Assembly (NCBI GenBank): GCA_049512335.1
Contig: JBEKXE010000001.1
Span: forward strand, 56,987-120,986
Direction: 5' to 3'
DNA: 64,000 bases
Source: Candidatus Lustribacter sp.
Lineage (GTDB): Bacteria > Vulcanimicrobiota > Vulcanimicrobiia > Vulcanimicrobiales > Vulcanimicrobiaceae
The notes below the pieces were generated by a model, which did no database searches, was not told the DNA's origin, and worked only from the letters and a program-made list of their open reading frames with translations. Made by a program: the position numbers and the translations under genes. Below are positions 1-64,000 of this stretch, piece after piece. How positions within the stretch are numbered: position 1 is the first letter of the stretch; every line of letters starts with the position of its first letter.

Positions 1-1
1 C

Positions 2-895
2 GGCGTGGGGTTGGGCAAGACGCATTTGATGCACGCGATCGGGCACCGCGTGCTGGCGCGCAATCCGAGCGCCAACATCGTCTACGTCTCGAGCGAAAAG
101 TTCACCAACGAATTCATCATCGCGATCAAGAACAACCAGACGGTCGAGTTTCGCAACCGTTACCGGCACGTCGACGTGCTGCTGATCGACGACATCCAGT
201 TCCTCGAAGGCAAAGAACAAACCCAAGAGGAGTTCTTCCACACCTTCAATTCGCTGCACGAAGCGCAGAAGCAACTCGTGATCTCCAGCGACCGGCCGCC
301 CAAAGAAATTCAAACGCTCGAGTCACGCCTGCGCTCGCGTTTCGAATGGGGCCTGCTCACCGACATCCAACCGCCGGATTTCGAAACGCGCGAAGCGATT
401 CTGCGCAAGAAAGCCGAGACCGAAAACGTTCCGGTTCCGGACGACGTGCTGGCCTTCATCGCCAAGGTGATCCCCTCGAACATCCGCGAGCTCGAAGGTT
501 CGCTGATCCGCGTCGTGGCGTTCGCCAGCTTGACGAAATCGAACCTGACCGTCGAGCTGGCCGGCGAAGTCCTCAAGAACGCCGTGGCGGCCGCGCCGAT
601 GCATCGCGTCACGATCCCGCTCATCAAAGAGAAGGTGTCGAAGTTCTTCGGCATCTCGATCAAGGAGATGGAAGCCCAACGCCGCGATCAGCGCGTGACG
701 ATGCCGCGGCAAGTCGCGATGTACATCGCCTGGCAGCTCACCGGCGCGTCGCTGCCGCAGATCGCGCGCGAGTTCGGCAAGAAGGACCATACGACCGCGA
801 TGTACGCGCGCGACAAGATCGCCGATCTCATGGACGCCGACGAAGCCTTCCGCAACCGCGTGCGCACGCTCATCGCCCAAGTTCAATCGGACTAA
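2..895 (+). CDS. dnaA: Chromosomal replication initiator DnaA, C-terminal ~297 aa (5' end outside window)
   Basis: Frame is open to the window edge. Walker A G-V-GLGKTHL at the first residues, Walker B VDVLLIDDIQF, SDRPP...LRSRF box, C-terminal DNA-binding HTH (MPRQVAMYI...KDHTTAMYARDKI). Followed by dnaN-recF-gyrB. Confidence 0.96.
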   Translation, partial: GVGLGKTHLMHAIGHRVLARNPSANIVYVSSEKFTNEFIIAIKNNQTVEFRNRYRHVDVLLIDDIQFLEGKEQTQEEFFHTFNSLHEAQKQLVISSDRPPKEIQTLESRLRSRFEWGLLTDIQPPDFETREAILRKKAETENVPVPDDVLAFIAKVIPSNIRELEGSLIRVVAFASLTKSNLTVELAGEVLKNAVAAAPMHRVTIPLIKEKVSKFFGISIKEMEAQRRDQRVTMPRQVAMYIAWQLTGASLPQIAREFGKKDHTTAMYARDKIADLMDADEAFRNRVRTLIAQVQSD

Positions 896-1274
896 AACCC
901 CTTGCGACGAAGCCAGCCGCGAGTGACTGGGGCCCTGCGGGATACCACCCGGCGGGCCCTTTTCACATCTCCTTTGACCGGAGCGCAGCACTTCGCGTCC
1001 GCTCAGCACAGGCTCCGCGAGCACCGCCATGGGTTCGCCCACAGGCGAACCCTGCACAGGCGAAACTACAGGGCGTGGATAATGCGAACGCGCGCGGCGA
1101 GCGGGGAAACCGGGGATGGACGGCGGCGCCCGTACACACCCCGTCACTCGCGCAAACGCAGTAACGACGGGCCTCGGAGTCATCCATGCACTCCGTGCAC
1201 GTGCCTACTGATACGACGGTTATCTTTTATACTTATAAACGAACGCGTCGACGACGCGGCGGAGCGGTGGACGA
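896..1274. other. dnaA-dnaN intergenic region, weak candidate oriC or DUE segment
   Basis: 379-nt non-coding gap in the classical oriC position. One 8/9 DnaA-box match (CGTGGATAA, 1074-1082) and several 6/9 matches. The only strongly AT-rich stretch in this region (TTATCTTTTATACTTATAAAC, 1220-1240) lies just upstream of dnaN. Confidence 0.3.
929..964 (+). terminator. Putative intrinsic terminator after dnaA
   Basis: Imperfect GC hairpin GGGGCCCTGCGGG / ATACCA / CCCGGCGGGCCC (about 11 bp with two single-nt bulges) followed by TTTT, 34 nt after the dnaA stop. Confidence 0.5.
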
Positions 1275-2390
1275 GTGAAGTTTACGTGTAGTACGAAAGA
1301 CATCGCTTCGGCGGTCGGTGCCGCCAGCAAGATCGTCAACGCGCACACGACGGTACCGATTCTCTCGAACGTGCTGCTCACGGCTGATGAGTCGGGTATC
1401 AAAGTGCGTGCCACCGACCTCGAACTGACGCTCGAGCAATCGTTCCCGGCCGAGATCGCGGAGAGCGGAGCCGTTACCGTACCGGCCAAGCTGTTCTCGG
1501 GCTACCTCGGCAATCTGCCGGCCGGCTTGCTCGAGCTCACCGGGTCGCCGACCCGGGCCTCGATCAAAGCCGAGCGTTCGAACTACGATTTTCTGGCGCT
1601 CCCGCCGGATGAGTATCCGCCGCTGCCGACCGCCCAGAAAGGCAACTCGTTCGCGATCGCGGCCAAGAAATTTCGCGACGGCGTGAACGCGACGATCTTC
1701 GCGGCATCGAGCGAAGAGGCGCGGGGCGCGGTGCTGATGGGCACGCTGCTCGAGCTCGAAGGTTCGTCGATCACGATGGTCGCCACGGACGGATACCGCC
1801 TGGCCAAATGGACCGGCACGCTCGACCGCCCGCTGGAAGGGTCGGCGAAATACATCGTGCCCTCGCGCGCGCTGGCCGAAGCGGCCCGGAACCTCGGCAC
1901 GGCCGAGATGCTCGAAGCGACGGCCCTGGGAGCGCAGGCGAACCAACTCATGCTCACGGCGGGAACCACCTCCATCGTGGTGCGTCTCGTCGACGGGCAG
2001 TACCCCAACTACGGGCAGGTGATTCCGGCTAAGTTCGACCGCTCGGTGACCGTCAACACCAGCGCCTTGATCGGCGGTTTACGCCGGGCCGAGCTGGTCG
2101 CCGGCGACCGCGCCTCGATGGTCAAGCTCGAGGTCGCCAACAACACGCTGATGATCACGGCCAAGTCCGACGTCACCGGCAACGCCTACGAAGAGCTCGA
2201 AGTCGAACAAACCGGCGACGATCTGACGATCGCGTTCAACGCGCGCTATCTGGTCGAGATCCTCAACCACGTCGATTCCCCGCAGACCGTGCTCGAATTT
2301 CTCGGACCGCTCTCACCGGCCGCCATTCGGCCGCTCGAAGCGAACGATCTCGGCACGCAGCTCTTCGTGTTGATGCCGCTGCGTCAATAG
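1275..2390 (+). CDS. dnaN: DNA polymerase III beta sliding clamp
   Basis: GTG start, 371 aa of three-domain clamp length. N-terminus MKFTCSTKDIASAV, C-terminus FVLMPLRQ. Position between dnaA and recF. Confidence 0.95.
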   Translation: MKFTCSTKDIASAVGAASKIVNAHTTVPILSNVLLTADESGIKVRATDLELTLEQSFPAEIAESGAVTVPAKLFSGYLGNLPAGLLELTGSPTRASIKAERSNYDFLALPPDEYPPLPTAQKGNSFAIAAKKFRDGVNATIFAASSEEARGAVLMGTLLELEGSSITMVATDGYRLAKWTGTLDRPLEGSAKYIVPSRALAEAARNLGTAEMLEATALGAQANQLMLTAGTTSIVVRLVDGQYPNYGQVIPAKFDRSVTVNTSALIGGLRRAELVAGDRASMVKLEVANNTLMITAKSDVTGNAYEELEVEQTGDDLTIAFNARYLVEILNHVDSPQTVLEFLGPLSPAAIRPLEANDLGTQLFVLMPLRQ

Positions 2391-2419
2391 TCCCTGACTT
2401 CGCTCGGGCAGGCTGATGC
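2391..2419 (+). repeat. Short REP-like motif copy R1 (TCCCTGACTTCGCTCGGGCAGGCTGATGC)
   Basis: Near-identical to 3971-4001 (two 1-nt indels) and related to 50575-50603 and 51719-51747. Fills the dnaN-recF spacer and runs into the recF ATG. Confidence 0.6.
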
Positions 2420-3500
2420 TTCTCACCGCGCTGCGCCTGGCCGACTTTCGCAACTACGCCACGCTCGATTTTGGGCCCGCACCGGGACTGAACGTTTTCG
2501 CCGGACCGAACGCCCAAGGGAAGAGCAACCTGCTCGAAGCGATCGCCATGCTCGCGACCGGCAAGTCATTCCGGGCCCGGCGCGAGGTCGAGCTGATCCG
2601 TGACGGCGCGGCACGCGCGCAGATTGCCGGCCAAGCGCGCGTGCCGGCCGGCACGATCGCGCTGCACGCGTCGATCGTGCGCACCGGCAGCGGCGCGCGT
2701 AAATCGTTCGACGTCAACGGTTCGCCGGTCGGGTTCGCGGGTTTTCTCGGCCGCGCGCGCGTCGTGACGTTCATCCCGGCCGACTTGCAGCTCGTCGCCG
2801 GCGGTCCGGCGCTGCGGCGGACGTTCCTCAACGGCGCGCTGGCGCAGCTCTCGCCGGCCTACTACCGCGACTTGGCGCGCTACGGCAAAATCGTGCAGCA
2901 GAAGGCCGCACTGTTGCGCGGCGCGATCGCGCCGGATCGCGCGCTGCTGTTGGCTTACAACGACGAGTTGCTGGCGCCCGGGGCGGCCTTGATGAGCGCG
3001 CGCGCGGCGTTCGTGGCCGAGATCGCGGCCGCGGCCGGCGGCGTGTACGCACGCTGGCTCGGAGCGCGCGAACGGATCGAGATCGCGTACGCGCCCAACG
3101 TGCCGGGCGCCGAGAGCGATCCGCGCGCGGCGTTCGCCGCCGCGTTGACGGCCAACGTCGATGCGGAGCTGCGGCGCAAGACCACGCTGGTCGGCCCGCA
3201 CCGCGATGACGTGCGCCTGACGATCGGCGGGCGTGCGCTCGACGCGTTCGGCTCGCAAGGGCAACAGCGCACGGCGGTACTTGCGCTCAAGGTCGCCGAA
3301 TACGAAACGATGCGCTCACGAGCCGGCGACGCTCCGATACTCTTGTTGGACGACGTGCTCTCGGAGCTCGACGCCGAACGCGCCGGCGGTTTTCTCGCCG
3401 CCGTCGGCACCTACGAGCAGGCGTTCCTGACCACGACCGAGCTGCCGGCGACGACGCCGAACGCCACCCGTTTTCGCATCACCGCGGCGACGATCGCCGC

Positions 3501-3507
<7 letters not shown>
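2416..3507 (+). CDS. recF: DNA replication and repair protein RecF
   Basis: Walker A GPNAQGKSNLLEA, signature SQGQQRT, Walker B ILLLDDVLSELD. Conserved dnaN-recF-gyrB synteny. Confidence 0.95.
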
Positions 3508-6309
<2,802 letters not shown>

Positions 6310-6380
6310 CGCGTTCGTAACGCTCCCGAGGGGACTGGCCGGGGTGAAAGCCCAAACGGCACACGAAGAGTGAGCGCCTG

Positions 6381-9300
6381 ATGTCACCACGCCGCCGCTT
6401 GGTTAGCGCGATTGCGATCGCCCTGGCGCTCGTCCTCGTGCTGGGGCTGGCGCATCATGCCGTGGCGAAGTTCGTCCTCTCGCGCGCCCTCAGCGCGGCG
6501 GCCGGTTACGACGTGCGGTTCGGCGACATGTCGCTCGGCTGGTCGCACGCCACGTTCACCGATCTGCACGTCGGCAAGAACGGGGATCCGGTGCTCGATG
6601 CGAACCGGGTCGACGTCGACTATGCGTTGCGCGACATCTTTCCGGGCGGCAAACACCGTTACGGTTTCGCCGGCATCGCCATCGACCGGCCGACGGTAAC
6701 GTTGGTGCGCCACGCCGACGGTTCGTACAACTTCAACCGCGGCGGATCGTCGTCGTCGTCGCCGCCGGCGACGCAGACCGCGGCCGAGCCGTTGCTGTTC
6801 GGCGTGCGGGTGCGCAACGGCACGATCCGGGTGATCGACGCCGCGCCGCTGGTGCCCGATCTGGCCGAGCAATCGATCGTCGACGTATCGATGGACGCGT
6901 CGGTGCAGTCGAACGCGCGCACCGTCGCGCGCGTCGACGGCGTGCTCGTCGGCCGGCGCTCGGAGAGCGCGCCGGTGCAGCGCTGGCCGCTCAGCGTTCG
7001 TTCGGTGATCGACTACACGCGCGGGTTTGCGATGCACCGGTTTCGCGCGCCGCAGCTCCCGCTGCGCGGCTTGCTGAATTTTCTCGTGCACGACAAGATC
7101 GCGCGCTTCGACGACGGCGTGATGCACGATCTCGACGTACGCGCGTACGCCCTCAACATCGCCGCCGGCACGCCGTTCGCGTATTCGCTCGGCGGCGGCG
7201 GCCGGCTCGCCGGCGCGCAGATCACGCTCGGCCCGCTGGCCAAACCGGTGCGCGACTTGCACGGCCGAGTCGACGTATTCGACGACGGCGTCACCTCGCC
7301 CGATTTGCGCGCCGTCGTAGCCGGCGTTCCGCTGCGCATCCGCGGCGGGATGTACGACTTCGCCGACGTGCACTTCCGTTTGGGGATCGAGGCCGATCCG
7401 CAGATCGCCCGGCTGCGCTCGCTGTTCACGTTTCTGCAAGACCAGCCCGTGCGCGGCCCGATGCACATCGAAACGCTCGTGACCGCAACCTCGCGCGCGC
7501 CGTTGATTCGCACGGTCATCTCCTCACCGCTGATGTATTACGATGCGATCCCGCTCGACCACGCCTCCGGCACCGTCGATTACGCCGCCGGTGCGGTGTC
7601 GTTCGCCGGATTCCACACCGGCTTCGGCGCCTTGCAGGCGACGCTCGACGGCGAGGTGGCGGTCGACCGGCCGATCGCCGAGCTGCAAGGCGTCATCCAC
7701 GTTGCGGGACCGGCGGCGGACTTGCCGTACGCGCAGACGATCGCCGCCGGCGAGACGATCCGCGGCGACGCGATCGTCGGCGGGAACGGACAAACCGGTT
7801 TTCGCGCGCGCGGAACGATCGATGCGGACGGCGCGCACGGTTCGGGCGCCGGATTCATCGCGGTCGACGAGCACGGCAACGGTGAATTCGGACCGTTTCT
7901 GTTTTCGCGCGACGACGGTTCGGTGCTCGCCGGCGGATTGCGCCTCGAACGCCCGCTCTCGCTCAGCGCCGGCTGGGCCGTGGCCGACCATTATCTGATC
8001 AGCGTGCCGGATCGCACGGCCGTGCTGCCGGGCGTGAACATCATCGGCTTTCCGCCGATCGGCGGCATCGTGGACACCGCGCTGGTCGCCGGCGGTCCGC
8101 CCAGCGCGTTCGCCGTCGCCGGTCACGTGAACATGCGCAACGCGCGTTTCCAGCGCGTTCCGCTCGGCACGCTGTCGGCCGATCTCGGCGGAACGTTTGC
8201 CGACATGCGGATGCGCGGCATCCACATGGATGGCCCGCGCGGGCGCTTTCGCGGCGACGGCGCCGTGACGCGCGGCGTCTTCGCGGTGCGCGGCACCTAC
8301 GACGGATCGCTGCCGGAGTTGCAAGCCTTCACGGGCGACATCGATGCGCGCGGCAAGGTGCACGCGCCGATGGCGGCCTTGGTCGACGCGCGCGGCGTGA
8401 CCGTGCAGACCACCGGTGCCGTGCTGGGCGGCGGCAGCATCCATGGCGTCGCGCTCGGTTCGGCCGCCGGAACGATGACGATCAACGGGGGTGCGATCCG
8501 CATCGTCACCGGCACCGCCGCGCTCGACGGTGCCCATGCGGTCGCGGCTGCGCGCGACGGCGAGACGGCGATCTCGATGGTCGGCGTGCCGGCGGCGGCG
8601 TTCGCCGGGTCGGGGCTGCCGCTGGCCGCCGGCCGCGTCTCGGTATTCGGCCTGGGCAACCTGAGCCAGCCCTCATTTCACGGCAGCATCGACCTGGAAC
8701 GCGGCAGCGCCCTGGGTCTCCCGATCGGCGGCTGGGTCGACATCGGCTTCACCGGCCGCACGCTGCGGATTCGCGACGGGATCGCCGAGCTGGGCCAGAC
8801 CTACGGCCGGCTGGGCGGCCGGATCGACGACATCGGCGGCCCGGACTTCCGCTACGATCTCGACGCCGGCGTCCGGCTAGGCGACCTGGGGAGCCTGATC
8901 TCCGATCTCCACCTGCCGCTGCGCTACGCCGACGGCAGCTTCGCCGCCCGGGTCCGGATCTCGGGCAACGCGGCGGGCCCGACGGTCAACGGCACGGTTC
9001 GCGCACCGGAGGGCTCGTACAACGGCTTGGCCTTCCGCGACGCCGGCGGCCTGATCTCGGCCTCACCCGGTGCGGGCATCCGGTTCGGCGACGGCCGGGT
9101 CACGGTCGGCTCCACCCACGCGACGTTCGTGGCTTCGGTCGGCGCGCGTGCGCTCGGCATCCAGGCAGAGAGCCCGGCGGTCGACCTGGCCGACTTCGAC
9201 GACTACTTCGACGCCAGCGACACGCTGGCCGGAACCGGTGCCGTGAGCTTCCGCTTCGCCAACGACGGGCGGCACACGTCGAGCGAAGGCCGGATCGATC

Positions 9301-11585
9301 TCTCCGGCGCGCGCGTGCGGCGCTTTCCGCTCGGGACGGTTGCCGCCCAGTGGTCGACCCGGCACGGCGACATCGCCGCCGACCTGACGATCGCCGGCGC
9401 GGCCGGCGGGATGCACGCGGCCGGGACGATCCGGCCGGCCGGCGGGGGTGCGCTCGCGAGCCTGCGGCAGGCGCGCTATACGGCCGACGTTCAGGCGACC
9501 GGGGTCGACCTGGGCACCTTCCTGCCCGCCGCCGGGTTCACGTATCCGATCCTGGGCCGCGTCACGGCCGCCGGGCACGTCGACGGCGTGTTCCCGCGGC
9601 TGGCCATCGGCGGCCACGCGACGGTTGCCGGCGGGCAGATCGGGCCGTTCCCGGTGACCTCGGCCGAAGCGACCACCCACGTCGAGAACGGCCGCATCTC
9701 GATCGACTCGGCCTCGGCCGATCTGGGTTTCGTGACGTTCACCGCCGGCGGCATGGTCGGCTGGGGCCGGGCCGACCCGTTGTCGCTGCACGTCCACGCC
9801 TCCGTCCCGGACCTCGCGCTGGCCGCCCGGCGGATCGCGCCGCACAAACCGGCCGACGTCTCCGGCGCGCTCGAATCGGACGTCCGGCTCTCCGGCACGC
9901 TCGGCCGGCCGCAGCTCGCGGCGGGGTTCGACCTCACCCGGCCGCGCTACGGGCAGCTGCTGGTCCAGCGCATCATCGGCTCGCTCGACAGCGACTTCCA
10001 TTCGGTGAAGCTCGACAGCGCCGAATTCGTCCTCAACCACGGGTCGGCGGTGATCGCCGGGTCGCTGCCGATCGCGCTCGATCCGGCGGGGATCGGGCCG
10101 CCGGACGCTCCGCTCTCGGTGACGGCCGAGGCGCACAGCGTCGACTTGGCCGCGCTGGCCCCGCTGCTGCCGGGGACGGGGACGAAGCTCGCCGGCACGG
10201 TGGACGGCCACCTCGAGCTCGAGGGAACCGTGCATTCGCCGCGCGTGCTCGGGACGGTCAGCCTGACCCAGGGATCGTACGTCTCGAACCTCGAGACCTC
10301 GCCGATCCGCGACGTCTCGGGCCAGCTCGTCTTCAACGGCGTCTCGGTCGCGCTTCAGGCCCTGCACGCGCAGGTCGGCGCCGGGTCGATCGACGCGGAC
10401 GGCCGGCTCAGCCTCGGCTTTGCCGGCGCGCCGAACGAGGGCTACGCGATCAACATCGCCGCCAAGCGCGCGCAGCTCAACCTGCCGAGCTTCGGCGGCG
10501 GGACGATCGACGGCACCGCGCAGCTGGTCAGCGGTCCGCGCTTCCCGACCCTCAGCGGCGATCTGGCGCTGAGCAACGCGACGATCCCGTTCGCCGCGAT
10601 CTTCCGGGCGGCCGGGGCGCCGGCGGAATCCGCGCCGGGCGGCCCACCGCCCTTTGATTTGGGGCTCGACCTGACCGCGACGGCGCAGAACGTCCGCATC
10701 AAATCGCCGATCATCGACGTCGGAGCGGCCGGAAACATCACCTTGACCGGCACGCTGCGCGCGCCGCGGGCGCAGGGCGAATTCACCGCCTCCCGCGGCG
10801 GCGTCTTCTCGACCTACCAGCGCCTGTTCCGCATCCAGGACGCCACGGTGACGTTCGACCCGAATCAGGGCATCATCCCGAACCTCGACTTGCACGCGAC
10901 CGCGCACGTCGACAATCCCGACCCGGATCCGGGGCGCAACGCGATCGGCAGCGCCGACATCACCGTGGCCGTCACCGGACCGGCCAACGGCTACACGATC
11001 TCCTATGCATCGCAGCCGGCCTACTCGCAAGCCCAGATCATCGCGCTGCTCGTCGACCTTCCCGTGCTCGGCTCGCTCAACTTCGGAGCGACGCAGCCGG
11101 CCACGCTGCGCGGTGCACCGGGTGAATCCGACGCGTTCCTTCCGCCCGGCGTCACGCCGTACCAAACCGGCGTCGTCCCGATCCAGCAAGAGGCATTTTC
11201 CTTGTTCAACACCCAGCTTACCCAGCGTTTGGTCTCGCCGTTGGAAAACGCATTCGGCGGAGCGTTGGGGCTCACGGATCTCGAGCTGACGCTCGACTAC
11301 GGCGCTCGCGTCGGGTACACGGCCCGCCAGCAACTCTCGAAGAAGCACGCCGTGTACGCGACCTTCGGGCAGGTGCTCAGCTACCCGGTGCGCACGCAGA
11401 TCGGCTTCGCCTCGCGACCCGATCCGGCCACGACGCTGAGCTTCACCTACTTTCAGCAGAACGGCACGCCGTACTTCACGAACTCGATCTTCGGGAACAC
11501 CAGCACGGTCGAGGTGGTCAACGGCGTTCAGCCGCTTTCGGACCGGCAAGGCTTCAGTTTCGTGCTCACCCGGACGTACCGCTAG
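6381..11585 (+). CDS. tamB: TamB/AsmA-like translocation and assembly module protein (1734 aa)
   Basis: N-terminal membrane anchor (LVSAIAIALALVLVLGLA), a very long Gly/Ala/Val-rich beta-type body and a DUF490-like C-terminal segment. Lies immediately upstream of bamA. Confidence 0.7.
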   Translation: MSPRRRLVSAIAIALALVLVLGLAHHAVAKFVLSRALSAAAGYDVRFGDMSLGWSHATFTDLHVGKNGDPVLDANRVDVDYALRDIFPGGKHRYGFAGIAIDRPTVTLVRHADGSYNFNRGGSSSSSPPATQTAAEPLLFGVRVRNGTIRVIDAAPLVPDLAEQSIVDVSMDASVQSNARTVARVDGVLVGRRSESAPVQRWPLSVRSVIDYTRGFAMHRFRAPQLPLRGLLNFLVHDKIARFDDGVMHDLDVRAYALNIAAGTPFAYSLGGGGRLAGAQITLGPLAKPVRDLHGRVDVFDDGVTSPDLRAVVAGVPLRIRGGMYDFADVHFRLGIEADPQIARLRSLFTFLQDQPVRGPMHIETLVTATSRAPLIRTVISSPLMYYDAIPLDHASGTVDYAAGAVSFAGFHTGFGALQATLDGEVAVDRPIAELQGVIHVAGPAADLPYAQTIAAGETIRGDAIVGGNGQTGFRARGTIDADGAHGSGAGFIAVDEHGNGEFGPFLFSRDDGSVLAGGLRLERPLSLSAGWAVADHYLISVPDRTAVLPGVNIIGFPPIGGIVDTALVAGGPPSAFAVAGHVNMRNARFQRVPLGTLSADLGGTFADMRMRGIHMDGPRGRFRGDGAVTRGVFAVRGTYDGSLPELQAFTGDIDARGKVHAPMAALVDARGVTVQTTGAVLGGGSIHGVALGSAAGTMTINGGAIRIVTGTAALDGAHAVAAARDGETAISMVGVPAAAFAGSGLPLAAGRVSVFGLGNLSQPSFHGSIDLERGSALGLPIGGWVDIGFTGRTLRIRDGIAELGQTYGRLGGRIDDIGGPDFRYDLDAGVRLGDLGSLISDLHLPLRYADGSFAARVRISGNAAGPTVNGTVRAPEGSYNGLAFRDAGGLISASPGAGIRFGDGRVTVGSTHATFVASVGARALGIQAESPAVDLADFDDYFDASDTLAGTGAVSFRFANDGRHTSSEGRIDLSGARVRRFPLGTVAAQWSTRHGDIAADLTIAGAAGGMHAAGTIRPAGGGALASLRQARYTADVQATGVDLGTFLPAAGFTYPILGRVTAAGHVDGVFPRLAIGGHATVAGGQIGPFPVTSAEATTHVENGRISIDSASADLGFVTFTAGGMVGWGRADPLSLHVHASVPDLALAARRIAPHKPADVSGALESDVRLSGTLGRPQLAAGFDLTRPRYGQLLVQRIIGSLDSDFHSVKLDSAEFVLNHGSAVIAGSLPIALDPAGIGPPDAPLSVTAEAHSVDLAALAPLLPGTGTKLAGTVDGHLELEGTVHSPRVLGTVSLTQGSYVSNLETSPIRDVSGQLVFNGVSVALQALHAQVGAGSIDADGRLSLGFAGAPNEGYAINIAAKRAQLNLPSFGGGTIDGTAQLVSGPRFPTLSGDLALSNATIPFAAIFRAAGAPAESAPGGPPPFDLGLDLTATAQNVRIKSPIIDVGAAGNITLTGTLRAPRAQGEFTASRGGVFSTYQRLFRIQDATVTFDPNQGIIPNLDLHATAHVDNPDPDPGRNAIGSADITVAVTGPANGYTISYASQPAYSQAQIIALLVDLPVLGSLNFGATQPATLRGAPGESDAFLPPGVTPYQTGVVPIQQEAFSLFNTQLTQRLVSPLENAFGGALGLTDLELTLDYGARVGYTARQQLSKKHAVYATFGQVLSYPVRTQIGFASRPDPATTLSFTYFQQNGTPYFTNSIFGNTSTVEVVNGVQPLSDRQGFSFVLTRTYR

Positions 11586-11848
11586 CCATGCAGGCAGGCG
11601 ACGAACCCTCCCCTTGGAGGGCGGATTGGGCAAAGCCCAACCGCAGGGATTCGCTGCAAGCGAATCCAGACGGCTCGGGTCTCCGGCGGTTTTCGCTACG
11701 GAGAATCTCCGTGACCCGAGCCGCACACAAGGCCATCTCAGAGACGAGGCATAAACTTCGGGCCCGGGAACCCGGCACGTTCCGTGCCCGTTGGTTCCCA
11801 CAAGGTGCGCTCGCCCGCGCCTCAGTCATCGCTCGCAGGGACAGAAGT
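11586..11848 (+). promoter_or_regulatory. Highly structured tamB-bamA spacer with five consecutive hairpins
   Basis: Stems: CCCTCC/GGAGGG (11606-11621), TTGGGC/GCCCAA (11626-11640), GGATTCGCT/AGCGAATCC (11647-11667), GCTCGGGTC/GACCCGAGC (11673-11721, enclosing the 15-nt palindrome ACGGAGAATCTCCGT), and GGGAACC-GGCACG/CGTGCC-GGTTCCC (11766-11799). Confidence 0.5.
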
Positions 11849-14170
11849 TTGCTCGATTGGTTCGGCCGCGCGCCGCGAACGGGGCTCGCGCTCCTCGCAT
11901 TGTTCGGCCTCCTCATGCCGGCCACGGTAGGTGCGCAGGCCCCGTCACCCGCGGCATCGCCGACGCCCGCACCCGCCGCTGCGCCGGTCCAGCCCGGGCC
12001 GCCGGCCAACGCGCCGATGGTGGTCGACGTATCGGTCACCGGGAACACCCACGTTCCGACCGACGCCATCCTCGCCGTCCTGCACACGAAGGTCGGCCAG
12101 CCGTTCGACCCGACCGTGGTCTCCGACGATCTGCGCGCGATCAACGACATGGGATTTTTTGCCGACCAAGCGCCGCCGGTGATCAAGCAGCGGCCCGACG
12201 GCGTGGCGGTGACGTTCCGCGTGGTTGAAAACCCGGTCGTCACCAGCATCCGCTTCAACGGCAACCGCGCGGTGTCGGCCGATACGTTGACCGCGCTGAT
12301 GGACACCGCACCGGGCCAAGTGTTCAACCTCAAGACGTATCAAGAAGACGTCTTGAAGATCAATTCGTATTACGACAAGATCGGGTACGGCGGTCAGGTG
12401 CCCTCGCACGTCACCGACGTGAACATCGACAATGCCGGCGCGCTGACGCTGACGATTCAAGAAGGCCTGACGGTGCGGCACATCGTCATCGTGCCGCCGC
12501 CGGATGCCGATCCGGTGCTGCCGGCCCGTTTGATCACGCAAGCGCTGGTGACGAAAGAAGGCAGCGCGTATTCCGAGCAAGCGCGCGACAAAGACGTCGA
12601 TGCGCTCAAGGATCTCTACAAGAAATACGATCTCACGATCGGCGATTTCGAAGCCGGCATCGATCCGGCGACAGTCGACACGAAAGCCGGAACCGCCGAC
12701 GTGCGGTATGCGATTTCGGTCGCGCGGGTCGGCGCGATCGAAATCACCGGCAACACCTACACGCACGACGACGTCATCCGGCGCGAGCTGCGGCTGAAGC
12801 CCGGCATGCTGGTGACCGATTCGGGCGTGCGCAACGACTACAACCGGCTCAACAACCTGGGTTTCTTCGACAAGGTCGACGTGACGTCGAACCCCGGACC
12901 CGATCCCAAAAAACCGGCCTACGTCACCCTGAAGTGGACCGTCAAAGAACAACGCACCGGCACGGCCCAAATCGGCGCCGGCTATTCGGGCGGCATCACC
13001 GGTACCGGGTTGACCGGCAACATCTCGTATTCGCAGAACAACATCAGCGGCACCGGGAACAGCGCCTCGATCCGGTTGGAGAAGGGCTCCCAAGTCGGTG
13101 ACGCGTCGCTCTCGTTCAGCGTGCCGTACCTCGGCACGACCGAACGCTCGAACAAGTACAGCATCGCGGCGACGATCTTCACCCAAGCCCAAACCAACTA
13201 CTATCCGGTCTATCAAGCCACGCCCGCCCCGGCGCCGGGGATCACGTCAACGCCGATTCCGGCCGGCGCCCCGGTTCCGGTCTCGATCGTGCCCGCCGAT
13301 CCGACCAACTACGTGCTCGAGCCGGGCATCGCGGCGACCTACCAAACGGCGTCGACCGGCTTCAGCGTATCGCTCGGGCGCCGCCTCTCGGACTACTTCC
13401 GCACCTCGCTCGGACTGAACGTGCAATCGGTCGAAGCCAACGCGACGGTTCCGGCGCCGTATTTCTTCCCGAGCGAAAACAACATCAACCCGCTGACCCT
13501 CAACGCGGAGCAGTTGGCGAGCACGACCAGCGCGTCGACGGCAATCGGCATCAGCGCCCCCTCGATCGCCAACATCGATTCTTCGAAGCCGTATGCGTTG
13601 CATAGCTTGGTGCTCGGCGTCGGCGTCGACACGCGCGACGACATCCAGAATCCGCGCAACGGCTGGTCGTCGTCGCTCACCGACGAGTTCTCGAACACGG
13701 CCCTCGGCTCGGCGTTCGACTACCAGCAAATCACCTTCGACCTGGCCAAGTTCTTCCCGGTGCTCAAGGGCGCCACGTTCGGCGTCCATGGCCGTTACGG
13801 CGTCACCGACGGTGCCATCCCGGTGAACAAACTCTACACCTTCTCCGACCAGCAGTTGCGCGGGTATACCAATCCGTTCTACGGAACGAATATCGCGCTG
13901 GTCCAAGCGGAACTCCGCTACCCGGTTACGGCCGACCGCAAGGTCTCCGTCGTGCTGTTCGGGGACGACGGTGCGACGCGCATCGTCGGCGGAACGCAGA
14001 TCAACAGCGACAATTCGACTACCGACCTCAACGACTTCACCTGGCACGCGGACGCCGGGATCGGCGTGCGCTTCGACATCCCGCAGCTGGGCCTGCGAAC
14101 GCTTCGGCTCGATTTCGCCAAAGGCAGTCTCGGTTCGCATATCTCATTCGGTATCGGTCAGGCTTTCTAA
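11849..14170 (+). CDS. bamA: Outer membrane protein assembly factor BamA (Omp85)
   Basis: POTRA-type repeats (VVDVSVTGNTHVPTDAILAVL..., ITSIRFNGNRAVSADTL..., IEITGNTYTHDDVIRREL...) and a C-terminal barrel ending GIGQAF. The ORF track starts at 11588. An in-frame TTG at 11849 gives a proper signal peptide (...RAPRTGLALLALFGLLMPATVGAQA) and avoids the hairpin region. Confidence 0.85.
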   Translation: MLDWFGRAPRTGLALLALFGLLMPATVGAQAPSPAASPTPAPAAAPVQPGPPANAPMVVDVSVTGNTHVPTDAILAVLHTKVGQPFDPTVVSDDLRAINDMGFFADQAPPVIKQRPDGVAVTFRVVENPVVTSIRFNGNRAVSADTLTALMDTAPGQVFNLKTYQEDVLKINSYYDKIGYGGQVPSHVTDVNIDNAGALTLTIQEGLTVRHIVIVPPPDADPVLPARLITQALVTKEGSAYSEQARDKDVDALKDLYKKYDLTIGDFEAGIDPATVDTKAGTADVRYAISVARVGAIEITGNTYTHDDVIRRELRLKPGMLVTDSGVRNDYNRLNNLGFFDKVDVTSNPGPDPKKPAYVTLKWTVKEQRTGTAQIGAGYSGGITGTGLTGNISYSQNNISGTGNSASIRLEKGSQVGDASLSFSVPYLGTTERSNKYSIAATIFTQAQTNYYPVYQATPAPAPGITSTPIPAGAPVPVSIVPADPTNYVLEPGIAATYQTASTGFSVSLGRRLSDYFRTSLGLNVQSVEANATVPAPYFFPSENNINPLTLNAEQLASTTSASTAIGISAPSIANIDSSKPYALHSLVLGVGVDTRDDIQNPRNGWSSSLTDEFSNTALGSAFDYQQITFDLAKFFPVLKGATFGVHGRYGVTDGAIPVNKLYTFSDQQLRGYTNPFYGTNIALVQAELRYPVTADRKVSVVLFGDDGATRIVGGTQINSDNSTTDLNDFTWHADAGIGVRFDIPQLGLRTLRLDFAKGSLGSHISFGIGQAF

Positions 14171-14175
14171 TCACG

Positions 14176-14991
14176 ATGAACAGCTCACGCAAACGATTCG
14201 TCTCCCGCTTGGCGGCGCTGACCGGCCTCGCGCTGATCCTCTCCGCCACGCCGGCCGTGATGGCCGACGACACGACTGCCGACATCGGTTACGTCGATCA
14301 AGCCGCGCTGTCGTCGCTGCCGCAATTCACGGCGGCCAAGGCGCAGCTCGACAGCTTCGGCGAGAACCTCCAGAAGCAGTACATCGCGCGGGCGCGCGGC
14401 GCGTCGCCGTCCGAGCAGCAACGGCTCAGCGCCGAGTTTCAGCAGAAGATCGCCGACCGCCAGCGCCAGGTGCTGGGGCCGATCTTCGCGCGCGCGCAAG
14501 TCGCGATCGCCTCGGTCGCCTCGAGCAAGAACCTCTCGATCGTGGTCGACAAGCAGATCATGATCGTCGGCGGCACCGACATCACCTCGGCCGTGCGCGA
14601 TCTGCTGACCGGGGTCGGCGAGCCGGTGCCGCCGGTCAATACGCCGCCGCCGTCGACGGTCGGCTACGTCGACCAGACGCAGATCGACGCGGTGCCGTCG
14701 ATCAAAGCCGCCGCGCTCGACTTCCAAAAGTTCAAGGCGCAACAAGACCAACAGGCGGCTGCGAAGTTCAAGGGCGCCAAGACGCAAGCCGATCGCGACG
14801 CGATCATGCGCGATTACCAGAAGGCACTCACCGACAAGCAGAATCAAACGTTGAAACCGCTGGTGGACAAGACCGAAGCGGCCATGGCCAGCGTGGCCCA
14901 GAAGCGCGGCCTCATTCTGGTCGTCGACCGCGGTAACGTGATCTACGGCGGCACCGACATCACCGCCGACGTGACCAGCGCGTTGAAGTGA
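14176..14991 (+). CDS. Skp/OmpH-family periplasmic chaperone with an internally duplicated OmpH domain
   Basis: Signal peptide. Two OmpH-like halves each start (I/V)GYVDQ and end ...VVD...I(V/Y)GGTDIT. Sits in the bamA-skp-lpxD position. Confidence 0.75.
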   Translation: MNSSRKRFVSRLAALTGLALILSATPAVMADDTTADIGYVDQAALSSLPQFTAAKAQLDSFGENLQKQYIARARGASPSEQQRLSAEFQQKIADRQRQVLGPIFARAQVAIASVASSKNLSIVVDKQIMIVGGTDITSAVRDLLTGVGEPVPPVNTPPPSTVGYVDQTQIDAVPSIKAAALDFQKFKAQQDQQAAAKFKGAKTQADRDAIMRDYQKALTDKQNQTLKPLVDKTEAAMASVAQKRGLILVVDRGNVIYGGTDITADVTSALK

Positions 14992-14992
14992 C

Positions 14993-16318
14993 ATGAAGCG
15001 ACCACTGCTGGCGCTCGTTGCGTGCGCGATGCTCGCCGCTTGTGCTCGCGGCGGTTCGTCGGCGCCCGCACCGGCAACGCCGGCGGCCGGCGGCCGCGTC
15101 GGATACGTGCGGATGGACGATCTCGTCAAGAAGCACCCGCTGTTCGGACAGCTCGCGCAGTACGACGCCAACATTCAGGCGCTCAGTCTGGGCGGGCTCG
15201 TGCCGCACGTTCTGGCCGAAGGTCCGCAGCTCAAAGCCGAGGAGGCGCGTCTTCAGGCGCAGCTCTCCGCTGCCGCCAAACGGACGTCCGCGCTGCTCGC
15301 CGCCAAGAGTAAGGAGTACCAGGAACGCGAGAACGCGGCGATCGCCGCGGCGCTGCGCGGTGCCGCCGCGACCGGCGGCCCGAGCGTGGCCGCGATCCAG
15401 TCCCAAATGGAAGGCACCGCGCGCAGCCAGGCGGCCGGAGCGGGCGCGCAGGCGCAGCGCGATCTCGACGCGTACCGCAAGCAGCTCGAGGCGCAGGACG
15501 GCGCCCAGATCACGGCCGCCGAACACACGCTCGAAGCCCGCGCCGACCGCACCTACCGCGCGAAGATCGACGAGCTCAACGCCAAGGAGTCGTCGCTTTC
15601 GCTGCTGCTGGCCAATGCCGACGCCGCCGAGCGTTTGTCGTTGCGCACGCGTCTGTCGAGCCTCGCGCTCGACGACGCGGCGCGCGCCGACGCGAACAAC
15701 CAGCTCGCGGCGCTCGACCGCAAGGAATCCGACCAGGTCGCGGCCTTGCACAACCAGGACGCGCAGACGCTGTCGGCGCTACAGACCCAGTTGCGCGCCC
15801 AAGTCCAGCGCGACATGAACGCGCAGGTCGGGCAGATCCGGCAGCGCTCGATCGCGCGCTACCGCGAGCGTTCGGACCAGCTGCGCACGGAATTCGCGCC
15901 GAGCAACGGCCCGCTGATCGCCACTTCGCCCAACGGGCCGCCGACGGTCAACCCCAACCTGCCGCCGGCGTTGCGCCGGCGCATCGGGCAGCTGCACGCC
16001 GACTACACGCAGGCCTTTCAGGCCGACGCGAAACAGACGATCGCGGACTTCAACAAGACGCGGTCCGATCTCCAGCAGCGCTACGCGCTCCTGACCGGCA
16101 CCGATGCCGCCGCCACCCAGAGCGCGCAACTGGAGATCCAATCGCTCGAGAAGAAGCGCCAGGACCTGTATATGGAGATGGTCGCCCAAATCAACCGTGA
16201 AGTGAAGACGATCGCGCAGCAGCGCGGCGTCTCGACCGTCGTCAGCACGGTCGCGCCGGCCGGCGGCGTCGATCTCACCGGCGACGCTATGAAAGACATC
16301 GAAACGCTCCATGAATAA
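14993..16318 (+). CDS. Giant Skp/OmpH-like lipoprotein with a ~330-aa coiled-coil insert
   Basis: Lipobox (MLAAC). OmpH-like head segments at both ends (GRVGYVRMDDLVKKHPLF... and ...IAQQRGVSTVVS..GGVDLTGDAMKDI) are separated by Ala/Gln/Arg-rich heptad-like sequence. Confidence 0.6.
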   Translation: MKRPLLALVACAMLAACARGGSSAPAPATPAAGGRVGYVRMDDLVKKHPLFGQLAQYDANIQALSLGGLVPHVLAEGPQLKAEEARLQAQLSAAAKRTSALLAAKSKEYQERENAAIAAALRGAAATGGPSVAAIQSQMEGTARSQAAGAGAQAQRDLDAYRKQLEAQDGAQITAAEHTLEARADRTYRAKIDELNAKESSLSLLLANADAAERLSLRTRLSSLALDDAARADANNQLAALDRKESDQVAALHNQDAQTLSALQTQLRAQVQRDMNAQVGQIRQRSIARYRERSDQLRTEFAPSNGPLIATSPNGPPTVNPNLPPALRRRIGQLHADYTQAFQADAKQTIADFNKTRSDLQQRYALLTGTDAAATQSAQLEIQSLEKKRQDLYMEMVAQINREVKTIAQQRGVSTVVSTVAPAGGVDLTGDAMKDIETLHE

Positions 16319-16718
16319 ACTCGTGTTTGCGGCGCTCGCGGCGTCGCTCTTGGCAATGACGGCCTGTTCCAAGCCGCCGTCGAGCGACATCGGGCTGGTC
16401 GACGTCCAGCGCCTGACCGCGAACTGGCCGAAGTTCCTGAACTATCAGAACCAGCTCAACGCCGACATGAATGCCATTCGGGTCTCGCACGTCTCCGATA
16501 GCGAGAAGCAGCGCGAGATGGCCGGACTGCAGATGCGCTTCGCGACCAATCAGACCGAGCTGACCAACAACGTGCACGATGCAGCGGCCCAGGTCGCCAG
16601 CGACAAGCACCTGCGCTACGTCTTCACCCGGCAATTCGTCGGTTACGGCGGCGTCGACATTACCCCCGACGTCGAAAAGATTCTCCAGATCGTCGAGAAG
16701 GCCACGCCTACTCCGTGA
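16311..16718 (+). CDS. Small Skp/OmpH-like lipoprotein
   Basis: Lipobox (LAMTAC). IGLVDVQRL... start and ...FVGYGGVDITPDVEKIL end as in the two upstream paralogues. Overlaps the upstream stop by 8 nt. Confidence 0.6.
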   Translation: MNKLVFAALAASLLAMTACSKPPSSDIGLVDVQRLTANWPKFLNYQNQLNADMNAIRVSHVSDSEKQREMAGLQMRFATNQTELTNNVHDAAAQVASDKHLRYVFTRQFVGYGGVDITPDVEKILQIVEKATPTP

Positions 16719-17812
16719 CCGCCGATCTCGGCACGCTCGGTGCGATCGCGGAGCGGACCGGCGGCCGGGTGATCGGTGATGCCGGCGTGCGCGTCGGCCG
16801 GATTGCGGCCGTCGACGACGCCGACGCGACCACGCTGACGTTCGCCACCGACGAGCGTTTCTTGCGCGCCGCGCTCGGCTCGCGCGCGGCCGCGATTCTG
16901 GCCGCTGAAGCGCTGGTCGATCCGGCCGCGGCCTATGCGAAACCGATCGTCGCCGTGGCCTCGCCGCGCGTGGCGCTCGCCACGCTGCTGGCGCTGCTCG
17001 AAACGCCGCGACCGCGCGGCCCGTACGTCGATCCGAGCGCGGTCATCGATCCCAGCGCGACGCTGGGCCGGGACGTGTACGTCGGCCCGCTGGTTGCTGT
17101 CGGTCCGCAGGCGACGATCGGCGCCGAAACGGTGCTCGCCGCCGGGGTCGTGATCGGTGCCGGCGCGCGCGTCGGCGCGGCGTGCATGCTCCACCCGCGT
17201 GCCTACGTCGCCGAACGCTGCGTGCTGGGCGATCGCGTCGTCTTGCAGCCGCAAGCGGTAGTGGGCAGCGACGGTTTCGGCTGGGCGTTTCTCGACGGCA
17301 CGCTGCAGAAGATCCCGCAGATCGGCATCGTCGAGCTCGGTGACGACGTCGAGATCGGCGCCAACACGTGCGTCGACCGCGCGCAGACCGGCGTGACCTC
17401 GATCGGCAACGGCACGAAGATCGACAATCTGTGCCAGATCGGGCACAACTGCCGCATCGGGCAACATACCGCGATCGCCGCACAGACGGGTCTCGCCGGC
17501 ACGACGACGATCGGCGACTACGTTCAGATCGGCGGTCAGAGCGGTTTCGCCGGACATCTCACGATCGGTTCGCGCGCGAAAATCGGCGCCGGCGCCGAGG
17601 TGTGGGGCGACGTCGATGCCGGCGCGACCGTGAGCGGCTCGCCGGCGCGCGCGCACCGGGAAAACTTGCGGGTACAGGCGTCCCTGCGGCGCCTTCCGAA
17701 ACTCTACGAACGCGTCGAAGCGCTCGAACGCTCGCGCACCATCGCGTTGGCCGAAGGCCAAAGTGGAAGCGGCGAGCGCAGCGAGCATCCCAAGCATCCC
17801 GGCGAGCATTGA
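16715..17812 (+). CDS. lpxD: UDP-3-O-acylglucosamine N-acyltransferase
   Basis: LpxD-type N-terminal domain followed by long left-handed hexapeptide repeats. Position is skp-lpxD-lpxC-fabZ-lpxA. Confidence 0.9.
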   Translation: MTADLGTLGAIAERTGGRVIGDAGVRVGRIAAVDDADATTLTFATDERFLRAALGSRAAAILAAEALVDPAAAYAKPIVAVASPRVALATLLALLETPRPRGPYVDPSAVIDPSATLGRDVYVGPLVAVGPQATIGAETVLAAGVVIGAGARVGAACMLHPRAYVAERCVLGDRVVLQPQAVVGSDGFGWAFLDGTLQKIPQIGIVELGDDVEIGANTCVDRAQTGVTSIGNGTKIDNLCQIGHNCRIGQHTAIAAQTGLAGTTTIGDYVQIGGQSGFAGHLTIGSRAKIGAGAEVWGDVDAGATVSGSPARAHRENLRVQASLRRLPKLYERVEALERSRTIALAEGQSGSGERSEHPKHPGEH

Positions 17813-17860
17813 ATCCTGCAGAATCAAGCAACGCTCCGCAACGCGATCGAATTTTCGGGC

Positions 17861-18652
17861 GTGGGGTTACATACCGGCCGCGCGGCAAGCGTGCGCGTGC
17901 TGCCGGCCCCGGCCGGTAGCGGGCTGCGCTTTCGACTCGACGGCGCGGTCGAGTTTCCGGCCCATCCGGATTACGTCGTCGACACGCGCCGCGCGACGGT
18001 GCTCGGTTTGGGCGAACACCGCGTGTCGACGGTCGAACATCTGCTCTCCGCGCTGTCCGGCACCGGCATCACCAACGCGCTGATCGCGGTCGACGGTCCG
18101 GAGATCCCGGCGTCGGACGGCAGCGCGCTCGAGTTCACGGCCGCGATCGACGCCGCCGGCATCCTCGAGCAGCCGCTGGCGTGCGCGCGCACCGTCGTGC
18201 GCGAGCCGCAGGTGTTTCGCGACGGCAGCGCCGTGCTGGCCGTGCTTCCGGCAGCCGCGTTTCGCGTGCGCATGACGATCGACTTCCCGGCGCCGGTCGG
18301 CGCGCAATACCTCGACTACGACGGCGCCGCGGACAACTACCGCACGGCGATCGCGCCCAACCGCACGTTCGGCTTTCGGCACGAGGTCGAGGCGCTGCTC
18401 GAGCGCGGCCTTGCGATGGGCGGCTCGCTCGACAACGCGGTCGTGTTCGACACCGACGGCCCGCTGGTGGCGCTGCGCGCCGCGAACGAACCGGTGCGCC
18501 ACAAAGTGCTCGACCTCATCGGCGACTTCGCCTTGCTGGGCGCGTATCCGCAATGCGAGGTGATCGCGGTCAAGAGCGGTCACGCTCTGCATTTCGCCGC
18601 GGTGCGCGCGCTCGTCGACCGGGTCGCGGTGAGCGCCGCGAGCGCCGGATAG
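17861..18652 (+). CDS. lpxC: UDP-3-O-acyl-N-acetylglucosamine deacetylase (start probably upstream at 17813-17816)
   Basis: Motifs GVGLHTG, HRVSTVEHLLSAL, FRHEVEALL and NEPVRHKVLDLIGDFAL. The conserved N-terminus LQNQATLRNAIEFSG is encoded in frame upstream of the first GTG. Confidence 0.9.
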   Translation: MGLHTGRAASVRVLPAPAGSGLRFRLDGAVEFPAHPDYVVDTRRATVLGLGEHRVSTVEHLLSALSGTGITNALIAVDGPEIPASDGSALEFTAAIDAAGILEQPLACARTVVREPQVFRDGSAVLAVLPAAAFRVRMTIDFPAPVGAQYLDYDGAADNYRTAIAPNRTFGFRHEVEALLERGLAMGGSLDNAVVFDTDGPLVALRAANEPVRHKVLDLIGDFALLGAYPQCEVIAVKSGHALHFAAVRALVDRVAVSAASAG

Positions 18653-18657
18653 CACCG

Positions 18658-19131
18658 ATGGCGATCGTCGACATCCGCGAGATCATGACGATCCTGCCGC
18701 ATCGGTACCCGATGCTGCTGATCGATCGCATCCTCGAGCTCGAGCCGATGACGTACGCGCGCGGCTACAAGAACATCACCGCCAACGAGCCGATGTTCAC
18801 CGGACACTTTCCCGGCAATCCGGTACTGCCCGGCGTGTACATGGTCGAGGCGCTGGCGCAGCTCGGCGGCACGACGGTGCTCGAACCGGGCGACATGGCG
18901 CGTAAGGTCGTCTATCTGGTCGGCATCGACAAGGTGAAGTTTCGGCGTCCGGTCGTGCCGGGCGACCGCCTCGACATGGAAGCGCGCATGCTGCGCACAC
19001 GGCGCAACATCGGCTGGGTGAGCGTCGAAGCGACGGTCGACGGTAAGGTTGCGTGCAGCGGCGAGCTGATGTTTTCGATCGGCGGCGACGCACAGAGCTT
19101 CGCGTACGACGCGACCATCCTGCATCAGTGA
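18658..19131 (+). CDS. fabZ: 3-hydroxyacyl-ACP dehydratase FabZ
   Basis: LPHRYPMLLIDRI, FTGHFPGNPVLPGV, hot-dog fold length (157 aa). Confidence 0.95.
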   Translation: MAIVDIREIMTILPHRYPMLLIDRILELEPMTYARGYKNITANEPMFTGHFPGNPVLPGVYMVEALAQLGGTTVLEPGDMARKVVYLVGIDKVKFRRPVVPGDRLDMEARMLRTRRNIGWVSVEATVDGKVACSGELMFSIGGDAQSFAYDATILHQ

Positions 19132-19895
19132 TTCATCCGACCGCCGTCGTGCATCCGTCGGCGAACCTCGCCTACGGCGTGGAGATCGGTCCGTACTGCA
19201 TCGTCGGCGAGCACGTCACGATCGGGTCGGGATCGGTGCTGCTCGCGCACGTCGTCGTCAACGGTCACACGACGATCGGCGACGACGTGATCGTGCATCC
19301 GTTCGCCTCGATCGGCGGCACCTCGCAGGACCGCAAGGCCGCCGATGAGGTGTCGTTCACGAAGATCGGCAACCGCACGATCATTCGGGAATACGCCTCG
19401 ATTCATCGCGCCACCGGCCCCGGCAACTCGACCGTCATCGGTGACGACTGCCTGCTGCTCGCGTACACGCACGTCGCGCACAACTGCACGATCGGGAACG
19501 ACGTGACGATGTCGAATCTGGCGCAGATCGCCGGTCAGGTCGTGGTCGAGGATCACGCCGGCATCGGCGGGATGGTCGGCGTGCATCAAGACGTTCGCAT
19601 CGGCGCCTACGCGTTCGTCGGCGGGATGACGCGCATCGTGCGCGACGTGCCGCCGTTTTTTCTGGCCGAGGGCAACCCGGCCGAAGTGCACGGGCTGAAC
19701 AGCGTGGGCCTGCGCCGGCGCAACTTTCCCGCCGAGACGATCGCCGAGCTGAAGAACGCTTACAAGCTGATCTACCGCTCGGGCCACAACTTGCGTCAGG
19801 CAATCGTCGCCTTGCGCGACGAGGTCCAAAGCGATGCCGGGCGAGTGCTGCTGGCCTTTCTCGAAGCTCCGTCGGAACGCGGCATCTTGAAATGA
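19128..19895 (+). CDS. lpxA: Acyl-ACP--UDP-N-acetylglucosamine O-acyltransferase
   Basis: GTGA overlap with the fabZ stop. VIHPTAVVHPSA start, hexapeptide repeats, C-terminal helical domain. Confidence 0.92.
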   Translation: MIHPTAVVHPSANLAYGVEIGPYCIVGEHVTIGSGSVLLAHVVVNGHTTIGDDVIVHPFASIGGTSQDRKAADEVSFTKIGNRTIIREYASIHRATGPGNSTVIGDDCLLLAYTHVAHNCTIGNDVTMSNLAQIAGQVVVEDHAGIGGMVGVHQDVRIGAYAFVGGMTRIVRDVPPFFLAEGNPAEVHGLNSVGLRRRNFPAETIAELKNAYKLIYRSGHNLRQAIVALRDEVQSDAGRVLLAFLEAPSERGILK

Positions 19896-21013
19896 CGGCC
19901 GCGCCGCTGCGCGTGTTCGTGAGCACGGGTGAAGCGTCGGGCGAGTTGCTGGCCACCGACCTGATCGGCGCGATGCGCGCGTGCGGCGCCGTCATCGACG
20001 CCGACGGCATCGGCGGCGAGCGGCTGGAAGCGGCGGGCGTGCGCTTGACCCAACGCAACGCCGGCTGGGCCTCGATGGGCCCGCTGGACGCGATCGGCAA
20101 GATTCCCAAGCTGCTCTCGGTGGCGTTGCGCACGGCCGTGGCCTTGCGCTCGCATCCGCGCGACCTGATCGTGCTGGTCGATTTCGGTGCGTTCAACCTG
20201 CGGCTCGCGCGCATGATTCGCTCGCTCGGCTCGTCGACGCCGATCCTGTACTACTTTCCGCCCGGTGCCTGGCTCGACGATGCGCGGCGTGCGCGCGCGG
20301 TCGCCGAGCTGAGCGATCCGCTGACCGCGTTCGCGCATCAGCGCGACTTCTACCAGTCGTTGGGTTTGCCGATCAGCTACGTCGGACACCCGCTGGTGTC
20401 GACGATCGCGGCGCGGCCGCCGCGGCCGCGCGCGCCGGCCGGCGGCGGCATCGTCGCCCTCTTGCCGGGCAGCCGCAGCGGCGAGATTGGGCGCCATACG
20501 CCGCGGCTGCTCAACGCGCTGGCCTTGCTGCGCGAGCGGCGCCCGGGCGTCAGCGCGCTGCTGGCGGCCGTCGACGCCGCGGCCTATGCGGAATTCGAGG
20601 AGCTGTTGCGCTTGCGCTCGCCGTTGCCCGTGCAGCTGGTGCGTTCGGCGCGCGAAGCGCTGGCCGATGCCGACGCCGCCGCGGTCGCCTCGGGGACGGC
20701 GGTGCTCGAGGCGGCCTTGCTCGAGGTTCCGACGGTTTCGCTCTACGTGTTGTCGGAAGCGACGGCCAAGGTGGCTCGCCGCGTGTATCGCCGGCGTTTC
20801 GTCACACTGCCCAACCTCGTGCTCGACGAGCCGCTCGTGCCCGAACTGTTGCAGGAGGCTGCGACGCCGCGCGCGCTCGCCGATGCGCTGGAAGTTGCGC
20901 TGACCGACGCCGACGAGCAGCTGGCCGGCTTCCGCCGCTTGCGCGGCGCGTTGGGCAGCCCGGACTCGCTCGAACGCTGCGCGCGCTTCGCGTTGCGCTT
21001 GGCCGGACGATGA
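19892..21013 (+). CDS. lpxB: Lipid-A-disaccharide synthase
   Basis: ATGA overlap with lpxA. VFVSTGEASGE, LLPGSRSGEI, SGTAVLEAALLEVP. Confidence 0.9.
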   Translation: MTAAPLRVFVSTGEASGELLATDLIGAMRACGAVIDADGIGGERLEAAGVRLTQRNAGWASMGPLDAIGKIPKLLSVALRTAVALRSHPRDLIVLVDFGAFNLRLARMIRSLGSSTPILYYFPPGAWLDDARRARAVAELSDPLTAFAHQRDFYQSLGLPISYVGHPLVSTIAARPPRPRAPAGGGIVALLPGSRSGEIGRHTPRLLNALALLRERRPGVSALLAAVDAAAYAEFEELLRLRSPLPVQLVRSAREALADADAAAVASGTAVLEAALLEVPTVSLYVLSEATAKVARRVYRRRFVTLPNLVLDEPLVPELLQEAATPRALADALEVALTDADEQLAGFRRLRGALGSPDSLERCARFALRLAGR

Positions 21014-21726
21014 TCCGGATCTATCACACCTCCGATCTGCACGACCGGCGGCACATCGCCGCACCGTTGCGCCGCTTGCGCGCGGAGCGGCCCGGACTGC
21101 TGGTCGACTGCGGCGATTCGCTGCGCGGCTCGCAGACCGTGTACCACCGGCGCGAACCGATCGTCGACGAGCTCGATGCGGCCGGCTACGACGTCACCGC
21201 CGTCGGCAACCGCGAATTCCATTACCTCTTCGGCTTGGTCGGCCGCCGGCTACGCAAGATGCACCACCCGGTCGTGTGCGCGAACCTGGTCGACGTGCGC
21301 GGGCGCCCGCTGCCCTTCGCGGCCGAGGTGCAACTGCGCGCACACGACGGCGAGGACGTGCGCTTCTTCGGCCTGCTCGTGCCGCAGTATCCGAACGGCT
21401 CGCCGTGGGAGCGCGTGTTCGGCTGGCGTTTTCTCGACCCGCCGGCGGTTGCCGCGGAGATCGCGCGCACGACTCCGGCCGGAGTGACGCTGGTGGCGCT
21501 TTCGCACCTGGGGTTGCGCGCCGACCGCGCGTTGGCCGCGGCCGTTCCGCAACTCGATTTGATCTTGGGCGGCCATTCGCACGACACGACGCCGGAGCCG
21601 GAGGTCGTCAACGGCGTGCCGATCGTGCATGCCGGTCCGTACGGCGCGTTCGCCTCCCGCACCGAACTCGTGCGCGACGGGGCGCGCGCGCGCATCACCG
21701 CCTTCGACTTGTTGCCGCTGACGTGA
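21010..21726 (+). CDS. Stand-alone metallophosphoesterase of the UshA / 5'-nucleotidase N-domain type; candidate UDP-2,3-diacylglucosamine hydrolase
   Basis: MPE motifs TSDLHD, CGDSLRG, GNREFH (a variant of GNHEFD), LSHLG and GGHSHD. ATGA overlap with the lpxB stop and GTGA overlap with the next gene. Confidence 0.6.
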   Translation: MIRIYHTSDLHDRRHIAAPLRRLRAERPGLLVDCGDSLRGSQTVYHRREPIVDELDAAGYDVTAVGNREFHYLFGLVGRRLRKMHHPVVCANLVDVRGRPLPFAAEVQLRAHDGEDVRFFGLLVPQYPNGSPWERVFGWRFLDPPAVAAEIARTTPAGVTLVALSHLGLRADRALAAAVPQLDLILGGHSHDTTPEPEVVNGVPIVHAGPYGAFASRTELVRDGARARITAFDLLPLT

Positions 21727-22814
21727 GCGGACCGGTATTGTTCGTCACGAACGGACACGGCGAAGCCTCGATCGCGGCGCGGATCGCGCACGACCTGCGG
21801 GCCCTCGCGCCGTTGCGAACCGACCATCTCGCGCTGGTCGGCGAGCGTTTCGGAGGAGGGGATTTTGCCGATGTGGGACCGCAGCGCGCGATGCCCAGCG
21901 GCGGCCTCGTTGCGATGGGCAACGTCCGCGCGTTCGCCCGCGATCTGGGCGCCGGTTGGCTCGGCTTGTTCCTCGCGCAACTGCGTTTTCTGCGCGCCGC
22001 CGGCGCACGTTATGCGGCCGTCGTCGCGGTCGGCGACGCGTACGCGGCGGCGCTGGTGCGGTTGACGCGCCGGCCGTGGATTTTCGTCGGCACCGCCAAG
22101 AGCGAATACGTCGCGCCGTACGGGCTAGTGGAACGCGCGATCATTACCGCCGCGACGCGCATCTTCGTGCGCGACGCCGTCACGGCCGACGCGTTGCGGC
22201 GGCACGGCGTGCGGGCCGAAGCGCCCGGCAACGTCATCGCGGATCTGCCGGTCGAGGACGGCCGCTACGCGTGGCCGGGACCGGTGCGGATCGCGCTGCT
22301 GCCCGGCAGTCGCGAACGCGCGTACGCCGACGCCGGCCGCATCCTGGAGATCGCGGATCGCGTCGCGGCGCGCGTCCCCGGCGTCGCGGCGGTGCTCTCG
22401 CTCGCACCGGCGCTCGATCCGGCGCGCTTCGCACCGCTGTTCGAGCGATATCCGCACCTGGGCGCGTGGACCGGCGGCATCGGCGGCATCCTCGCCGGTG
22501 CGACGCTGGCGATCGGTCAGGCCGGCACCGCCAATGAAGCCGCGGCGGCCTGCGGCGTCCCAGTCGTCGCGCTCGAGCTGGACGGCGACCGCCGCGGCGG
22601 CTGGTACCGGATGCGCCAGGAACGGTTGCTGGCCGACGCGATGCTGGTGGTGCCCGGCGATCCGGCCGCCGCAACCGACGCGATCGTGACGCTGCTGAAC
22701 GATCCGGCGCGGCTGGCCCGGATGGGGGCCGCCGGACGCGAGCGCATGGGACCGGCCGGTGGGGCCGCCGCGATCGCGCGGGCGATCGCCGGCGTCGCGG
22801 CGGCCGGAGCATGA
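21723..22814 (+). CDS. LpxB-related GT-B glycosyltransferase paralogue
   Basis: LLPGSRERAY and GQAGTANEAAAACGVPVVAL parallel the LLPGSRSGEI and SGTAVLEAALLEVP motifs of the lpxB in this window. Resembles the family catalogued as lipid-A-disaccharide synthase-related protein. Confidence 0.55.
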   Translation: MSGPVLFVTNGHGEASIAARIAHDLRALAPLRTDHLALVGERFGGGDFADVGPQRAMPSGGLVAMGNVRAFARDLGAGWLGLFLAQLRFLRAAGARYAAVVAVGDAYAAALVRLTRRPWIFVGTAKSEYVAPYGLVERAIITAATRIFVRDAVTADALRRHGVRAEAPGNVIADLPVEDGRYAWPGPVRIALLPGSRERAYADAGRILEIADRVAARVPGVAAVLSLAPALDPARFAPLFERYPHLGAWTGGIGGILAGATLAIGQAGTANEAAAACGVPVVALELDGDRRGGWYRMRQERLLADAMLVVPGDPAAATDAIVTLLNDPARLARMGAAGRERMGPAGGAAAIARAIAGVAAAGA

Positions 22815-24034
22815 CGTTCCCCGACCGCGCCGTCGTGGCCGCGATCGTCTTCATGTACGTGGCGATCCCGCTCTACGGCACCTTCGAGGTGTTCGATCCG
22901 GTGCGGCTGCCGATCCCGGCCCTGGTGTCGCTGCCGGGCGCCGTCGCGATCGCCCTGGCGATGCTGGCGGCCGCTGCGATCTGCACCTGGGGCGCTTTCC
23001 GGCGGCCGGCGCCGCGGCGGATCGTGCTCGCCCAGCTCCTGGCCGGTGCGGCGATCGTGCCCGCCGCGCTGCTCGGGTTCGACCCGGCGACCGGGTTCGA
23101 ATTGGCGCTGATCGTGCTGGCGATGGGTATCGTGGGCGTCGCGCTCTACGGCTACTCGGCGCTGCCGGGCGTCACCCGGACGATCGTGGTGGCGTGGCTC
23201 GCCTCGGCCGCGGTCGCGGCGGGCGTGGCGCTCGCCATGATCCTCAGCCGCAATCCGGCCGCGCTCTACGCCTACAATAACGGCCGCGCCGTCGGCACGT
23301 TCCTCAATCCCAACGAGCTGGCGGCCTACCTGCTGGTCGTGCTGGGATTAGCCGCCGGGGTCACCGGTTACACGCGCAACCTGCCGCTGCGCGTGCTGGC
23401 CGGGGTCACGCTGGTCACCGGGTTGCTGGTGCTCGGCGCGACGTACTCGCGCTGGGGCGTGCTCTCGGCGCTGGCCGGCCTCGCCTTCTTCGCCCTGCTG
23501 GCCGGCAGCCGGCGGATCTGGATCGGCCTCGGCGTGGTCGCGGTGCTGGCGGGTGCGTTGATCGTCGCGGCTCCCGGCGAAGCCGAACACCACGATCCGC
23601 GCGACGACACCTCGCGCATCGTCGCCTGGACGACCGGCGTGCGCACGTGGCTGGCCTTTCCGCTCACCGGCGTCGGGCCGCTCGCCTTCCGGCGCACCTA
23701 CGACGTGCTGCGCCCGCCCGAGGCGCCGGGCGGCGAGGCGCCGGTGGCGTTCGATCCGCACAGCCTGCCGTTGGCGTATCTCGACGAGTCCGGGCTGGTC
23801 GGCCTGATCGCCCTCCTGTGGTGCTGGTCGGTCTACGTGCGCGAGATCCCGCGCGTGCTGCGCGGCGCGGACCCGCGCCGGCGAGCGCTGGTCTACGCGC
23901 TGGCCGGCGGGCTCGTCGCCCTCAACGTGCACGTGCTGGTGAATACGATCAGCATCTACTTCGCGCTGGCGCTGCAAGGCCTGGCGCTGGCGCTCGCGCT
24001 CGCGCAACGGGATCTCGATGCGCCCGCCGCGTGA
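22811..24034 (+). CDS. O-antigen ligase / Wzy_C-family polytopic membrane protein
   Basis: About 10-12 hydrophobic helices. YSRWGVLSALAGLAFFAL and the periplasmic-loop motif FDPHSLPLAYLDESGLVGLIALL are typical of WaaL/Wzy_C. Confidence 0.7.
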   Translation: MTFPDRAVVAAIVFMYVAIPLYGTFEVFDPVRLPIPALVSLPGAVAIALAMLAAAAICTWGAFRRPAPRRIVLAQLLAGAAIVPAALLGFDPATGFELALIVLAMGIVGVALYGYSALPGVTRTIVVAWLASAAVAAGVALAMILSRNPAALYAYNNGRAVGTFLNPNELAAYLLVVLGLAAGVTGYTRNLPLRVLAGVTLVTGLLVLGATYSRWGVLSALAGLAFFALLAGSRRIWIGLGVVAVLAGALIVAAPGEAEHHDPRDDTSRIVAWTTGVRTWLAFPLTGVGPLAFRRTYDVLRPPEAPGGEAPVAFDPHSLPLAYLDESGLVGLIALLWCWSVYVREIPRVLRGADPRRRALVYALAGGLVALNVHVLVNTISIYFALALQGLALALALAQRDLDAPAA

Positions 24035-24571
24035 GCTGCTGCTGGTGGCGCTCCTGACCGCCTGCAGCCGTCCGCCGGCGCCGCCGGCAGCGCCGTCCGC
24101 CGTTCCCGCGCCGACCCCGACGCCGACGCTCGTCCCGCTGCACGTAACCAGCAGCGGCGGGACCGGCCAGCCGACGATTCTCAGCGAGATGAAGCATAAC
24201 CGGACGATGTACGTCGTGCGCGCGCGATCGTTCGTCGCCGATTCGGTGAGCGGCCAGGCCGCAAGCGGCAGCGGGTCCTTCGTCCAACCGCAGATCACCT
24301 TCGTCGACCGCAGCGGCGCGCAAACCGTCGCCGACGCGCCGGAGGCCGTCTTGACGGGCGCCGATAAAAGCGTGCTCATGACGGGCGGCGTGCACGCGCG
24401 ATCGCAAGACGGGAACGTTTTGTCCTGCGATCGTCTCCGGTATGACGGATCCACGGAACGCATCCACGGCGACGGCCACGTGGTGGTGACGACGCCGTCC
24501 GGCCTGACGCTGGTCGGTGACGAGGTCGACGGCGACTCGCGCTTGGACAACGTGCGGGTCTATCGCCGCCC

Positions 24572-24575
<4 letters not shown>
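24018..24575 (+). CDS. LptC/LptA-like (OstA-fold) lipoprotein
   Basis: Lipobox LLTAC, a Pro-rich linker and a beta-rich ~130-aa body. Lies directly upstream of lptB with an ATGA overlap. Confidence 0.5.
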
Positions 24576-25312
<737 letters not shown>

Positions 25313-25320
25313 GCGCGCAG

Positions 25321-25430
25321 TTTAAAGGCGCTCCGCCCCAGGCTCCGCGCCCCCCACGCCTAGGGCGTGGGGCCCCCATGTCTCGAGCGTCGTCACGATG
25401 ACGGCACGGGAAACATTCCCCGGGGTACGC
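25321..25430 (-). repeat. About 110-nt repeat element, copy A (reverse complement of copy B)
   Basis: The reverse complement aligns with 49668-49775. Shared blocks are CGGGGAATGT(T/C)TCCCGTGCCG, GGGGGCCCCACGC-loop-GCGTGGGG and a 27-nt identical block CGCGGAGCCTGGGGCGGAGCGCCTT. Contains the hairpin CCCCACGCC-TA-GGCGTGGGG. Confidence 0.8.
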
Positions 25431-25469
25431 TTGCTCCATTTGTTGCGTGCAGAACTCGAGCCGTTGCAC

Positions 25470-26567
25470 GTGACGATTCTGGACCGGTATCTCGTGACGG
25501 AGCTGACCGGGCCGGTGCTGTTCGGCGCCGCCGGGTTCACCTTGATCTTCGTCGCGACGCAGCTGCTCGCGATCGGGCGGCTGGTGTCCCAAGAGAATCT
25601 TTCGCTGTGGATCGCGATCGAGTACTTCTTGTGGCAGATGCCGTCGTTCTTGCTCGACGTGATCCCGATGGCGATGCTGTTCGGCATGTTGCTGACGATG
25701 GGACGGCTGTCGGGCGACAGCGAGATCACCGCGCTCAAAGCCGGCGGCGTCTCGCTCGCGCGAATGTTTCTGCCGCTGGCGGTCGTCGGTCTCGGCGTCT
25801 CGTTCTTCGCGCTGGTCATGCAAGAAGCGCTCGTGCCGCTCGCCAACGACCGGGCGGCATATCTGCGCGAGTCGGCGATCGAGCACGTTTCCCCGGCGGC
25901 CTCGAACCTCTCGGCGGTGACCGACCTGCCGGGCGGCGGCAAGCAGGTCACGATCGCGGGCGGCCTCGACGCGCCGACGCAAACGCTGATCAACGTCACC
26001 GTGCTGCAATACGACGCCGACCAAGAACTCAAGGCGATGATCGTCAGCAAACGCGCGCACTACGACCCGCCGACGTGGAATTTCGAAGACGCGACCACAT
26101 ATCATTTCAACGCCGGCGACGTGTCCGAGAAGATGGTGACGCCCGGAACGCTGTCGGTCGACATCGGCGAGCGGCCGAGCGAGATCGCCAAGCGCAGCCT
26201 GCAGGCCAACGACCCCGAGAACCTCTCGCGCGGCGAGATCAAAAACGCGCTGGACAACGCCACCCTGAGCGATTCGCAGCGCCGCCTCTTCACCGCGACG
26301 TATGCCTCGAAACTGGCCCGGCCGTTTTCGGCGTTCGTGTTCGTGCTCTTCGCCTTTCCGCTCGGCATACGGCGCATTCGCGGCGGCGGCGCGGCGCTCG
26401 GGTTCGGCCTGGCGCTGGTGATCGTGTTCGTGTACTACGTGATCATGGCGCTGGCGCTCTCGTTCGGCAGTCTGGCGCTGTGGCTCGCCGGGATTGCGGC
26501 CTGGACGCCGAACGCGCTGTTCAGTTTGATCGGATTGTGGCTTCTGCGACGGGCGTCGGCGGTCTGA
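25470..26567 (+). CDS. LptF/LptG-family LPS export permease (only copy in the cluster)
   Basis: The GTG start gives V-TILDRYLVTELTGPVLFG, a typical YjgP/YjgQ N-terminus, with six predicted TM segments and a periplasmic beta-jellyroll insert. The ORF-track start at 25398 would translate the repeat element. Confidence 0.85.
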   Translation: MTILDRYLVTELTGPVLFGAAGFTLIFVATQLLAIGRLVSQENLSLWIAIEYFLWQMPSFLLDVIPMAMLFGMLLTMGRLSGDSEITALKAGGVSLARMFLPLAVVGLGVSFFALVMQEALVPLANDRAAYLRESAIEHVSPAASNLSAVTDLPGGGKQVTIAGGLDAPTQTLINVTVLQYDADQELKAMIVSKRAHYDPPTWNFEDATTYHFNAGDVSEKMVTPGTLSVDIGERPSEIAKRSLQANDPENLSRGEIKNALDNATLSDSQRRLFTATYASKLARPFSAFVFVLFAFPLGIRRIRGGGAALGFGLALVIVFVYYVIMALALSFGSLALWLAGIAAWTPNALFSLIGLWLLRRASAV

Positions 26568-27502
26568 TGGGTGGGCTGCTGGTTGTCCTGATCATCATCG
26601 TGCTCGCCGGCGGGATCGCGTACGTCGGCGATCGGGTCGGTCACCAAGTCGGCCGGAAGCGGCTGACGCTCTTCGGTTTGCGGCCGAAGTACACGTCGAC
26701 GATCGTGGCGGTCGGGACCGGCATGCTGATCGCGCTGATCGTCACGCTCGGCGCGCTGGCGGCATCGAGCTACGTGCGCACCGCGTTCTTCCGCTTGGGC
26801 ACGCTCTCGGCGCGCATCAACGAGCTGCAAGCCCAGGCCCTCTCGCAGGAGAAGGAGCTGCAGCAAACGCGCAGCGGCAGCCTTGCCGTTCCCAAGTTCA
26901 CGCTGATCGCGAACACGGCCTGGACGTTCGACCTGACCAAGAGCGACGCCGATCAGCTCGACGACTTCAGCCGCTTCTTCGACGCGGCGGTGCGCATCGC
27001 GAACCAGCAGCTGACGACGCCGGCGATCGGCTTGCGCCCCTATCCCCACGCGGCGAGCGAGCCGGCGATCCGCGACGCGTTGCTGCAACAGCTCAAGGAA
27101 ACGCGCGAGCAGACCTCCGACCCGAAGGCGTTGATCTTGTTCTTGCCGGTCGCTTCGCAGAATCTGTTCCGCGGCGAGGTGATTTCGTTCTCGTTCGAGT
27201 CGTTCGAAGACAAACGCCTCGCCGTCGCGGGCGAGACGCTGGCCTCGCTCGACATCAACGGCGGCGCGCCGAGCGTCGACATCGGCGCGCTGGTGCTGCG
27301 AGCGGGCCAAACGCTGGCCGCGCGCGGCTACCCCCCGCAGTTTCTCTACCCGCCGCTGATCAACAGCACGCAGGTCCAGGCCGTGACCAGTGAGATCCCG
27401 CGCCTGCGCGGCCGCTACCGGTTGATTGCCAAGACGCCGATCGATCTCTACCCGCACAGCGGCCCGTTTCCGATCGACGTCGAGCTCGAGCCGATCCGCT
27501 GA
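26567..27502 (+). CDS. DUF3084-like membrane-anchored coiled-coil protein
   Basis: N-terminus MGGLLVVLIIIVLAGGIAYVGDRVGHQVGRKRLTLFGLRPKYTS, then a second TM segment and a coiled coil. One-nt overlap (TGATG) with the lptF/G stop. Confidence 0.5.
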   Translation: MGGLLVVLIIIVLAGGIAYVGDRVGHQVGRKRLTLFGLRPKYTSTIVAVGTGMLIALIVTLGALAASSYVRTAFFRLGTLSARINELQAQALSQEKELQQTRSGSLAVPKFTLIANTAWTFDLTKSDADQLDDFSRFFDAAVRIANQQLTTPAIGLRPYPHAASEPAIRDALLQQLKETREQTSDPKALILFLPVASQNLFRGEVISFSFESFEDKRLAVAGETLASLDINGGAPSVDIGALVLRAGQTLAARGYPPQFLYPPLINSTQVQAVTSEIPRLRGRYRLIAKTPIDLYPHSGPFPIDVELEPIR

Positions 27503-27894
27503 TGCTGCTCGGCGTCGATCCCGGCACGCGCAAGGTGGGCTACGCGGTGGTCGAGCGGCTCGGTGCGCCGCCGCTGGCGTTGGGCATCGTGCCGCTGGAC
27601 GAGTTCGGCGCGCGTCTGACCGCGTTGCGCGCGGATTTTTCGATCGACATGGTGGCGATCGGCCACGGCACGAACGGCTCGGTCGTGTCGGCTGTCGTGC
27701 GCGAGGCGGGGTTGCCGTTCACCATCGTCGACGAGCGCGAGACGACGTTGCGCGCGCGGGCGCGTTTCTTTGCCGATCATCCGCCGCGCGGCTGGCGCAA
27801 GCTCGTTCCGCGCGGCATGCTCCTCCCCGACCGGCCGATCGACGATTACGCCGCGCTGCTGATCGCCGAACGGTACCTGCGGCCCACCGCGTAG
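27502..27894 (+). CDS. RuvC/YqgF-like RNase H-fold nuclease (resolvase-like), 130 aa
   Basis: MLLGVDPGTRKVGYAVVE N-terminal catalytic Asp motif, with later IVDERETT and DDYAA acidic motifs. Confidence 0.5.
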   Translation: MLLGVDPGTRKVGYAVVERLGAPPLALGIVPLDEFGARLTALRADFSIDMVAIGHGTNGSVVSAVVREAGLPFTIVDERETTLRARARFFADHPPRGWRKLVPRGMLLPDRPIDDYAALLIAERYLRPTA

Positions 27895-30534
27895 ATGGAC
27901 CGCCGCGCCGTCGTCGTGGCCGCCGCATTGGCCGCCTGCGCGCTGGCCGGCGTGCGCTCGAGCGCCGCGGCCACGCCGTTGGCCGACGTGCCGGCGAACC
28001 ACTGGGCGTACGCGGCGATCCAAACGCTCTCCGCCGACGGGCTGATCGACGGGTATCCCGACGGTTCGTTCAAGGGCGATCGGCCGCTCACGCGCTACGA
28101 GATGGCGGCGATCGTCGCGCGCGTCATCGCGAAGATCGAAGCGGCCGGCGCCGGCAGCGCTTCGAAGACCGATCTCGACGCGCTGCAGAAGCTGATCGAC
28201 GCGCTCAAGGACGAGCTCGACGGGCTCGGCGTGCGCGTGACGAGCCTCGAAGACGCGGTCGCTTCGCTCGACCGGCGCACGCGCGTCGCACAATCGATCG
28301 CCGTGCACGGGACGGTGCTCGGCAACGGCTCGCTCGGCGACGTCACCCAGCAGCCGAACTCCGTACCGAATGCGACGGGCGTCCCGCAAACGCCGTATTA
28401 CGCGCCGGCGGCGGTGCCGAACGGCGGGATCACCGGGATCGATCAATTCGTCAACGTGTACGAAACCTCGCCCGACGACAACAACCCGCTCGACGAATTG
28501 GCCGGTCCGCAGACGCTGCTGCGCACCGATGCCCGCTTCGATTTCATCTACACGATCGACGAGAACGTGACCGTTTCGGTACCCGTGCACGTGATCGATT
28601 ACGGCTCGACGGCGAACGGCGGCCAACAGTTCGCGATCTCGCCCGACGTGGTTGTCGATGTCGCGCAGGCCGGCGCGTTCACCAACCTCACGCTGCGCGA
28701 AGCGCAACTGGACAACCTCGACTCGTCGCGCCTCGGGCTCACCTATCGCGCTCCCGACGCGGGTCAGCAGAACGTCTACCAAAACGCGACGCAGCCGTTT
28801 CCCAACGGTTTCGAGATCGGCGGCATCCTCAACGGGCTGACGACGTTCCAGCTGTCGTTCTCGCGCGTCGACCAAACGTTGCTCAACACGCAGAGCTTCC
28901 TGCCCACGGCGAGCGGAAACCCGTTCGCCAACTCGTATCTCGCGCCGGTCGTACCCCCGCAAGGCGGCCTCCTCCAAACGGGTTCGGGACCCACGATCGA
29001 CTCGTTCACCGCCGGTCCGGGTGGGCTCGCAGCGGTGTATTTGAGTAAGAAAGCCGTGGCGGGAAGCGTCGGCATCCTCTCGTACTCGACGCCGGCCGGA
29101 CCGGCGCGGTCGCCGCAGTTCACGTACATCGACAGTACGAACGAGGTCGTGTTCGCCATCCCGCTGCCGCCGGGCGCGCACGTCGCGATCGCTTACACCG
29201 GCCTCAGCTACAGCAACAACGTGCTCCCGCAGCGCTACCAAGCCGGCGTGCGCATCAACCAGCAGTTCGCCGGTCTGCCGGGCGCGGAAGTCGGCTTGAC
29301 GCTGCACGGCTTGTGGGACGAAAACTTGCCCCAAGGCACGACCCCCGGGGCGGTTGATATCGGCCCCGACGCGTATCCGGCGGGCGACTTCGGAGCGGTC
29401 AGCGACAGCGTCTTCGGCCTCGACTTTCAATTGCCGTTGGCCTTTGCGCGCAGCAACGCCGCGGTGACGGCGCCGCTCCTGTTCGGGGAAGTCGCCGGCA
29501 GCCGCTCGACGCCCGATCAGCAACTGGTGGCCTACACCGGCGCGTACGCCGGCGTTGCCGGGCTCAAGCTGAGCTTCGGGCGCGCGCAAGCGACGCTGCA
29601 GTACCAGTCGATCGGAACGAACTATCTCGACGGCGCGCCGGTGCGCTTTTTCGGCAACGCGCCGCCGACGTGGGCCGATTATTCGGGCGACTTCTTCCCG
29701 CAGTTTTTCGGCTTCGCCAACACGCTGGGGATCAACCAAACCTTCGACGCGTCGATCAATGCGCTCGCGCCGGGCCGTTCGGCGACCGCGTCGAATCCGG
29801 CGCTGACGTTCATCTACCCGGTGTTCAACCCGTTCGTCGCCGGCGGCCCCGACTTCTACAGCGCGTTCGCGCCGAACACGCAAGGACCGTCGCTGACGCT
29901 CGGCGTGCCGGTGCGCATCGCGGGCCTGGCGATCGACGGCCGGTTGTTCGGCCAGCATCTCTCCGAGCTGCAAGCGAACGCCAACGCGACCAGCACCTTC
30001 GGGCCGCAGTATCCGTCCGGCGTGCGGGCGACGTTCGACAAGCTCGACGCCGGCGCGACGTTCGGCCTGGGCGCGGTTTCCGTGAACCTTTCCGGCACGC
30101 TCGACCACCTCAGGCGCAACGACACGACCGGCTACACCTACATTCCGTACAACCCCGGCACCGCGAGCTACGATGCCGGTGCGCTGGCGAACTACCAGCT
30201 GGCGGCCGGCGCGTCGAGCGTCGTGTACTATCCCAACTACGTGAACCTCTACCACACGATGCTGGCGGCCGGCGTGTCGCTGCCGTTGACGCACGACGTG
30301 CAGTTGAACACGCGGTATAGCGATCAGCGCTACTTCGGCTCGTACGGCACCACGCTGCAGCAGAACATCGGCGGCACCAAAGACCAGCTCGATTTCGGGC
30401 TGAACTACAGCGTTCCCAAGACCTCGAGCTCGATCGGTCTCACGTTCCGCAACTCGACCTACAAAGACGCCGCGCTGTCGAGCTTCAACCTGTCTGCGAA
30501 TCGCGAGGACGTGAACTTCACGATCCGCTTTTGA
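27895..30534 (+). CDS. SLH-domain outer-membrane porin / OM-peptidoglycan tether (OmpM / SlpA-like)
   Basis: Signal peptide, SLH domain (VPANHWAYAAIQTLSADGLIDGYPDGSFKGDRPLTRYEMAAIVARV), coiled coil (DLDALQKLIDALKDELDGLGVRVTSLEDAV) and a ~700-aa beta-rich barrel region ending VNFTIRF. Confidence 0.75.
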   Translation: MDRRAVVVAAALAACALAGVRSSAAATPLADVPANHWAYAAIQTLSADGLIDGYPDGSFKGDRPLTRYEMAAIVARVIAKIEAAGAGSASKTDLDALQKLIDALKDELDGLGVRVTSLEDAVASLDRRTRVAQSIAVHGTVLGNGSLGDVTQQPNSVPNATGVPQTPYYAPAAVPNGGITGIDQFVNVYETSPDDNNPLDELAGPQTLLRTDARFDFIYTIDENVTVSVPVHVIDYGSTANGGQQFAISPDVVVDVAQAGAFTNLTLREAQLDNLDSSRLGLTYRAPDAGQQNVYQNATQPFPNGFEIGGILNGLTTFQLSFSRVDQTLLNTQSFLPTASGNPFANSYLAPVVPPQGGLLQTGSGPTIDSFTAGPGGLAAVYLSKKAVAGSVGILSYSTPAGPARSPQFTYIDSTNEVVFAIPLPPGAHVAIAYTGLSYSNNVLPQRYQAGVRINQQFAGLPGAEVGLTLHGLWDENLPQGTTPGAVDIGPDAYPAGDFGAVSDSVFGLDFQLPLAFARSNAAVTAPLLFGEVAGSRSTPDQQLVAYTGAYAGVAGLKLSFGRAQATLQYQSIGTNYLDGAPVRFFGNAPPTWADYSGDFFPQFFGFANTLGINQTFDASINALAPGRSATASNPALTFIYPVFNPFVAGGPDFYSAFAPNTQGPSLTLGVPVRIAGLAIDGRLFGQHLSELQANANATSTFGPQYPSGVRATFDKLDAGATFGLGAVSVNLSGTLDHLRRNDTTGYTYIPYNPGTASYDAGALANYQLAAGASSVVYYPNYVNLYHTMLAAGVSLPLTHDVQLNTRYSDQRYFGSYGTTLQQNIGGTKDQLDFGLNYSVPKTSSSIGLTFRNSTYKDAALSSFNLSANREDVNFTIRF

Positions 30535-31415
30535 GCGGCGCGCGCGCGTCGTTCGCCGCCCTTGCCGGGCTCGTGGTGCTGGTCGCGCTGGCCGCGCAGC
30601 TCGTCGCCGACGGGCTCTACGGCACGCTGGCCGTGCTGCCGTCGGTGCCGCGCGCGCTCGCCGGCGACTGGCCGTTCGCGCTGGCCGAACGCACCGGGCT
30701 CGACCGCATCCCGGCCGTGCGCGTCGCGCTCGCGCGCGGCGCGATCGTGCGTGACGAACCGGCGCGCGCCGTTGCGCTGCTGGCGCCGCTCGGCACCGGC
30801 GGCGACGTGATCGATCTGCGCGGCCGCGCCGCCATGCTAGCGAACGATCCGGCCGGCGCGTTGCGCGACTTCACCGCGGCCGGCGACTTCATCGCCGCCG
30901 AGGGCGCGATCGACGCGCTCGGCGACCGCGATCCGCGTGCCGCGCTGGCGCTCGTGCGCGACTTCGAGGCGCGCCTCGTCGCCAACGGCGAGGCGCCGGA
31001 GATCACGGCCGAAGTCGAGTGGCGCGAGGGCGGCATCGCCGCCGCCGCCGCGCGCCGGTATCCGGCCCAGGCCGCGGCTTACGACCGCGCGTCGGTCGAC
31101 GCGTTCGCCCGCGCGCTGGCGCGCGCGCCCAACGACGAGAAGTATTTGCTGAACTACGCCTTCGCCGCACTGCGTAACGGCGACGTCGAGGTGGCGAAGC
31201 GCACCTACCAGCGCGCGACGGAAGTCGTGCCCGACAGCGTCGATGCGTTTCTCGGCGTGGCGGTGACGGCGGCCGGCCTCGGTCAGTGCGCGGCCTCGCG
31301 CGCGGCGCTGGCGCAAGCGCGCGCCTTTGCGGCCGGCCAGCATCGCACGGTCGCGACGCCCGCTACGGGTTATGCGCCCGACGTGCGCGCGGCGTTCGCG
31401 CGCTGCAACGGGTGA
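30531..31415 (+). CDS. Hypothetical membrane-anchored protein with Ala-rich TPR-like repeats
   Basis: The TTG start overlaps the porin stop. N-terminal hydrophobic helix, then repeated helical A/R/D-rich segments (e.g. EKYLLNYAFAALRNGDVEVAKRTYQRATEVVPD). Confidence 0.35.
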   Translation: MSGARASFAALAGLVVLVALAAQLVADGLYGTLAVLPSVPRALAGDWPFALAERTGLDRIPAVRVALARGAIVRDEPARAVALLAPLGTGGDVIDLRGRAAMLANDPAGALRDFTAAGDFIAAEGAIDALGDRDPRAALALVRDFEARLVANGEAPEITAEVEWREGGIAAAAARRYPAQAAAYDRASVDAFARALARAPNDEKYLLNYAFAALRNGDVEVAKRTYQRATEVVPDSVDAFLGVAVTAAGLGQCAASRAALAQARAFAAGQHRTVATPATGYAPDVRAAFARCNG

Positions 31416-32431
31416 GGGTCGCGCTCGACGCGCAGCTCGCCGTCGGCACCGCAACCGGAATCGGCACCTACCAGCGCGACCTCGCGCGCGCCCTCGCGGC
31501 GGCCGGCATCGACGTGCGAACGTTGCAGTTCCCGGCGCTCGATCCGTGGCGCTTCGACCGGCGCGTCGTGTGGGATCAGCTACTGCTGCCGTGGCTCGCC
31601 GCGCGCAGCGGCGCCGGCGTCCTGCACGCGGCCTCGGGAACGCTGCCGCTGGTGCGCACGCTGCCGGTCGTGGTCACCGTGCACGACATGGCGTGGCTGC
31701 GCGTGCAGGCGCATACGCGGGCCTACGCGCGCGCGTACTTCGGCGGGCTGATGAAGCGGCTCTATCGCGGTGCGGCCGCGATCATGACCGACTCGGCGTT
31801 CGCACGCGATGAGTTTCTCGAGCTGGCCGGCCCGCGCGAAAACGTCCAGGTCGTGTATCCGGGCGTCGACGAGCGCTTCGCCGCGCTCGCTCGCCGCCCG
31901 CGCGCGCGGCCGTTCGCGCTCGTCGCCGGCACGGTCGAACGCCGCAAGAATTTGCTGCGTGCGGTCGAGACGCTGGCCGCGGTGCCGGAGCTCGACCTGG
32001 TGGCGGTGGGTCCGCCGACGCCCTACCTCGACGAGGTGCGCGCGCGGGTCGCCGCACTGGGTTTGGGCGAGCGCGTCGCGGTGCGCGGCTACGTCGCGCG
32101 CGCCGAGCTCGACGCGCTCTACGCCGAAGCCGCGCTGGCGCTGGCGCCCTCGCGCTACGAAGGCTTCGGCTACGCGGTGGCCGAGGCGCTGTGCGCGGGT
32201 TTGCCGGTCATCGCCGCGCGTTCGTCGTCGCTGGTCGAGGTCGCGGGCGGCGATGCGCCGCTGATCGATCCCGACGACGCGGCCGGCTGGGTCGACGCGG
32301 TGCGCGCGCTGCTCGCCGACCGCGACGCTGCGGAGCGCCGCGCAGCCGCGGCGCGAGCGGCCGCAGTCGAACGCTTCGCCTGGTCGCGCGCGGCGGCCGA
32401 GTGCAAGGCGATCTACCAGAGCATAGCCTGA
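31412..32431 (+). CDS. Family 4 (GT-B) glycosyltransferase
   Basis: GTGA overlap with the upstream stop. VRVALDAQLAVGTATGIGTY N-terminus and the E-x7-E region SRYEGFGYAVAEALCAGLPVIA. Confidence 0.85.
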   Translation: MRVALDAQLAVGTATGIGTYQRDLARALAAAGIDVRTLQFPALDPWRFDRRVVWDQLLLPWLAARSGAGVLHAASGTLPLVRTLPVVVTVHDMAWLRVQAHTRAYARAYFGGLMKRLYRGAAAIMTDSAFARDEFLELAGPRENVQVVYPGVDERFAALARRPRARPFALVAGTVERRKNLLRAVETLAAVPELDLVAVGPPTPYLDEVRARVAALGLGERVAVRGYVARAELDALYAEAALALAPSRYEGFGYAVAEALCAGLPVIAARSSSLVEVAGGDAPLIDPDDAAGWVDAVRALLADRDAAERRAAAARAAAVERFAWSRAAAECKAIYQSIA

Positions 32432-32606
32432 TGCTTTTGGGGGCACCGATGGGAATCTACGGCGAGCCACAAAGTCAAGCCGGCTGAGGCAGCAAGCTGA
32501 CGCGGGAATCAGTATGGGCTCGATCTATCGTCATGACGGCCTGTGGGTAAACTGTCGATAACATGTGCATGAGGGCTTGCTTGCCGCAGCGAAGGTGTGC
32601 GTCGGC

Positions 32607-33350
32607 GTGAAAATCGACTACCGCGATCCGCCGGTGAGCGAGACGTCCGTGGGCGTTGGATTTGCACCTCTTCCGGGCTGGGACGTCCACCTTTTCGGGG
32701 AGGTCCTCGAAGCCGTGAAGACCCGGTACCCGCGCTTCGAGGCTGCACCGCCGCTGTCGATGCCGACCCCAGGATTGGCCTTTCGTTTTTCCGCCGTGCC
32801 CCTTACCCGCGGGCTCTATTTTTCGGCTAACAATACGCAGCTGATTCAGGTGCAGGACAATCTGTTTTTCGTAAACTGGCGCAAATGGCCGCCGGAGAAC
32901 CTCTATCCGCATTACGGTGCGTTACGCTCGCGTTTCGGAGAGGACTGGGGCGCCTTTTGCTCTGTACTCGCCCGCTTTGGAATTCCGCTCCCAGTATTGT
33001 CTCGATATCAGTTGGCGTATGTGAACGTTGTTCCGCACGCTGCCGTTCGCCCGAGCGAGTTGTTTACCAGTTGGATGCCACCCGAAGGCGTTGAGCAATC
33101 CGACATCACTATAAACACTACGTACCGCCTCCCGGATCGCGGTGTCGATGTCGCTCTATCGCTACAACCGGGCCTTCGGGTTGAGGATAATCAGCGGGTA
33201 TCTCAATTGACGATCGTCGTTGGACGCAATGCGCCGCACTCGAGCGACCCTGCGGACCACTTTGACGACCTTCACGATGTGTTGATCGAAACTTTCCAGT
33301 CCGTTACTAGCGAAAACGCTCAACAGACATGGGGACCACAAAATGAGTAG
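32607..33350 (+). CDS. TIGR04255-like protein (sporadically distributed family of unknown function); first gene of the low-GC cassette
   Basis: N-terminal IDYRDPPVSETSVGVGF and LIQVQDNLFFVNWRKW...YPHY match my recollection of the TIGR04255 pattern. The ORF track starts at 32565 (ATG); an in-frame GTG at 32607 gives the family-typical short N-terminus. Confidence 0.5.
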   Translation: MKIDYRDPPVSETSVGVGFAPLPGWDVHLFGEVLEAVKTRYPRFEAAPPLSMPTPGLAFRFSAVPLTRGLYFSANNTQLIQVQDNLFFVNWRKWPPENLYPHYGALRSRFGEDWGAFCSVLARFGIPLPVLSRYQLAYVNVVPHAAVRPSELFTSWMPPEGVEQSDITINTTYRLPDRGVDVALSLQPGLRVEDNQRVSQLTIVVGRNAPHSSDPADHFDDLHDVLIETFQSVTSENAQQTWGPQNE

Positions 33351-33831
33351 TACGATCGTTGACGTACTCACGTCACTCGACCTTCGGCGACCAAGTCAAC
33401 CGCCGCCAACCTTTCCTAATGGCTTCGACGATCAAATACTCGCTGTCACGCCGGACCTTTTGACTCTCGTTCACGAGGAATTTGCACGGCTTGCCGAATT
33501 CCGCCGCCTTCCCTTAGATTGGGACCACGAAGGCGGTGTGGCGATGACTGCGGATGCGAGTGCATCTGCGCAAAGAGTTTTGCGCGCGTTTGCCGCGATC
33601 GCGGGATTTGTGCCGCAAGTCGTTCCCAGTCATGCTGGCGGAGCGCTCATCGAAGTTTGTACCGACAACCTAGGCGTCGACTTTGAGATTTCGCCGCTCG
33701 GAGATATAGAGTTCTTGGTGTCTCGTGGGCACGAAGACCTTGAGGGAACAATTCGAGCAGCGCAGGTACCCGCGCTGTTGCAAACGTTATACGTAAATAA
33801 GCGGAATGAGACCCTAGGGCTAAGCGCCTAA
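33343..33831 (+). CDS. Hypothetical protein (162 aa), second gene of the low-GC cassette
   Basis: ATG preceded by GGGGA. Overlaps the upstream stop by 8 nt (ATGAGTAG). I recognise no family. Confidence 0.6.
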   Translation: MSSTIVDVLTSLDLRRPSQPPPTFPNGFDDQILAVTPDLLTLVHEEFARLAEFRRLPLDWDHEGGVAMTADASASAQRVLRAFAAIAGFVPQVVPSHAGGALIEVCTDNLGVDFEISPLGDIEFLVSRGHEDLEGTIRAAQVPALLQTLYVNKRNETLGLSA

Positions 33832-33836
33832 GACGA

Positions 33837-34205
33837 TTGGAGTCGGACGATCGGCGGGGCGTCGTCTGGCGATTCGTGCACCCTAGCCAAATCATTAAGG
33901 ACGCGGACGGGACACTGACTGTCTCGAGCGGCGTTTTCCGGCGTAGCGATGGCGGCGCGTTCTCGATTTTCTTTGCCGAGCGTTCCGACATATTGGAGCT
34001 TCGTCATGCATTCGAGGGCTCTACGCTCGTGGCCGTGAGAGAATCGGATTTACGCAGGCTCGGTTTTGTCGTCAACCCATGCCCGGCCGATCGGGGGATT
34101 CGATCAGAACACGCAGACTGTATACATCCAGGGGGAAGCAAGGAGCGGAAGCGCGCTGCGCAAGCATTAAGAGACAAGTGCTGGATTGTAGGGCCCGAGA
34201 TCTGA
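33837..34205 (+). CDS. Hypothetical protein (122 aa), third gene of the low-GC cassette
   Basis: TTG start 5 nt after the upstream stop. I recognise no family. Contains the His/Cys-containing segment SEHADCIHPGG. Confidence 0.5.
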   Translation: MESDDRRGVVWRFVHPSQIIKDADGTLTVSSGVFRRSDGGAFSIFFAERSDILELRHAFEGSTLVAVRESDLRRLGFVVNPCPADRGIRSEHADCIHPGGSKERKRAAQALRDKCWIVGPEI

Positions 34206-34242
34206 GATCGAATTGAGTATCTCGCGCGAGGCGTCAGCGCGA

Positions 34243-35943
34243 TCAATACACCGGCGAGCCCGGCGCGCCGGGTGCGACGCTGCCGTCGTCTTGCGCGAAG
34301 ACCAACCGCAACGGGTACGACGATCCGCCTTCGGGCATCGTCGTGACCTGCAGCGTGCGGTAGGTGCCCGGCGCGATCGTCTCTTGCCAGATCTTGTAGC
34401 GTGAGAACGCCGCCAGGCGATGGGCTTGCACGAGCGTGTCGTCGATGATGAACGTGCCGGTCGCGTCGCCGCCGCGCGGGTTGGCGTAGAGCGCGATCGC
34501 TTGGCCGAAGCGCGACGTGTTGACGATCACGACGCGCACCGACTGCATCACGCCGTAATCGCCGGAGAGCGCTTCACCTTCGCGCAGGTTGGGCAGCGGC
34601 AGCTGGCCGATCGGGATCTCGAGCGGCGGCGCGTCGGTGAAGAACGTGTAGTCCGAGAAGAACTCGGGCACCGGGTAGACGCCGCGCGCGTGCGGCGCGC
34701 CGCCGGCCAGCAGATTCGCCGCGTCGGCCGACTGGTCGAGCGGCGCGTCGGCGTGCTGCGCCACCACCGCGATGTCGAGCGGATCGCCGCTGATCTCGCG
34801 CAGCTGCAGGATGCCGTTGACGACCGCGTTCGGCGGGAGATCGTGGTTGACGATGTTCACGGTCGCGCCGGGCGGGATCGTCACGATCGTGCCTTCGTTG
34901 CGCCGCGCGCGGACCAGGAACGTGCGCGTCGCGTTGTGGCCGACCTCCATCTCGTTCGCGCCCGGTCCGGCGAGCGCCGCGATCACGTGCAAGACGGCCG
35001 GCGTCGCCGCGCCGTTGGTCGCTTTGACCAAGACGCGGCGCTCGGGTTCGGTCCCCGGATTGAAGTGGTAGTACAGGAAGCGCTGCGAGGCCGTGCGGTC
35101 GATCGTGGCGGTGAACAGCACGCCGTCGGCGGTCAGGCGTTCGGGATAGTCGCTCACCAACAGCCGGCGCGGCGCCAGCCGGGGCAGCGCCACGTTCTCG
35201 AGCGCGATGCGCGTCGTTCCGCTGACCGTGATGTAAGCGTCGCCGAGGATCTGCACCGGAACGTCGATCTCCATGCGATCGTCGGGCGCCAGCGGCGCGT
35301 GCACGATGACGGCATCGGCCGGCACGTAGATGCGGGCCCCCGGCCGCAGCGTGGCGGCCGCTTCGGCCGCGTCGATCGCGGCGGCGCGCAAGAACTGCAC
35401 CGAAGCCGGATTGCCGGTCACGCGCAGCGGCAGCGCGGCCGCGACCGCGCCGGCGGCGTAGGCGACGCGCACCGCGACCTCGCGCGTGAGCCCGCGGCTG
35501 TCGCCGACGGTCACGATCGTGTTGCCGACCGCGACGCCGCTGATGGCGAGCTGGCGCTTGTCCGAATCGACGGCGACGGTGGCGATGGTCGGATCGGCGG
35601 AGGTCGCGGTGATCGTGCCGGCCGCGCTGTTGACGCGCGCGAGGATGGTCTGCCCCGGCTGCACGGACGGCGTCGGCGGCTCGACGACGATGGGCGGCTG
35701 CGTCGGGGTCGGCGACGGCGACGGGCTCGCGCTCGCTTCGGGTGAGGCGGATTCGCCGGGGGCGGGCGAGGCTTCGGTCGACGCCGGAGCGGGCGACTCG
35801 GCCGGCACGGCGGGCCCCGGAATCGCCGGGTTCACGGGGCCGGTCGGCGCCGGCACGGGCGGGTTGACCTGCGCGCTCACCGTCGAGGCGAGTACGGCGA
35901 CCAACGACCCCACCACGGCGAGCGCCGCGAACGCACGGTGCAA
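34243..35943 (-). CDS. Secreted protein with a Pro/Ala/Ser-rich linker, a Big_2-like Ig domain and a ~400-aa C-terminal domain of unknown function
   Basis: Signal peptide MHRAFAALAVVGSLVAVLASTVSAQV, a low-complexity P/A/S linker and an Ig-like segment (ITATSADPTIATVAVDSDKRQLAISGVAVGNTIVTVGD). Core-like GC content. Confidence 0.6.
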   Translation of the reverse strand: MHRAFAALAVVGSLVAVLASTVSAQVNPPVPAPTGPVNPAIPGPAVPAESPAPASTEASPAPGESASPEASASPSPSPTPTQPPIVVEPPTPSVQPGQTILARVNSAAGTITATSADPTIATVAVDSDKRQLAISGVAVGNTIVTVGDSRGLTREVAVRVAYAAGAVAAALPLRVTGNPASVQFLRAAAIDAAEAAATLRPGARIYVPADAVIVHAPLAPDDRMEIDVPVQILGDAYITVSGTTRIALENVALPRLAPRRLLVSDYPERLTADGVLFTATIDRTASQRFLYYHFNPGTEPERRVLVKATNGAATPAVLHVIAALAGPGANEMEVGHNATRTFLVRARRNEGTIVTIPPGATVNIVNHDLPPNAVVNGILQLREISGDPLDIAVVAQHADAPLDQSADAANLLAGGAPHARGVYPVPEFFSDYTFFTDAPPLEIPIGQLPLPNLREGEALSGDYGVMQSVRVVIVNTSRFGQAIALYANPRGGDATGTFIIDDTLVQAHRLAAFSRYKIWQETIAPGTYRTLQVTTMPEGGSSYPLRLVFAQDDGSVAPGAPGSPVY

Positions 35944-35973
35944 TACGGACCCCCCGAAACCGAGGCCGCGGAC

Positions 35974-37608
35974 TTAGGCGATCTTCATCTCGCGCGACAC
36001 GGCCGATGCCAGCAACGTCTTGTACCCGACGGCCGGGAACAATACGGTTACGAGGTCCTTCTCGGCGCGCTCGACCGTGCCTTGCCCGAACTTCGAATGA
36101 TACACGACGTCGGCGATGCCGTAGCCGGAAATCGATTGGTCGCGGCGCCCTTGCAGGCAGTTCTCGCATGCGCCGCACGAGTCGGCGGTGAAATTCTCGC
36201 CGAAGTAGTTCAGGATGAAGCGCCGCCGGCAGCCGGTCGTTTCGGCGTACTGCAGCATCATCGCGAGCTTGGACTGGTCGTAGCGCTTCTTGGTCTCGTA
36301 ATTCGCCAGATCGAGCACCGCCTCGCGGCTGGCGTGCCGCGCCAGCACGTACTTCGCGCGCGCCGACGCTTCGATGAAGCCGGCCTTCTTCAGCAGCGCC
36401 AGCACGACTTTCAGCTTGGTCAGCGGCAGCTGCGTGATCTTGCGCAGGTCGGTGAGCGAAACGCCGCCCTCCTGCATGCCGAAGATCTCGAGCGTGCCGA
36501 AGACGCGCTGCACTTCCTCGATGTCGGGATACTTGCCGGTGAGGAAGTAGTTCTGCACGCGCGTGTCGCTCATGCGGTAGACCAGGATGCACTTCGACGG
36601 CTCGCCGTCGCGCCCGGCGCGCCCCGCCTCTTGCGTGTAGGCCTCGATCGAGCCCGGCAGATCGTAATGCACGACGAAGCGGATGTTCGGCTTGTCGATG
36701 CCCAGACCGAACGCGTTGGTCGCGACCACCGCGCGGATCGCTTCTTGCATGAACAACTCGTGCACCGCGACGCGATCGTGCTTCTGCAGTTTGGAGTGAT
36801 AGACCGCGGCCGGAATCTCGAGCTGATCTTGCAGATACTTCTGCACCTCGAGCGCATTCTTGATCGTCGCGGTGTAGATGATCCCGGTGCCTTCCAGGGC
36901 GTTGTTCTCGAAGAGCGCTTTGAGCGCGCGCAATTTGCCCGCTTCGTTCTCGGCGCGGCGCACGCTGTAGATTAAGTTCGGGCGGTCGAACCCGCGCACG
37001 ATCGGCTTCACGTCGGGTACGCCCAACTGCGCGAGGATGTCCTCGCGCACCGCCGGCGTGGCGGTTGCGGTCAGCGCCAGCACGGTCGGCCCGCCGAGCG
37101 CCTTGATCACGCGGCCGAGGTTGAGATAGGCCGGCCGGAAGTCATGGCCCCACTGACTGATGCAGTGCGCTTCGTCGATGACGAACAGCGGCACGGTCAG
37201 GCTCTGCAGGATCGCGACGAACGCGTCGTCCTCGAGCTTTTCCGGCGTGACGAAGACGATCTTCATCGCGCCCGACGCGATGCGCGCGAGCGCCGCGGCT
37301 TCCTGATCTTCGCTCAAGGTCGAGTTGAGGGCGACCGTCTCGCGCACGCCGTGCGACTCGAGCATGTCGAGCTGATCTTTCATCAGCGCTATGAGCGGGG
37401 AGACGACGACCGTGGTGCCGGGCAGCATCAGGGCCGGCAACTGGTAGCACAGCGACTTGCCGGCTCCGGTGGCCAAGATCGCCAGCGTGTCCTCCCCGGC
37501 CAGGACGCGGGTGATCACTTCCTCCTGGCCGGGGTTGAAGGTGTCGTATCCAAAACGCTCGCGCAGCGCAGCGTAGAGATCCACGGGACTCTCCCAAACG
37601 ATGATCAT
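35974..37608 (-). CDS. recQ: ATP-dependent DNA helicase RecQ
   Basis: GAGKSLCYQLPA, DEAH box FVIDEAHCISQWGHDFRP, TNAFGLGIDKPN, QEAGRAGRDG and a Zn-binding Cys cluster (CRRR...CGACENC). Confidence 0.9.
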   Translation of the reverse strand: MIIVWESPVDLYAALRERFGYDTFNPGQEEVITRVLAGEDTLAILATGAGKSLCYQLPALMLPGTTVVVSPLIALMKDQLDMLESHGVRETVALNSTLSEDQEAAALARIASGAMKIVFVTPEKLEDDAFVAILQSLTVPLFVIDEAHCISQWGHDFRPAYLNLGRVIKALGGPTVLALTATATPAVREDILAQLGVPDVKPIVRGFDRPNLIYSVRRAENEAGKLRALKALFENNALEGTGIIYTATIKNALEVQKYLQDQLEIPAAVYHSKLQKHDRVAVHELFMQEAIRAVVATNAFGLGIDKPNIRFVVHYDLPGSIEAYTQEAGRAGRDGEPSKCILVYRMSDTRVQNYFLTGKYPDIEEVQRVFGTLEIFGMQEGGVSLTDLRKITQLPLTKLKVVLALLKKAGFIEASARAKYVLARHASREAVLDLANYETKKRYDQSKLAMMLQYAETTGCRRRFILNYFGENFTADSCGACENCLQGRRDQSISGYGIADVVYHSKFGQGTVERAEKDLVTVLFPAVGYKTLLASAVSREMKIA

Positions 37609-37744
37609 GGGCGACGTTCGAAGCCCCCTTCCTAAAAGGGGGCGACGCCGTCGCCAATCGACGGCCGGTATATTCCCCTACTTGGCCCCGCTCAAACGGT
37701 TGCGCAGGCCGGGATGGGCGGACTCCGGTCCGAAGCCACCGCCG

Positions 37745-39394
37745 GTGTCCCTCTATCGTACCTGGCGTCCCCTGACCTTCGCGAGCTTGGTTGGTCAGGA
37801 TGCGGTCGTGCGCACGCTCACAACGGCTATCGAGACGGGGAAGCTCGCCCATGCCTACCTGTTCTCGGGACCCCGCGGTTCGGGCAAAACCTCGGCCGCC
37901 AAGATCCTGGCGCGCTGCATCGAGTGCGTGAACGGTCCGACCGCGACCCCCGACAACACCTGTGCCAATTGCACGGCCATCCTCGACGGCACGGCGTTCG
38001 ACGTCGTCGAGATCGATGCGGCGTCCAATCGCGGCATCGATGAAATCCGGGCGCTGCGCGACGCGGTCAAATTTCCGCCGTCGGTGATGCGTTCGAAAGT
38101 CTACATCATCGACGAAGCGCACATGCTGACCAAAGAAGGCGCGAACGCGTTTCTGAAAACGCTCGAAGAGCCGCCGCCGCACGTCGTGTTCATCCTCGCG
38201 ACGACCTCGCCCGAAGCGTTGCCGCCGACGATCCTCTCACGCTGCCAGCGCTATGCCTTCCGGCGCATCCCGATCGAGGTGATGATCGCGAAGATGCGCG
38301 AGATCGCCGACGGCGAGAACATCGAGATCGACGACGCCGCGCTGGGCGCGCTCGCCTACCGCGCCGACGGCGGCTTGCGCGACGCCCTGACGATGCTCGA
38401 ACAAGTCGCGGCCTTCGGTGCCGGCCACGTCGACGCGGCCACCGTCGACGCCGCGTTCGGCCAGACGGGACGGGCGTTCGCGCTCGCGCTGCGCGACGAG
38501 TCGCTCGACGGGGATGCGGCCGCGGCGTTGCGCACGATCGACGACGCCAGCGATGCCGGCACCGACATGCCGGGGCTGATCCGCGCGCTGATCGGGGAGT
38601 TTCGCCACCTGCTCGTCGCGCGCGTCAATCCGGAATTGCTCGCGCGCGATCTGGCGGCCGACGATGCCGCGGCCGCGGCCGCCCGCGCGCAGAGCGTGCC
38701 GCAAGCGCGCATCGTGCGCGCCCTGCGCCTGTTCGGCGACGCGCTCGGGTCGGCGCGCAACTCCGGCAACGCCCGGCTCGAACTCGAGACCGCGCTGCTG
38801 CGCTTCGTCCTGCAGGCCGAGGATCCGGCGCTCGACGCGCTGGCCGCGCGCGTCACCGCGCTCGAAGGCGGCACGCCGGTGCCGGCGCCGCCGCCCCGCG
38901 TCGCGCCGCCCGCAGCGGTTCCGGCGCATCAGCCGGCGCCGGCCCGCCGCGCCGCTGCTCCGGCGCCACCGCCGGCGCCGCGACCCCAGCCGGAACCGGC
39001 ACCGTCACCGCCCCCGGCGCGGTCCGCGCCGGCCATTCCGGTCGTGGGCGCCCTGACGCCGGCCAAGGTGCGCTCGTTGTGGGCGAACGTCCGCGCGCGC
39101 GCCGAGAGCGAGAAGCCGTCGATGGCCGCCTCGCTCGGCCGGGCGACGATCGAATCGGCAACCGACGACGCGATCACGCTGCGCATGCCCGATTCGACCG
39201 GCGGGGAAACGCTCAAGCGCAGCCTCGACGTGCTCAAACGCGCCGTCGACGGCGTGATCGGACGGCCGATCGAGGTGCGGGTCGTCGTCGGCGCGCCGGC
39301 CGCTCCGGCGGCGAGCGATCCGGCGGCGGACGGCGAACTCCCCGAAGAGCATCCCGACGACGTCGCGCGGTACGCGTTCGACCGGCTCCTCTGA
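37745..39394 (+). CDS. dnaX: DNA polymerase III subunit gamma/tau
   Basis: The GTG start gives VSLYRTWRPLTFASLVGQDAV. GPRGSGKTS, Zn module CIECVNGPTATPDNTCANC, IIDEAHMLT and a Pro/Ala-rich linker. The ORF-track start at 37601 lies in the divergent promoter region. Confidence 0.9.
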   Translation: MSLYRTWRPLTFASLVGQDAVVRTLTTAIETGKLAHAYLFSGPRGSGKTSAAKILARCIECVNGPTATPDNTCANCTAILDGTAFDVVEIDAASNRGIDEIRALRDAVKFPPSVMRSKVYIIDEAHMLTKEGANAFLKTLEEPPPHVVFILATTSPEALPPTILSRCQRYAFRRIPIEVMIAKMREIADGENIEIDDAALGALAYRADGGLRDALTMLEQVAAFGAGHVDAATVDAAFGQTGRAFALALRDESLDGDAAAALRTIDDASDAGTDMPGLIRALIGEFRHLLVARVNPELLARDLAADDAAAAAARAQSVPQARIVRALRLFGDALGSARNSGNARLELETALLRFVLQAEDPALDALAARVTALEGGTPVPAPPPRVAPPAAVPAHQPAPARRAAAPAPPPAPRPQPEPAPSPPPARSAPAIPVVGALTPAKVRSLWANVRARAESEKPSMAASLGRATIESATDDAITLRMPDSTGGETLKRSLDVLKRAVDGVIGRPIEVRVVVGAPAAPAASDPAADGELPEEHPDDVARYAFDRLL

Positions 39395-39422
39395 TGCGCA
39401 CTCGACAGCAAAGGACATCACC

Positions 39423-39731
39423 GTGAATCAGGCCCAGATGATGCAGCAGCTCAAGAAGATGCAGCAAGAGATGGCGCGCGTGCAGGACGAGCTCGCGAAT
39501 ACCGTCGTCGAAGGGACCGCTGCTGGTGGCGTCGTTACGTGCGCGGTCAACGGTGAGTTTCGCGTTACGAAGCTTACGATCAAGCCGGAAGCCGTTGATC
39601 CGGATGATGTTGAGACGCTTGAAGATCTTGTGGTTGTGGCTTTGAACGATGCGATCGTCAAAGCGAAGGCGCTTAGTGAGCAGAAGATGGGAAGGCTCAC
39701 GGGCGGGATGAAGATTCCTGGGTTTTCTTGA
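39423..39731 (+). CDS. ybaB: Nucleoid-associated protein YbaB/EbfC
   Basis: 102 aa. MMQQLKKMQQEM...V.G.AAGG.V...NG... pattern. Conserved dnaX-ybaB-recR synteny. Confidence 0.9.
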   Translation: MNQAQMMQQLKKMQQEMARVQDELANTVVEGTAAGGVVTCAVNGEFRVTKLTIKPEAVDPDDVETLEDLVVVALNDAIVKAKALSEQKMGRLTGGMKIPGFS

Positions 39732-39736
39732 GGGCC

Positions 39737-39794
39737 GCGAAGGAACGCCGCAGCGCCTCACACGCCCCCGCGCAGCAACGCGGCGTTCCTTCGC
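39737..39794 (+). repeat. Perfect 15-bp inverted repeat (stem-loop) between ybaB and recR
   Basis: GCGAAGGAACGCCGC (39737-39751) and GCGGCGTTCCTTCGC (39780-39794) are separated by a 28-nt loop. No T-tract follows. Confidence 0.8.
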
Positions 39795-39802
39795 TCCGTT
39801 AG

Positions 39803-40405
39803 ATGCGTAATGGGGTTGCTGGGCCTGTTGCGGCGCTCATCAACGAGTTTTCTAAGTTGCCTACTATTGGGCCTAAGACTGCGGCTCGGCTGGTGTTTCA
39901 TTTGCTCAATAAGCCGCGGGGGGATGCGGAGTTGTTGGCGGACGCGATTATTGCGCTCAAGGATCGGGTGCGGTTGTGTTCGCAGTGTTTTTCTATTACC
40001 GAAGAGGATCCGTGCGCGATTTGTTCTGATTCGCGGCGGGATTCTAAGCTGCTTTGCGTGGTGGGTGAAGCTAAAGATATCTATGCGCTCGAGCGGACGT
40101 CGGCGTATAACGGGCGCTATCATGTGTTGGGCGGGCTCATCTCGCCGATGGATGGGATTGGGCCGGCGCAGTTGCGGGTCAAGGAGCTGGTCGAACGGAT
40201 TGGGGCTCATGGGTTTGAGGAATTGATTGTGGCTACCAATCCGAATGCTGAGGGGGAGGCTACGGCGCTCTATCTTTCGCGCTTGGTGTCGCCTTTGGGC
40301 GTGCTGGTTACGCGGCTTGCGTATGGGTTGCCGATCGGTGGGGATTTGGATTATGCCGACGAGGTGACGTTGGCGAAGGCGATCGAGGGGCGGCGCTCGC
40401 TTTAG
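39803..40405 (+). CDS. recR: Recombination protein RecR
   Basis: HhH (LPTIGPKTAARLVFHLL), C4 zinc finger (CSQCFSITEEDPCAIC), Toprim (LCVVGEAKDIYALE). Confidence 0.95.
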   Translation: MRNGVAGPVAALINEFSKLPTIGPKTAARLVFHLLNKPRGDAELLADAIIALKDRVRLCSQCFSITEEDPCAICSDSRRDSKLLCVVGEAKDIYALERTSAYNGRYHVLGGLISPMDGIGPAQLRVKELVERIGAHGFEELIVATNPNAEGEATALYLSRLVSPLGVLVTRLAYGLPIGGDLDYADEVTLAKAIEGRRSL

Positions 40406-41031
40406 CTTTCGACGATCTCGGTGCCGGGCACGATCGTGCCGGGGATTGCGACGCGGCAGTAGACGCCCATGATGTTGCCGCGTTGCGTCACGATCGTGCG
40501 TTGCAGGGCGGGGTCGGGGTCGCCCGTTGCGACGTCGTAGCTGGGGGTGACGCAGCGCGTGATCGGTGAGACGACGTCGAGGGCGACGTTGCCGATGTGC
40601 AGGCGCGTGCCGACCAGGGCGTGCTCCATGAGCGTGAACTGCGGGGCTGATGCGGCTACGATGTTGGGGCGGAAGCGCAGCGGGTCGACGCTGCGGCCGG
40701 CCAGTGTTTCTAGATCGCGTAGCCAGTGGTCGAAGACGATCGAGACGGGTTCGAGGTCGTAGTAGTGGGGTGCCGCGTCCTCCGCGTCGACGGTGACGCC
40801 GGCGCGCTGCGCGATCTCGATCGCGGCTTCGACCGCGGTGACCGTGTGGAGCAGGCGGTTTTCCTTGCCGCGGTAGGTCTTGCCGGTGCGCGCGTGTTCG
40901 GGCGTGCTCACGAAGAGTGCTCGGCCGCGGTCGCCTGCGAAGCCGTCGGTGCGCACGTCGGCATGGTTGAGCCGCTCGGCGCGCAGCGACTTCACCGGAT
41001 AGCGGTAGAGGCTCACGACCGTGCCCAGCAT
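40402..41031 (-). CDS. MOSC domain-containing protein
   Basis: MLGTVVSLYRYPVKSLRAE N-terminal beta-barrel motif and a C-terminal MOSC segment with a conserved Cys (SPITRCVTPS). Confidence 0.75.
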   Translation of the reverse strand: MLGTVVSLYRYPVKSLRAERLNHADVRTDGFAGDRGRALFVSTPEHARTGKTYRGKENRLLHTVTAVEAAIEIAQRAGVTVDAEDAAPHYYDLEPVSIVFDHWLRDLETLAGRSVDPLRFRPNIVAASAPQFTLMEHALVGTRLHIGNVALDVVSPITRCVTPSYDVATGDPDPALQRTIVTQRGNIMGVYCRVAIPGTIVPGTEIVES

Positions 41032-41107
41032 CGCCCGCTCTTCGGCGGTGGCGCCGGTGCTTCCGCGCCGGAGGTGAGCAGGCCGGTCGACCGAACGCTC
41101 GACTAGG

Positions 41108-42061
41108 GTGACGGGTTATGACGCTCGGCTGATGACCATCGGCGAGATCCTCGACCGGGCCATCGCCACGTACGTGCGGCGGTTCGTTCCGCTGTTCGTG
41201 ATCTTGGGGATCATCGCGATTCCGGCCGGCGTGCTGAGCGCCTTGGCGGGGCCCAGCTTCACGCACGTGATCCAGATCTTGGGCGAGCTCTTCTCATTGC
41301 CCCCGGGCGACACGGTCGACCGCACGGCGCTCTTGAGCCAGATCAACCGTTCGACGCTGCCCGGCGGGTCGTTGCAGTTCGCGCAGCTGCTGTGGCTCTT
41401 CGCCTATCCGCTGGCGCAAACGGCGATCATCGTCTACGCCGCGGGTGTTTTCGACGGCACTGCTCCGACCATCGCATCGGCGTATCGCGTCGCCGTGCGG
41501 CGCTGGCTACCGCAGATCGTCGTCGCGATCGCATTTTTGGCGATCGGCGCGGTGCTGGCTTTCGGTTTCGTCATCGCCGTCGCGCTTGCGGTCCTTGCGG
41601 TTTCCGTGTTGACGTTTCTGTCCCGGGTGGTCGGGGTGATCGCCGTCGTCATCGTTGCGCTCGTCGCGTTCGTGGCGGCGATGGTCGTTGCGGCGCTGGG
41701 AGTCATCGCTTGGCTGATGGCGACGATCAGCGTTGCGCTCGACGACGGCAATCCGGTGCGCGCGATCGGCCGCGGGTTGCGCCGCACGCTCGACCGGCCG
41801 CTCTTCCGGCGCACGCTCGGGGTGGCGCTCGCCGTCGTCGCGATCAGCTGGTTCGGAGATCTCGCGATCCTCGCGTTTGCGGGCCTGGCCGAATACCTCA
41901 CGCATCTGACGCTGCTGTACGGCATCCTCGCCGCCAGCGCCGGCGTCATGCTCAACGGCGTGACCCTGGTGTTCGTGCTGCTCTACGTGCGCGACGTGCA
42001 GTTGCGGCGCGAGGGATCCGACTTGATGGAAGCTGCCGCCGCGCCGTCGCCGGCGCTTTGA
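41108..42061 (+). CDS. Polytopic membrane protein of unknown function
   Basis: Six to seven long hydrophobic segments. Start uncertain (GTG 41108 or ATG 41132). First gene of the plus-strand run that includes the MoxR cluster. Confidence 0.5.
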   Translation: MTGYDARLMTIGEILDRAIATYVRRFVPLFVILGIIAIPAGVLSALAGPSFTHVIQILGELFSLPPGDTVDRTALLSQINRSTLPGGSLQFAQLLWLFAYPLAQTAIIVYAAGVFDGTAPTIASAYRVAVRRWLPQIVVAIAFLAIGAVLAFGFVIAVALAVLAVSVLTFLSRVVGVIAVVIVALVAFVAAMVVAALGVIAWLMATISVALDDGNPVRAIGRGLRRTLDRPLFRRTLGVALAVVAISWFGDLAILAFAGLAEYLTHLTLLYGILAASAGVMLNGVTLVFVLLYVRDVQLRREGSDLMEAAAAPSPAL

Positions 42062-42063
42062 AC

Positions 42064-42666
42064 GTGGTCTGGCCGCACGGCGATCCGCGCGACGTCGCGC
42101 GCGCGATCGTGGCCGATCCGCGCTTTCACGGAACGACGTCGGACGGCACGCCGCAACCGAATTTCCTCGATCGCGTCCTCGCGTGGCTCGGGCAACGGTT
42201 GGTGGAACTGTTGCGTGCGATCGGGCATGCGCTCGGCGCGCAAACGCCGCTCAGCGTCGTGATCGGCACGGCGGTGCTCGTTGCGGCGGCCGTGGTGCTC
42301 GTCGTGTGGTTCGTGCGCCGGCCGGGTCGCCGTCAGGCCGCGCCGGGGCGTCAGGTGCGGCTCGAGCGCGCGCCGACGAGCGCCGAGCTGTTCGCCCAAG
42401 CACTGGCCGCGGCGCGCGCCGAGCGCTGGCACGCTGCGGCTTCGTTGCTGGTTCGGGCCGCGCTGCACGCGCTCGACGAACGCGGACGGCTGCGCTTCGA
42501 TCCCGCGCGCACGCCGGGTGAAGCGCGGCGTTTGCTGCACGACGCGGCATTCGACGCGTTCGAGCGCGAAGCGACGACCGCGCTGTTTGCGGCCGGCGCA
42601 GCGACGCCCGACCGTTTCGCGCGCCTGCGCGCGGCGTACGCCGCGGCTTTCGGCGAGGCGGCGTGA
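42064..42666 (+). CDS. DUF4129-like protein
   Basis: One TM segment (LSVVIGTAVLVAAAVVLVVWF) followed by a helical domain with ...TPGEARRLL.... Position upstream of DUF4350, MoxR and DUF58. Confidence 0.5.
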   Translation: MVWPHGDPRDVARAIVADPRFHGTTSDGTPQPNFLDRVLAWLGQRLVELLRAIGHALGAQTPLSVVIGTAVLVAAAVVLVVWFVRRPGRRQAAPGRQVRLERAPTSAELFAQALAAARAERWHAAASLLVRAALHALDERGRLRFDPARTPGEARRLLHDAAFDAFEREATTALFAAGAATPDRFARLRAAYAAAFGEAA

Positions 42667-43559
42667 TGCGGCGGGGCGACGTTTTCCCGGCGCTGCTGGT
42701 GCTGGCCGGCCTCGTGCTCGTGGCAGCGTTGACCGGACGATCGCAAACGGCGAACACCGACACCTTCGCCTCGACCGATTATCGCAGCGGCGGCTATGCG
42801 GCCTGGTATCTGCTGCTGCAGCGCGAGGGCGTTGCGATCGAGCGCTTCGAGCAGCGGCCGGCCGATTTGGATGCGGGCATCGACACGCTGATCGCGGCGG
42901 CTCCGGTCGTGCCGGCGGGCGCGGCGGCGCGCGGCCCGGCGGACGTGGCGGCGCTCGCGCAGTGGGTGCAGCGCGGCGGACGATTGATCACGCTCGGCGA
43001 CGCGCGCCCGTTCACCGGCCGCGGGCCGCAACTGGCCGGCGTGCGCACGCCGTACGGGCGCGGCGAGATCGTGTTCGTACGCGATCCGCATGAGTTCGAC
43101 AACGCGCTGCTGGCGCACGGCGACAATGCGCGGTTGGCGTTCGAATTGGCGCGCCCGCGGCGGCCCGGCGGCAGCGTCGCGTTCGATGAGGGTTTGCACG
43201 GCACGATCGTCGATCGCCGTTGGTGGCAGGTGCTCGACGTGCCGCTGCGCGTCGCGCTCGGCGGCGTTGCGCTGGCCGTCTTGATCGCGCTCGCCGGCGG
43301 CGCGTTGCGCTTGGGACCGGCGGTAACCTTGCGCGTGGCGCGCGAACCGGCGTCGGATGAATTCATCGCCGCGGTCGCCGCGCTCTACGCGCGGGCTCAT
43401 GCGCGCCGGGCGGCGCTGGCGCTGTTGGCGGCGGGCGCGCGGCACGCCGGCGGCGAGGCCGTGACGCAGTTGCGCTTGCTCGCCGAACGGCAGTCTCCGA
43501 CCGACCGCGATCTCATCGCCGGTGCGGTGCTCGCGCGCGCCATTCGCGAGGAACGCTGA
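42663..43559 (+). CDS. DUF4350-like protein
   Basis: N-terminal anchor, then YRSGGYAAWYLLLQREGVAIERF.... A C-terminal TM segment. GTGA overlap with the upstream gene. Confidence 0.5.
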   Translation: MMRRGDVFPALLVLAGLVLVAALTGRSQTANTDTFASTDYRSGGYAAWYLLLQREGVAIERFEQRPADLDAGIDTLIAAAPVVPAGAAARGPADVAALAQWVQRGGRLITLGDARPFTGRGPQLAGVRTPYGRGEIVFVRDPHEFDNALLAHGDNARLAFELARPRRPGGSVAFDEGLHGTIVDRRWWQVLDVPLRVALGGVALAVLIALAGGALRLGPAVTLRVAREPASDEFIAAVAALYARAHARRAALALLAAGARHAGGEAVTQLRLLAERQSPTDRDLIAGAVLARAIREER

Positions 43560-44509
<950 letters not shown>

Positions 44510-44513
<4 letters not shown>

Positions 44514-45841
44514 ACGGAGTCTCCCGCGTACGGCCGCCGCTGTGGCTCGGGCCGCGCGGCATCGCGACCGCGATCGTCTTCGCGCTGCTGGCCGGAGCGC
44601 TGGCGCGCGCCGTGCCGTGGCCGTCCGCCGTTGCGTTTGCGGCCGTCGCGTTCGCCGCGTTGGCGTTCGCCGACGGCCGCGCGAGCGCGCCCGCGTTTGC
44701 ATTGCGCCGGATCGCGCCGGAGCGGTATGCGCTGGCGCGGGCCGGCGCGTTCGTTTACGAGATCGAGAATCGCGGCGGCCTCGCGTTGCGCTGCGGCATC
44801 CTCGAAGCACCGGTGGCCAAGCTGGCGATCGCGACGGCCGGCGCGACGGCGGTCGTTGCGCCGCGTTCGCGCGCGCAGGTCGAGATCGCGTTCGTGCCGC
44901 GCGAACGCGGCCGCACGGCGTTGTCCGATTCCTACGCCTGGTACGAGTCCCTGGCGGGTCTGGTGCGGCACCGCGTGCGTCTGCCCGGCGCGCAAGCCAT
45001 CCGCATCCTGCCCGACCTGGGCGCCCTCGATTCCGACGATCTAGCCGCGCGCGCCCGCTCGATCGAAGCGGGCTTGCGGCGCCTGCGCCGCCGTGGTGCG
45101 GGCACGGAGTTCGAGAGCTTGCGCGAGTACGGCGCCGGCGACGCGTTTCGCGACATCGATTGGAAGGCGACCGCGCGGCGCGGTCGCGTGATGGTCGCGC
45201 AGTACGAGGTCGAGCGCAGCCAACAGGTGATCGTGGCGCTCGATGCCGGGCGGCTGATGGCCGCGCGCTTGGGCGACCGCCGCAAACTCGACTACGCGGT
45301 GAGCGCCGCGCTCGGCATCGCCGGCCTCGCCCGGCGGGCGGCGGATCGGGTCGGCATTCATGCCTTCGCCGCCACGACGCTGGCACGGGTTCCACCGGCC
45401 GCCGGCGCCGCGGCGGCGTCGGCGATCGTCGAAGCGCTCGCCGACATCGAACCGCGGCTCGACGAATCCGATTACGAACGCGCCGCGCTCGAACTGCGGC
45501 AAACGTATCGCAAGCGCAGCTTGATCGTCGTGTTCACCGACCTGTTCGATCCGGTCGCCTCGAGCAACGCGCTGGCCGCGCTCGGGCTGCTCGTGCGCCG
45601 CCACCTCGTGCTGGTGGCGTTGATGAACGACGCCGGGCTCAGCGATGCGCTCGCGGCCGAACCGCGCGACGTCGCGACCGCGTATCGCGCGGCGTTGGCG
45701 ACGTCTTTGGCGGCCGAACGCGAGCGCGCCGTGGCGGGTTTACGGGCCCGCGGAATGCTGGTCGTCGACGTGCCGGCGCGCGACTTGCGGCTCGCGACGC
45801 TGGATGCCTACCTCGCGGTCAAGACGCGCGGTCTGCTCTGA
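44510..45841 (+). CDS. DUF58 (vWA-like) protein
   Basis: GTGA overlap with moxR. Two N-terminal TM segments and the hallmark REYGAGDAFRDIDWKATARRGRVMVAQYE. Confidence 0.8.
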
Positions 45842-46802
45842 TCGCCGGTTGCCGGCCGGCGAACACCAGGTAGGCTGCGAGCGCAACGGCGGTCAAGGCG
45901 CCGATCGCAAAGCGCGCGTCGACCGAGAGGCGCTGCGGTGAGACGAACCCCTCGATCGTGCCGGCGACGACCAGCAGTCCCGCGACGCCCAGCATCAGCG
46001 TCAATGCGCGCGCGGCCCCGGCGGTCAGCGCGTCGACGCGCCGGGCCCGGCCGGGCCGAACGATGCCCGCCGCGAGGATGAGCCCGGCCGCGCCGGCGAC
46101 CTGGATCGAGAACAGCTCGATCACGCCGTGCGGGGAGATCGTGGCCCAGAAGTCGGTGCCGAATCCGCGCGCGGCGAACAGCGCGCCGAGCGTGCCGAGC
46201 ATCAACCCGTTGCTCCCGATGATGTAGAGCGTCAGGATGCCGGCCGTGATGCCGCCGGCGAACGCGAGCGCGTCGACCCGGACGTTGTTGGTGATGATCA
46301 TCGCCGACATCGCCGGCGCGAACGCGCGATCGAAGCCGAAGTTGGAGTCGTGCAGGCTGCGGTCCACCAGCGGCACTTCCTGTGCCGGCACGAACGCGTA
46401 GGCGTTGGCCGGATCCGCGCTCGTCGCGCGGTAGCTGATCGTGGCGGCGACCACGGTGATCAGCACGCACAGCGCGATCGGCCGCCACGAGCGGCGCACC
46501 TCGCGCGGAAACGCCGCCGCGAAGAAATGGCCGGCCTTCGACCAGCCGCCGGCACTGGTTCCGGCGTAAACGCGCGCGTGCGCGCGGGCCACCAGCCGGT
46601 TGAGGTAGGCGACGAGCCGTCCGTCATAGCGGCGCGCGCGCGCCATCGCGAGATCGCTGGTCGCGGCCCGGTAGCCGAGCGCGAGCGCGCCGAGTTCTTC
46701 GGCCGGCAGGCGCCCCAAGCCGTCGCGATCGGCGCGTGCGAGCAGGCTTTCGAGTTCGGCCCACCGCGGCCGGCCCCGGTCGACGAAGCGCGCTTCGCGC
46801 AT
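45819..46802 (-). CDS. SpoIIM-like (DUF95) membrane protein
   Basis: N-terminal cytoplasmic helical domain (RPRWAELESLL...GYRAATSDLAMAR) followed by about six TM segments. Confidence 0.6.
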   Translation of the reverse strand: MREARFVDRGRPRWAELESLLARADRDGLGRLPAEELGALALGYRAATSDLAMARARRYDGRLVAYLNRLVARAHARVYAGTSAGGWSKAGHFFAAAFPREVRRSWRPIALCVLITVVAATISYRATSADPANAYAFVPAQEVPLVDRSLHDSNFGFDRAFAPAMSAMIITNNVRVDALAFAGGITAGILTLYIIGSNGLMLGTLGALFAARGFGTDFWATISPHGVIELFSIQVAGAAGLILAAGIVRPGRARRVDALTAGAARALTLMLGVAGLLVVAGTIEGFVSPQRLSVDARFAIGALTAVALAAYLVFAGRQPAIRADRAS

Positions 46803-46854
46803 GGTACTCCCTTTGGCGCGAGGGCTTGCGTGACCCCGCTCGTAGCTTGCAGGG

Positions 46855-47613
46855 GTGGAACGCGCGCTCGACGTCCGGACGGCCGAAGCGATTGCGGTGC
46901 GCTACGAGCTCGCCGGTCTCGGCAGCCGTTTTCTCGCGCTGTGCATCGACATGGTGCTGCAGTCGGCGGTCGCCCTCGCAGTGGTCCTCCTGCTCGGGGT
47001 GTTCGCGCTGCCGGTCGCCCGCGCGGTGGCCTGGCTGCATTTGGACAAGACGGTGTACGTCGCCGCGCTCAGCGTCCTCGCGCTGGCGATCTTCGCGCTG
47101 TTCTTCGGCTACTTCATCGTCTTCGAATTGGTGTGGAACGGACAAACGCCCGGCAAACGGGCGCTCGGAATTCGTGTCGTGCGCGACGGCGGCTTTCCGG
47201 TCGACGCCGGCGCCGCGGTGATCCGCAACGTCGTGCGCGCGGTCGAGGTCGCGTTCGGATTCTACGTCATCTCGGCGTTCGTCGCGCTGCTTTCACCGGA
47301 GAACAAACGGCCCGGTGATTTCGCCGCGGGAACGATCGTCGTGCGCGACGAGCCCGGCGATCTGCCGGTGCTCGACGCGGTCACGTTCGACGAACCGCAC
47401 TACGACGACGGGCTCGACGCCCACGACCACGCGCTGATCGCGCAGTTCTTAGCGCGCCGCGCGACGCTCGAACCGTGCGCTGCCGGCGAGATCGCCGCGC
47501 GTATCGCGGCGCGCGTGCGCCCCAAGCTGCGCGCCTCGTTCCACTTCCTGAGCGATCTCGATCTGCTGGAACATCTGGCCGTTATGGGGAGCCGTTCCCG
47601 CGGAACCGGTTGA
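46855..47613 (+). CDS. RDD-family membrane protein
   Basis: GLGSRFLALCIDMVLQ and NGQTPGKRALGIRVVRDGG, typical of the RDD domain. Divergent from the SpoIIM-like gene. Confidence 0.7.
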   Translation: MERALDVRTAEAIAVRYELAGLGSRFLALCIDMVLQSAVALAVVLLLGVFALPVARAVAWLHLDKTVYVAALSVLALAIFALFFGYFIVFELVWNGQTPGKRALGIRVVRDGGFPVDAGAAVIRNVVRAVEVAFGFYVISAFVALLSPENKRPGDFAAGTIVVRDEPGDLPVLDAVTFDEPHYDDGLDAHDHALIAQFLARRATLEPCAAGEIAARIAARVRPKLRASFHFLSDLDLLEHLAVMGSRSRGTG

Positions 47614-48583
47614 GCATCTCGCGCGCGAAGCTGTTGGCCGCGGCCCGCGCGTCTTCGTACACTTTGGCCGCGTCGACGTTGGTCATGTGGCGGCCGTGCA
47701 ATTCGTAGAACGTCGCGCCTTCGCCGACGACGACGGTGCCGGCGTACGCGATCGCTGACTTGATCAGGATCCCGCCGGCCGGGATGAAGCCCGCCAGCTC
47801 GCGCGCCAGCGCGCGCCAGCCGAATCCGCCGCCGACGACCGGCAGCAGCTCCCACATCCGCGCCATGTCGGGGTCTTTGCCGAACGTCGCGCCGATCTGC
47901 AGCATCAGCATCATCTGGATGCCGGTGATCGCCATCATGTCGCCGGCCGAGACGAACGCGCCGAGGAACACGCCGACGACCGGCATGTTGTCGATCAGCG
48001 CGCTCGCGCCCGCAACCTTGAGCGCATTGAGCGCCGCGTCGCGCGTCAGCTTGGCCGCGACCGTGGTGCGCAGGACCGGCAAGCGCCGCCCGACCGCGAT
48101 CTCGACGTTCTTGCAGACGTCGATCAGATGCGGCAAGAGGCGCACGCGCAGCCACTCGAACTCGATCGACGGAACGATGTAATCCTCGATCGCGCCGGCT
48201 GCCGGCGGTTGCGCCGGCCCGCTGGTGGCGCTGACCGCGGCGTCGACCAGCACGGCGAAGACCGGCAGCTTGAGCGCGGTCAGCGCGTCGACCGGGGCCT
48301 TCGCGCGGTCGTCCGGCGCACCGAAGAACAGCACGGCCCGGGCGTCGGTCAGGTCGACCGGAGCGTTGCCGGGCGAGATCGTCTCGAGCGCCGCCGCGGC
48401 GTCGGCCGTGTCGTTGCCGGTGCCGTCGAGCAGCAGCGCGCGAAACGCCGCGACCAGCGCCGGGTCGCCGCACAGCAGAAACTTGAACGGCTGGCGCGCG
48501 CCGGCGTGCACCGCGCCCGTGTTGAGCGTCGAGCGCAACCGGTTGAAAGTCTGGGCCGCCCCGAAGACGCCGCTTTTCATCAT
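47582..48583 (-). CDS. DUF697-like membrane-associated protein
   Basis: C-terminal half (NMPVVGVFLGAFVSAGDMMAITGIQMMLMLQIGATFG...FIPAGGILIKSAIAYAGTVVVGE) resembles DUF697. No GTPase motifs seen. Confidence 0.45.
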   Translation of the reverse strand: MMKSGVFGAAQTFNRLRSTLNTGAVHAGARQPFKFLLCGDPALVAAFRALLLDGTGNDTADAAAALETISPGNAPVDLTDARAVLFFGAPDDRAKAPVDALTALKLPVFAVLVDAAVSATSGPAQPPAAGAIEDYIVPSIEFEWLRVRLLPHLIDVCKNVEIAVGRRLPVLRTTVAAKLTRDAALNALKVAGASALIDNMPVVGVFLGAFVSAGDMMAITGIQMMLMLQIGATFGKDPDMARMWELLPVVGGGFGWRALARELAGFIPAGGILIKSAIAYAGTVVVGEGATFYELHGRHMTNVDAAKVYEDARAAANSFAREMLNRFRGNGSP

Positions 48584-48811
48584 TCCTCAGCCCTACCCGT
48601 TGCAGCCGGCGTTGTTACGTGACGGTTCGGCGATCAAGAGTGCCGGGGTGCTGGCACAGCACGGCGTCATGCTGACCGGTATGGCAACCAAACGGCGGAA
48701 CCCTCGTCGCGGTGCACGGCATGTGGAAAAGGTGTGGAGCGTTGTAAGTTCTTGTGCAACGCGTGTGGATGCCGGAGGGCCGCGCACCGGTGCGCGGAAC
48801 CGCGCTTCGGT

Positions 48812-49648
48812 ATGAGCACTGTGCGTGGGCGCGGCCGCAACGTCGAGATCGCGGTCGACCGGTCGTTGCCGGCGGCGGGTGAGGAATTGCGCTCGCACTT
48901 CACCGAACGGCCGGACTTCTATCGGGGCAGCCATGCGGTCGCCAACCTCGGCCTGCTCGAGCCCGGCGCAACCGAGATCGCCGCGTTCCGCGATCTGCTG
49001 GCGGAGTTCGGCATCACGCTCGACGGCGTGTCGGGCTCCGATTCGCTGGCCCTGACGCTGGCCGAGCTGCAGCTGGCCTATCTCGGTCCGGCGCCCGTCG
49101 CCGAGGTCTCGGCGCTGCCGCGCAGCCGGCCGCCCCGGCAGATCGAGCTCTCGGCCGAAGCGCGTTCGCTCGTCGCCGACTTCGCCGGCGCGCGGGCCGA
49201 TCTGGCGCAGCGCCGCACCGCGAAAACGCCGCCGGCGAGCGCTCCGGCCGGCGTCGCGTCGGCCGGCGTGGCGATCCCGCCGGCCCCGGCGTACGCGCCG
49301 GCGGGCGTCTCGACGCTCTACCACCGCGGCACGCTGCGCGGCGGGCAGGCGCTCCACAACCTCGGCAACATCGTGGTGATCGGCGATCTCAATCCGGGCG
49401 CGGAGCTGATCGCGAGCGGGGACATCGTCGTCGTCGGCGCGCTGCGCGGTACCGCGCACGCCGGCGCGCAGGGCGATCGCACCGCGCGCGTCATCGCGCT
49501 CGAGTTCGCGCCCACGCAACTGCGCATCGCCACCGTGATCGGCGCCGACGCGCTGCTCGCGAACGGCCCGCAACAAGCCACGATCGAAGGCGACCGCATC
49601 GCCGTCACCCCGCTCGGCAGCCAAACCCGTCAGGAGATCTCGCTCTGA
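48812..49648 (+). CDS. minC: Septum site-determining protein MinC
   Basis: C-terminal beta-helix (LYHRGTLRGGQALHNLGNIVVIGDLNPGAELIASGDIVVVGALRGTAHAG). Lies upstream of minD-minE. Confidence 0.85.
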   Translation: MSTVRGRGRNVEIAVDRSLPAAGEELRSHFTERPDFYRGSHAVANLGLLEPGATEIAAFRDLLAEFGITLDGVSGSDSLALTLAELQLAYLGPAPVAEVSALPRSRPPRQIELSAEARSLVADFAGARADLAQRRTAKTPPASAPAGVASAGVAIPPAPAYAPAGVSTLYHRGTLRGGQALHNLGNIVVIGDLNPGAELIASGDIVVVGALRGTAHAGAQGDRTARVIALEFAPTQLRIATVIGADALLANGPQQATIEGDRIAVTPLGSQTRQEISL

Positions 49649-49667
49649 TGAACCGCAACGTTGTTAC

Positions 49668-49775
49668 GCGACCCCTCGGGGAATGTCTCCCGTGCCGAAT
49701 TCGTGAGGGAGCGATAGTCCGGGGGCCCCACGCAAAGCGTGGGGGCGCGGAGCCTGGGGCGGAGCGCCTTCAAAA
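49668..49775 (+). repeat. About 110-nt repeat element, copy B
   Basis: See copy A (25321-25430). Fills most of the minC-minD spacer and ends at the minD ATG. Contains the hairpin CCCCACGC-AAA-GCGTGGGG. Confidence 0.8.
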
Positions 49776-50566
49776 TGAGTGCTAGGCGCATCGTCGTCAC
49801 TTCAGGTAAGGGCGGCGTCGGGAAGACGACGACCACGGCGAATTTGGGGGCGGCGCTGGCGCTGCGCGGGAAGCGCGTCGTGCTGGTCGATGCGGATATC
49901 GGGCTGCGCAATCTCGACTTGGTGCTCGGGCTCGAGAAGCGGATCGTGTTCGACTTGGTCGAGGTCGTCGAAGGCCGCTGCCAGCTGCGCCAAGCGCTGA
50001 TCAAGGACAAACGCTTCGGCGAGCTGCTCTCGATTTTGCCGGCCGCGCAGACGCGCGACAAGACGGCGGTCACCGAGAACCAGTTCGCCACCGTGATCGA
50101 CGAGCTGGCCGAGCTGTGCGACTACGTGATCATCGACTGCCCGGCCGGCATCGAGCACGGGTTTCGCAACGCGGTCGCCGGCGCGCGCGAAGCGATCGTG
50201 GTGACGACCCCCGAGGTCAGCGCGATCCGGGACGCGGATCGCGTGATCGGGAAGCTCAACGAACGCGGGCTGCCGATGCGCTTGATCGTCAATCGCATCC
50301 GGCCCGACATGGTGCGCTCGGGCGACATGCTCTCGGTCGACGACGTGTGCGAGATCCTCTCGGCCGAATTGCTCGGTATCGTCCCCGACGACGAGGACGT
50401 GATCGACACGACCAACCGCGGCGAACCCATCGCCCTCAAAGCCGACTCGCGTTTGGCGGCGATCTACGAGAAGATCGCGCGCCGCCTCGAAGGCGAGATC
50501 GTTCCGTTCACGGTGCTGGGTGCGCCGACGTTCCTGAGCCGTTTGCTCGGCCGAAAGGCAGGCTGA
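49775..50566 (+). CDS. minD: Septum site-determining ATPase MinD (copy 1)
   Basis: MSARRIVVTSGKGGVGKTTTTANLGAAL (deviant Walker A), DCPAGIE, and a C-terminal amphipathic helix FLSRLLGRK. The ORF-track start at 49739 would translate the repeat element. Confidence 0.92.
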   Translation: MSARRIVVTSGKGGVGKTTTTANLGAALALRGKRVVLVDADIGLRNLDLVLGLEKRIVFDLVEVVEGRCQLRQALIKDKRFGELLSILPAAQTRDKTAVTENQFATVIDELAELCDYVIIDCPAGIEHGFRNAVAGAREAIVVTTPEVSAIRDADRVIGKLNERGLPMRLIVNRIRPDMVRSGDMLSVDDVCEILSAELLGIVPDDEDVIDTTNRGEPIALKADSRLAAIYEKIARRLEGEIVPFTVLGAPTFLSRLLGRKAG

Positions 50567-50569
50567 TCC

Positions 50570-51430
50570 GTGCACCCTTCGACTGAGCTCAGGGCAGGCT
50601 ACCTTGAGGAGGACCCGCTGCCGGCCGCGCCGCCGGCGCCGCAACGCCGCGGGCGCTGCATCGTCGTCACCTCCGGTAAAGGCGGCGTCGGCAAGACGAC
50701 GACGACCGCCAACGTCGGCGTTGCGCTGGCGGCCGGCGGCGCGCGCGTCGTGCTGGTCGACGCCGACGTCGGCCTGCGCAACCTCGACATCGTGCTCGGC
50801 CTCGAAGCGCGCGTCCGTCACCACGTGCTCGACGTGCTCGAAGGCCAGGCCGAGCTCGACGACGCGCTGGTCAGCGACAAGCGCGTCAGCGGGCTCAAGC
50901 TGCTGGCCGCTTCGCAAACGCGCGAGAAGGACGACGTCGACACGCCCGCCTTCCGCGGCTTGATCGACCAGCTGCGCGAGCGCTTCGACTACGTGCTGAT
51001 CGACTGCCCGGCCGGCATCGAGAAGGGGTTCCAGAACGCGATCGCCGGCGCCGACGAAGCGATCATCGTCTGCACGCCCGAAGTGAGCGCGGTGCGCGAC
51101 GCCGACCGGGTCGTCGGCCTGCTCGGCGAACGCGTGAAGGTCACCCTGATCGTCAACCGTCTGCGTCCGGCGCTCGTGCGGCGCGGCAAGATGCTCTCGG
51201 TCGAGGATGTCAACGCGATCCTGCGCCTGCCGCTCTTGGGTGTCATTGCCGACGAGCCCGGGGTCATCGTCTCGACCAACAAGGGCGAGCCGATCGCCCT
51301 CGATGTGGCGTCGCCGACCGGCCAAGCGTATCGCAAGATCGCGGGCCGGATCGTGGGAACCGAGACGTCGGCGCCGGAAATCCCGCGCGAGGCAACCTTC
51401 TTCGGCAAACTGTTCGGGGGCCAACGCTAA
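50570..51430 (+). CDS. MinD paralogue (copy 2) with an N-terminal extension
   Basis: CIVVTSGKGGVGKTTTTANVGVAL, DCPAGIE, and a C-terminal amphipathic helix FFGKLFGG. The only upstream in-frame start is GTG 50570. The first ~30 codons include REP-like motif R3. Confidence 0.85.
   Translation: MHPSTELRAGYLEEDPLPAAPPAPQRRGRCIVVTSGKGGVGKTTTTANVGVALAAGGARVVLVDADVGLRNLDIVLGLEARVRHHVLDVLEGQAELDDALVSDKRVSGLKLLAASQTREKDDVDTPAFRGLIDQLRERFDYVLIDCPAGIEKGFQNAIAGADEAIIVCTPEVSAVRDADRVVGLLGERVKVTLIVNRLRPALVRRGKMLSVEDVNAILRLPLLGVIADEPGVIVSTNKGEPIALDVASPTGQAYRKIAGRIVGTETSAPEIPREATFFGKLFGGQR
50575..50603 (+). repeat. Short REP-like motif copy R3
   Basis: CCCTTCGACTGAGCTCAGGGCAGGCTACC at the 5' end of the second minD gene. 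Confidence 0.45.
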
Positions 51431-51433
51431 CCC

Positions 51434-51850
51434 ATGCTCGAGTTCTTCAAGCGCATCTTCAACCCGCAGCCGTCGAGCGTCACCGCGCGCGAACGGCTGC
51501 GCTTGGTGCTGCTCTCCGACCACCTCGCGCTCGCGCCCGACGTCGTGGAGTCGCTCAAGGCCGACCTGATCGCGGTCATCTCGAAGTACGTCGACGTCGA
51601 CGCCGACCACTGCGACGTGACCTTCGAGCAACAGGAGAGCGTCGTTGCGATGCTGGCCAACATCCCGATCCTGGGCATGAAGCCGGTCGCCAAGGCGCCG
51701 CGTCCCGCGCCGCCGCCTGCCCTTCGACAGGCTCAGGATGACATGCCGCCGCCTATTACCGATCCGTCCCCGGTGTCGGCCAGCACGGCGAAACCGCGCC
51801 GCCGCCGCCGGCGCCGGTCGAACGCGAACGCGGCGCCTGCTCACGGCTGA
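51434..51850 (+). CDS. minE: Cell division topological specificity factor MinE with a ~50-aa C-terminal extension
   Basis: MLEFFKRIF membrane-targeting start, RERLRLVLLSD, KADLIAVISKYV. The Pro/Arg-rich tail begins near residue 85. Confidence 0.9.
   Translation: MLEFFKRIFNPQPSSVTARERLRLVLLSDHLALAPDVVESLKADLIAVISKYVDVDADHCDVTFEQQESVVAMLANIPILGMKPVAKAPRPAPPPALRQAQDDMPPPITDPSPVSASTAKPRRRRRRRSNANAAPAHG
51719..51747 (+). repeat. Short REP-like motif copy R4 inside the minE tail
   Basis: GCCCTTCGACAGGCTCAGGATGACATGCC, encoding ALRQAQDDMP. Confidence 0.45.
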
Positions 51851-51868
51851 GCACGTCACGGGCCGCTA

Positions 51869-52999
51869 GTGGAGCGCCCCTGGTACACCCGTTTCAACTG
51901 GTGGCTGGCCGGATCGTGCATCGCGCTGACGATCGTCGGCGTCGTTTTCATTTCGTCGGCGACGCTGCACGAACCGTATAACGCCGGCGAGTGGAAGAGC
52001 CAAATCGTCTTCGCGCTGGTCGGCATCGCGGTGATGTTCGGGGTGGCGTTCGTCGACTACCACCGCTGGCAGCAGTGGGCGCTGCCGCTCTACGTCATCA
52101 CGCTCTTGCTCCTGATCTTCATCGCGATCAAAGGCCACAGTGCGCTCGGCGCGGCGCGCTGGATCCAGATCGGACCGTTGCAATTCCAGCCCTCGGAGCC
52201 GGCCAAGGTGACGATCGCGATCGCCGTCGCGGCGCTGCTCTCGCGCAGCAGCTACCGCGCGCTGTGGCAATTGTTGATTCCGCTGGCGGCGGTGGCCGTC
52301 CCGGCGCTGCTGATCCTCAAGCAGCCCGATCTCGGCACGACGCTCGTCGTCGGAGCGATCCTGACCGCCGAGCTGGCCTTCGGTCTACCGAACGTGATCG
52401 ACTTCGCGATCTACCTCGGCAGCATCGTCGCCGGCGCGGCGTACGTGCTCTCGAGCGACAAGATCCTCAAGCCGTTCCAACGCGCCCGCTTGCTGGTGTT
52501 TCTCAACCCGAAGCTCGATCCGCAAGGCGTGGGCTACAACCTCAACCAGTCGAAGATCGCGGTCGGCAGCGGTGAGTTGTTCGGCAAAGGGCTCTATCAC
52601 GGCACCCAAACCCAGCTGAACTTCGTCCCCGAGAACTCGCGCGATTTCATCTTCACGGCGATCGGCGAGGAAGCGGGCTTCGTGGGCGCGTGCGGTTTGA
52701 TCGCGCTCGACGCCGTGATCGTGGGCAGCGCGCTGCGCGCGGTGTTCTCGGCGCAAGACCGCTTCGGGCTGTTGCTCAGCGTCGGCCTCGTGACGATGTT
52801 CGCCTTCCACATGATCGTCAACATCGGCATGACGATCGGCATCATGCCGGTCACGGGCATCCCGCTGCCGTTCATGTCGTACGGCGGCAGCGCGCTGATC
52901 ACCGACTACCTCGCCGCCGGCATCTTGATCAACGTCGCCTTGCAAAAAGACCGTTTGGTGTTCGGTGACGCCCGCGCCCGGATCGGCGAAGCCGCTTAA
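51869..52999 (+). CDS. rodA: SEDS-family peptidoglycan polymerase (RodA/FtsW)
   Basis: Ten TM segments. QPSEPAKV, NLNQSKIAVGSGELFGKG, DFIFTAIGEEAGF, PLPFMSYGGSAL. Position after minCDE favours RodA. Confidence 0.85.
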   Translation: MERPWYTRFNWWLAGSCIALTIVGVVFISSATLHEPYNAGEWKSQIVFALVGIAVMFGVAFVDYHRWQQWALPLYVITLLLLIFIAIKGHSALGAARWIQIGPLQFQPSEPAKVTIAIAVAALLSRSSYRALWQLLIPLAAVAVPALLILKQPDLGTTLVVGAILTAELAFGLPNVIDFAIYLGSIVAGAAYVLSSDKILKPFQRARLLVFLNPKLDPQGVGYNLNQSKIAVGSGELFGKGLYHGTQTQLNFVPENSRDFIFTAIGEEAGFVGACGLIALDAVIVGSALRAVFSAQDRFGLLLSVGLVTMFAFHMIVNIGMTIGIMPVTGIPLPFMSYGGSALITDYLAAGILINVALQKDRLVFGDARARIGEAA

Positions 53000-53001
53000 G
53001 T

Positions 53002-55299
53002 TTAACCTCGCGCGGCGGTGGCGAGGGTGCGCTGGGCGAAGCGGAACGCGTCGTCGGGTGACATCGGACGGCCGAACAGGTAGCCTTGAACGAGCCGGCA
53101 ACCGAGGCCGGAAATCAGCTCGCGCTGCTCGGGCGTCTCGATCCCTTCGGCGATCACCTCGGCGTTCAGGCCGTGAGCCAGCGCGATGATGCCGGCCACG
53201 ATCGGCACCTTCGCCGGGTCGTTGGCGGCCGAGACGACGAACGAACGGTCGATCTTGATCGCGTCGACTTGAAAGTCGTTGAGGTGGCGCAGCGACGAGA
53301 AGCCGGTGCCGAAATCGTCGAGGCACACGCGCAGGCCCATCTCGTGCAAGTTGGCGAGGAAACGTCCGGCCGTGTCGATCGAATCGATGGACGCCGTTTC
53401 GGTCATCTCGATCACCAGCGTTTGCGAGGGGATGTTCCACATATCCATCGCGTCGGCGATCGACGCGTAGGTGCCGACGTGCGCGGCCTCCATCGGCGAC
53501 ACGTTGAAGTGCACCGACAGCGTCTCGAGCGACAACCCGTCGTCACGCCAGGCGGCCAGGTGCCGGCACACTTCGTGCACGACGCGCCGGCCGAGCGAAA
53601 CGATGAGCCGGGCTTCTTGCGCGACGTCGACCAGCAGCGCGGCGTCGATCTCGCCCCGCACCGGATGGTTCCAGCGCACCAGCGCTTCGAAGCCGTGAGC
53701 GGTGCCGTCGTCGAGCGAGAGGATCGGCTGAAAGACGACGCGCGGCCCGCTGTCGCGGGCCAGCGCCTCGCGCAGGTCGGCCGCCAACTCCGCGCGGTCG
53801 ACGATCGCGGCGCGCAACACGTCGTCGAACATCACCGCGCGGTCGCCGCCGTCTTCTTTCGCGCGGTACATCGCGATGTCGGCGTCGCGCAAGACGCTGT
53901 CGACGGTCTCGTGCATCGCGTCGATCGCCACGATGCCGACGCTGGCCGCCAAGCGGTGTTCGAGCCCTTCGACGCGGATCGGCGCGGTGAACGCTGCGCA
54001 GATCGCCTCGCCGACGTGGATCGGGTGTGCGGAGTCGGGATCGTAGTGGTGAACCAGGATCGCGAACTCGTCGCCGCCGACGCGGGCGATGAGATCGCCT
54101 TGCGGCGTCGCGCCACGCAAGCGCTCCGCCGCGGCGACCAGAAACTCATCGCCGGCCTGGTGGCCGTAGCGGTCGTTCACCTCTTTGAAGTAGTCGAAGT
54201 CGATCGAGATGATCCACGTCGTGCGATCGTTGACGGGCGTCCAGGCCGCCACCGCCTTCGCGGCGGCTTGGGTGAACGCGCGCCGGTTCGGCAACCCGGT
54301 CAGCGCGTCGTGCAACGCCTGATGCTGAAAGGCGGCCCGGGTGCGCTGCGAGCGCAACTGCGCGCGGATCACCTGCATCGACAGCAGCACGACGACGGCG
54401 ATGATCGCCGACAACAAGCCCACGATCAGCGCGATCTCGTCGCGCGCCCGTTCCCCCGCGTCGATCAGACGGTTGTCGAGCAGCGGGAGCAGCGTCGCTT
54501 CGAGGGCGGCCAATTTCACCGAGGCGTCGGTGACGGGCGCGAGCAGTCCCGCGCGCCGCTGCAGGGCGTCGCCCAGAGCGATGTGCCGGCGGAACTCGTC
54601 GAGGAACGCCGCGGCGGCCGCGCGCGTCGTATCGGCCTGCGAGCGGACGATCGGCGGCAGGCCCTGGAACCAGCGCGGCTCCAAGGCCACGTTGGTGGTC
54701 GACGTCACGTCGGCGTAGATCGACGTCAGCGCGGCGCGCGAGAAGCGGTCGCTGCCGGCGTGCAGCGGATCGGCGGCGGCGAGCATGCTGGCCAGGCGCG
54801 CGAACTGTTCGTCGGCGGCCGGCAAGGCTTGGAGCGAGGCCTCGGCGAGGACGCCGTCGGCGTTGGCGGCGCTGCCGCGCATCACCGCGATGCTGCCCAC
54901 CCGCAGGTAGGACTCGCGCATCGCCTCGCTCGTCAACCGCACCAGGGCCACGTTCGCCGGGTGCCGCTCGGAGCCGACCCAGGCTCGCCGTAAACGCGCG
55001 ATCTGGGCCTCCGGCAACCCGTCGATCAGCCCGCTCGTGACGGCGCCTTGGTCCACGCGCCCCAACGAATCGGCCACGGCGGCCGCCGAATCGCGGTCGA
55101 CGGCGGGTCGCCCGCTCGCGTGATAGTCGGCCAGCGCCGCGGACACATCATCGAGCCGTTCGACTAAGCGCACGGCGTTCTCGCCGACCGCATACGAGGC
55201 GATCGCGGCATTCCGGTCGCCGATTTGGACCGCGCCGGCCGACAAGAGCGACGCCAAAACGACGATACCGACCGCTACTAAGCGTAATGCGAGCCTCAC
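53002..55299 (-). CDS. Membrane sensor diguanylate cyclase / phosphodiesterase (GGDEF-EAL)
   Basis: TM segment, ~360-aa periplasmic region, second TM segment, GGDEF (RVGGDEFAIL) and EAL (FEALVRWNHP...DDFGTGFSSL). The ORF track extends to 57531, but that part is antisense to rne. Start taken at GTG 55299 (alternative ATG about 55463). Confidence 0.8.
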   Translation of the reverse strand: MRLALRLVAVGIVVLASLLSAGAVQIGDRNAAIASYAVGENAVRLVERLDDVSAALADYHASGRPAVDRDSAAAVADSLGRVDQGAVTSGLIDGLPEAQIARLRRAWVGSERHPANVALVRLTSEAMRESYLRVGSIAVMRGSAANADGVLAEASLQALPAADEQFARLASMLAAADPLHAGSDRFSRAALTSIYADVTSTTNVALEPRWFQGLPPIVRSQADTTRAAAAAFLDEFRRHIALGDALQRRAGLLAPVTDASVKLAALEATLLPLLDNRLIDAGERARDEIALIVGLLSAIIAVVVLLSMQVIRAQLRSQRTRAAFQHQALHDALTGLPNRRAFTQAAAKAVAAWTPVNDRTTWIISIDFDYFKEVNDRYGHQAGDEFLVAAAERLRGATPQGDLIARVGGDEFAILVHHYDPDSAHPIHVGEAICAAFTAPIRVEGLEHRLAASVGIVAIDAMHETVDSVLRDADIAMYRAKEDGGDRAVMFDDVLRAAIVDRAELAADLREALARDSGPRVVFQPILSLDDGTAHGFEALVRWNHPVRGEIDAALLVDVAQEARLIVSLGRRVVHEVCRHLAAWRDDGLSLETLSVHFNVSPMEAAHVGTYASIADAMDMWNIPSQTLVIEMTETASIDSIDTAGRFLANLHEMGLRVCLDDFGTGFSSLRHLNDFQVDAIKIDRSFVVSAANDPAKVPIVAGIIALAHGLNAEVIAEGIETPEQRELISGLGCRLVQGYLFGRPMSPDDAFRFAQRTLATAARG

Positions 55300-55569
55300 C
55301 GTGCGCCGCCTTCGGCGCAGGGGGCGCCGAACGCTCGTCGGGGGGCTGCGAGGACGAAATCTCCTCCCTCTCGAACGGAGACCTAGCGAAAGTGCTCGCC
55401 TCGTGATCGTGTCCCCGAAGGGTGGACGCTGGATCGGTAGGGCCTTTTGGAACAGTTTCATACCGAATTTTGGGTCGCGGCTGAAGCCGGCGACGCCCGC
55501 TCGATGGCGCAAGCAAAAGCGCGGTCGCGATGCGTGTCGTAGGACGGTCGCACCCGGGAGACACACAAC

Positions 55570-58524
55570 TTGTCGACCGACCTTCTCATTTCGAGCGATC
55601 CGTGGGAGAACCGCGTCGCCATCCTCGAAGATGGGAAACTCTCCGAATACTACATCGAGCGTGACGAACGCGTTATCGGCTCGATCTACAAGGGCAAAGT
55701 CCAAAACGTGCTGCCCGGCATGGGCGCCAGCTTCGTCGACATCGGGCTGGGGCGCAACGCGTTCCTCTACGTCGACGACATCAACAAGACGCCGCTGAAC
55801 ATCGGCGACGTCGAGATCACCGGCGGCCGCAGCGGCTGGACGATCAACGAAAAGGTCAGCAAGGGCGACGACGTCCTGGTGCAGATCGTCAAGGAGCCGC
55901 GGGGCCTCAAGGGGGCGCGCGTTTCGACCAACATCTCGCTGCCCGGGCGCTATCTGATCCTGATGCCCACCGGCAAGTACTCCGGCGTCTCGCGCAAGAT
56001 CGAGTCGGCCGAAGAACGCAATCGGCTCAAGGGCGTGATGAAGGCGATCCGGCCCGAAGGGATGGCGACCGTCGTGCGCACCGCGGCCGGCGGCGTATCG
56101 AACGCCGAGCTGATCGCCGACCTCGGCGTGCTGATCCGCATGTGGCACGGTATCCTCGAGAATTACAAGTCCGCACCGACGCCGTCGCTGCTGCACAAAG
56201 ACATGAACTTGGTGTACAAGGCGGCGCGAGATTTCATCACGCCGGACGTCGCGCACGTCTGGATCGACGATCCGGACGAAGCCGAGCGGGTGCGCGATTT
56301 CATGCGTCTGCTGGGACCGCAGTACGTCGAGCGCATCAAGCCGTATCCGAACGGCGCCCAGCTCTTCGCCGACTACAAGATCGACGAAGAGGTCGCGAAG
56401 CTGATGAAACCGACCGCGAAACTGCCGTCGGGCGGTTCGATCGTCATCGAGACGACCGAAGCGCTCACGGTCATCGACGTGAACTCCGGCAAATTCACCG
56501 GCGGCAAGAACCTCGAGGACACGATCGTCAAGACGAACATCGAAGCGGCGGCGGAAATCGCGCGCCAAGTGCGGCTGCGCGACATCGGCGGCATCATCGT
56601 GTGCGACTTCATCGACATGTCCTCCGAAGGCGATCGCAACAAGGTCATCAAGAGCCTCGAAGACGGGTTGAAGAAAGACCGCACCCGCTCGACGATTCAA
56701 TCGTTCTCGCCGCTGGGCTTGCTCGAATTCACGCGCAAGCGCGTCGGCAAGGATCTCGCCGGCCAACTGCGTTCGACGTGTCCGATGTGCACGGGCCTGG
56801 GCAGCGTGATGTCGCCGGAGTCGGTGACGATCTCGACCTTCCGTCAGATCGCGCAGCACAAGAACGGTCACGCCGATCACGTGCACGTCGCGGCATCGCC
56901 GCACGTCGCCGCGCAAATCGAGTTCTGGTACGAAGACGAGCTGCGCCAACTGGGCGAGCGCGTCAAGACGCCGATCGACGTGCGCGTCGATCCGGCCGTG
57001 CATCCCGAAACGCCGCTGGTCGTGTGGGGCGCGGGCTTGCCCGAACTCCCGCCGGTGCGCGTCGGCGACGAGTTCGAAGTCGAATTGCTCAACACGCGCT
57101 TGCCGGTCGCAACGTCGGCTGCCGCGGTCGTCAACGGCCGTTTGATCGAGGTCGAGAACGCGGCCAACGCCGCCGGCAACGCGATCAAGATTCGCGTCAT
57201 CGACGTTGACGGAGCCGACATTCTGGCCGAGGCGCGCACGCCGGTCGGCGCTCCCGCCGTTGCCGGCGAGGGCAAGAAACGCCGCCGCCGCGGTGGCCGC
57301 GGCCGCAAGCCGCTCACGGCCGCCGAGCAGCAAGAAGAACTGCGCGAACTGGCCGAGGAAGCCGCCAAAGGATTGGGCGCGCGCCCGGTTCCGGTCATCG
57401 GCATCTCGACGACCGAAGAGGCCGTGGCCGAAGAGCACGTCGCGATCAACGAAGGCGCGCCCAAGCACGTCACCCCGGCCGGTATTGCAGGCGGTATCGC
57501 GCCCGATGCGGCCGAGATCACCAGCGTGCATCCGCCGCGCGGCCGCGGCGACCGCGGACGTCCGTCCGGACCACCGGCTGCCCGTCAGCCTGCCGCGCCC
57601 GCCTTCCGGCCGGCGCCGTCAGCTCCCGGCTTGGCGCCGCTCCCGGGCGAATCGCTCTCCGGCGCGCTGGTCGCCAAACTTCCCGGCGAGACGCTCTCGG
57701 GCGACCGGGTCAACGAAATGGTGACGCAGGCCGCCCCGCGGCCGGTCGCTGCCGTCCCGGCCTATGTTGCTCCCGAGGAAGCGCCGGCCGAGACCGGCGA
57801 CGCTCCGGCGCGGAAACGCCGCCGCCGCCGGCGCCGCGGTCGAGGCGGCAACGGTGCCGCCGGTCAGCCGGCCGGCGTGGCCGGCGCTTCGAACGGTGAA
57901 GCCGATCTCGAGGCCGAGGATGAAGAGGACGTGGCCGAGCCGATGCTCGCCGCCGCTCCGGCGGCCGGGATCCCGCAGCCCGGCGTCGAGGTCGAAGGCC
58001 GCAAGCGCCGCCGGCGCCGGCGCCGCCGCGGTCGCGGCGGCAACGGGGCTGCGGCAGCCGCCGCCTCCGGAGTGCTCGGCGAGGGGACGCTGCCCGATCG
58101 GCACATCATTCGCGTCGACGGTGAGGGCGGCGCCCATCCGACCGGCGAGGTCGCCCCCGCTCAGCCCAACCGTGCGATCGCCCCGTGGAGCCGGCCGAAG
58201 AAGGGCGAGATCGCGATCGAACCGCCGCCGCCGAGCCTGACCGCTCCGGCCGAAGAGGTGCGGGTCACCGCGCCTTCGCGCCGCCGCGCTCCCGCGCGTT
58301 CGGCTCCGGCCGCTCGCGTCGCGCCGCTCGAAGCGGCGGCCGAGATCAAGGCGTTGCCCGCGCCGGCCCGCAAGAAGGCCGCCGCTCGCAGCACCTCGGC
58401 CAAGAAGACGACCGCCAAGAAAACGGTCGCGAAAAAAACGGTCGCGAAAAAAACCGCGACGGCCAAGAAGGCCACCGCGCGCAAAGCCACCAGCGCCAAG
58501 AAGACGGTCCGCAAAAAGACCTGA
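55570..58524 (+). CDS. rne: Ribonuclease E/G with a long Arg/Pro/Ala-rich C-terminal domain
   Basis: TTG start. S1 domain (GSIYKGKVQNVLPGMGASFVDIGLGRNAFL), catalytic core (ALTVIDVNSG), Zn-link CPMCTGLG. The tail has two KRRRRRRR(R)GRGGNGAA repeats and terminal AKKT-type repeats. Confidence 0.9.
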   Translation: MSTDLLISSDPWENRVAILEDGKLSEYYIERDERVIGSIYKGKVQNVLPGMGASFVDIGLGRNAFLYVDDINKTPLNIGDVEITGGRSGWTINEKVSKGDDVLVQIVKEPRGLKGARVSTNISLPGRYLILMPTGKYSGVSRKIESAEERNRLKGVMKAIRPEGMATVVRTAAGGVSNAELIADLGVLIRMWHGILENYKSAPTPSLLHKDMNLVYKAARDFITPDVAHVWIDDPDEAERVRDFMRLLGPQYVERIKPYPNGAQLFADYKIDEEVAKLMKPTAKLPSGGSIVIETTEALTVIDVNSGKFTGGKNLEDTIVKTNIEAAAEIARQVRLRDIGGIIVCDFIDMSSEGDRNKVIKSLEDGLKKDRTRSTIQSFSPLGLLEFTRKRVGKDLAGQLRSTCPMCTGLGSVMSPESVTISTFRQIAQHKNGHADHVHVAASPHVAAQIEFWYEDELRQLGERVKTPIDVRVDPAVHPETPLVVWGAGLPELPPVRVGDEFEVELLNTRLPVATSAAAVVNGRLIEVENAANAAGNAIKIRVIDVDGADILAEARTPVGAPAVAGEGKKRRRRGGRGRKPLTAAEQQEELRELAEEAAKGLGARPVPVIGISTTEEAVAEEHVAINEGAPKHVTPAGIAGGIAPDAAEITSVHPPRGRGDRGRPSGPPAARQPAAPAFRPAPSAPGLAPLPGESLSGALVAKLPGETLSGDRVNEMVTQAAPRPVAAVPAYVAPEEAPAETGDAPARKRRRRRRRGRGGNGAAGQPAGVAGASNGEADLEAEDEEDVAEPMLAAAPAAGIPQPGVEVEGRKRRRRRRRRGRGGNGAAAAAASGVLGEGTLPDRHIIRVDGEGGAHPTGEVAPAQPNRAIAPWSRPKKGEIAIEPPPPSLTAPAEEVRVTAPSRRRAPARSAPAARVAPLEAAAEIKALPAPARKKAAARSTSAKKTTAKKTVAKKTVAKKTATAKKATARKATSAKKTVRKKT

Positions 58525-58529
58525 TCGCG

Positions 58530-59159
58530 GTGCTGGCGGTGTTCGTCGACTTCGACGGCACGATCACCGACGTCGACACGTTCGACGCGTTGGTCCGGGC
58601 CGTCGCCGGCGACGCGGCCTGGGAAGCCATCGACGGCCCGCTGGTCGCGGGCCGCATCACGCTGCGCGAAGCGCTCGCGCGGCAAGCGGCGGCGGTCGGC
58701 CTCTCGCGCGCCGAAACGCTCGCGTTCATGGAAGCGAACGCGCGGGTCGATCCGGCGTTCGGCCCGTTCGTCGCCGCCGTACGCGCGCACGGCGGCGCGA
58801 TCCGTGTCGTCTCGAGCGGCATCGCGCCGGTGATTCACGATGCGCTCGCGCGCGCCGGGGTCGAGGTCGACGTGATCGCCAACGACGTCGACTTCGCGGC
58901 CGGCGGCTGGACGATGTCGTTCGTCGACGCGTCCGACAACGGGCACGATAAAGCCGCGCACGTGCGTGCCGCGCGCGCGAGCGGCCGGCGCACGGTCTAC
59001 ATCGGCGACGGCATCAGCGATTTCGCCGCCGCTCTCGAAGCCGACGTCCGGTTCGCAAAAAAAGGCCGCGCGCTCGAAGCGTATTGTCGAGCGCGCGGCG
59101 TTGCCTGCGAGCCGTTCGAATCGTTCAGCACGATCGAACGGCGCCTATTCGGTCCCTAG
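58530..59159 (+). CDS. HAD-IB family hydrolase (MtnX / phosphoserine-phosphatase-like)
   Basis: FVDFDGTIT (DxDxT), VVSSG, K...YIGDGISD. Start uncertain (GTG 58530 or CTG 58521). Confidence 0.7.
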   Translation: MLAVFVDFDGTITDVDTFDALVRAVAGDAAWEAIDGPLVAGRITLREALARQAAAVGLSRAETLAFMEANARVDPAFGPFVAAVRAHGGAIRVVSSGIAPVIHDALARAGVEVDVIANDVDFAAGGWTMSFVDASDNGHDKAAHVRAARASGRRTVYIGDGISDFAAALEADVRFAKKGRALEAYCRARGVACEPFESFSTIERRLFGP

Positions 59160-60568
59160 TGAACGATCGGGGTCACCGTGGTGGCCGCGGTCGTGCCGGC
59201 CGCGGCGGTGCCGGCGATCTTCTGCTGTAAGAACGCGATGGCCCGGGTCAGCTGCGGGTCTTCCTCGGGATAGCCCGGACGGATCTTCGTGCCCTTCGGG
59301 ATGTCCGCTTCGATCTGCGGCTGGATGCCGATCGTATTGATGTCGTGACCGTCGGGCGTGTAGTACCGGGCGGTCGTGATCTTCACGGCCGAACCGTCGC
59401 GCAGCGGGAAGATCGTTTGCACGACGCCCTTACCGAACGTCTTCGTGCCGATCAGCGTGCCGACGCCGCTGTCCTCGATGGCGCCGGCGGTGATCTCCGA
59501 GGCCGACGCGGTGTAACCGTTCACCAGCACGGCCAGCGGACGCGGTGCGATCGCGATGTTCTCGGCATCGTATTCGGTACTCTGGCCGGCGCGCGAGCGC
59601 ACGGTGACGATCGGTCCGGTCGGGATGAACTTCGAGCTCACGTCGACCGCCGCGTTGAGGTATCCGCCGCCGTTGTAGCGCAGGTCGAGCACGTAGGCCT
59701 TCGCGCCTTGCGATTGCAGGCGGTTCAGCGCGGCGTTGAGTTCGCTGCCGGTATTCTGACCGAACACGGAGAGCTGCGCGTAGCCGATGTCGCCGGGCAG
59801 CAGCTTGGCGAACACGCTCGGCGGCTTGATCGTGTCGCGCGTGACCGTGACGGGGTCGATCGTGGCGTCGTTGCGCACGATGGCGAGCTTGACTTTGGTT
59901 CCCGGATCGCCGCGCAGCAGCTTCTGGATGCGCGATTGCTGCACGTCCAGCGGCGCGCCGGCGATGATGTCTTTCACCGACCGGTCGTTGATCGCACTGA
60001 TCTCGTCGTCACCGCGCAGGCCGGCTTTGTCGGAGGGCCCGTCGATGATCACGTTCTCGACGCGGATGTTCTTCGTTTGGTCGTCGATCGAATAGGTCAG
60101 GCCGACGCCGCCGAACGACGTGCCGTCGAGACCTTCGTTGAGCTCCGCAAACGACTTCGGATCGAGGAACACGGTGTAGCGGTCCTTGACCGATCCGACG
60201 ACGCCCGAGATCGCCGCGTAGGCCACCTTCGTCGCCGAAACCTTGCCGGAGTAGTGCGTGACCGCTTCGTCCGCTTCGCGTTGCAGCTCGCGCACGTTGT
60301 TGACGTCATCGCTCGACGCGCGCGGCTCGGTGATCTTCGGATCCTTGACGCCGTCGGTTTTCAACAGCGCGAGGATCGCCGCATGCGCGCTGTTGAGCAC
60401 GTTCTGCGCGTCGACCCGCTGGTAGAAGTCTTGCGTCAAGTACATGTAGGAAGCGGTGATCTCGTCAGCTTGCTGTTGCGAGAGGCCGGCGGCCGCGGAG
60501 GCCGACGGGATGTGGACCAGCGCGGCGGCGAGCCCGAGGGCGACACTGGCGGCGAAGAAGCGTTTCAT
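59156..60568 (-). CDS. ctpA: S41 carboxy-terminal processing protease (copy 1)
   Basis: Signal peptide, PDZ domain, DLRYNGGGYLNAAV, TASASEITAGAI, GTKTFGKGVVQ. Confidence 0.85.
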   Translation of the reverse strand: MKRFFAASVALGLAAALVHIPSASAAAGLSQQQADEITASYMYLTQDFYQRVDAQNVLNSAHAAILALLKTDGVKDPKITEPRASSDDVNNVRELQREADEAVTHYSGKVSATKVAYAAISGVVGSVKDRYTVFLDPKSFAELNEGLDGTSFGGVGLTYSIDDQTKNIRVENVIIDGPSDKAGLRGDDEISAINDRSVKDIIAGAPLDVQQSRIQKLLRGDPGTKVKLAIVRNDATIDPVTVTRDTIKPPSVFAKLLPGDIGYAQLSVFGQNTGSELNAALNRLQSQGAKAYVLDLRYNGGGYLNAAVDVSSKFIPTGPIVTVRSRAGQSTEYDAENIAIAPRPLAVLVNGYTASASEITAGAIEDSGVGTLIGTKTFGKGVVQTIFPLRDGSAVKITTARYYTPDGHDINTIGIQPQIEADIPKGTKIRPGYPEEDPQLTRAIAFLQQKIAGTAAAGTTAATTVTPIVH

Positions 60569-61974
60569 TCCTGGTCTTTCTGGCGGAGGATGGCTTTGGC
60601 AGCGGCGAGCTGTTTATCGTCCGGTGTATCGATTATCGGCAAATCCACGCGCTGGTCGACTACGACATCGGGAACGATGCCTTTGTGCTGGATGTCACGC
60701 CCCTCCGGGGTGACATAGCGAGCGGTCGTAATCTTGAGCGCGCCGCCCGACGGCAATTGGTAGAGACTCTGCACGACGCCCTTGCCGAAGGTCTTGGTGC
60801 CGACGAGCGTGCCGAGGTGGTCGTCCTGCAGCGCCCCGGCGGTGATCTCCGAAGCGCTGGCGGTGTATTTGTTGACCAGCACGACCAGCGGCAACGGATC
60901 GATGGCCCGGCCGGTCGCCGAGCGGATCTCGCGGTGTCCGGCCCGGTCGATCGTGGAGACGATCGGACCCTGGTGGATCACCAGGCTCGAGATGTCGACG
61001 GCCGCGTCGAGCAGGCCGCCGCCGTTGTTGCGCAGGTCGAGGATGTAGCCTTTGACGCCCTGTTTTTTCGCTGCGAGGAACGCCTGGCGCACCTCGTCGG
61101 CCGACGTCTGGCCGAAATCGCTCAGGCGCACGTAGCTGAAGCCGTCTTCGATCTTCGCGCGCACCGACGGCACGTGGACGACGTCGCGCGTGACGCGAAT
61201 CGTCGCGATTGCGTTGCCCGCATGGTGTTTCACACGCAGCGCGACGACGGTGCCGCGCGGGCCGCGAATGAGGCGCTCGACGTCGTCGATGGCGAGACCG
61301 CTCGTCGGCTGCGAGTTGACCTCGAGAATCGTGTCGCCTGGACGAACGCCGGCGCGAATCGCGGGATTGCCCTCGATCGGATCGACGACGAACGCGCCCG
61401 ACTTCGGATCTTTTCCGATGTAGACGCCGATGCCGCCGAAATTGCCGCCGTTGAGGTCCTCGTCGAGCGCGCGGATCGCGTCGGCGTTCAAATAGGTCGT
61501 GTAGGGGTCGCCGAGGCCGCCGAGCATGCCGCCCAGCGCGGTGTCGGTCACTTGATCGCGCGTGCCCGCACGGGGGTAACGAGCGTCGACGGTGTCGACC
61601 GTACTTTCCATCAGCGCCAGATCGTGGGCCGACGAACCGGTCGTGCGCCCCGGCGTGAGCGGGCCCTTACCGGCCGTCGCCGGCCGCTTGACGCAGTCGG
61701 TAATCAGGCAGTTGAGCGCCTTGGTCTCGCCGTCGACCATCAGTTGCGGATCGACCGGCTCGTAGTAGCTGTGTTCGACCTGCTCGTAGGCGGTCTCGAT
61801 CATGCGCTTGTTCGGATCGCTGTAGCCGAGCAAGGCGTTGAGATCGAGATCCGCAACCGGGCGGTCGCTTACGATCGAGGGATCGGCGGCTGCACGGCCG
61901 GCGTACGCCGCCCCGCCCAGGGCGGAGAGCGCGATGATCACTGCAGCGAGCACAAGTCGGATACGGGCTGGCAT
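60565..61974 (-). CDS. S41 carboxy-terminal processing protease (copy 2)
   Basis: Same motif set (DLRNNGGGLLDAAV, TASASEITAGAL, GTKTFGKGVVQ). Its stop overlaps the start of copy 1 by 4 nt. Confidence 0.85.
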   Translation of the reverse strand: MPARIRLVLAAVIIALSALGGAAYAGRAAADPSIVSDRPVADLDLNALLGYSDPNKRMIETAYEQVEHSYYEPVDPQLMVDGETKALNCLITDCVKRPATAGKGPLTPGRTTGSSAHDLALMESTVDTVDARYPRAGTRDQVTDTALGGMLGGLGDPYTTYLNADAIRALDEDLNGGNFGGIGVYIGKDPKSGAFVVDPIEGNPAIRAGVRPGDTILEVNSQPTSGLAIDDVERLIRGPRGTVVALRVKHHAGNAIATIRVTRDVVHVPSVRAKIEDGFSYVRLSDFGQTSADEVRQAFLAAKKQGVKGYILDLRNNGGGLLDAAVDISSLVIHQGPIVSTIDRAGHREIRSATGRAIDPLPLVVLVNKYTASASEITAGALQDDHLGTLVGTKTFGKGVVQSLYQLPSGGALKITTARYVTPEGRDIQHKGIVPDVVVDQRVDLPIIDTPDDKQLAAAKAILRQKDQE

Positions 61975-62121
61975 GTAGTCCTGTCGGCGGGGAGGCGGTT
62001 TACTCTGTAACCGAATTTCTACCCGGAGCGTTCCGCGCGAAGCGTGGGGACCTCGAGTTTACCGCAGGAAGCTTAAGCCGTCGTCAGATGGATGGACGAA
62101 ATAACGCCTCGTTCATGTGCC

Positions 62122-63333
62122 TTAACGTAAAAACGACATCGGATCGACCGGGTGGCCGTCCTGCATGACCTGGAAATGGACGTGCGGCCCGGTCGCGTCA
62201 CCGGTCATCCCCACGGCGCCGATCGCTTGCCCGCGCTGGACGTCCTGGCCGACTCCCACGAAGATCTGGGACATGTGGCAGTAGATGGTCGAGAGCCCGC
62301 CGTGGTGGTCGATCGCGACCATCTTGCCGCAATCACCCTCGTAGCCCGCGACGATCACTCGCCCGTCGGCGGCGGCCGCGATCGTGGTGCCGGTGGCGGC
62401 GGCGATGTCGATGCCGGCGTGGAGGATCGGCCGCCCGTATACCGGGTGCATGCGCATCCCGAAGGGTGAGGTGATCGGTCCCGATACCGGCCACATCAGC
62501 TGCCCCGGCGCCCCGAGCTCCGGCGGCAGCGCCACCCCGGCGAGCTGCGCGGCCCGGCGTTCGGCGGCGCGGCGGGCGTCTTCTTCCTGTTGCTTCTCGC
62601 GCACCAGCGCTTCGAGCGCGGCTTCGGCCTCGGCCGAGGTGTCCTCGAGCTCGCCGACCTGGACCTGGACGTCCTGTTTCTCGGTTTGCGCGACGGCCAA
62701 GAGATTCTGCCGCTGTTGCGCGAGCGCGTTCAACGCGACTTCCTGTTGGTCGGCGGCCGCTTGCGCGTTGCGCAAGGTCGTCTCGTCGGCGAGCAGTCCG
62801 GTCTGGATCGCCTCGACGTGCTCGGCGTCGGCACGGCGTTCGCGGATCGTCGCTTCGTTCGCCTTGACGACGAACGCGACGTCGTTCCAGCGCTCGACGA
62901 AGTCGCCGAACGATTTGGCCTGCATCAGTACCGCCAGGTAGCCGAGATCGCCGTATTCATACGCTTGGATCAACCGGTGCTTGAGCGCGTCGTTGTGAAG
63001 GGCCAACGTCTTCTGCGCGGCGTCGAGCTGGACGTGATTCCACTGCAGGTTGGCTTCGGTCGTGTGCATCTTGGCGTTGAGGAACGCGAGCTGGCCTTGC
63101 ACGCTCGCGATGTTGTGGTTGGCGATCGCCAGCTGCTGGGCGATCGTGCCGACCTTGGCCGCCGCTTGGTCGAGCTCGCTGCGCTTCACGTTCAGCTGCG
63201 TGTGCACGATGTGCAGCTTCGCTTGCTGTGCGTGAATCTTGGCGTCCAGCACGCTCGATTTGGTGGCGGCGAATCCCGGCGCGGCGGCGAGCAGTGCCAA
63301 TATGAGGCAGAGCGCGAAACGGCGGAACGTCAT
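62122..63333 (-). CDS. EnvC-like coiled-coil M23 metallopeptidase
   Basis: Signal peptide [22 protein letters not shown], a ~270-aa coiled coil and an M23 domain (HAGIDIAA...GPHVHFQV). The ORF-track extension to 63795 is out of register with the upstream gene. Confidence 0.85.
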
Positions 63334-64000
63334 CGGTTGCGCTTGTCCATGGCGACGAACGAGCCGTTCTGGCGTTTGGCGAACGACTTGAGCTCGGCCG
63401 CAACCTCGCCGATGCTCTGATAGCTGATGATGCGCGGCGACGGCATCACGATGGCGAGCGAGAGCGACATCAGCGGAAAACGGACGTTGTTCCCGCGCCG
63501 GTCCTTCGCCGCGATCCAGCCGCGCGTGCGATCGGCGGGTTCGTAGAGGCCCAGCACGTCGCGGTCGAACGTCTCGGCGACCGTGCGCGCGAGGCGCTCG
63601 GCGCGCTGCGGCGCGGTCACGATGATGAAGTCGTCGCCGCCGATGTGACCGAGGAAATCGGTCTCGTCGCCGATGCGCTTGATCGTGTCGCTCATCGTCG
63701 AGGCGACCAGCCGGATCGCGTCGTCGCCGCGGACGAACCCGTAGTGATCGTTGAAGGCCTTGAAATTGTCGAGGTCGGCGTAGATGACCGCCCACGGTTC
63801 GCGGGCCTCGAACCGGCGCCGCACTTCGTGCTCGATCGCGATGTTGCCGGGCAGCCGGGTCAGCGGCTGGAGCGACGAGTCGACGTTGGCGCGGCGCACC
63901 TTGGCGCGGACGCGCGCCAGCATCTCTTGTGGCGAAAACGGCTTGGCGATGAAATCGTCGGCGCCCGCTTCGAGGCTCCGCACGGGCTCGGCGCTGTCGG
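63330..64000 (-). CDS. Response regulator with a GGDEF-type output domain (5' end outside window)
   Basis: End of a REC domain ([13 protein letters not shown]), then [18 protein letters not shown] and the variant signature GGDDF. Its stop overlaps the M23 gene start (ATGA). Confidence 0.8.

Follow-up and report, generated by a model that had tools for sequence, protein, structure and literature searches.

The chromosome of Candidatus Lustribacter (Eremiobacterota) carries a 1.8-kb low-GC island of three tightly coupled plus-strand genes, and the three genes are found together again, as one unit, in unrelated bacteria and on plasmids. We propose, with a probability of roughly 0.45, that the island is a mobile tripartite toxin–antitoxin (TA)-like conflict module and a split variant of the phage defence candidate PDC-M32. 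All coordinates refer to the stretch of 64,000 nucleotides that was analyzed (the window), in which the island and its edges comprise the following features:

32432 to 32606, plus strand: non-coding leader (DNA alignment, blastn).
32607 to 33350, plus strand: ORF1, the first gene of the operon, 247 aa, GTG start, TIGR04255 family (NCBIfam match, dN/dS).
33343 to 33831, plus strand: ORF2, 162 aa, acidic (pI 4.6), a stand-alone PDC-M32A C-terminal domain (PADLOC, hhalign, AF2, dN/dS).
33837 to 34205, plus strand: ORF3, 122 aa, TTG start, unannotated family (conservation, dN/dS, HMM, hhalign).
34206 to 34242, no strand: spacer of 37 nt from the ORF3 stop to the stop of a convergent gene for a 566-aa secreted protein, forming the right edge of the island (sequence read).

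The compositional break is pronounced. Sliding GC falls from 0.72–0.77 in the upstream GT4 gene to 0.53–0.60 between 32650 and 34300 and then returns to 0.70–0.77, in line with the drop described in a preliminary description of this DNA, whose four hand counts were all exact (34/60 and 31/60 in the island; 46/60 and 43/60 in the flanks). Among 623 overlapping 1.8-kb segments, the one at 32401–34200 has both the lowest GC (0.570 versus a mean of 0.682, z = -3.4) and the greatest tetranucleotide distance from the 64-kb window (z = 5.1). The shift toward A/T-ending codons was likewise reproduced, with GC3 values of 0.63, 0.54, and 0.63 for ORF1, ORF2, and ORF3 versus 0.87–0.92 for six neighbouring genes. 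An unremarkable composition had been named as grounds for abandoning the idea of a foreign cassette, and the island instead proved to be the strongest compositional outlier of the window. The geometry was also as first read: ORF1 ends at 33350, ORF2 overlaps it by 8 nt, and ORF3 follows after a gap of 5 nt; a leader of 175 nt precedes ORF1. Judged from this arrangement, and from the junctions in related trios, which in nearly all cases measure -14 to +9 nt, the three genes are evidently translationally coupled. The ORF2–ORF3 gap in particular lies between -4 and +9 nt in most trios and reaches +29 nt in one (L028).

Two starts had been offered for ORF1. The GTG at 32607 is correct, and the alternative at 32565 is ruled out by the lengths of the homologues (245–247 aa) and by 1-nt indels between cassettes in the conserved stretch upstream of the GTG, which is therefore non-coding. 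Only the last ~45–50 nt of the leader (about 32558–32606) travel with the cassette, a limit drawn from aligning the DNA of four cassettes that represent three or more contexts; blastn homology upstream of ORF1 starts at 32566 in one close relative (L011) and at 32578 in another (L015). A further ~30 nt of the leader (AAACTGTCGATAACATG.GCATGAGGG) are common to the syntenic relative L012 only. At the other end, cassette homology in other contexts stops at about 34191–34205 by blastn. No sigma-70 consensus promoter was found in the leader (32432–32606), the island and leader gave no Rfam matches, and a tandem-repeat search returned nothing relevant.

The surroundings are those of a core neighbourhood, as initially proposed, with housekeeping genes for an SLH porin, GT4, RecQ, DnaX, YbaB, and RecR. 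A search of the whole 64-kb window found no tRNA, a repeat search found no convincing flanking repeat around the island, and no mobile-element genes lie near it in the window, all as first described. Among the marks of a horizontally acquired island, atypical composition and occurrence of the unit in unrelated contexts are thus present, and local mobility genes, tRNAs, and repeats are absent.

The trio itself is found widely. All seven ORF2-family representatives that were looked up in metagenomes (P0010, P0011, P0012, P0014, P0018, P0030, and P0045) have a TIGR04255 gene on one side and an ORF3-like reading frame on the other. The same trio lies on a 306-kb plasmid of Mycobacterium paragordonae (L016), directly after mobF, which encodes a MobF relaxase, and in the same orientation, and it also occurs in a Mycolicibacterium and an Acidimicrobiales genome. 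Of the close relatives of the cassette, L011 adjoins a serine recombinase (resolvase) and L015 lies in an unrelated context; further unrelated contexts are provided by the plasmid L016, L017, L018, L024–L028, L037, and L038. The preliminary description had put forward neighbourhood in unrelated genomes as a check, and the trio members indeed keep together in the seven representatives, the Mycobacteriaceae, and the Acidimicrobiales. Its portrayal of a compositionally foreign, tightly coupled operon of non-housekeeping genes is supported.

In Lustribacter, the insertion is old. A relative diverged by ~27% at the DNA level (L012/L013), the sole relative recovered for this junction, carries the cassette between the same GT4 and secreted-protein genes, and the divergence of the cassette is similar to that of the adjacent GT4 gene; these two observations together rule out a recent acquisition. 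All contigs of the same species carry the cassette as well. All three ORFs are real genes under purifying selection, with dN/dS values of 0.07–0.09 for ORF1 (against three diverged copies), 0.09–0.17 for ORF2, and 0.06–0.18 for ORF3, giving an overall range of 0.06–0.18. Despite the age of the insertion, the composition of the cassette has not drifted toward that of its host. Long retention at one chromosomal locus would suit any useful gene and counts against reading the island as a conflict module.

ORF2 links the trio to a described candidate system. PDC-M32 is a phage defence candidate of PADLOC-DB v2 consisting of two genes, A and B; the PDC systems are 145 putative defence systems that derive from genes lying inside BREX, DISARM, and type I RM loci (Payne et al., bioRxiv 10.1101/2024.01.29.577857). 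In the literature searched, PDC-M32 was mentioned only in the PADLOC annotation of prophages. ORF2 matches the PADLOC model of PDC-M32A with E = 7.2e-8 over model positions 259–346 of 384 only and hence falls short of a full-length match, whereas a genuine PDC-M32A from Rhodococcus pROB01 covers model positions 1–368 of 375 (E = 1.7e-48). Comparison of the ORF2 family with PDC-M32A by hhalign gave a probability of 98.5% (E = 1.7e-15), placing the homology in the C-terminal domain of ~100 aa. The family is small, with 49 relatives among 1.84 billion representative proteins at E ≤ 1e-3, none of which, ORF2 included, has a match in Pfam. ORF2 also has no NCBIfam or PHROG match and no DNA-binding domain in Pfam, NCBIfam, or PADLOC. 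Its AF2 model (pLDDT 85) contains two helices, a sheet of five strands, and a further helix at the C terminus. Foldseek found nothing significant for this model in the PDB, the best hit being a CDI immunity protein (E = 0.35), and in BFVD the fold resembles only uncharacterised phage proteins (best E = 8e-4, TM 0.70).

ORF3 founds a previously unannotated family of small, probably alpha/beta proteins. It is intact in L011 and L012 (122–123 aa, 72–75% amino acid identity), and this conservation together with its dN/dS rules out a spurious reading frame. An HMM built from three Eremiobacterota ORF3s recovered the third genes of L024, L026, L028, and L025 from 988 ORFs (E = 3.5e-12 to 2.3e-4), and hhalign connected the family to the mycobacterial and Acidimicrobiales third genes (91.4%, E = 8.9e-7). 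Two residues, R12 and S43, never vary within the family, and all complete sequences also have H92. ORF3 has no match in Pfam, NCBIfam, or PHROG and none in PADLOC at E ≤ 1; its AF2 model is of low confidence (pLDDT 62), and with this weak query Foldseek found nothing in the PDB. An R-S-E ADP-ribosyltransferase or a barnase-like RNase was considered from motif resemblance, found no fold or profile support, and is kept as speculation. ORF3 is uncalled on the contigs of the same species, and the exact protein is absent from a collection of 15 billion proteins. Because genes of this type are uncalled in many assemblies, they are mostly missing from protein databases and thus invisible to protein-based mining of defence islands; ORF3 therefore represents a hidden gene family conserved from Eremiobacterota to Actinomycetota.

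As judged by profile comparison, ORF2 is related to PDC-M32, and ORF3 appears to be a remote relative. Aligned with PDC-M32B by hhalign, the ORF3 family reached E = 5.7e-5 over 101 columns, and stricter sets gave partial alignments with E = 0.0085–0.012, the strict set of seven sequences yielding the value of 0.0085. The third gene of L037, a member of the ORF3 family, matches the PADLOC model of PDC-M32B (PDLC04579) over its full length (E = 2.5e-4). In ORF3 and PDC-M32B the motifs follow one another in the same sequence ([LV][WY]R, AF, S, H, and finally a basic helix at the C terminus), and both proteins are encoded immediately behind the ORF2-like domain. Likewise, PDC-M32 and the trio both have overlapping or very tight junctions and both reside on mobile DNA: genuine PDC-M32 pairs were found on mobilizable plasmids of Rhodococcus, Sinomonas, and Rhizobium, the Rhodococcus pair adjoining integrases and IS30 and the Sinomonas pair a type I restriction R subunit. 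However, PDC-M32 consists of two genes, whereas the present system has three, here and in every trio examined. The N-terminal part of PDC-M32A, ~260 aa in length, is absent from the trio, its place being taken by an independent TIGR04255 gene. No similarity between ORF1 or TIGR04255 and this N-terminal part was detectable by hhalign, and the idea that the N-terminal domain is a fused TIGR04255 protein was dropped. PDC-M32 thereby gains a three-gene sister architecture in which a separate protein replaces the N-terminal domain of PDC-M32A, and the two arrangements amount to a natural domain-swap experiment that sets the sensing part against the acting part. The PADLOC models detect neither ORF1 nor ORF3, so PADLOC would miss the trio. 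The description of the system as undescribed holds for the unannotated ORF3 family and has to be given up for ORF1, which falls in the curated TIGR04255 family, and for ORF2, which matches PDC-M32A.

The trio also resembles type II and tripartite TA systems in being a small, co-directional, translationally coupled operon with an acidic protein encoded just ahead of a small one that is approximately neutral, and in its mobile, sporadic distribution and atypical composition. ORF2-type proteins are acidic throughout (pI 4.6–5.3) and always immediately upstream of an ORF3-like gene, and by its geometry ORF2–ORF3 is a compact pair with coupled translation. In contrast to TA systems, the trio contains no known toxin, antitoxin, or DNA-binding domain in Pfam, NCBIfam, PHROGs, PDB sequences, or fold searches with Foldseek; ORF2, in particular, has no DNA-binding domain. 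Profiles of all families, searched against PDB sequences, yielded chance-level matches only. Described tripartite TA systems, moreover, have no counterpart of the trio's first gene of ~250 aa.

In the arrangement that we consider most plausible, the trio would act as a tripartite TA-like conflict module serving either abortive-infection-type defence or element addiction. ORF3 would be the effector, with a putative active site centred on its invariant Arg and Ser residues and its conserved His. ORF2 would serve as neutraliser or adaptor, binding ORF3, keeping it inactive, and connecting it to ORF1, which may be a subunit that senses or regulates; the position of ORF1 would be taken in classical PDC-M32 by a different domain of ~260 aa fused at the N terminus of the ORF2-like domain. 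We infer these individual roles from gene order, size, and charge alone, and neither fold, family, nor the literature searched indicated a mechanism. No toxicity, neutralisation, or phage phenotype was found in the literature searched for the trio, PDC-M32, or any TIGR04255 protein. This reading is favoured by the foreign composition, the coupling, the co-occurrence of the trio, its mobility, the kinship with PDC-M32, the association of TIGR04255 operons with Septu and an integrase, and the acidic ORF2, and it is weakened by the lack of a known TA or DNA-binding domain, the lack of PADLOC hits for ORF1 and ORF3, the remoteness of the ORF3 link to PDC-M32B, the low-confidence ORF3 model, and the housekeeping neighbours. 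Of the horizontally acquired, defence-type module suggested in the preliminary description, the foreign character, the movement as a unit, and the relation to PDC-M32 survive; the acquisition was not recent, and no defence genes were found in the neighbourhood within the 64-kb window. If defence or TA activity were shown, the trio would be an additional system, with folds for which no related structure has been solved.

Three other explanations were weighed. The trio could be a module for addiction or stability, retaining plasmids or integrative elements in the cell and having no antiviral role, with the chromosomal copy a domesticated or stranded remnant. The location directly after the relaxase gene on the 306-kb Mycobacterium plasmid, the mobilizable plasmids that carry PDC-M32 pairs in Rhodococcus, Sinomonas, and Rhizobium, the serine recombinase beside a close cassette relative, and the compact, overlapping operon all speak for this; yet no mobile-element gene, tRNA, or repeat lies near the island in the window, strong purifying selection maintains the genes at a constant chromosomal location, where addiction is purposeless, and the PDC-M32 family was chosen for its embedding in defence loci, so that we regard this explanation as unlikely. 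The same plasmid position raises the prospect of an anti-defence or establishment module of conjugative elements, expressed early in a new host against restriction or other immunity, since a gene directly after a relaxase can belong to the plasmid leading region, and here the trio is co-oriented with the relaxase gene. The exclusive resemblance of the ORF2 fold to phage proteins in BFVD would also agree with such a role. It is nevertheless highly improbable, as no relatives of ORF1, ORF2, or PDC-M32A were found in 50,697 phage records or IMG/VR contigs, the chromosomal copies are long-lived, and Pfam and PHROG revealed no similarity to known anti-restriction families.

A role outside genetic conflict, for example in regulation, stress response, or an envelope-related process, would explain the low GC by an old foreign origin or by expression tuning. 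It would fit the same locus in two diverged lineages with a divergence like that of the flanking gene, the low dN/dS of all three ORFs, the cell-envelope and DNA-replication genes next to the island, and the lack of a toxin or nuclease signature in our searches. However, the trio is sporadic across phyla, and its contexts change, with plasmids, a recombinase, and integrases among them; it shares homology with a family that occurs inside restriction and BREX-type loci; and the partner genes behind TIGR04255 vary in a manner typical of conflict systems. We therefore hold such a role to be improbable, and the tripartite conflict module related to PDC-M32 remains the preferred reading.

ORF1 itself was assigned to TIGR04255 with E = 7.2e-12 and 45.7 bits (curated cut-off 30) over profile positions 2–252 of 252, the match being placed on residues 19–257 of the 261-aa reading of ORF1. 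Pairwise BLASTP with an NCBI-annotated TIGR04255 protein of M. paragordonae gave E = 9e-20, and the first genes of the other trios likewise score above the cut-off over the full profile. Invariant columns among nine family members include P8, P9, E12, G16, R68, Q81, Q83, N90, W91, R92, Y100, and P101. ORF1 has no match in Pfam, PADLOC, PHROG, or PDB sequences, and the literature searched described neither a function nor partners for TIGR04255 (NCBIfam 'sporadTIGR04255'). This curated orphan family now gains a reproducible genomic setting and, in one subgroup, two obligate partners: that subgroup invariably has genes like ORF2 and ORF3 behind it, whereas the members L019, L020, and L022 have other small genes downstream instead. 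HEPN domains were considered for the third genes of L019 and L020 and dropped, as neither Pfam nor PADLOC supported them. A more ambitious view, which we put forward as a doubtful one, is that TIGR04255 proteins serve as a common sensing or regulating subunit for exchangeable effector modules of two genes (ORF2/ORF3 and the pairs of L019, L020, and L022) and may define a broad, unrecognised tripartite anti-phage class, in which ORF3 and PDC-M32B would represent a new fold among effectors, with Arg-Ser-(Glu)-His as its active site, overlooked largely because gene callers skip it. Scans with the TIGR04255 alignment recovered four loci in genomes and three in metagenomes; one TIGR04255 operon (L019) is directly followed by the Septu genes PtuA/PtuB, and another sits between an integrase and an SNF2 helicase.

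The island between the GT4 gene and the convergent gene for a secreted protein (32432–34242) stands apart in composition. Sliding GC falls from 0.72–0.77 in the GT4 gene to 0.53–0.60 over ~32650–34300 and then recovers, and of 623 overlapping 1.8-kb windows, that of the island ranks lowest in GC (0.570 versus a mean of 0.682, z = −3.4) and highest in tetranucleotide distance (z = 5.1). The three cassette ORFs have a GC3 of 0.54–0.63, whereas the neighboring genes have 0.87–0.92. These values confirm the GC drop and the shift to A/T-ending codons reported in the preliminary description, whose 60-nt hand counts of GC were exact (4/4), and the 8-nt overlap, 5-nt gap, and 175-nt leader that it gave were likewise borne out. 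A spacer of 37 nt separates the end of ORF3 from the convergent stop. As had also been stated, neither a tRNA (searched across the whole window) nor a meaningful flanking repeat (searched around the island) was found, and the Rfam search returned no match.

Features of the island and its downstream flank
32607–33350 (+): ORF1, pairwise dN/dS 0.07–0.09
33343–33831 (+): ORF2, pairwise dN/dS 0.09–0.17
33837–34205 (+): ORF3, pairwise dN/dS 0.06–0.18 in full-length comparisons
34243–35943 (−): convergent gene, 566-aa protein with a signal-peptide-like N terminus and a Pro/Ala/Ser-rich linker
35974–37608 (−): RecQ gene, overall GC 0.64 (below its neighbors), GC3 0.89 (normal)

For the convergent protein, no Pfam family is recorded under the called gene and PADLOC gave no match; it is an uncharacterized secreted protein, apparently lineage-specific. 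As the RecQ gene combines low GC with normal GC3, the dip at 36000–38200 is an amino-acid-composition effect and was rejected as foreign DNA.

Diverged copies of the cassette (67–87% amino-acid identity) are present on the metagenomic contigs L011, L012/L013, L014, and L015, and, judging from sequence conservation, ORF1, ORF2, and ORF3 are all real genes. The start of ORF1 is the GTG at 32607: its homologs are 245 to 247 aa long, and the conserved DNA 5′ of this position carries 1-nt indels between cassettes, indicating that the stretch is not coding. ORF3 keeps its reading frame, its length, and the position of its TTG/GTG start. ORF3-type genes are nonetheless systematically left uncalled by gene callers (window, L001–L009, L034, L011, L012, L024, and L028). 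ORF3 is uncalled on the same-species contigs, on L034 the entire trio is uncalled, and in L012 and L028 an opposite-strand ORF is called in its place. The exact ORF3 protein was not found among ~15 billion catalogued proteins.

ORF1 is a TIGR04255-family protein, matching the full profile length with 45.7 bits (cut-off, 30 bits); it has no relatives in Pfam, PADLOC, PHROG, or PDB, and no mention of TIGR04255 was found in the searchable literature. ORF2 belongs to no Pfam family and matches the PADLOC PDC-M32A models in their C-terminal part only (positions 259–346 of 384). When all 1.84 billion representatives were scanned with HMMER, just 49 ORF2 relatives emerged, most of which are 110 to 190 aa long and share the motifs L..LP.NWD.xG and P.V.P...GG.xLEW. 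The confident AF2 model of ORF2 (pLDDT 85) comprises two helices, a five-stranded sheet, and a C-terminal helix; it has no significant neighbor in the PDB, and its neighbors in BFVD are exclusively uncharacterized phage proteins. The ORF2-like domain is also found joined to other N-terminal domains or repeated in tandem, the latter in the metagenomic protein P0033 (425 aa), which holds two tandem ORF2-like/PDC-M32A C-terminal domains. On the Segatella copri plasmid NZ_CP085934.1 (L031, 3261–5342), the domain is solitary, with no ORF3-like gene following; the N terminus of this protein resembles a ribbon–helix–helix by eye only, and its gene adjoins a gene pair of which one is annotated as Panacea domain-containing.

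ORF3 has no family match in Pfam, NCBIfam, PADLOC, or PHROGs and none by PDB sequence search. An HMM of the three Eremiobacterota ORF3 sequences alone, searched among 988 ORFs, finds the third gene in each of four unrelated trios (E 3.5e-12 to 2.3e-4). The seven-sequence ORF3 profile obtained in this way aligns with the mycobacterial and Acidimicrobiales third genes (91.4%, E 8.9e-7, 117 columns) and also matches two trios outside its build set (E 1.4e-5 and 2.1e-5). Every family member has R12 and S43, and every complete one also has H92. The AF2 model of ORF3 is weak (pLDDT 62, pTM 0.60) and gave no fold match.

The three gene families of the cassette are interdependent and form a translationally coupled operon that is both conserved and mobile. 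All seven ORF2-family representatives looked up (P0010, P0011, P0012, P0014, P0018, P0030, and P0045), on contigs with a GC of 0.49–0.64, lie directly between a TIGR04255 gene (5′) and an ORF3-like ORF (3′). ORF1 gave one tblastn match among 72,556 plasmids, on a Mycobacterium paragordonae plasmid where mobF is immediately followed by an annotated TIGR04255 gene and two overlapping hypothetical genes, the first of which matches ORF2 (E 2e-6). The GTDB scan added trios in a Mycolicibacterium and an Acidimicrobiales, so that the three families do co-occur in other genomes. The gene junctions of the trios are nearly always −14 to +9 nt.

In the L012/L013 relative (~27% DNA divergence), the cassette occupies the same junction, with the 3′ end of GT4 on one side and the convergent stop on the other.

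Divergence between positions 32432–34242 of the window and L012 (1–2135)
GT4 fragment: pN 0.14; pS 0.50; GC3 0.74–0.88
Cassette genes: pN 0.12–0.17; pS 0.57–0.66; GC3 0.54–0.66

Since pN and pS are alike in the cassette and the GT4 flank, the two seem to have diverged in step. The insertion is old, and the idea of a recent acquisition is ruled out by the shared junction and this joint divergence. Despite this age, the GC3 of the cassette (0.54–0.66) has not shifted toward the host value (0.74–0.92). Cassettes of equal divergence adjoin a serine recombinase in L011 and occupy an unrelated context in L015. Homology to these copies is limited to the stretch from ~45 nt 5′ of the ORF1 start to the ORF3 stop, so that the mobile unit is just the operon. 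In L011 (22–836), the cassette is immediately preceded by a 55-aa ORF, which shares 4 nt with the start of ORF1, and by the serine recombinase (Pfam Resolvase).

Two of the three gene families are related to a defense candidate, PDC-M32. Profile comparison of the ORF2 family with genuine PDC-M32A proteins gave 98.5% probability (E 1.7e-15). ORF3 and PDC-M32B have motif order and position in common, and ORF3 is probably homologous to PDC-M32B: by hhalign, a broad ORF3 alignment reached E 5.7e-5 over 101 columns, whereas stricter sets gave only partial alignments with E 0.0085–0.012, and one family member (the third gene of L037) matches the PADLOC PDC-M32B model full-length (E 2.5e-4). Comparing the two systems, PDC-M32 has two genes and the cassette has three. 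The ORF2-like domain is fused to an N-terminal domain of ~250–260 aa in PDC-M32A, whereas ORF2 is free-standing and preceded by a separate TIGR04255 protein, which has no similarity to that domain; the last gene is PDC-M32B in one and its remote relative ORF3 in the other. A genuine PDC-M32 pair on Rhodococcus opacus pROB01 (PDC-M32A, E 1.7e-48; PDC-M32B, E 6.8e-17) adjoins IS30 and integrases. By tblastn, its PDC-M32B has relatives on Rhizobium pRLN2 and on Sinomonas pSA01, the latter adjoining a type I restriction R subunit. The PDC set comprises 145 candidates, inferred from their embedding within BREX, DISARM, or type I RM loci (bioRxiv 10.1101/2024.01.29.577857); PDC-M32 itself appeared in the searchable literature in one PADLOC annotation table only.

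The initial proposal of a foreign, undescribed accessory or defense-type module thus holds for the foreign composition and the coupled operon, but a wholly undescribed cassette is ruled out by the TIGR04255 identity of ORF1 and the PDC-M32A matches of ORF2. The cassette is best filed as a three-gene variant of candidate PDC-M32, anchored by the TIGR04255 protein, and one of the gene families in this variant is missed by annotation pipelines.

We infer that the cassette is a tripartite toxin–antitoxin-like conflict module. The effector would be ORF3, which is small and has invariant polar residues; ORF2, which is acidic, always immediately upstream, and found in fused or tandem forms, may be its neutralizer or an adaptor; and ORF1 is a putative sensor or regulator. 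Rival explanations are that the operon serves purely in element addiction, that it has an accessory role outside conflict, or that it acts in anti-defense or establishment on conjugative elements.

Other TIGR04255 genes (L019, L020, and L022) likewise head small operons, with different downstream genes. In a Myxococcales MAG (L019, 4971–8781), the second and third genes of such an operon differ from those of the trio, and a Septu system comes directly after it (PtuA, E 2.6e-121; PtuB, E 8.4e-53). In a deltaproteobacterial MAG (L020, 3807–9922), the third gene is HEPN-like by eye, with no Pfam support, and the operon is flanked on one side by a phage-integrase-like gene and on the other by a large SNF2 helicase with matches to ZorD/DpdE-type PADLOC models.
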